A stretch of 64,000 nucleotides of DNA, taken from Eledone cirrhosa. Its lineage: Eukaryota. The position numbers and the translations under genes are program-made. Location of the stretch: NCBI GenBank assembly GCA_964016885.1, contig OZ024747.1, positions 83,948,001 to 84,012,000 of the forward strand. Reading direction: 5' to 3'. Positions within the stretch are counted from its first letter, which is position 1. Every line of letters begins with the position of its first letter. Shown here one piece after another: positions 1 to 64,000 of this stretch. The notes below the pieces were generated by a model, which worked only from the letters and a program-made list of their open reading frames with translations, had not been told where the DNA came from and did not search any database.

Positions 1-162
1 GGCCGGATTTAAACTTGGAATGTCTAGTGCCGGAACAAATACTGCGAAGTATTTGTTCGACTCTCTAACGAGTCTGTCAACCCATCGCTCTCACAACAAC
101 AACAATAACAATAGCAACAACGATAAGAGTTAGAGCTGCGGCAACTCTAACGAAAGACTTAC

Positions 163-271
163 TTGCAATTGAACAGCGAATGATTTCTGGTGACGTATTG
201 ATATCGATAGATGCAACTGACAGTGGTCATTGAAGCACTTTGGCTGCTTCATGATGTGGAAGCTTCTAAGT
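163..271 (-). pseudogene. Possible decayed exon of an EGF/lectin-like gene
   Basis: Minus-strand acceptor cttacttag| and strong donor CAA|gtaagt bracket 109 nt; weak similarity only; lies downstream of other candidate exons on the same strand. Confidence 0.25.
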
Positions 272-833
272 CTAAGTAAGTAATTGGTAGAGGAATTAAA
301 TTCTTCAGTATTTTTTGGGGGTCTCTGGACTCTAAAAAATATGGAACTCGGTTCTTTGCGCTCTGAGTTCAAATCCCGCCGTAAACTTTTTTAATCCTAT
401 TGAGGTCAATGAAATAGTAACAGCCCAGTTCTGATGTTGGCCTCTCTACTCTCAGCTGTCACACACTGAGTGTTCAACTGAAATAAAAGAGAGTAGATCA
501 AGAGGGTGCCTGTATCAGCTCGCGAGTACATAAATATCTAAAACCCTTATCGAAAACATGGTATATAATACCGAATCAAACTCGACGGCGAGAGGCGGCT
601 GTAGTTTATGGTGGAGATAATATTTTGTAAACATTCTAGCTGAGTAAATAAATTTTTGGTCTCGAGCCAACGAGAAAGCCTGTACGCAGAACTCGACCTG
701 TTGGAAATAGCAGCTAAATTTCCAAAATTCACATATCAACGTATATAAATAAAAGCAAGAACACTTTACAAAAAGATAACTCAGCCATAACTAGAACGCC
801 TTTGTTTATAAGTCATTGGATCAGCAGGAAATA

Positions 834-982
834 CCGTATTTCCCGACGCTACCTTTTCCCTAAAATAAGTCTAAAAAATCTACCATGCGTCCTGGAGGCC
901 GAAGGTTGTTTTCAAATTTTTGGTTGTCAAAATTAGGGTGTCGTTCTCGAGTACGAGGCGTCTTCAGTGCTGGGAAATACGG
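834..982. mobile_element. pogo/Tigger-like MITE
   Basis: Terminal inverted repeats ccgtatttccc...gggaaatacgg flanked by TA on both sides. Confidence 0.8.
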
Positions 983-1044
983 TAATTACTAAATTTCTTC
1001 AACTCACTGCTCCCAGATAATGTATTTCTAGATATAAAAACAAA

Positions 1045-1125
1045 CATAATAATCAGGTCAAGATCTGCCCACTTTGTGTTTGCCTGTGGGTAAACAGCAA
1101 GAACAACAGAAACATTTCTGTGGTC
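1045..1125 (-). pseudogene. Decayed EGF-like exon
   Basis: Translates PQKCFCCSCCLPTGKHKVGRS*PDYY, fitting the KCxC..C..TG.C...C..YFG spacing of MEGF-type repeats with a TGA at a Cys position. Confidence 0.35.
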
Positions 1126-1224
1126 ACTCTGTTGGATTCCACACTATACATATATATGCAAGAACGACAGTATTGGCTGTGGCAGTTTGGTTGTAGGTTT
1201 TGGCTGGTGGTAACTACAGTGGAA

Positions 1225-1533
1225 TGGTGACGAATCGGCAGAGTCGTTAGACCGTTGTATAAGACGCTATACAGTATTTATTCCGGCTTTCTGTGCACTG
1301 AGTTCAAAACCTGCCGAGGTCAACTTTGTTTTCTGTCCTTTTAAGGTTGACAAAAAGTACCAGTTTAGAATTGGGGTCGATTCTTTCTCTAAATCCCTTT
1401 CTGATTTCGTCTATCATTCTCCCCCTTCATCTCCTTCTTTGGAAGAAATCAGCTGTGTTCAGACCTGGAGAGGGAATGGGTTCTGCCAGGTTTAAGGTGC
1501 CCAAGATGCGACGGCATCCCTACGACTAACAGT
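1225..1533 (+). mobile_element. tRNA-derived SINE with RTE-like tail
   Basis: B box gagttcaaaacc, central ...gtcaacttt...aagtaccagt block, tail ggaagaaatcagctg...gccaggtttaaggtgcccaagatgcgacggc; related tails near 21735-22020, 34390-34670, 45565-45826, 54040-54230, 62960-63290. Confidence 0.7.
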
Positions 1534-1534
1534 A

Positions 1535-1852
1535 ATTGATCACTCAATTGGGAGAAGTAGCGACTCTGATCTCCGAGCTACGCACTCTATCGAGTAACGT
1601 TACTCCAGAGACCCTTTGGAGAAACCCAAATTTGTCGCTTGTATTCGAGAACGTATTCTTTCGTTCATCCCCTAAGGCCCGAGTAATAGAAGGCAGAAGA
1701 CTGAATTAAGTGCAAGAATTACAGGAGCTGGTGCAGGAATGCACCAGCTTCAGCATTCGGTCATCAAAAGATGGAAGTTAGGTTTAAAAGCCAAACTCGC
1801 TATCTTCAATTCGGTATTCGTGCCAACCTTTATCTATGGTCATGAATCTTGA
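1535..1852. mobile_element. RTE-clade (Expander-like) LINE fragment with internal inversion
   Basis: + 1682-1852: SNRRQKTELSARITGAGAGMHQLQHSVIKRWKLGLKAKLAIFNSVFVPTFIYGHES*; - 1680-1535 continues MNERIRSRIQAT.../RVSGVTLLDRVRSSEIR, the post-RT region typical of RTE elements. Confidence 0.75.
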
Positions 1853-2052
1853 ACTCCGAATTTTTAATATTATTTTATTAAATCTGCAATCTTGTATTAA
1901 AATAAATCCCCGGATATTGAAGAAATTTCAGATAAGATTCTAAATCAAAAGTCGCTTTGGGTAAGAAAAAAGGTTGGCTACATTCATGTTACATGGCATG
2001 TATTTTTGTTTCGATAATTTCGATTATTATTTTTATCATTATTATTATCATT

Positions 2053-2458
2053 AGGGCGGTGGATTGGCAGTATCGGTAGAGGGTCGGACGCCATGCTTTG
2101 CAGCATAGAGTTACGGTCCTTTACGGTCTGAGTTCAAATCCCGCCGAGGTTAACTTTGCCTTTTATCCTTACGAGGTCGATAAAATAAAGCACCAGTAAT
2201 GTACTGGGGTCGATTTAATGGACTTTACCGCCCCGCCAAATTACTGGCCTTGTGCCTATACTAGAAATCATCATTATTATTGGCAGTATCGGTAGAGGGT
2301 CGGACGCCATGCTTTCTAGCATAGTTACGTCCCTTTACGATCTGAGTTCAAATCCCGCCGAGGTTGACTTTGCCTTTTATCCTTACGGGGTCGATAAAAT
2401 AAAGTACCAGTAATGCACTGAGTAATTGCTGGCCTTGTGCCTAAAGTAGAAACAATTA
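2053..2458 (+). mobile_element. Two adjacent copies of the young tRNA-derived SINE (family 1)
   Basis: A box tggcagtatcgg, B box gagttcaaatcc, central ctttgcctttcatccttacggggtcgataaaataaagtaccagt (resembles the Meta-SINE domain as I recall it), tail ggccttgtgcc..agtagaaacaatta. Confidence 0.85.
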
Positions 2459-2684
2459 TTATTATCGTTGTTGTTTATTGTTGTTTTTAAAGCTAAAAAT
2501 GGCTCTTCAAATTGAAAAAGTTCCTCAACTTTGTAGCAGAGAAAGGGGATTGACAATACCACTGTCACGAGAAGAACACCAACAAAACAACTACTGCTGC
2601 CAATACTATACAAATTAGTGGGAAAACAACCAGCAATAGGCAACTATACCTGAGCCATTACATTGAATGGCGAAGAAATCTTAC

Positions 2685-2772
2685 CTGATACCAACATGGT
2701 AATATTAAACAGAAGCAGAACCAGAAATCCTATTTTCTGGGAATTGAAGATTTCGTAAACTTCAATATTACT
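2685..2772 (-). pseudogene. Signal-peptide-like exon
   Basis: SNIEVYEIFNSQKIGFLVLLLFNITMLVS then G|gtaaga (strong phase-1 donor); no in-frame ATG before the hydrophobic stretch. Confidence 0.4.
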
Positions 2773-3789
2773 CTATTAACATAAAGTCAGTTTATAAATG
2801 TATAGAATTGAGATGAAGAATTGTGTCAGACGCAAACCCAAGTAAGTAAACATAAAACAGAAAAAAATTATAAAAATCGAAATATCTAACCAATAAGAAA
2901 ACAGAGTTAATCTTAAGACACGCCACTATATCTTTTACTCATATGATAACCTGAAACACACAAGGTATCATTCATTTTAAATGCCAGTTAGCTACAATAC
3001 CTCAGGCCTCGTTTTTCGGTTTCCCATCATTTTTTTACCTTAATCTGCTTAAATCAGCGATCCCTAGCTTGTGTTTAGACTATCGACATCTTTGACCCCT
3101 CATTGACCAGGCATGTAAAAAGTTAAATAAGGAAGTAAATAAATCAATAAATAGAATATAAAGTAAATAGACAGTGAAGTCTAATTATATTTATGAGCAA
3201 GTTGTAATTTATAGTTTTATTTAAAAAGCAGAAGGACGTAGGTTGGAAGAGTCGTTAGAATGTCGGAGAAATACTTAGCAGCATTTGATCCGCCCCTTTT
3301 CGTTCTGATTTCAAATCAAGTCGAAGTCAACTTTGCCTTTCATCCTTCCGGAAGCAATAAAATAAAGTATTAGTCAAGTACTGGGGTCAATTTAATCGGC
3401 TTTCCTCTACCCCAAAAGTGCTGACCATGTCCTAAATTAGAAAGTAGTCGATTGGCAGAATTGTCAGAACTTTACACAGAGCAATAAATTAGTACCAGTA
3501 ATGTACTGGGGTTGATTTAATCTCCTTTCCGCAACCACCAAATTGCTGGCCCTGTTCTAAATTAGAAACTATTGTTAGAACTTTACACAAAATTCTATTT
3601 AGTATGTGTTCTGGTTCTGAATTCAAATTTCGCTAGGGCAACTTTATCTTTCATCTTTTGAGAGTCGTTAGATTAAAGCAACAGTCAAGTACTGAGTTCG
3701 TTATAATCGGTTTTCCCTTCGTTCAATCGAGCCCCTGGGTAATCCCATGAACCTCTGGAAGTCGAAATCAACTACATTAGGAATGCTCT

Positions 3790-3860
3790 TTATTCTGTTC
3801 AACCTCATAATTCATTCAGACAATTGCTGCTATACTAACACTCTACCAACACTTCTGGAA
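3790..3860 (-). pseudogene. Decayed EGF-like exon
   Basis: YSSNCLNEL*G*TE fits CSSNCLNELCx..TG with TAT and TGA at Cys positions. Confidence 0.35.
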
Positions 3861-5135
3861 ATGGTTTCCTCAATTAGTGTTTTTTTCCTTTGTCAAGGAT
3901 TACAATTGTAAAGAACTCTTTTTCTATACGCGTCGGACAATGAAATATTTATGAAATCTTCATGAATATATTTGTGTGCATAAATGTGTATGTATAAGTG
4001 TGTTTGTATGAATACGTGACTCTCTCTCTATATATATATAAATGTATGCATATATGTATATGTATGTATGCATGCACACAAGCATGCATTATATTTACAT
4101 ATATATATCTGTGTGTGTGTATTATCTGTGTGTGTGGGGGGTGAAGGGGGGGGGGGGGTAATGTGTGTGTGTGTGTGTCGTATTAATTTACTATATTCTT
4201 TTGGTTGCTGAAACTAATTCTCATAATAATTCTTCTATGAAATCTTCATAAATATTACATTTCTCATATTGTGTTAATATTGGAAACGGATAGTTTTCTT
4301 ACATTGATTAGTTTCCTTATTCTTTGAAGTAACTTCCGTTTTCAAATGAAAATTTATTTCGTTTATTCAAGAATATTCTCACCTCCATTTTTATGTCTTT
4401 ATAAGATTTATAGGCGGTGAAATGGCTGAATCGTTATTGAATCAGATTACGTCTCGGTATTTACCCTGGTTCTCTGCTCTCTGCTCTCAAATCTCGCCCG
4501 AGTAAACCTTCCCTCTTATCTTCACAGGGTTGATGAAAAGAAATACCAGTCCAGCGGCGGTGGATTGGAGGAATTGTTAAAGAGTTGAATGGGATGCGTT
4601 GCGGTATCTAATCCGGTTCTGTGCGGTTTGAGTTCAAATCCTCTCTTCTTCTGTCAGGATTTGCGACCAACAGATATTATTCATGCTTCGCTGCATAGAG
4701 TTGCGGAGGTAAGCTTTGCCTTTCATCCTTACGGGATCGATAAAATAAAGCACCAGTAATGCACTGGGTCGATTTAATCGACTTTTCCCACTCCCCTTCA
4801 AATTGCTGACCTTGTGCCTAAAGTAGAAACAATTATTAGCAATGGAAGGACTAATGGAAACATTGTTTGTTTGGTCCGATGTGACAATCACCTCCTTTCA
4901 TTCTATAAGATTGTGCGACGTACTATTGAAAGATATTTGTGATTTTTAAAATATTCATAATCCTGTTATAGAAGACTTGACCCACAGAAAAGTGAATAGA
5001 CAAAACAGCTAAAGTCAAACAAATGAACTCACAATTCTTCGTTAGGGAGTCATATGAAATATCCTGCATTCTGAGTTCAAATCCCGCCGAGTTCAACATT
5101 GTCCATTATATTTCCGCGTTCGATAAATAATGTAC

Positions 5136-5311
5136 CAGACCTGTCAACTCTCCCCTTCTGACGGGGAAATCTCTCACCCACTTTAGAGTGGGTGAGAGAT
5201 GTTTTCTCTTGGAAAAATAGGCATAGCTTTCATTATGTACAATCTCCCCATTTTGCCTCATTTCTTCTTTTTTCATGGTACTCCCAGAGTTTTTGGAGGT
5301 TGGCAGGTCTG
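5136..5311 (+). mobile_element. MITE with cagacctgYcaac TIRs
   Basis: TIR cagacctgtcaac/gttggcaggtctg; 6-bp duplication atgtac at 5130-5135 and 5312-5317; internal palindrome atctctcacccact...agtgggtgagagat. Confidence 0.85.
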
Positions 5312-6027
5312 ATGTACCCATCTGGAGTGGTGCATTGACGGAATCGATAGAACACCGGACTTGTGGTATTTCTAATGCCGTGGCCCACAACTTGGGTGAT
5401 AAATTTAATCAATCACTTGAGATAATTGTTTCTACTTTTGGCACAAGGCCAGCAATTATCCCAGTGTATTAGTGGTACTTTATTTTATCGACCCTGTAGG
5501 GATGAAAGGCCACCACCTTGCTGTTGTGAGACTTCAGTGTAGTTTTTTCAACCTGCTCTCCATTTTGAGGATACTTCTTTCTCCTGTCTCTCTCTCTTTT
5601 TAGCACTAGTCTAGGCGGCCTTGAATAGGGTCACGGACACTGCCCTTCTCTCATGACTAAAACACTGAAAACGAAACAAATCTGCAGGCAATATAATCTT
5701 CGACTACAGCAACGTTATGTTTAAAAGGTTGGCAACACCCTCCGGTGATTTACAGCGTGTCTAGGAAACAAAGCTGCCGTTGTTTCCCGAACAATATGAG
5801 AAGGATATAATGTAGTAATAATAATTTAAAAAAAATAATAAAGAAATAAAAATAATAATATTAATAATAACATATATATAATAGCTAAAATTCTTGAAGA
5901 ATCGGCTTTGATAACATTATTCAGTTTCGATAAGGATAATTGAGAACAACACAAACCAAAAGTTCGAATTTCCTTGTGTTATCAGGTTAAAGAAACGCAA
6001 CACAGATATATGAAGGAATATATATAT

Positions 6028-6110
<83 letters not shown>

Positions 6111-6111
6111 T

Positions 6112-6184
6112 GTGTGTCCAAAAAATGTATACATACTTTGAGTTATCTGTTGTTGAAGTGTGCATACATTTTGGGGACACCCTG
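6112..6184. mobile_element. Tc1/mariner-type MITE
   Basis: gtgtcc..aaaatgtatacatactt ... aagtgtgcatacattttggggacaccctg-TA; same family as 7146-7242. Confidence 0.65.
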
Positions 6185-6529
6185 TACATATATATATATT
6201 TATATATATATATATATATATATATGCATGTATGTATATTTACATATATGTGTGTATGTATGTAATTGTACATATATATGTACATATATATGTACATATA
6301 TATGTACATATATATATATATATGAAAGGAAAAAATTGAAAAGAAAGGAGGGGAAAAAGAAAAAAAAGACAAGCGAAGACTTTGTTGAGTTTAGATAAAC
6401 ACAGTTTAGGTTTAGTGTATGTCATGCTAACCTTTTAAAATATATGCTTCTCACTGATACAGTAAGGAAGCATGTTTACACCTCAAGGTTGAACGATGTT
6501 GTTTCAATATATAAAAGGGATGCCAGATC

Positions 6530-6595
6530 ATACATACACATATACACACATATATATACAAATATATATACACACACACACACACACATATATAC

Positions 6596-6640
<45 letters not shown>

Positions 6641-6723
6641 CATATATATATACACACACACACACATACATATATATATACATATATATATACACACACA
6701 CACACATATATACATATATATAT

Positions 6724-6785
<62 letters not shown>

Positions 6786-6787
6786 AT

Positions 6788-6875
<88 letters not shown>

Positions 6876-7101
6876 CCATACACACACATATATATATATA
6901 TACACACACACATATACATACACACACACACATATACATACACACACACACATATATATATATATCCATACACACATATATATATACATACACACACATA
7001 TATATATACACACACACACACATATATATATCCATACACACACATATATATACACATACACACACACACATATATATACACATACACACATACATATACA
7101 T

Positions 7102-7145
<44 letters not shown>
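6530..7145. repeat. Compound (CA)n/(TA)n microsatellite
   Basis: Direct inspection. Confidence 0.95.
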
Positions 7146-7150
<5 letters not shown>

Positions 7151-7242
7151 GTCCCACAAAAATGTATACATACTTTGATTATCTTTACAAGCAATATTTA
7201 TTAGAATGCTGTTGAAGTATGTAAACATTTTTGGGGAACACG
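7146..7242. mobile_element. Tc1/mariner-type MITE
   Basis: agggtgtcccacaaaatgtatacatactt ... aagtatgtaaacatttttggggaacac, embedded in TA repeats. Confidence 0.65.
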
Positions 7243-7278
<36 letters not shown>

Positions 7279-7334
7279 ATGTATATGTATGTGCGTATGT
7301 ATATATATATGTGTGTGTATGGATATATATATAT

Positions 7335-7367
<33 letters not shown>

Positions 7368-7467
7368 TAAGAGGTGCGTTGGTAACCCACTCTGTATGTA
7401 TACAGATATAGCTTTATGTATAATATACATAGTTATTCATATATATATTATGTATTTATAGTTATTC

Positions 7468-7508
<41 letters not shown>

Positions 7509-8499
7509 CAGTATATATATATGTGTGTGTGTGTGTTGAGGGGGTATATTATATGTATATTATCTATACATGTATATATTATATGCATATATGTTACGTA
7601 TACACATATATACATCTTCAGTTGAGTCATTGACTGACAAGCTGTCTAGTATATGGCAGTTGGCGATAGAAACGGCATCTTGTTGTAAAAAGCTTGCCAA
7701 AAGGGTCGGGAGGACTCTTTAGTTGTATTAGAGACATGACAACTTCCATGTAAAGTGGTTGGTGATGAGAAGAGCATCCAACCACAGAAAGCCAGTCAAA
7801 CAAAAACTGGGGAGAATTACCTTAGTATTGGTGTCACGATAAAATGCAGTCTCAGAGCAAGAGATCGTGTGAAGGGTTTCCGGCACACATGGAGGTTAGT
7901 GACTCGGCTTCAATACTGACCGGTGTGTGACAGCACGTCCAGCTCTTGCGGGCATGAAGAAAAAACGGACGTTAAACAATGATGATTATAGAATTCTTTC
8001 CAGCATTGGTACAAGGCCATTAATTTGGGGGAAATTGATTTTATCGTTCCCAGTACTTGACCAGTACTTTATTTCGTGAACCCGGGAAGAAAGTTGACCT
8101 CGAGGAAAGTCGATTAAATCGACCCCTGTGCGTTACTGGTACTTTATTTTATAAACCCCGTAAAAATTGAAAGGCAAAGTTAACCTCGGCACGATTTGAA
8201 CTCAGACCATAAAGGGCCAATACTATATGCCACAAAGCATGTTGTCCATCGTTCTACCGACATTGCCTTGTGCGTATATATATCTTAAATGCGAATCCCT
8301 CTCTGCCTCTCTGTGTGTTTGGAAAACACTTCTCGTGTTACTGATGATGATGTCAACCCTGAGAAATTACCTATCACGTGGTGTTATATTCAAACGAGAA
8401 ATATAATGGCATCGGTGCGAGTTCCTTTAATCCCCTTGACAAACATGTTCCTCACCTTTAGAAGAATTACACTACTCAGTCACCAATAATACACACACA

Positions 8500-8538
<39 letters not shown>

Positions 8539-8554
8539 TATAGATATATCAGGT

Positions 8555-8639
8555 GTCTCTTGATGAGTTCCAAGCCTCGTGGATAGATCCAGGATCGGGT
8601 ATATCCGCAGAAAAAGAAGAAACTACCGGTAGTCGAGAC
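8555..8639 (+). ncRNA. Type I hammerhead ribozyme fold (near-intact)
   Basis: Stem I gtctc/gagac, core TTGATGA, GAAA, palindromic stem III ACTACCGGTAGT, GTC site (cleavage after 8634); C3->U and C11.1 missing. Confidence 0.65.
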
Positions 8640-9199
8640 TAGAAGAATTTTGGTAAAGTTTATATGCATTTTTTCTTCAAACTTCTATTTTATACCTAAC
8701 TCCGTGTAGTTGATTATTTGTCAAGTCAATTTCTACGGGCTAAAAGGAATGACTAGGTAAATTTGATCTGGCTGTCCCTCCTGGAAGATAGTCTGTATCA
8801 TTTGTCTATTATTTCTTGATAGTTACATTTTAAATTTATAGCTTCGTTTAAATGATTATTTATGTGGTTGATTTATACGGACTAGGGAGAGGAAATACTG
8901 TATATATTTTATCTAATAATTCTTCAAACTTGCAATTTTATATATATATATATATATATATATTACTAATTATAGATATGTTTACGCGTGTAAGTATGCC
9001 ATCGAACATCTGTGTGTTATGTATATTATATACATCTGTGTGTGTGTGTGTGTGCACGTGCGTGCCTATGTGTGTGTGTGTATGTGTGTGTGTGTGCTAC
9101 TCTGTGTTTGCGTGTCAGAAGGTAATAAATCTTTTTTACGGAAATTCTTTTGATATTTCATTGGTTTAACAGTAAATGACAAGGAAAGGGAACTGAAAA

Positions 9200-9401
9200 T
9201 AAGAGAGAGAGAGTGTGTGTGTGTGTGTGAGTGAGAGAGAGTGTGTGTGAGTGTGTGTGTGTGAGTGTGAGAGAGAGAGAGCGCGTGTGTGTGTGTGTGT
9301 GAGTGAGTGTGTGTGAGTGTGTGAGTGTGAGAGGGAGAGAGAGTGTATGTGTGTGAGTGTTAGAGAGAGCGTGTGTGGGAGTGAGTGAGTGTGTGCGTGA
9401 G

Positions 9402-9465
<64 letters not shown>
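9200..9465. repeat. (GT)n/(GA)n microsatellite
   Basis: Direct inspection. Confidence 0.95.
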
Positions 9466-9466
<1 letters not shown>

Positions 9467-9576
9467 CAATTGCAGTGAGATAGACAGACAAAGAGGATAT
9501 GAAGAGACATAGAATGTATGTCTGGGAGGAGTGAAAAATATAAAATAAGCATGTGTAACTTGTGTGGAGCAATGTG

Positions 9577-9979
9577 CCGCATGAGATGTTGCGCATCACA
9601 AAGCGGACCGCATGAGATGTTGCGCATCACAAAGCGGGCCGCATGAGATGTTGCGCATCACAAAGCGGGCCGCATGAGATGTTGCGCATCACAAAGCGGG
9701 CCGCATGAGATGTTGCGCATCACAAAGCGGGCCGCATGAGATGTTGCGCATCACAAAGCGGACCGCATGAGATGTTGCGCATCACAAAGCGGGCCGCATG
9801 AGATGTTGCGCATCACAAAGCGGGCCGCATGAGATGTTGCGCATCACAAAGCGGGCCGCATGAGATGTTGCGCATCACAAAGCGGGCCGCATGAGATGTT
9901 GCGCATCACAAAGCGGGCCGCATGAGATGTTGCGCATCACAAAGCGGGCCGCATGAGATGTTGCGCATCACAAAGCGGG
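9577..9979 (+). repeat. 13 x 31-bp tandem minisatellite
   Basis: Unit ccgcatgagatgttgcgcatcacaaagcggg; units 1 and 6 end in A; followed by hAT-like end sequence cgagccgtagttggccg. Confidence 0.97.
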
Positions 9980-10699
9980 CCACAATACTCAAAAATTTTC
10001 ATAGCAAATTTTCGTTAGAGGTTCCATTCAGAAAACCAAACGAGCCGTAGTTGGCCGCAGATTGATGTAGAACATGTTTACTACAAAATAAATTCCCTGT
10101 TATCTAAACTATAATAAAGTAAGAAGCGCGGGACTGCGTACGGTTTATAATTTTTTATCCCCGTAGTAAAATAAGTTGGATTACTTTGAATAAATAATGA
10201 ATGAATATTATATAATTTATCTAATAAATTTCGTAGCTGTTCATTAAATATATTTTATTACTTATTTAAAGATTCACTTCTTTAAAATTTTCAAATGTCA
10301 ACACTTCCGGTTAGTGATCGTTTAAACAAATATTCATATATTTCTGTCACTAATTTTCTCCTAATGCAGTTTATATATAATATCGTTTTTTTTTAATGTA
10401 TCATGGATTACGTTAATGATTACATAAGACAGTGTAACACAGTCTTCGTTCAATTTCTGTGTATATTGTCAATTACGATTTTATTTGATTATATCTACAT
10501 GCATATATACTTGCGTATAATATCAATATACACACTACACATGCTAGCAGAAAACCACCCGAAGGGTGGTTTTTTTGCTAGTAAACATAATAATGAATGA
10601 CATATGACGAATCTCTCAACATACCAGTTTCTCTGGTTAGTTCTGCTGCACAAGAAACAGCTTTTAGACTCATTCTCTCTTATATACACATATATACAC

Positions 10700-10965
10700 C
10701 AGGCCCGAACACTGTCACTGCCTCCATCTCTCCCGCTCTCCCCATCTCTCACTATTGTGAGCAAATGGGGGTCTAACGCTAGCCGCCCTGTGGTCCCGGC
10801 GGACAGAATAGAGAAGGCGTTTCCCCGGAGGAAGGTGTGGGAGACGCGCCAGAAGAGCCATTCCGGCTCGTGAGGCTCACACCTGCTGGTAGCCAACTCT
10901 GTACCGATGGGGGTGAGCAGGGAGGTGGCTCTAGGGCCAAGGACACCAGAAGTCTCCACTGCCAA
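10700..10965 (-). mobile_element. CRE-like non-LTR retrotransposon 3' fragment (restriction-like endonuclease C-terminus)
   Basis: AVETSGVLGPRATSLLTPIGTELATSRCEPHEPEWLFWRVSHTFLRGNAFSILSAG matches the ETxG...QRlS.ai.RGNA signature. Confidence 0.75.
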
Positions 10966-11099
10966 AACATAATGATGCATAAAAGAGCGAAGGATAAACA
11001 GATAGGTCAGGGTGATTTCGTCCGCGGGGCGCAACTGAAATATAACGCCTAGAAAATGTCAGCTGCTCCCTCCCCTTACAATCATTATTTAATATTTAA

Positions 11100-11290
11100 A
11101 GGTGGTGGATTGGCAGTATCGGTAGAGGATCGGACGCCATGCTTAGCAGCATAGAGTTACATGCCTTTACGGTCTGAGTTCAAATCCCGCTGAGGTTAAC
11201 TTTGCCTTTCATCCTTATGGGGTCGATAAAATAAAGTACCAGTAATGCACTGGGATAATTGCTGGCCTTATTCCAAAAGTAGAAATAATT
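11100..11290 (+). mobile_element. SINE family 1
   Basis: Full-length copy with A/B boxes and tail as at 2053. Confidence 0.85.
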
Positions 11291-12371
11291 ATTTAATGAT
11301 TTTGTTCTTCTGCATTTATAAAAATCTATATTTTCAAGGATCTACAAACGATAAATATATTTCAATTCATTGAGACTACAGAAAGTTTTGACGACAGAAA
11401 TATTTAACTGTTGTTCGTCTGTTCTGTTTTCTCTTTTTTCCCCTTTGTTTATGTTTCTTATATATAAGAGATGTTAGATACCTTTCACAGTCTGTCATGG
11501 CTTACCAGCTTTATAGTTTTACCCTCGTTTACATGTTTAAGTCTAGACTTTATAGTTTTTGTACCCGACATTCTATCGACTCTGCCAATTCGTCACTTTA
11601 AATAAAACAAATGGAAAGAAAAAGAAAAGAATGGAAGATTGGGAGAGAGATTAAATCAAAGGATGAAAGAAGGAAAGACAAACAACGAAGGAAGTAAACA
11701 ACATAAAACAATAGGTTGTTGAACTGAGGGGAAAATAAAATATAAATGGACCCTCCCACCTTCCCCTAGAATAGTGGGCGAAGAAGAAGAAAAAGACAGG
11801 TAGGCAGGTATTCAGATAGAAATAGATGAATGAAGGAAAGAAAAGTATACATAAAATAAAGAAATGGATTACTGAATGTCAGAAAGAAAGACAAAGAATT
11901 ACAAGGAAAAAAAGAACAACCAAACACAAAGAATAAAGCCTCTCCACTACCACCACCACTGGTACTACCACCAGTACCACCACCACATACTGCAAAGGTA
12001 ACGTAAAAAAAGAAACAAGAAAGAAAACCAAAGAGAATGCAAAAGAAAAAAGAAATCCCATCCAAACTTCTTAGGATTTTTAAATCCTTTTGAAAATAAT
12101 CAAGAATTTGGTGGGCTTTAATAAAAACAAAAACAATAAACTTCGCGTTAAGCTGGTTGGCAGAATCGTTAGAGTGTCGGACAAAATACTTTGCTGTATT
12201 TGTCCCGGCTCTTCACATTCTGACTTCAAATCCTGCTGGTGTCAACTTGGTTTCTTATTCTTTCAGAGTCGATAAAATATTGTACTGTTCAGATTACTAA
12301 ATTAGAAACCTTTATTAAACTGGAGTTTGTAACATAAAGGTTCAAATATTAAATAGAGTATTTGCATATAT

Positions 12372-12450
12372 TAATGTATGTATGCTTATATATAATGTAT
12401 GTATGCTTATATATAATGTATGTATGCTTATATATAATGTATGTATGCTT
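12372..12450. repeat. 21-bp tandem repeat, ~4 copies
   Basis: taatgtatgtatgcttatata. Confidence 0.85.
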
Positions 12451-13029
12451 TCTCTATTCTGTTGACTGGGACAATGAGGCAGCATACGTCGGGAATTTTT
12501 GCCCATCGGAGTAACAGAGCAGAGCAACGAGGGAGGGGCACTGAAATGTTCTCGACTGGTTCGTGCTATTACCGTTGATCATTACATACACACATACAGT
12601 TTGTCAACTACACTATAAAAATACAAACAGCATCGTTAGTGTCGTAAATGTCATTGACCACAACGTATATAAGATTGTGTTGGAATTTTGTATCGTTTTT
12701 TTTTTTTATAAATTCAAACACTTTAAAACAAACAGCTTTGTGTTATAAAGCCAGTGGCACTCTACTCCTAGATATACAAAAAGACAGATTCAACTTAGCA
12801 GGTATGACTTTGATCATATGTTAGCAAGGCCAGAGCTGACCTCGGGCTAAACAACGATAACACCAATGAACTAATAAGGGAACCTCTACAGCACCCTCGA
12901 ACTTTCTAGAAATAACAACCAAGACAAATTCCTCAGAGAACACACCTTACCGTCCTACAAAATGACAGAATACACAAGACTATATATATATATCATATAG
13001 GCGGCGAACTGTATATTTTGAATTGAGGT

Positions 13030-43879: not shown

Positions 43880-44160
43880 ACAAAGAGTTTTCCAAGCAAA
43901 TATACATAAAGTATACGTCAAGTCAAGAGAACTCAAACTATACGGTCATATAAAAAGATCAACTCGTAGTGTGAGTTGGTTGTGCCTATAGGGAGGGTTG
44001 GCTGGTAGGAGAGGCGGAGGCTGGCAGCCAAAACAATGGTTTGATGGTGTCAACTTATGGACTGGACTTGATCTTTGCTCTTTAAACTCTGCTGCTGATG
44101 ATCGAACTTTGTGGAGAAAAATATCTCATGCGCAGTCTGCTACTGGCGGAGTTTAGCGTC
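43880..44160 (+). mobile_element. RTE-clade LINE 3' end
   Basis: LKLYGHIKRS...GRRGGGWQPKQWFDGVNLWTGLDLCSLNSAADDRTLWRK. Confidence 0.8.
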
Positions 44161-45214
44161 AAAGTATATACGTCCAACTTTGATATGAATCACAGTGAAA
44201 CAAAGTCTGAGAACCACACAACAAATAGAGCTGCCAGTTTAGTCATTCCCAGGCTTCGTTATTTTACCTATGATCCATATTACTGTCTAACCGTTAGACT
44301 CCTAACATACTTTATGGCTTTTTAAATCAGAGATGTTTATCTATTACGTCTTTTCATTTTCCCTTGCCTCCAACACGATACTCGTTGATAGTGGAACAAT
44401 TAATTAACTGTAACATTATATTTATAAGCTGTTTACACTTCTCTTTTATTCTCACCCACCTCGTCATCTTTATATTACACATGCTACGCTATTCTCCTAT
44501 CAATTGTAATATTCTGGAGTCACTACAACGTTGATATGAGATATCTTAAAGAAGTAAAGATACTGCTCTTGTGAATAATAATAATAATAGGTTTTTCGAT
44601 CCTATTAGTAGGCAACATATTTTAAAAACATTTTTGTTGTTGAAATAATGGTTTCTTTGAACCTAAATTAGCTAAAAGAAACCATTATTTCAACAACAAA
44701 ATTTGAGAAAAGGGAAGTCTATTAAATCGACTCCAGTATTTGACTGGTACAATATTTTACCGACCCCGGAAAGGTAAAAAGGCAAAATTGATCTCAGAAT
44801 GTAAAGAGCTTCAACAAATGTCTTCAGGTATTTTTCGGGCCCTCTAAAGAGTTTGCTGTTAAAATAATAAAACAATAATGAGCAAGATAAGACTTTCATA
44901 AACAGATATTCTACGATATTTGTCTTTTTATCGAGGTGATGAAGTGTGTCTGTCACTGACATCCTCGCAGTGATATTAGTTAGAAGTTTCTGCTAAAGCT
45001 TCCTATATTGATAAGATCAACAGGGAAATTATAAACAAATACTTATCTAATCAAGTCTCACTGGTGAAACATACTTATGTTGAAATATCACGACAGAAAC
45101 AAAACGACGTCGTTAAGAGGGGAATCTTTGTTTGCTGTATAATCTGTTTTGTTCCGTTTAATGGGATAGGATATGGCAACGGCAAATGAATGCTGCAAGA
45201 ATCAGTCAGTCGAA

Positions 45215-45475
45215 CTCCCATTGTCATCGCCTCCATCTCTCTGGCCCTCCCCATCTCTCCGCATGGTGAGCAAATGGGGTCCCACGTGCTGGCCTCCCCA
45301 CAGCCCCGGCGGACATAATGGAGAAGGCGTTTCCCCGGAGGATGGTAAGGGAGATGCGCTGGAAAAGCCATTCCAACTCGCGAGGCTCACACCTGCGGCT
45401 GGCCAGCTTAGCACCTATGGTGGTGAGTAGGGATGTAGCCCTAGGGCCGAGGACACCAGAAGTCTCCACTGTATA
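45215..45475 (-). mobile_element. CRE-like non-LTR retrotransposon 3' fragment
   Basis: VETSGVLGPRATSLLTTIGAKLASRRCEPRELEWLFQRISLTILRGNAFSIMSAG; paralog of 10700-10965. Confidence 0.8.
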
Positions 45476-46160
45476 CAGTTGCTCCAAGAGCTTCGGCTTC
45501 AAATTGTAAGTATTTTATATTATTAAAAATATACTTTGCCCTTCTTTGATATAAGGCTACAGATTGGCAAAGTCGTTAGAATGTCATATAAATGGCTTTG
45601 TGGTGTTCGTTCCGGCACTCTGAGTCCAAATCCAATCGAGGTAAACTTTACCTTTCATCCTTTCAAGGTCAACAAAAAAAGTACCAGTCTAGCTCTAGGA
45701 TTGATTCTGCTTCTTTCTCCAACTCTCTCTATCTCCCTGTGAAAGAAAAGATAGACGCTGCCAGGTTTAAAATGCCCAAGACATGTGTGTTACTACGGCG
45801 CTCTTACAACTCCGTCAGGAGTTACAAGTCTACACATACTCTAATATATTGTTTTCTTTTAAACATTATGGAAAATATTTTTCATTCATATCGATTTAAA
45901 AGGAAGAAAATGAAACATAATATGGTGGCCGCATACTGAGAGCCCTTTGTTTGTTTGATTGTTTTGTTTGTTTCGTTTCCGAAAATTGGTAGCAGGAAGA
46001 GGGAAAGATATTCTCAGACTGGATAACTGAACATAATTCTCACCATTGGATGGACACCGTTAAAGACAACCAAAGACCAAGGTGGATTACATATATCATC
46101 CAAGGGTTCATTCCGAGATGAAATCCTACAGTGTGTTTCCAGCTATTGTAAGCATTTATC

Positions 46161-46283
46161 TCTAAAAACCCAAACGAGGAGTACCATGAGAAAAAGTGCC
46201 CCAAAACGGGGAGAAATGGGGCAAAATGGGGAGATTTTACATAATGAAAGCTATGCCCATTTTCTCAAGAGAAGACAGGTCTG
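46161..46283 (-). mobile_element. Deleted copy of the cagacctgYcaac MITE
   Basis: Body matches 48804-48998; one TIR remnant gacaggtctg. Confidence 0.75.
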
Positions 46284-46748
46284 TCACGGCCTCTATCTTT
46301 TCCATTGTTTTCTATCGCCATTTAGACGTAAACAGGATCTGAATGAGCGTTATAAAGCCTTCTAACTATAGTAGTAATCACGAAAGAACGTGATAATCTG
46401 CATACTTTTAGTGCCACGCTTAGTTCTTATTATATATTGATATAAATCTAACATGTATGTGTGTGTGAGATTACAAGCGAGAGATAGTAGACTATTCAAT
46501 ACAACTATTTAAGTTTGTCGCAGATCGTATCATGTTTTTCCAAATGTACACAAGGGAGATAATCCCAATCTACCACCCGAAATAAAAATACTTTACTACA
46601 ATAGATGTTACTGGAGTTTGTTTCTTGCAAGCGAGGAAGGCCATGAATGTTAATGCTTCATACAATAAACAACGAAGAATTGAAGTCAATTGTTTTCTGT
46701 AATATCTTAAGCAGCATCCATTTAGATCTAGTCTATTCTGAATAATTA

Positions 46749-46931
46749 ATTGTTTCTACTTTTTGGCACAAGGCCAGCAATTACCCAGTGCATTACTGGT
46801 ACTTTATTTTATCGACCCCGTAAGGATGAAAGGCAAAGTTAACCTCGGCAGGATTTGAACTCAGAATGGCAAGGGCCGTAACTCTATGCGTCAAAGCATG
46901 GCGTCCGACCCTCTACCGATACTGCCAATCC
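46749..46931 (-). mobile_element. SINE family 1
   Basis: Near-full-length copy. Confidence 0.85.
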
Positions 46932-47075
46932 GTGGAATGTATACAGATATGTACACACACACATACATATTTATGTATGTTTATATATATGTAGGTGTGT
47001 GTGTGTGTTTGTGTGCACGCGTGTGTATATAGATTTTAAACAGATGTTAAGTTCTGTCTCTGTGAGTAAATATAA

Positions 47076-47155
<80 letters not shown>

Positions 47156-47336
47156 CGAAGGAAATGTGGTAAGGAACCAGGTGGACCATAACGCACCAAA
47201 GTACTCAATACTTAGGGTAGTAGAGTGGGTAATAGGAACAAGTAGGACCCCGACGGCTGAGCTCAAGCCGTTTCGACGGCTAATTCTGGACTGTCCAGAA
47301 TTAGCCGTCGAAACGGCCGTCGGGGTCCTACTCGTT

Positions 47337-47340
<4 letters not shown>
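47156..47340 (-). mobile_element. Fold-back Penelope-type terminal stub in (TA)n
   Basis: Inversion centred on ctggactgtccag; carries the 3' half of a hammerhead (gtc-GAAA-CGGC..GCCG-TC-gggg); same family at 58897-59056. Confidence 0.7.
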
Positions 47341-47371
<31 letters not shown>

Positions 47372-47374
<3 letters not shown>

Positions 47375-47518
47375 TTTATCCCGGGTTCAATCGGGGGTAA
47401 CCACAGTAAGTAAGGTACTCAAAACATAGCAGAGTATAAATATTTAATATAGAAATGGCTTCTACAGGACTAGAACTGTTTCATTCTACCGAATGAAACA
47501 GTTCTACTCCTGTAGAAG

Positions 47519-47520
<2 letters not shown>
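47372..47520 (-). mobile_element. Second fold-back Penelope-type stub in (TA)n
   Basis: Hairpin ggcttctacagga.tagaactgtttcattc/gaatgaaacagttcta.tcctgtagaagcc; related to 56577-56736. Confidence 0.7.
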
Positions 47521-47570
<50 letters not shown>

Positions 47571-47938
47571 ATGAATTTGCATAAACATGAATATTTTTAT
47601 TTATACGCATATACGTGTTTTATACAAAACTTTGTTTTACTGTAAGTGAATGTGTACGGGAAGGAGAGAGACTGGGCGGGGGGGGGGTATGGAATGACAG
47701 GCCCATAAGTATTTGAATGTAGAGATATATGAACAATTGAATAATAGGCAGACAAGGACGAGAGAGAGAAAGGTTGAAGATAGGTAGGGAGGTAGATAGA
47801 CAGACAGATAGATATGTTGGTATGTTTTTTTAGTTCATTGCCCTCTCTCTATATATATATAGTTTAATAAATAAACAGAGAACAAAAAACAGAAAAACGA
47901 AGAGGCAGAACAAATGATATTAGTATTAGTTTCACGCT

Positions 47939-47987
<49 letters not shown>

Positions 47988-48372
47988 ACATACCTATGTG
48001 TGTCTGTGTATGTCTATCTGTTATATGTGTGTATCTACGTGTGTCTATCTGTTAATGTTGGGTGCCTCTGTTTATTGTTTATATCTGTGTGTGTGCATAC
48101 CCTAACATACATTAAAGAACGGAATATTTTGTGTGTAGATATAAGTGGTGTGTGATGATCACATCATAAATACATGAAATTCTTTGTTTACGTGATTAGT
48201 GTTTCACGATTCCTTTACGACTTTATTCACTTGTTTAATAAATATAGCAGTCTTTCTCATATTTTTATCCACTCTAAATTAACTGTATCTATATTGCACA
48301 ATGCATCGCTGGTCCCTATGCCAACAATTCATGCTGCAATTGCCAACATTATTAACAGAGCACGGTGGATTT

Positions 48373-48758
48373 GCGGTGGATTGGCAGTATCGGTAGAGGG
48401 TCGGACGCCATGCTTTCCAGCATAGTTACGTCCCTTTACAGTCTGAGTTCAAATTCCGCCGAGGTTAACTTTGCCTTTCATCCTTACGGGGTCGATAAAA
48501 TAAAGTACCAGTAATGTACTAGGTAATTGATGGCCTTGTGTCCAAAGTGGAAACAATTATTAACAGAGCACCGTGGATTGGCAGTATCGGTAGAGGGTCG
48601 GACGCCATGCTTTGCAGCCAAGAGTTACGGCCCTTTATGGTCTAAGTTCAAATCCCGCCGAGGTTAACTTTGCCTTTCATCCTTACGGGGTCGATAAAAT
48701 AAAGTACTAGTAATACACTGGGGTAATTGCTGGCCTTGTGCCAAATGTACAAACAATT
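48373..48758 (+). mobile_element. Tandem pair of SINE family 1 copies
   Basis: Target sequence attattaacagagcac occurs three times (before, between and after the copies). Confidence 0.9.
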
Positions 48759-48803
48759 ATTAACAGAGCACGTGCTTGGATATTTCGTGCCCTAGGATAG
48801 TTC

Positions 48804-48998
48804 CAGACCTGCCAACCTCTAAAAACCCAAACGGGGAGTACCATAAGAAAAAGTGCCCCAAAACAGGAAGAAATGAAGCAAAATGGGGAGATTTTACATA
48901 ATGAAAGCTATACCCATTTTCACAAGAGAAGGCATCTCTCACCCATCTCAAAGTGGGTGAGGGATGTCCCCATCAGACGGGGAGAGTTGACAGGTCTG
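48804..48998 (-). mobile_element. MITE (cagacctgYcaac family)
   Basis: TIRs intact; 6-bp duplication tagttc at 48798-48803 and 48999-49004. Confidence 0.9.
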
Positions 48999-49065
48999 TA
49001 GTTCTATAATGCGCGCCCCCCTTCACGCAAATGAAATAATTTCAATAAAGTTTGGCAAGCTCACG

Positions 49066-49200
49066 AACCTTCTCTTTGACACTTCTTGCTCGAAATACAC
49101 TATTATTAAGCCTGTTATTTTGTTTTTCCACAACACAGTTCGTACTCATCCACGTCAAATCATTTGGCAGGTCATACGACATACTCAACGACTTTGGTTA
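49066..49200 (-). pseudogene. Decayed EGF-like exon
   Basis: NKITG.../SKKCQRE G|gttcgt resembles CNKITG.C...G.KC..E. Confidence 0.35.
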
Positions 49201-49284
49201 TTTCCACAAAGTTGCTACGTGGCAAAGATGACTCGATTATTTCTTGAACTCACCCATTAATTATAATAATACTCCACGTTTGTG

Positions 49285-49380
<96 letters not shown>

Positions 49381-49398
49381 TTATTAAAATAACATTAA

Positions 49399-49449
49399 AG
49401 TTTAAGCAAATAATCGCTGCTTTCACCCTTAACAGGATCTTCTGAAACT
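49399..49449 (-). ncRNA. Hammerhead-like fold with CAGAAGA core
   Basis: agttt-CAGAAGA-tcct gttaa gggt-GAAA-GCA...TGC-TT-aaact. Confidence 0.5.
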
Positions 49450-49587
49450 AACAAAGTCAATCTGTAAACGCAGAACTGGATATTTCAAAAAACGTTGCAA
49501 CCGGAGGACGAGCCCTCTTTGGATTTTAGTCTTCAATTTTATTATTATTACTATATATATATATATATATATTTATGTATATATATA

Positions 49588-49657
<70 letters not shown>

Positions 49658-49805
49658 TGTAACTCTTTAAAATTTACCTACACATACACACAATGTATTT
49701 CCTATATCAATCATATTGCTACAATAAGAAGTTCGCCTTCTAATCACAAAGTCCTGGGTTCTACCCCTACATTTGTCACTGTAACTAGTTATTTCTCCAA
49801 ACTTA

Positions 49806-50290
49806 CTCATACATTTAATCCTGTATATCATTTGAACCTATATACTGAACATTTATGCAGTTATATCCGAGAAATGAAATACTAAAATACGATTCTTATC
49901 TTTAATCACTTCCATGTGTCAGAAATCAGCATACACTATAGGGTTTCTCCTATGCAAATCCTTAATTTATCAATATACAGATTTCCCAGATTTTTTCATA
50001 TAAATAGCAATCCTATTATATATGGCATACGAATTCTGGATCAAAATATTAAATACTTTCAAAGTTGTTGCTACCATTCTTGACAGCATGGGTTCACTAG
50101 ACAATAGTGATGAGAATGAAATCAAGATTAAGAGCATTTTTGTGTGCATTTGCACATAGAAAGGTATTTGCTTGTTTTGTAAAATGTTATTTTCTAAACC
50201 ATGTCATTATTAACATTGTCAGTGTAGACGAGAGTATTATTCTTGATTGACATTCCATATATTAGCAGTTTTCTTGGCAACATCGGCAGT
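49806..50290 (-). pseudogene. Possible decayed lectin-like and EGF-like exons
   Basis: KITFYKTSKYLSMCK (~LxLCEV), NSYAIYNRIAIY (~IYNR), FLGYNCINV with donor GA|gtaagt. Confidence 0.3.
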
Positions 50291-52559
50291 AGTAATAGTC
50301 GTAACTTTAGAAATAATACAAATAATAACAGACGCATTGGTTGTGGCAATATTAACTACAGTCGTAACAACAGCGGTCTAAATTCTTCTTGGCCCTCATA
50401 TTCCTATAACATATACCGTTTCCTGAAACCTACGGTGGGTAACCCTTTAAAAATACTTACTCGTTATGATTTAAAAAAGAAATACCACAAGGAGATTTAG
50501 GAGTCTTTGCTTTTAGCGGCAAACCCACGTAATTGATGAGTTGTTTGTGGGCTGTGTTGAAAACAAAACGTCCAATTGACGAGGCTCTGGCAAGAAAGAA
50601 TAAATGTTGAAAGAAGTTATAAGAGCTCCCAAAAGTTCAATCGGGCTGTTAGGATCTACTCTTCTTCGAACTTGACTTAATCATTTAGCTACCATTCAAA
50701 TTGACTCAAATTGACTTAACACACCAATGTCTTTTTTGCTGTTGTTTTTTTCTAAAACATAGATTTGATAATGCATATTAAAATTGTGTTTCCTTTCGTT
50801 TTAATACCTTTATATTCAGGATTAGATAAGTATAAATTTGGTAAATGAGGATTACAATTTAAAACCAGTTATTGACTGCGGGTGATGTATTTCACCGCCG
50901 CCGCCACTACTACAGTCCCTAATAAAAACAGAAATCTGAAATATCATTCATTACTTTAAGTTTCACTTATAAAGTTGTTTTTAATATAAAGTGACGTATT
51001 ATGATTAACCCCCACCATATTCCCTCCCTCTCTTCCCTCTAGATATTCTAATATCTTTATAACTATATTTATATTGTAAATAATCCAACATCTAATCAAT
51101 TTAAAGAAATATTTACTTTTAGCGTGATATACTTTTACAGCTTTTAAAGAAATATTTTTAATATGCATACGATGTGGAATAACTAAACGTTTTAAATGGA
51201 TTTTATGGCAAATATTTGAAATCTAGATTTTATTGGATATTTATGAAGCTTTAAAATAGGAAGAATCAAGGTCCGAAATATTTGCTTGGTGGGAGCTCTT
51301 CCTCTGAAGATCTTCCTGCTGTCCGTTCGCCCAGTCGCGAGTTTCCGCCAATTCCTAGGAATCTAGATTTTATTGGATAATTATGGATAATTATGGATAA
51401 TTATGTATCTTCAAAATAGACGTTAAATGTATATTTTGAAGCAGATCTCTTTAGGAAAGATTAGTACACATCAACTAATTCGTACTATACAAAAACCGGG
51501 ATCACTGCGTAAATAATTAAATCTAGCGTAATAGATTGAATTTGTTGAGGTTTAGCAACAGCTGCATTTGTCGTGGTATACTGGGATAATGGTAAAAAAT
51601 GAATGGCAAAGAAGTAGCAAGGAAGCTAGAGAGTTTATGGGTAAATATATTAATTCGTCTATTAGGTGCGGTGGGGGGGTGTTCCTATGATCTTCCGGCG
51701 TTGACGTGTGTAAGATACTTGCTATGTCTTCTGTGAAGAATGTTTTACACGCATCAATTTTATATACCGATGTATATGCGTGTGCGAAGAAGGGGCATTA
51801 CCTCTAACTTGCTTGGTTCAAATAGGTGAGAAGATAGAATGGTAGTCATTATGAAGAATGTTTAATATATTATTGAATAATATATGTGAAAACGTGCACA
51901 CACACACACACACACACTCTCTCTCTCTCTCTCTCTCTCTCGAGCGTGTATGTATGTGTATGCATGCATGCATGTATGTGTGGGTGGGCACACTGTTTTG
52001 TTAGTGAGTTATAGTTTCTTTTGATGTGTGTATGCATGTGTGTGTGTGTGTGTGTGTGTGAGCACACTGTTTTGTTAGTGCGTTAGTTTCTTTTGTTCCT
52101 GCTTATGTTTTCTTTGCTTCTTATATTTTTCTTTTGCTTTGTTTGTATACCGCCATTGAAGTAGAGAGGTTTTCTATTGCAACAAGAGATAAGACAATTG
52201 TAACCTATCAAATGTAATCACTATAAACGCCAGATAAATCAGATGTTCAGTGTTGTGTAAGATAATTTGATCTCACTACTTCTCACCCATTAAATAACAC
52301 ATCAATTTCAAATTAGTTCAGCGCTCTATCGTAGTAAGTGAAAACGAAAAGTCACACCACATCGTAATTGTTTTTGTCCTTTGTTGGGGAGGGCGGGGGG
52401 GGGGGGGTCCTCTTGTTACCCCTGAGATTTGATGAACATTATACATGTTCAGGACCAACGCTGACAATTTGTTATATAAATGTAAAATAGATATGTTCTT
52501 TATCATTGCTGAATCAGAATGTTTGTTTGTTTTGTGGAGGAGGGGGGACCTCCGACGAT

Positions 52560-52712
52560 GACTGTTCCAGTTGGTTGAACAACGAAACAGCCCACTTATG
52601 AATTTAACATGCAAGTAGCTGAACATTCTAGACACATTCTTAGCGTAATTCTCAAGGACATTCATCGTGACACAGTAGTTGACAAGATTGACCATTTGAA
52701 TTACAGGTACAT
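52560..52712 (-). pseudogene. Decayed EGF-like exon
   Basis: ag|a CTCNSNGQSCQLLCHDECP*ELR*ECV*, C...GxxC...C...C spacing followed by stops. Confidence 0.5.
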
Positions 52713-52989
52713 CTAATTTTTTTCCATCTAAGTTGACTGTAACAACATGAAATAAAGTGTCTTGCTCAAGGATTCAAAGCGCCATCGGGAATCGAGTTCA
52801 GGACGTTATGTTCCTAAGCCGATCACCTTAAGCCATGCATTTTGACAGGGAGGCGAGCTCTATAATTAACCCCTGCTACAATACCATGGTGGTTTGATTT
52901 GAAATACTTCATTTGAGCAAGATAAAGATTGGTATTTCACAATGGAAAACAACAATAAAGCTAGTAATTATGTGGTACAAACTCATACA

Positions 52990-53110
52990 TGTTCAGTACC
53001 AATGTTCAGGAGTTGATATATAACCTTTTAAAATAGGTAACATGGAAAGGTTCTTTCACTGGTGAGTCTGCGTGGACACTACTATTGATATATTGCCATG
53101 TAATATTGAT
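52990..53110 (-). pseudogene. Possible decayed F-type lectin exon
   Basis: LHGNISIVVSTQTHQ*KNLS resembles VDGN.....C.HT..E.NP.W. Confidence 0.3.
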
Positions 53111-53182
53111 TTTAAATACTTCTTATATAAACGTTAGGTCATATTATTCCCATTGTTTTGGAGAATCTCATCAGTAACCTTA

Positions 53183-53231
<49 letters not shown>

Positions 53232-53237
<6 letters not shown>

Positions 53238-53485
53238 TAACAGATTAAAGTTTAAGCAAAGAATCGCTGCTTTCACCCTTAACGGGGTCTTCTGAAACTA
53301 AAAAAATCAATCTTAGGATTGATCCTTTTAGTTTCAGAAGATCCCGTTAAGGGTGAAAGCAGCAATTCTTTGCTTAAACTTTAATCTGTTATTTTAATAT
53401 ATATTTGCTCTAGGGTTCTTATATAATTGATATATATTTATCCTTATCGAGTCCTCTTTGTATTTTAGTCTTCACATTTATTATT

Positions 53486-53490
<5 letters not shown>
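53232..53490. mobile_element. Fold-back Penelope-type stub with two hammerhead-like arms (- 53249-53299, + 53330-53380)
   Basis: ~80-bp inverted arms; same family as 49384-49550; flanked by (TA)n and (TG)n. Confidence 0.75.
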
Positions 53491-53546
<56 letters not shown>

Positions 53547-53608
53547 GGACACACGAGCAGAAGGACGTGTGTTTATTTTCCTGCCGGCAGCATATCACGA
53601 AATCGAAT

Positions 53609-53690
53609 TTCGTCTGAGGATACCGTTCTCATAACAACCACAAATACATGAAGGACATCATGGGAGAACCGTTGAAATAATTATAATGAA
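53609..53690 (+). ncRNA. Type I hammerhead ribozyme
   Basis: ttcgt-CTGAGGA-taccgttctc...gagaaccgtt-GAAA-TAATTA-TA-atgaa; palindromic stem III; U.U at the base of stem II; cleavage after 53685. Confidence 0.7.
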
Positions 53691-53726
53691 TAAACGATTT
53701 ATGTAACATCAACATCTTTATTAATG

Positions 53727-53761
<35 letters not shown>

Positions 53762-53770
53762 TATATGTGT

Positions 53771-53818
<48 letters not shown>

Positions 53819-53830
53819 TTGTATGTGTGT

Positions 53831-53962
53831 GTGGAGGCACGTGGCCTAGTGTTAAGGGTGTTGGACTTACGATGATAATGTCGTGGGTTCGATTCCTGGG
53901 TTGTATGTTGTGTTCTTGGGCAAAACAACTCATTTCACGTTGCTCCAGTATACTCAGCTGAA
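53831..53962 (+). mobile_element. CORE-type SINE 5' portion
   Basis: ggcacgtggcctagtgttaagg...gggttcgattcc...gtgttcttgggcaaaacaact. Confidence 0.65.
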
Positions 53963-54689
53963 ACTAAGAATACTGAAACTACTACAATCACAAAACAAAA
54001 GACATCACATACATTTTAACAGTAGCATAAAGTAGTTGAGTTGTATAAATGGGGTCAATTCTTCCCCTCTATCTCGTTCTCCCTTCATCTCTCCCTCTCT
54101 CTCTCTCTTTCTCCTTCTCTGGAAGAAATCGGCTGTTCAGATCTGTAGAGAGAATTATCTCTGTCAGGTTTAAAGTGCCCAAGACACATTGTATGTCACT
54201 ACGGCACCCCTACGACTCCACAAACAGTTATAGATACATAAATAGATATAACGAATTATGAGTTTCAATCTCCACATTTCATATAAACAGATAAGAATGC
54301 AATCTTGCCGAAATTTCAAACGAAAACAACCAAAGCTAAAATTCTGGGCTATCATACACCTCTTCGGGTTTTTTACAAATATTTTTTTCTAACAGGTAAA
54401 AACAATGTCATTTCATAGAAAATATGATAATCTCAAAATCACTATCTCTTAATAGAAAAACCTCCTTCTGGAATTCATTATTAGTTTTATACCGGTATCA
54501 TTCCCAGAAGATCTAGTACCTATTCTTTTCTAAGCTAGCTGAACTGGGGCACATAAAAGTATTTAGGAACTTTCCCTCCCCCTATACGAGTGGTTGTGTT
54601 AATGTGTGTATACTCACGTGCACACTTAAATATATTGTATATGTATATATATACATATATATATATATGTGTAATTACATATATATATA

Positions 54690-54992
54690 TATAATGTGTA
54701 ATATATATATAAGATATACATTTGACATATGTATAATATATTATATATAATTATATATATATGCATTTATATACATATACAATATATATATGTATATATA
54801 TATATATAATATGTGTAATATATATATAAGATATACATTTGACATATGTATAATATATTATATATAATTATATATATATGCATTTATATACATATACAAT
54901 ATATATATGTATATATATATATATAATGTGTAATATATATATAAGATATACATTTGACATATGTATAATATATTATATATAATTATATATAT
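54690..54992. repeat. AT-rich tandem repeat, ~117-bp unit, ~2.6 copies
   Basis: atgtgtaatatatatataagatatacatttgacatatgtataat occurs three times. Confidence 0.85.
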
Positions 54993-55244
54993 ATTATATA
55001 TATATACTCAGATAACAGATGTCACATTCATTATGCAATATTTAAAAAAAATAATGATTCCAAAAAGAAGCGGTCGTATTTTTAGAGGTATAATTATGAA
55101 AACATAAGTTATGTGATGGCCAATAGTAACACAATAAACCTTGTAATCTAGGGCAGATGTTTGTTTTACATTTTTTTTTTTTGTTTCATTGTTGCATCAA
55201 GATTAACAATGGAGTATAGGTACTGTGAGGAGGTGCAAAATGAT

Positions 55245-56310
55245 GTGTGTTGTGGTGGTTGTGGTGGTGATGATGGTGATATGGTGTTGGTGATACGGTG
55301 GTGGTGGTGGTGGTGAAAGTTGTGGTGGTGGTGAGGCGGGCGTGAACGTTGTGGGGGAGATGATGGTGAGATGGTGTTGGTGATACGGTGGTGGTGGTGG
55401 TGGTGGTGATGATGGTGATATGGTGTTGAGGATACGGTGGGGGTGGGGGGGTGAACGTTGTGGGGGTGATGATGGTGATATGGTGTTGGTGATACGGTGG
55501 TGGTGGTGGTGAGGGGGGGGGGGGGGGGCGTTGTGGTGGTGATAGTGATATGGTGGTGGTTGTGTTGGTGGTGCTGTTAGTGATATGGTGGTGATGGAGT
55601 TGGTGATGGATGGTGGTGGTGATGGTGATGATGGTAATGGTAGTGTGGTGGTGATGATGGTGGTGATGGTGATGATGGTGATAGTGATGGTGATGGTGGT
55701 GGCGGTGTTCATGGTGGTGGTGGTGGTGGAGACGGAGGTAGCGATGACAGTTGACTGGTATATTCAATTGTGTTATCGGTTAACGGGGTAGATAACGGTG
55801 GTGGGAGTGGGGGTGTTCGGGTGGTGGTGGGGGAGTTGTTTGGGTGGTGGGAGTGTAGGTATTTGGGTGGTGGGAGTGGTGGTGTTTGGTGGTGGTAGTA
55901 GTGGTGGTGGTGGTAGTGGAGGTGTTGGGGGTGGGGGGGTAGTGGTGGTGGTGGTAGCGGTGGTGTTGGTGGTGGTGTAGGTAGTAGAAGTGTTGGGGGT
56001 GGTGGTGGAGGTGTTTGGGTGGGGTGGTAGTGGTGGTGGTGGTGGTAGTGGAGGTGTTTGGGTGGGGGTGGTAGTGGAGGTGTTTAGGGGTGGTGGTGGA
56101 GGTGTTTGGGTGGGGGTGGTAGTGGAGGTGTTTGGGAGTTGTGGTGGAGGTGTTTGGGTGGGGTTGGTAGTGGTGGTGTTGGTAGTGGTGGTGGTGGTGG
56201 TGGTAGTGGAGGTGTTTGTGGGGAGATGTTTTTTTTTAGGGGGTGGGGGGTGGGGGGTAGTGGTCGAGGTGTCGTCGTCGTTGGTAGTGGTGGTGGTGGT
56301 GGTCGTTATG
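55245..56310. repeat. (GGT)n-derived low-complexity tracts
   Basis: Direct inspection. Confidence 0.9.
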
Positions 56311-56470
56311 ATGTTGGGAGGAAGACAAGATGTCGGTGAAGGATAGTAGTAGTTTCCAACGACCGACATACAGATGCTGTGTAGGAAGCTACAAAACTTC
56401 CCATCTCTGGAGGTACCGTATCTTGGAATTCCACTAAAGGTTTCACTTCGTCGGATACTATTCACCTGAG

Positions 56471-56550
<80 letters not shown>

Positions 56551-56598
56551 TATATATATATATATATATATATATAACAAAATCTAATACAGAAATGG

Positions 56599-56645
56599 TT
56601 TCTACGGGATTAGAACTGTTTCATTCGAAGGAAATCATCAGGAAA
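56599..56645 (-). ncRNA. Minimal type I hammerhead
   Basis: tttc-CTGATGA-tttc cttc gaat-GAAA-Cag..ccG-TA-gaaa; stem III is a perfect CAG/CTG in the 47460 relative. Confidence 0.65.
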
Positions 56646-56741
56646 AGCTTTTCTATATTAAATTTTGTTGTATACATTTTACAAATGTATTGAGAACCTT
56701 ACTTACTGTGGTTACGCCCGATTGTATCCGGGACTTACACA

Positions 56742-56787
<46 letters not shown>

Positions 56788-56854
56788 AGCAAAGAGTCGC
56801 TGCCCTCTAAAATCCGAGTTTTCATATTTATTATTATTACTGTGGATTATTATT

Positions 56855-57040
56855 GCGGTGTATTGGCAGTATCGGTAGAGGGTCGGACGCCATGCTTTGC
56901 AGCACAGTTACGTCCCTTTACGGACTGAGTTCAAATCCCGCCGAAGTTAACTTTGCCTTTCATCCTTACGGGGTCGATAAAATAAAGTACCAGTAATACA
57001 CTGGAATAATTGTTGGCCTTGTGCCCAAAGTAGAAACAAT
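56855..57040 (+). mobile_element. SINE family 1
   Basis: Full-length copy. Confidence 0.85.
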
Positions 57041-57495
57041 TATTATAACTATATATATATATATATATGTATATATAATTAGATAGCTCTGTTCTATACA
57101 TAGAGCACTCTTTTTTTCCTTTGCTTTTTCTTCAGAATTACCTAACACACACACACACACACACACACACATATTGATAGCGTGCCTACACCTTTTCTCA
57201 TCTCTTAATTTTATCTTTTGTTATTCTACTTTGATAAAGGGTTTCAGCCAAAACATCCGATCTCTTCTTCACCTTATAACTGTTTTAAGTTATTTACATT
57301 ATGTAATAAAGGCTGTGACATTGTTTAATCAACCCTGCAAGGATGAAAGGCGGAGTCGACACGGTAGAGTTTGGACTCAGGATGTAGGAAGTAAGTAGCA
57401 CAAGGTATTTTACTTGACGTATTGCCGATCTTGTTATTTACTGCAGCAATTCTACCAATGAATTATGTATGTTGGCACATTCACGTGGAATCTTT

Positions 57496-57558
<63 letters not shown>

Positions 57559-57695
57559 TGTGAATGGCAGAGTGTGTACGTGTGTGTGAGAGAGAAAGAG
57601 AGAGAGTGTGTGGTGTGTGTGTATGTGTGTGTGTGTGTGTGTATGTGTGAAAAGGAGAGAGCGTGTAGTGCGTGTGAGATAGAAAGAGAGAGAGA

Positions 57696-57744
<49 letters not shown>

Positions 57745-58214
57745 AGGGGGGGTAGTGATAAAAAGATGTAGAGGAAGAACCGATCCAGTATTGAACTGGT
57801 ATTTTTTTATCGAAAGTATGAAAAGTAAAGTTGAACTGACCAGGATTTGAACTCAGGGTTCAGAGAACCAGAACAATTACCACAAAGCATTCTATCCGAC
57901 ATTCTAATGACTCAGTGCCTAATGAAAAGTTGTAACCTCGGATTAAATATGTTATTAAATTACAGTATTTAGCTTCGACTCTCAGTGTTTTAGGTTCAAA
58001 TCCCAGCAGAGCAAATTTGGTTTTTCATCCTTCCAGGGTCACTGAAATAAATATACGTTATGTACAAGTTTTCATTCGAATTTCTCTGTCCTATTTCATA
58101 TGAATATGTCACCTTTGTCAATATTTTACATGAAGAAGTCTGTTTATGACCTCGTTGAGATCAACTTGTCTATAAAATGACTACCAGTCAAATACTGAGG
58201 TGGATTGAACGATT

Positions 58215-58474
58215 GTGGGTGTGTGAGTGTGACAGCTCACACCTATGCAGGTTTAACTGGCCTCCTCCAAGGTATATCTCATTGGATGTGTCTTGGGTGA
58301 TTTAATGATAGGGACCCCAGTCCTATCATCTCATTTCTACAGCTGAGTAAACTGGAGCAACGTAAAATAAAGTGTCTTGCTCAAGGAAACAACACATCAC
58401 CCGGTCCGAGAATTCAACTCACAACCTTTCGATTGCAAGCCCAATGCTCTAACCACTAAGCCATGAGCCTTCAC
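58215..58474 (-). mobile_element. CORE-type tRNA SINE (family 2)
   Basis: Close paralog of 21221-21463; 10-bp TSD ttgaacgatt at 58205-58214 and 58475-58484. Confidence 0.9.
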
Positions 58475-58822
58475 TTGAACGATTACACTGCCATATGTCT
58501 AATAAAAGATATTACTAATGATTTTCAAATATATTTAAAAGTAATTAAGAATTTGGAGGGATTTAATAATATAACTAACTTTTTCGTTATTAATTTGGTG
58601 TTGGAGAAATAACTGAAGATTTCTTACATAAAATTATAATAAAAGGTTTTTAGATAATTATAAACATTTTAAAACAGCTTTTCATCATAGAAACAGTTGC
58701 AGTTTCAGGTGGTTTGGTCAATTTAATTGTATGGATTAGTTTAGCTCTTTGCACTCTAAAATAGTCTGAAAATGCAAAATATCAAATTCTATGTGTGTAT
58801 GTATGTGTATGTATACACACAT

Positions 58823-58896
<74 letters not shown>

Positions 58897-58899
<3 letters not shown>

Positions 58900-59055
58900 A
58901 ACGAGTAGGACCCCGACGGCTGAGAATTAGCCGTCGAAACGGCTTGTGCTCAGCCGTTGGGGTCCTACTCGTTCCTATTACCCACTCTACTACCCTAAGT
59001 ATTGAGTACTTTGGTGCGTTATGGTCCACCTGGTTACTTACCACATTTCCTTCGT

Positions 59056-59056
<1 letters not shown>
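58897..59056 (+). mobile_element. Fold-back Penelope-type stub in (TA)n
   Basis: Reverse-complement paralog of 47156-47340 with a different inversion junction. Confidence 0.75.
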
Positions 59057-59087
<31 letters not shown>

Positions 59088-59151
59088 TATTATAAAGTTA
59101 AATTACAGGAGGCCAAATATGTTGAATTTCTTTAATTATTTATTTCTGCAA

Positions 59152-59209
59152 ACACTATGCACATTTCCGTGGCTACGTTGCGTAAGAACCCGGTGACATT
59201 TTCAGGTGT
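59152..59209 (-). ncRNA. Hammerhead fold with G8->A change
   Basis: acac-CTGAAAA-tgt...acg-GAAA-TGTGCA-TA-gtgt. Confidence 0.5.
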
Positions 59210-59505
59210 AAATTGCGTAATATATGTAAACCAACGGAATGATGGTAAACCTTAAGGAAGCAGGCAAAGAAAAAAAGATGAAAAAGTATGTGCTTATGTT
59301 TTTGACCCAGAGACGAACGAAGCAGCATGCTGTTATAATGCCTCGCCGTCTCTGTATATATATATATATATATATATATTAGGGTAAACATTGATGCAAT
59401 TCAATTCAAGCACTCAACGTACTTTTTCCACATAGGAGTGACGGAGTAAATATCGAATAAGTAAAAGCGAAGTAGTTTCAGATGTTCAAGTCCTTTAATA
59501 ATAAT

Positions 59506-59579
59506 GCTGTGATATATATTTCAATGACGACACTGGCCACACTGTTCTGTGTGCGAGTGTCGTGACATCATCAGACAGC
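59506..59579 (-). ncRNA. Type I hammerhead ribozyme (inverted copy)
   Basis: Reverse complement of 60828-60901. Confidence 0.75.
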
Positions 59580-60827
59580 TTGTTACATAATAAGGTTGTT
59601 TCCGAGGCAATCCAAATTGAATCGACATGGGAACGGATGAAGTTCGTGCTTTTGGGTTTTTCATCCATTCCCTTCGCTTTTACTTATTCGATATTTACTC
59701 CGTCACTCCTATGTGGAAAAAGTACGTTGAGTGCTTGAATTGAATTGCATCAATGTTTACCCTAATAATTAAGCTCCGATTAGTTGAGCGCTCTATGATG
59801 TAACCGATATGGTGGAGAAGAGAGGAACCAACCAAGAGCTACCCCGGAAATCCCCTCTACCATGGGGATGAAAAACCCCTGACACTGGACGGGCGTAATA
59901 GTATCTTTCGGCAGGATAAATACGCGGAAACAAATAATAAGATAAACCCCTATTTTCCTGCACCAAATCGCTTCTGAACAGAGGCCCCCTCAATTCAATC
60001 TATACATGGACAGATGGACAATCATATGGATCATTTTACATATATGTACTCTGTGTTTTTGCATTTATTCACTATTGTTTCTTTTCTTTTGTGTACTTTT
60101 TGTCTGTTTTTCTTTGACTCTGTTCCATGTGATGGAAAGTATGACCGTGTAGCGGATTGACTAATGCCTTGAACCATGTGGTTTGCCCTCCGTTATAAGG
60201 TCCGGCACTGCCGTTCAATATCTGTAACACTAGAATCCCTCCCAGAACATATTACTTAAACATCTCTCTCCATATTATTTACTCACTTCAATGTATATCT
60301 TTACTTAATCCGAATTATCACTTGAAAAATTTTTTGAATTTAGAATTTTTGAATTCTTTATTGTTTAATTTATAATCTCTGATATTTGATTTAGGATTTT
60401 AATCTTTAATTTTAATTTTTATTCCCAACTCTCACTCTTAACTTACTATGTAAAACCATAGTACCTAGAATTAAGTTTATTTTACCTTATGAGGTGATGG
60501 TCAGTCTTACTGTCAACGCTTAGTGAAAGGTAGTATTATGACCTATAAAAACTAACACCCTCCCATCCCCTCTGGCTTTCGGCTGACTGCCACAGTAGCG
60601 ATGGTAGCAGTAAGCTTTGGCAAGGCATAGGTGGGCCACTGACAGCGAATTTCGTTGAAATCTGCGGTGCTAATGGTCAACTTCCTTCGGACATGCGCTT
60701 GCGCAGACCGGTGGGGGTGAATTGGTACTCACAAGGGAACGGATGAAAAACCCAAAAGCACGAACTTCATCCGTTCCCATGTCGATTCAATTTGGATTGC
60801 CTCGGAAACAACCTTATTATGTAACAA

Positions 60828-60900
60828 GCTGTCTGATGATGTCACGACACTCGCACACAGAACAGTGTGGCCAGTGTCGTCATTGAAATATATATCACAG

Positions 60901-60901
<1 letters not shown>
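60828..60901 (+). ncRNA. Type I hammerhead ribozyme
   Basis: gctgt-CTGATGA-tgtcacgacact...agtgtcgtcatt-GAAA-TATATA-TC-acagc; perfect 5-bp stem I, palindromic stem III, ATC cleavage after 60896. Confidence 0.78.
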
Positions 60902-60934
<33 letters not shown>

Positions 60935-60962
60935 GTAAAAGTATGTATATATATATACATAA

Positions 60963-61006
<44 letters not shown>

Positions 61007-61112
61007 GTAAAAGTATGTATATATATACATAAATATATATATATATATATATATGTGTGTAAAAGTATGTATATATATATACATAAATATATATGTATAT
61101 ATATATACATAA

Positions 61113-61222
<110 letters not shown>

Positions 61223-61224
61223 TT

Positions 61225-62002
61225 TTCAATACCCGAATTACTTGATCGTTTTTTGGGGCTCTGCGAATGATTGTTTAACCATCGTCTCAGTGTGTTTGGC
61301 CTTTAACGTTTGTTATAGCTCTGGTTCATCTGAATCATTGAGCACTTGCCACACATCTCGGAGGTTGTTTTTCGTTATTTCGTGGGCCGAAATGCGAATC
61401 TCGATAATTTATGTTTGTATTTATCTCCAGACTCTAGCTATTGACCAGTTAATTTTCTTGATTTTTTTAGTTGATTCTATTGACTGATGACTAGCTTATG
61501 TTAATTTTAACCCTTCTGTTGAGAACTCTATTCGATTTGTGATGTTTTTGCATTCTTGCAAAAATATACACAACTGAATTTATTCGCCTGATATAGGGGC
61601 TGCCTCCCTTACCGATCCCCACGTGGAGTCAGCAATAGTCAGTCCTTGTATTAACATTGAACTAAAACCTGTTGAGAAAGTAGCTTCCTTGTTCAATCAT
61701 CTTACCAGAAGCCTGACATTATTTATGTAAGCGGACAGTACTTGATTTAGGAGCCGCAGAAACCCAAATACTGGATTTTACCAACCTTCCAGGGGTCCGG
61801 GTAAATTTTCAATACCCGAATTACTTGATCGTTTTTTTTCTGGCTATGCGAATGATTGTTTAACCATCGTCTCAGTGTGTTTGGCCTTTAACGTTTGTTA
61901 TAGCTCTGGTTCATCTGAATCATTGAGCACTTGCCACACATCTCGGAGGTTGTTTTTCGTTATTTCGTGGGCCGAAATGCGAATCTCGATTATTTATGTT
62001 TG
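61225..62002 (-). mobile_element. Penelope-like 3' fragment with ~195-bp direct repeats
   Basis: 61225-61420 is repeated at 61807-62002; between and into the repeat, remnants STGFSS, SPYIR, VLNRR, KYKHKLSRF resemble the GIY-YIG C-terminus. Confidence 0.55.
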
Positions 62003-62109
62003 TTTATAATATATATATATTATATATACGTATATATATATATATGATATATACGTATATATATATATATATTATATATACGTATATACATATATATATT
62101 ATTTATATG

Positions 62110-62276
<167 letters not shown>

Positions 62277-62520
62277 AAGCTAGAAAACAATCTAGGTGAC
62301 ATGGTGACATGCATGTAAGAAACATACGACATCACCTGCATATTACCGTAACGAATGGTATCACATGGTATCACATGGGTATTTCGGAGTTATTTAGCGT
62401 CAAAGAACAGATGGGAGCTTCATATTTACGGCTTAGCGACAAAACCTTTTCTGCTGCAGTAGTAAAAAAATATTTTGTTATTTCTGTACGATCTACTTAA
62501 TTATAACTAATTTCATATGC

Positions 62521-62616
<96 letters not shown>

Positions 62617-62846
62617 TAAGTGTGGGCTAAGCAGCCGAAATACATGATAAAGTTATATCTGTATACCCACAGAATAAAACAACATTGCGCAGTCTTGGTG
62701 ATTCTATCCTGTATGCATACATATATAAATTTATTATATATGCATCTATATGTGTGCGTGTACATATACATATGTGTGTATGTATGTATGTATGTATGTA
62801 TGTATGTATGTATGTATGTATGTATGTGTTTTTTTTGTTTTTTTTT

Positions 62847-62882
<36 letters not shown>

Positions 62883-63384
62883 TATTTATTTTTTTTTTTT
62901 TTTTTTTTCTCGTGCAATGGCCATACTCGATAACGAGGGGGAAGCCATCATGTATGTATGAACCTATAACTCCTGATGAAATCGTAGGGGCACCGTATTG
63001 ACATACAGCATTTCTTGGGCTTTTTTTAACTCTGGAGAAGCCCAGCTCCTCCTCAGGTCTGAACACAGCTGATTTCTTCCAGAGAAAGAAAGAGAATGAT
63101 AGCGAGAAAGTTAGAATGAGGTATAGAAGAGGATCGACCCAGTACTAGACTGGTACATTTTTTTTTTCGACCTCGAAAAGGTGAAAAGCAAAATTGACCT
63201 CGGCAGGATTTGAAGTCAGCTCGCAGAGAGCCGGAACGAATATTCAAAAGCATTCTATCCGACGTTCTAACGACTCCGGCAGTTCACCGCCCATTACATA
63301 TACTTATACATGCATACATATACAGGTGCGCGTGCATGTACACATACGTAGATAGATATATTTCTTTATTTACCATAAAGGCAT

Positions 63385-63620
63385 TGATACGTAGATAGAT
63401 AGGCAGCCAGACAGACAGATGGATAGATAGGTATACACTGTAGATAGATATGTATGTATGTATGTAGGTAGGTAGGTAGGTAGGTAGGTAGGTAGGTAGG
63501 TAGGTAGGTAGGTAGGTAGGTAGGTAGGTAGGTAGGTAGGTAGGTAGGTGGTAGGTAGGTAGGTGGTAGGTAGGTTGGAAGATAGATAGATAGATATATA
63601 GATAGATAGATAGATAGATA
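63385..63620. repeat. (TAGG)n/(GATA)n tetranucleotide repeats
   Basis: Direct inspection. Confidence 0.95.
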
Positions 63621-63704
63621 GATTGTAAAATCAGCACTACGTATAAAAAAGGTTGATCGAATTTCCATAATTATATATAATATCTCTTCATCCGGATAAA
63701 AATC

Positions 63705-63890
63705 TACAGAGAAATATAAACAGATATATGCAGACATAACAGATATATATATATAAATATAAATACAGAGAAATATCAACAGATATATACAGACATAACA
63801 GATATATATAAATATAAATACAGAGAAATATCAACAGATATATGCAGACATATCAACAGATATATATATATAAATATAAATACAGAAAAA
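63705..63890. repeat. ~60-bp tandem repeat, ~3 copies
   Basis: tacagagaaatat..acagatatat.cagacataacagatatatata..aatataaa. Confidence 0.8.
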
Positions 63891-64000
63891 TATAAAGATT
63901 CCGAGAAAACCGTACCTAATAGCTAAAGAGGATCGGTTCACATATATTTGGGTAATGGGCCACGAAATATAGGTATTTAATGTGGCACTATCTATGGCTT

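What the first reader, a model, noticed from the sequence alone, without database searches (positions are those of the whole stretch)
59378..60902. ~1.26 kb ORF-less, circularly permuted multi-hammerhead retroelement
Seen: the + strand reads block A (from 59671), a body with no ORF over ~70 aa, hairpin B (60735-60778), then a hammerhead (60828-60901). The inverted copy (59378-59671) reads B, hammerhead, ~32-nt spacer, A. So in the source RNA the hammerhead is followed by A again, giving a unit of about 1.26 kb. The body holds two more hammerhead-shaped folds: tttta-cCTTATGA...GAAA-GGT..ACC-TA-taaaa (60480-60550) and ggcca-CTGACA-gcgaatttcgtt-GAAA...tggtc (60633-60678). Known: Penelope-like elements carry type I hammerheads with palindromic stem III, and animal retrozymes are short non-coding hammerhead units that form circular RNAs. 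Inference: this may be a large retrozyme-like circRNA replicon mobilised by Penelope RT. The duplicated blocks are nearly identical, so the insertion is young.
Basis: partly seen in the sequence, partly recalled or inferred. Interest (0 to 1): 0.72.

Follow-up and report, generated by a model that had tools for sequence, protein, structure and literature searches.

The report
Large non-coding Penelope-type hammerhead repeat
A 1.3-kb protein-free repeat carrying one intact hammerhead-ribozyme motif (not three) occurs about 1,200 times in this animal genome, mostly next to TA repeats where checked, and its ends indicate it was likely pasted in by a borrowed Penelope-type reverse transcriptase, possibly from an RNA circle that has not been observed.

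Summary
The anatomy is real; "multi-hammerhead" is not. The window holds a two-armed, head-to-head insertion of a non-coding repeat with a 1.24-1.32 kb unit, and 1,197 hammerhead copies match genome-wide. Only the hammerhead at 60828-60901 is intact. The other two folds lack core bases, score at chance level and look less hammerhead-like in older subfamilies. In 98 hand-chosen loci, 160 of 167 arms end downstream of the predicted cut site, mostly at +56 or +133 nt; 56 of 64 two-armed insertions use one end of each kind. That is the Penelope footprint of internal priming on both target strands. None of the 98 has reverse-transcriptase sequence as its own body; no helper sharing its ends was found. 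Arms run through the cut site (24 of 25), and tandem passes are as alike as opposite arms (2.55% vs 2.49%). This fits a circle but equally an uncut multimer or template jumps. The scan noted the same footprint earlier in smaller families on other DNA.

The parts
59355..59377 (.). (TA)n target microsatellite, left side
59378..59674 (-). Short arm (297 nt): hairpin B, hammerhead, spacer, block A; ends at the 'long' start site, 133-134 nt past the predicted cut
   Evidence: L001, offset 134
59506..59579 (-). Inverted copy of the type I hammerhead; predicted cut 59511/59510
   Evidence: CTGANGA at 59574, minus strand
59473..59504 (-). 32-nt spacer after the hammerhead; in other copies a tRNA-derived SINE inserts here
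59672..59674 (.). Head-to-head junction of the two arms, 3-nt microhomology, at the foot of hairpin B
   Evidence: junction survey
59672..60902 (+). Long arm (1,231 nt, 0.98 unit): A, body, B, hammerhead; ends only 6 nt past the predicted cut, earlier than the usual +56
59672..59766 (+). Block A: holds both inferred RT start sites of the family; conserved between subfamilies
59767..60732 (+). Non-coding body, no conserved ORF, no detectable PLE coding remnant
60480..60550 (+). HH1 look-alike: not an intact hammerhead (G5>U; GAAA absent in the old subfamily)
60633..60678 (+). HH2 look-alike: not an intact hammerhead (G8, A9, U16.1 missing; stem I made by a recent deletion)
60733..60780 (+). Hairpin B (13-bp stem); 5' ends of arms are enriched here
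60828..60901 (+). Intact type I hammerhead, palindromic stem III, predicted cut 60896/60897
60904..61222 (.). (TA)n-rich microsatellite, right side

Best explanation
This is a non-coding repeat family with a ~1.27-kb unit and one intact hammerhead motif, whose copies sit at TA microsatellites as single or head-to-head arms ending at two fixed points, and which was likely inserted by a borrowed Penelope-type RT/GIY-YIG protein priming inside an RNA that is continuous across the predicted cut site. Shown: unit, copy number, ends, arm pairing, target, absence of coding, conservation of the hammerhead-to-A module. Inferred: the helper nicks both strands of (TA)n; two cDNAs start at about +56 and +133 nt on RNA from one source; they run different distances, often stalling at hairpin B, and are joined head to head through short homology. 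Untested: transcription, self-cleavage, and whether the continuous template is a ligated monomer circle, an uncut read-through multimer, or a linear monomer re-read by template jumps. I put about 0.85 on the non-autonomous PLE reading, and within it about 0.4 on a circle as the main template.
For: Ends: 80 of 167 arms end 0-80 nt past the cut (71 at the +54 to +64 call, true end +56) and 80 at +128 to +139; 56 of 64 two-armed insertions pair one of each, 1 pairs two short ends and 7 have one end unscored (p = 8e-16 on the 57 scored). Junction overlaps of 1-11 nt are common (40 of 64). 5' ends are enriched at hairpin B, 3.6 per kb against 0.7-1.6 elsewhere and 2.8 in the 60 nt just upstream. 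150 of 167 arms span the cut site (loci were chosen for carrying it), and 24 of 25 arms that copied a whole unit ran past the next cut site. Tandem passes differ by 2.55% and opposite arms by 2.49% in 18 loci; excess -0.7 to +0.8 points. Young vs old subfamily majorities differ at 1 of 251 sites in the hammerhead-to-A module and 68 of 876 in the body. RT + GIY-YIG PLEs with open frames up to 938 aa are present. Two internal RT start sites downstream of the hammerhead and extension of both strands were shown in vitro for an anole PLE (PMC11167929). A tail on one inverted pLTR and mobilisation in trans are described (PMC3846280).
Against: No autonomous element sharing the terminal module was found in 50 PLE loci, 19 PLE 3' UTRs or 55 loci of sister hammerhead families, so the helper is unnamed. 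In the anole PLE, hammerhead mutants inserted normally and uncleaved RNA was the dominant template, which argues against needing a circle. Eight of nine Xenopus retrozyme dimers did not cleave in vitro. The stem II closing pair here is U-U, not G-C. In only 2 of 12 long tandem overlaps was the partner the closest sequence of all, against 10 of 20 for opposite arms, a hint that tandem passes are slightly less alike. The longest array (L166, 5 units) grew by local duplication of a two-unit block, so long arrays are no proof of rolling-circle copying. The 98 loci were not a random sample.
Confidence: 0.85

Rival explanations
1. One reading: a multi-hammerhead circular RNA replicon, in which three ribozymes process a viroid-like RNA.
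For: HH1 has 11 of 12 core bases and two helices in the young subfamily. In old copies HH2 reads CUGACUA, a short stem, then GAAA, and its 50 sites show no majority substitution between subfamilies.
Against: HH1: G at core position 5 in 0 of 93 aligned copies and no canonical core in 0 of 131 genome matches; its GAAA reads GAG(A/G) in 37 of 38 old-subfamily copies; 23 of 150 shuffles match its score. HH2: not found at 11 of 12 core bases in the window; the old form is matched by 76 of 150 shuffles. No hammerhead core on the antisense strand. Circular MFE z = -1.4, 57% paired.
Confidence: 0.04
2. The unit is the UTR or an internal deletion of an autonomous RT-encoding PLE, and copies are by-products of that element.
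For: Li et al. found 24 of 57 Xenopus retrozyme families homologous to known TEs, nearly all PLEs, at their termini. A weak tblastn match (32% over 53 aa, E 0.2-0.5) joined four related GIY-YIG ends to one copy.
Against: That match depends on a private 1-nt deletion in L007, is absent from three other copies and scores like antisense chance hits (46 vs 47); an EN profile found nothing. In 98 family loci arms run into more of the same unit, never into RT or EN; the one arm with an ORF (L168) holds a nested, different PLE with its own hammerhead. A remote origin of this kind stays possible.
Confidence: 0.08
3. Satellite-like or DNA-level spread (unequal crossover, segmental duplication, DNA transposon with terminal inverted repeats).
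For: L166 shows local duplication (b=d 0.15%, c=e 1.15%, others 5.3-7.1%). The window copy looks as if it had inverted termini.
Against: Copies are dispersed over many contigs with unrelated flanks, fixed 3' ends, variable 5' ends and arms of variable length; the inverted part differs from copy to copy.
Confidence: 0.03

Closest known systems
Animal non-LTR retrozymes (Cervera and de la Pena 2020, PMC7229834; Li, Clavereau and Pollet 2026, 10.64898/2026.07.22.740005)
   Same: Non-coding, GC below 50% (39%), one type I hammerhead per unit, head-to-tail units, co-occurring with PLEs.
   Different: Mostly partial and two-armed rather than long arrays. Circular RNA shown there, untested here. Circular fold is not strongly self-paired.
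EN+ Penelope-like elements, Neptune-type and Poseidon (PMC8557442; PMC3846280; PMC11167929)
   Same: 5' truncation, partial tandems, head-to-head inverted copy, optional tail on one end, (TA)n targets, minimal hammerhead with long stem II and palindromic stem III, ends downstream of the hammerhead.
   Different: No RT or EN. The tail between the two ends is about 77 nt, not 30-40. No ORF starts in or after the hammerhead.
Non-autonomous Chlamys PLEs such as MRC1 (PMC8557442, PMC9940879)
   Same: Non-coding PLE passengers with pLTRs and multicopy head-to-tail insertions.
   Different: Algal; Chlamys elements mostly lack canonical hammerheads; they generally resemble an autonomous family at the 3' end, which was not found here.
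Plant LTR retrozymes (PMC4918200, PMC5680766; search listing and start of abstract only)
   Same: Non-coding hammerhead retroelements; circles of 600-1000 nt are the nearest in size.
   Different: Type III hammerheads in LTRs with PBS, PPT and 4-bp TSD; none of that arrangement here.

Membership tests
Animal non-LTR retrozyme | Type I hammerhead in each repeat unit | tested here: met
   12 of 12 core bases; 1,197 pattern matches, control 0; core intact in 165 of 173 sampled copies, a sample biased to intact ones
Animal non-LTR retrozyme | Head-to-tail units, at least two consecutive hammerheads | tested here: met
   27 cut-to-cut monomers in 98 loci; not in the window copy itself
Animal non-LTR retrozyme | No protein coding, no LTR/PBS/PPT | tested here: met
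   Longest ATG frame 46-90 aa in 26 monomers and 133 aa in one, none conserved in length; arrangement
Animal non-LTR retrozyme | Small unit (150-450 bp; up to 972 bp in the capped survey) | tested here: not met
Animal non-LTR retrozyme | Self-cleavage and circular RNA in vivo | not testable with these tools
   No RNA run was available; needs northern, RNase R and in vitro assays
Non-autonomous Penelope-like element | 5'-truncated partial tandems plus head-to-head inverted copy | tested here: met
   64 two-armed insertions and 32 of 167 arms longer than one unit
Non-autonomous Penelope-like element | Optional tail at one end; two internal RT start sites downstream of the hammerhead | tested here: met
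   56 of 57 fully scored two-armed insertions pair a short and a long end
Non-autonomous Penelope-like element | Microsatellite or AT-rich targets | tested here: met
   146 of 167 arm ends are followed by (TA)n or (TC)n
Non-autonomous Penelope-like element | Terminal similarity to an autonomous helper family | tested here: inconclusive
   None in 50 PLE loci, 19 3' UTRs, 55 sister-family loci; 10,596 first-look GIY-YIG candidates exist, 150 scored
Autonomous PLE | RT + GIY-YIG ORF between pLTRs | tested here: not met
Viroid-like / multi-ribozyme circRNA replicon | Ribozymes in both polarities or several intact ribozymes; rod-like fold | tested here: not met
   One CTGANGA per unit, sense strand only; HH1 and HH2 at chance level; z = -1.4

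The most novel reading that the evidence does not exclude
A ~1.27-kb ribozyme-closed RNA circle, larger than any animal retrozyme I found in print, is copied by a dimeric Penelope-type RT from two fixed points into both strands of a nicked (TA)n at once, rolling through its own ligation junction, with telomerase-like reiteration of a dinucleotide at the short start site.
Probability: 0.3. Interest if true: 0.65.

Novelty: new member of a known kind. Interest (0 to 1): 0.38.

Why it matters
It also gives a protein-free substrate with two mapped start sites and a conserved ~250-nt module for testing two open questions: whether Penelope enzymes make head-to-head insertions by priming both target strands on one RNA source, and whether the hammerhead serves to make the template. 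The class and the two-start mechanism are in print, and this scan has noted the same footprint in smaller families, so the surprise is moderate.

Tried and rejected
Rfam at E<=5 gave only microsatellite noise and missed the hammerhead. GIY-YIG remnant in the body: weak tblastn hit, rejected by profile and frameshift-aware tests. Extra hammerheads, canonical or scrambled: rejected, no second CTGANGA. L168 as the autonomous parent: rejected, a nested different PLE (no Pfam hit at 0.001). L085 is a family arm ending in (TC)n next to an EN fragment, not its 3' end. L166 as rolling-circle proof: rejected. Helper search by shared hammerhead: 290 related motifs found, 20 plus 20 loci fetched, none linked to an RT-EN frame of its own. 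Sequencing runs: no RNA holder listed; four runs of unrecorded kind were laid as contigs and say nothing on expression. One search had a one-base register error in block A (the rows with about 60% difference); it was redone, and only those are quoted. Dropped before counts: 7 loci fetched twice; L166 (local duplication) and L189 (two adjacent insertions of different subfamilies) in the tandem-versus-inverted test; the separate older arm in L065. Pol III box and TATA scans gave nothing convincing. Look-up of earlier findings by this sequence found none. Not-in-print claims rest on six searches; Repbase, Dfam and the supplements of the bioRxiv preprint were not seen and may already list this family.

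Full report
1. What is in the window. Between two TA microsatellites lie two arms joined head to head at 59672-59674 through a 3-nt overlap. The minus arm (59378-59674) reads hairpin B, hammerhead, 32-nt spacer, block A. The plus arm (59672-60902) reads A, body, B, hammerhead and stops 6 nt after the predicted cut. The shared parts match at 169/170 and 95/95. The hammerhead at 60828-60901 is type I with all 12 core bases, a 5-bp stem I, a long stem II closed by U-U and a palindromic stem III; none of 150 shuffles of the body reached its score. Cervera and de la Pena describe this long-stem-II, dimer-type form in PLEs (PMC4209133, part 1 of 4 read). No frame inside the element exceeds 77 aa. 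The genome is 3.0 Gb; it resembles an octopod genome by my recall only, which I did not test.

2. It is a family. The body gave 1,686 first-look candidates, of which 40 were scored. An exact hammerhead pattern matches 1,197 times with 0 in the reversed control; insertions are fewer, since many have two arms. I examined 98 loci: 23 top body hits, 30 exact hammerhead hits, 5 larger refetches and 40 picked from the first 100 pattern matches (15 of an older variant, 5 multi-unit, 20 others). They are not a random sample. Subfamilies differ by up to 16% in the body. Opposite arms of one insertion differ by a median 1.63% (53 loci), the window by 0.74%, so this copy is young within a long-active family.

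3. One hammerhead, not three. HH1 has U in place of G5: no G in 93 aligned copies, and none of 131 exact genome matches to its hairpin has a canonical core. Its GAAA reads GAG(A/G) in 37 of 38 old-subfamily copies, so the likeness arose late. 23 of 150 shuffles score as well. HH2 lacks G8, A9 and U16.1, and its stem-I arm abuts the core only after a 21-22 nt deletion. The old form is one base from a core but is matched by 76 of 150 shuffles. Against my reading, those 50 sites show no majority substitution between subfamilies, so some function there is possible. No second CTGANGA exists on either strand, which also excludes an intact scrambled hammerhead.

4. The insertion footprint. Of 167 arms, 80 end within 80 nt after the predicted cut (71 at the main site, +56) and 80 end at +128 to +139; 146 are followed by (TA)n or (TC)n. 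Of 64 two-armed insertions, 56 pair a short with a long end, 1 pairs two short ends and 7 have one end unscored. The 5' ends vary, overlap by 1-11 nt in 40 of 64 junctions and are enriched at hairpin B. This matches published PLE behaviour: an inverted 5'-truncated copy and a tail at one end (PMC8557442, passages; PMC3846280, passages), and in vitro nicking and extension of both strands from two internal start sites downstream of the hammerhead (PMC11167929, parts 1-2 of 4). The hammerhead-to-A module differs at 1 of 251 majority sites between subfamilies against 68 of 876 in the body (p = 6e-7). Indels were not counted and 31 of those sites were fixed by my pattern, but the contrast remains. 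I infer that this module is what the helper recognises.

5. The helper. RT + GIY-YIG elements are abundant: 10,596 first-look candidates, 150 scored, open frames up to 938 aa with both domains. Most carry the CxxC linker I recall as Neptune-type. None of 50 such loci, 19 3' UTRs or 55 loci of sister hammerhead families shares this element's ends in an RT-coding context. A faint endonuclease match in the body failed two controls. PLE mobilisation is thus inferred from the footprint; the helper is unnamed.

6. Circle or not. Because arms start downstream of the cut, the template must be continuous across it. 24 of 25 arms that copied a whole unit ran past the next cut site, so a cleaved linear monomer without efficient jumps is unlikely. 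Tandem passes differ by 2.55% and opposite arms by 2.49% in 18 loci, excess -0.7 to +0.8 points; read-through of a typically aged genomic tandem would be expected to add more. That fits a circle, but also very young sources or template jumps. Against a circle: uncleaved RNA was the dominant template for the anole PLE; 8 of 9 Xenopus dimers did not cleave; tandem partners were the closest sequence in only 2 of 12 long overlaps against 10 of 20 for opposite arms; the circular fold is unremarkable (z = -1.4); and the one long array grew by local duplication. I leave the circle at about 0.4.

7. Comparison and novelty. It works like a Penelope passenger and meets the sequence-level definition of an animal non-LTR retrozyme (PMC7229834, part 2 of 6 and passages; Li et al. 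2026 preprint, parts 1-3 of 5). Its unit exceeds their 972-bp maximum, but that survey capped the period at 1000. Non-autonomous PLEs with head-to-tail insertions are known (MRC1), as is carriage of unrelated sequence between pLTRs. Six searches found no description of this family; repeat databases and preprint supplements were not seen. Earlier notes of this scan describe the same two-armed footprint in 310-495 nt families, none with this sequence. I had seen the two ends before that look-up; the pairing count followed it.

8. Verdict. Observation largely right, multi-hammerhead wrong, circle open. New member of a known kind, notable for size. Interest 0.38.

Noticed in passing
Spacer just after the cut site in L004, L008, L010, L024, L029, L044, L054, L061, L155, L161, L164, L165, L167, L182-L187: A tRNA-derived SINE has inserted again and again at one AT-rich site 3-20 nt after the predicted cut (19 of 171 spacers scored; varied 5' truncation and target duplication; twice doubled), never seen in two passes of one insertion, so these copies do not seem to propagate. 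L155 also has a 2-kb insert at that site, unidentified.
   Followed up: partly
Short ends of L003, L014, L028, L036, L042, L061, L062, L151, L164, L174, L176, L181, L189: (TC)n lies between the +56 end and (TA)n in 13 arms (3-27 repeats in the 12 counted) and at no long end; 23 of 75 long ends read carry extra AAT. Possibly reiterative copying at initiation; empty sites needed.
   Followed up: partly
L097:7510-8425 and L136-L150: A 459-bp tandem hammerhead family (1,908 first-look candidates) shares stem I, the 5' flank motif and an end motif with this element, though the overall alignment is not significant.
   Followed up: partly
L116-L135, L191-L210: At least 290 related hammerheads with the same stem I in sister families; L201, L208 and L207 are older relatives (68-84% over the terminal module), several two-armed with similar end offsets.
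   Followed up: partly
L168:3240-5500 minus strand: A divergent RT-EN Penelope-like element (529-aa frame, about 24% identity to the other PLEs, own hammerhead) nested in the AT-rich part of an arm; no Pfam hit.
   Followed up: partly
L166:650-7396: Five-unit array built by recent duplication of a two-unit block.
   Followed up: yes
window 61223-62003: Another non-coding partial tandem between TA repeats (198-nt direct repeat, 583-nt period, CTGATGA at 61484), with relatives in 10 fetched loci; a candidate for the scrambled hammerhead noted elsewhere in the scan.
   Followed up: no
window 58897-59055: Short element with a long hairpin between TA repeats, matched in 48 fetched loci.
   Followed up: no
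window 62900-63060: CTGANGA motifs on both strands (62973 plus, 63056 minus) in a short repeat-like stretch; not examined.
   Followed up: no
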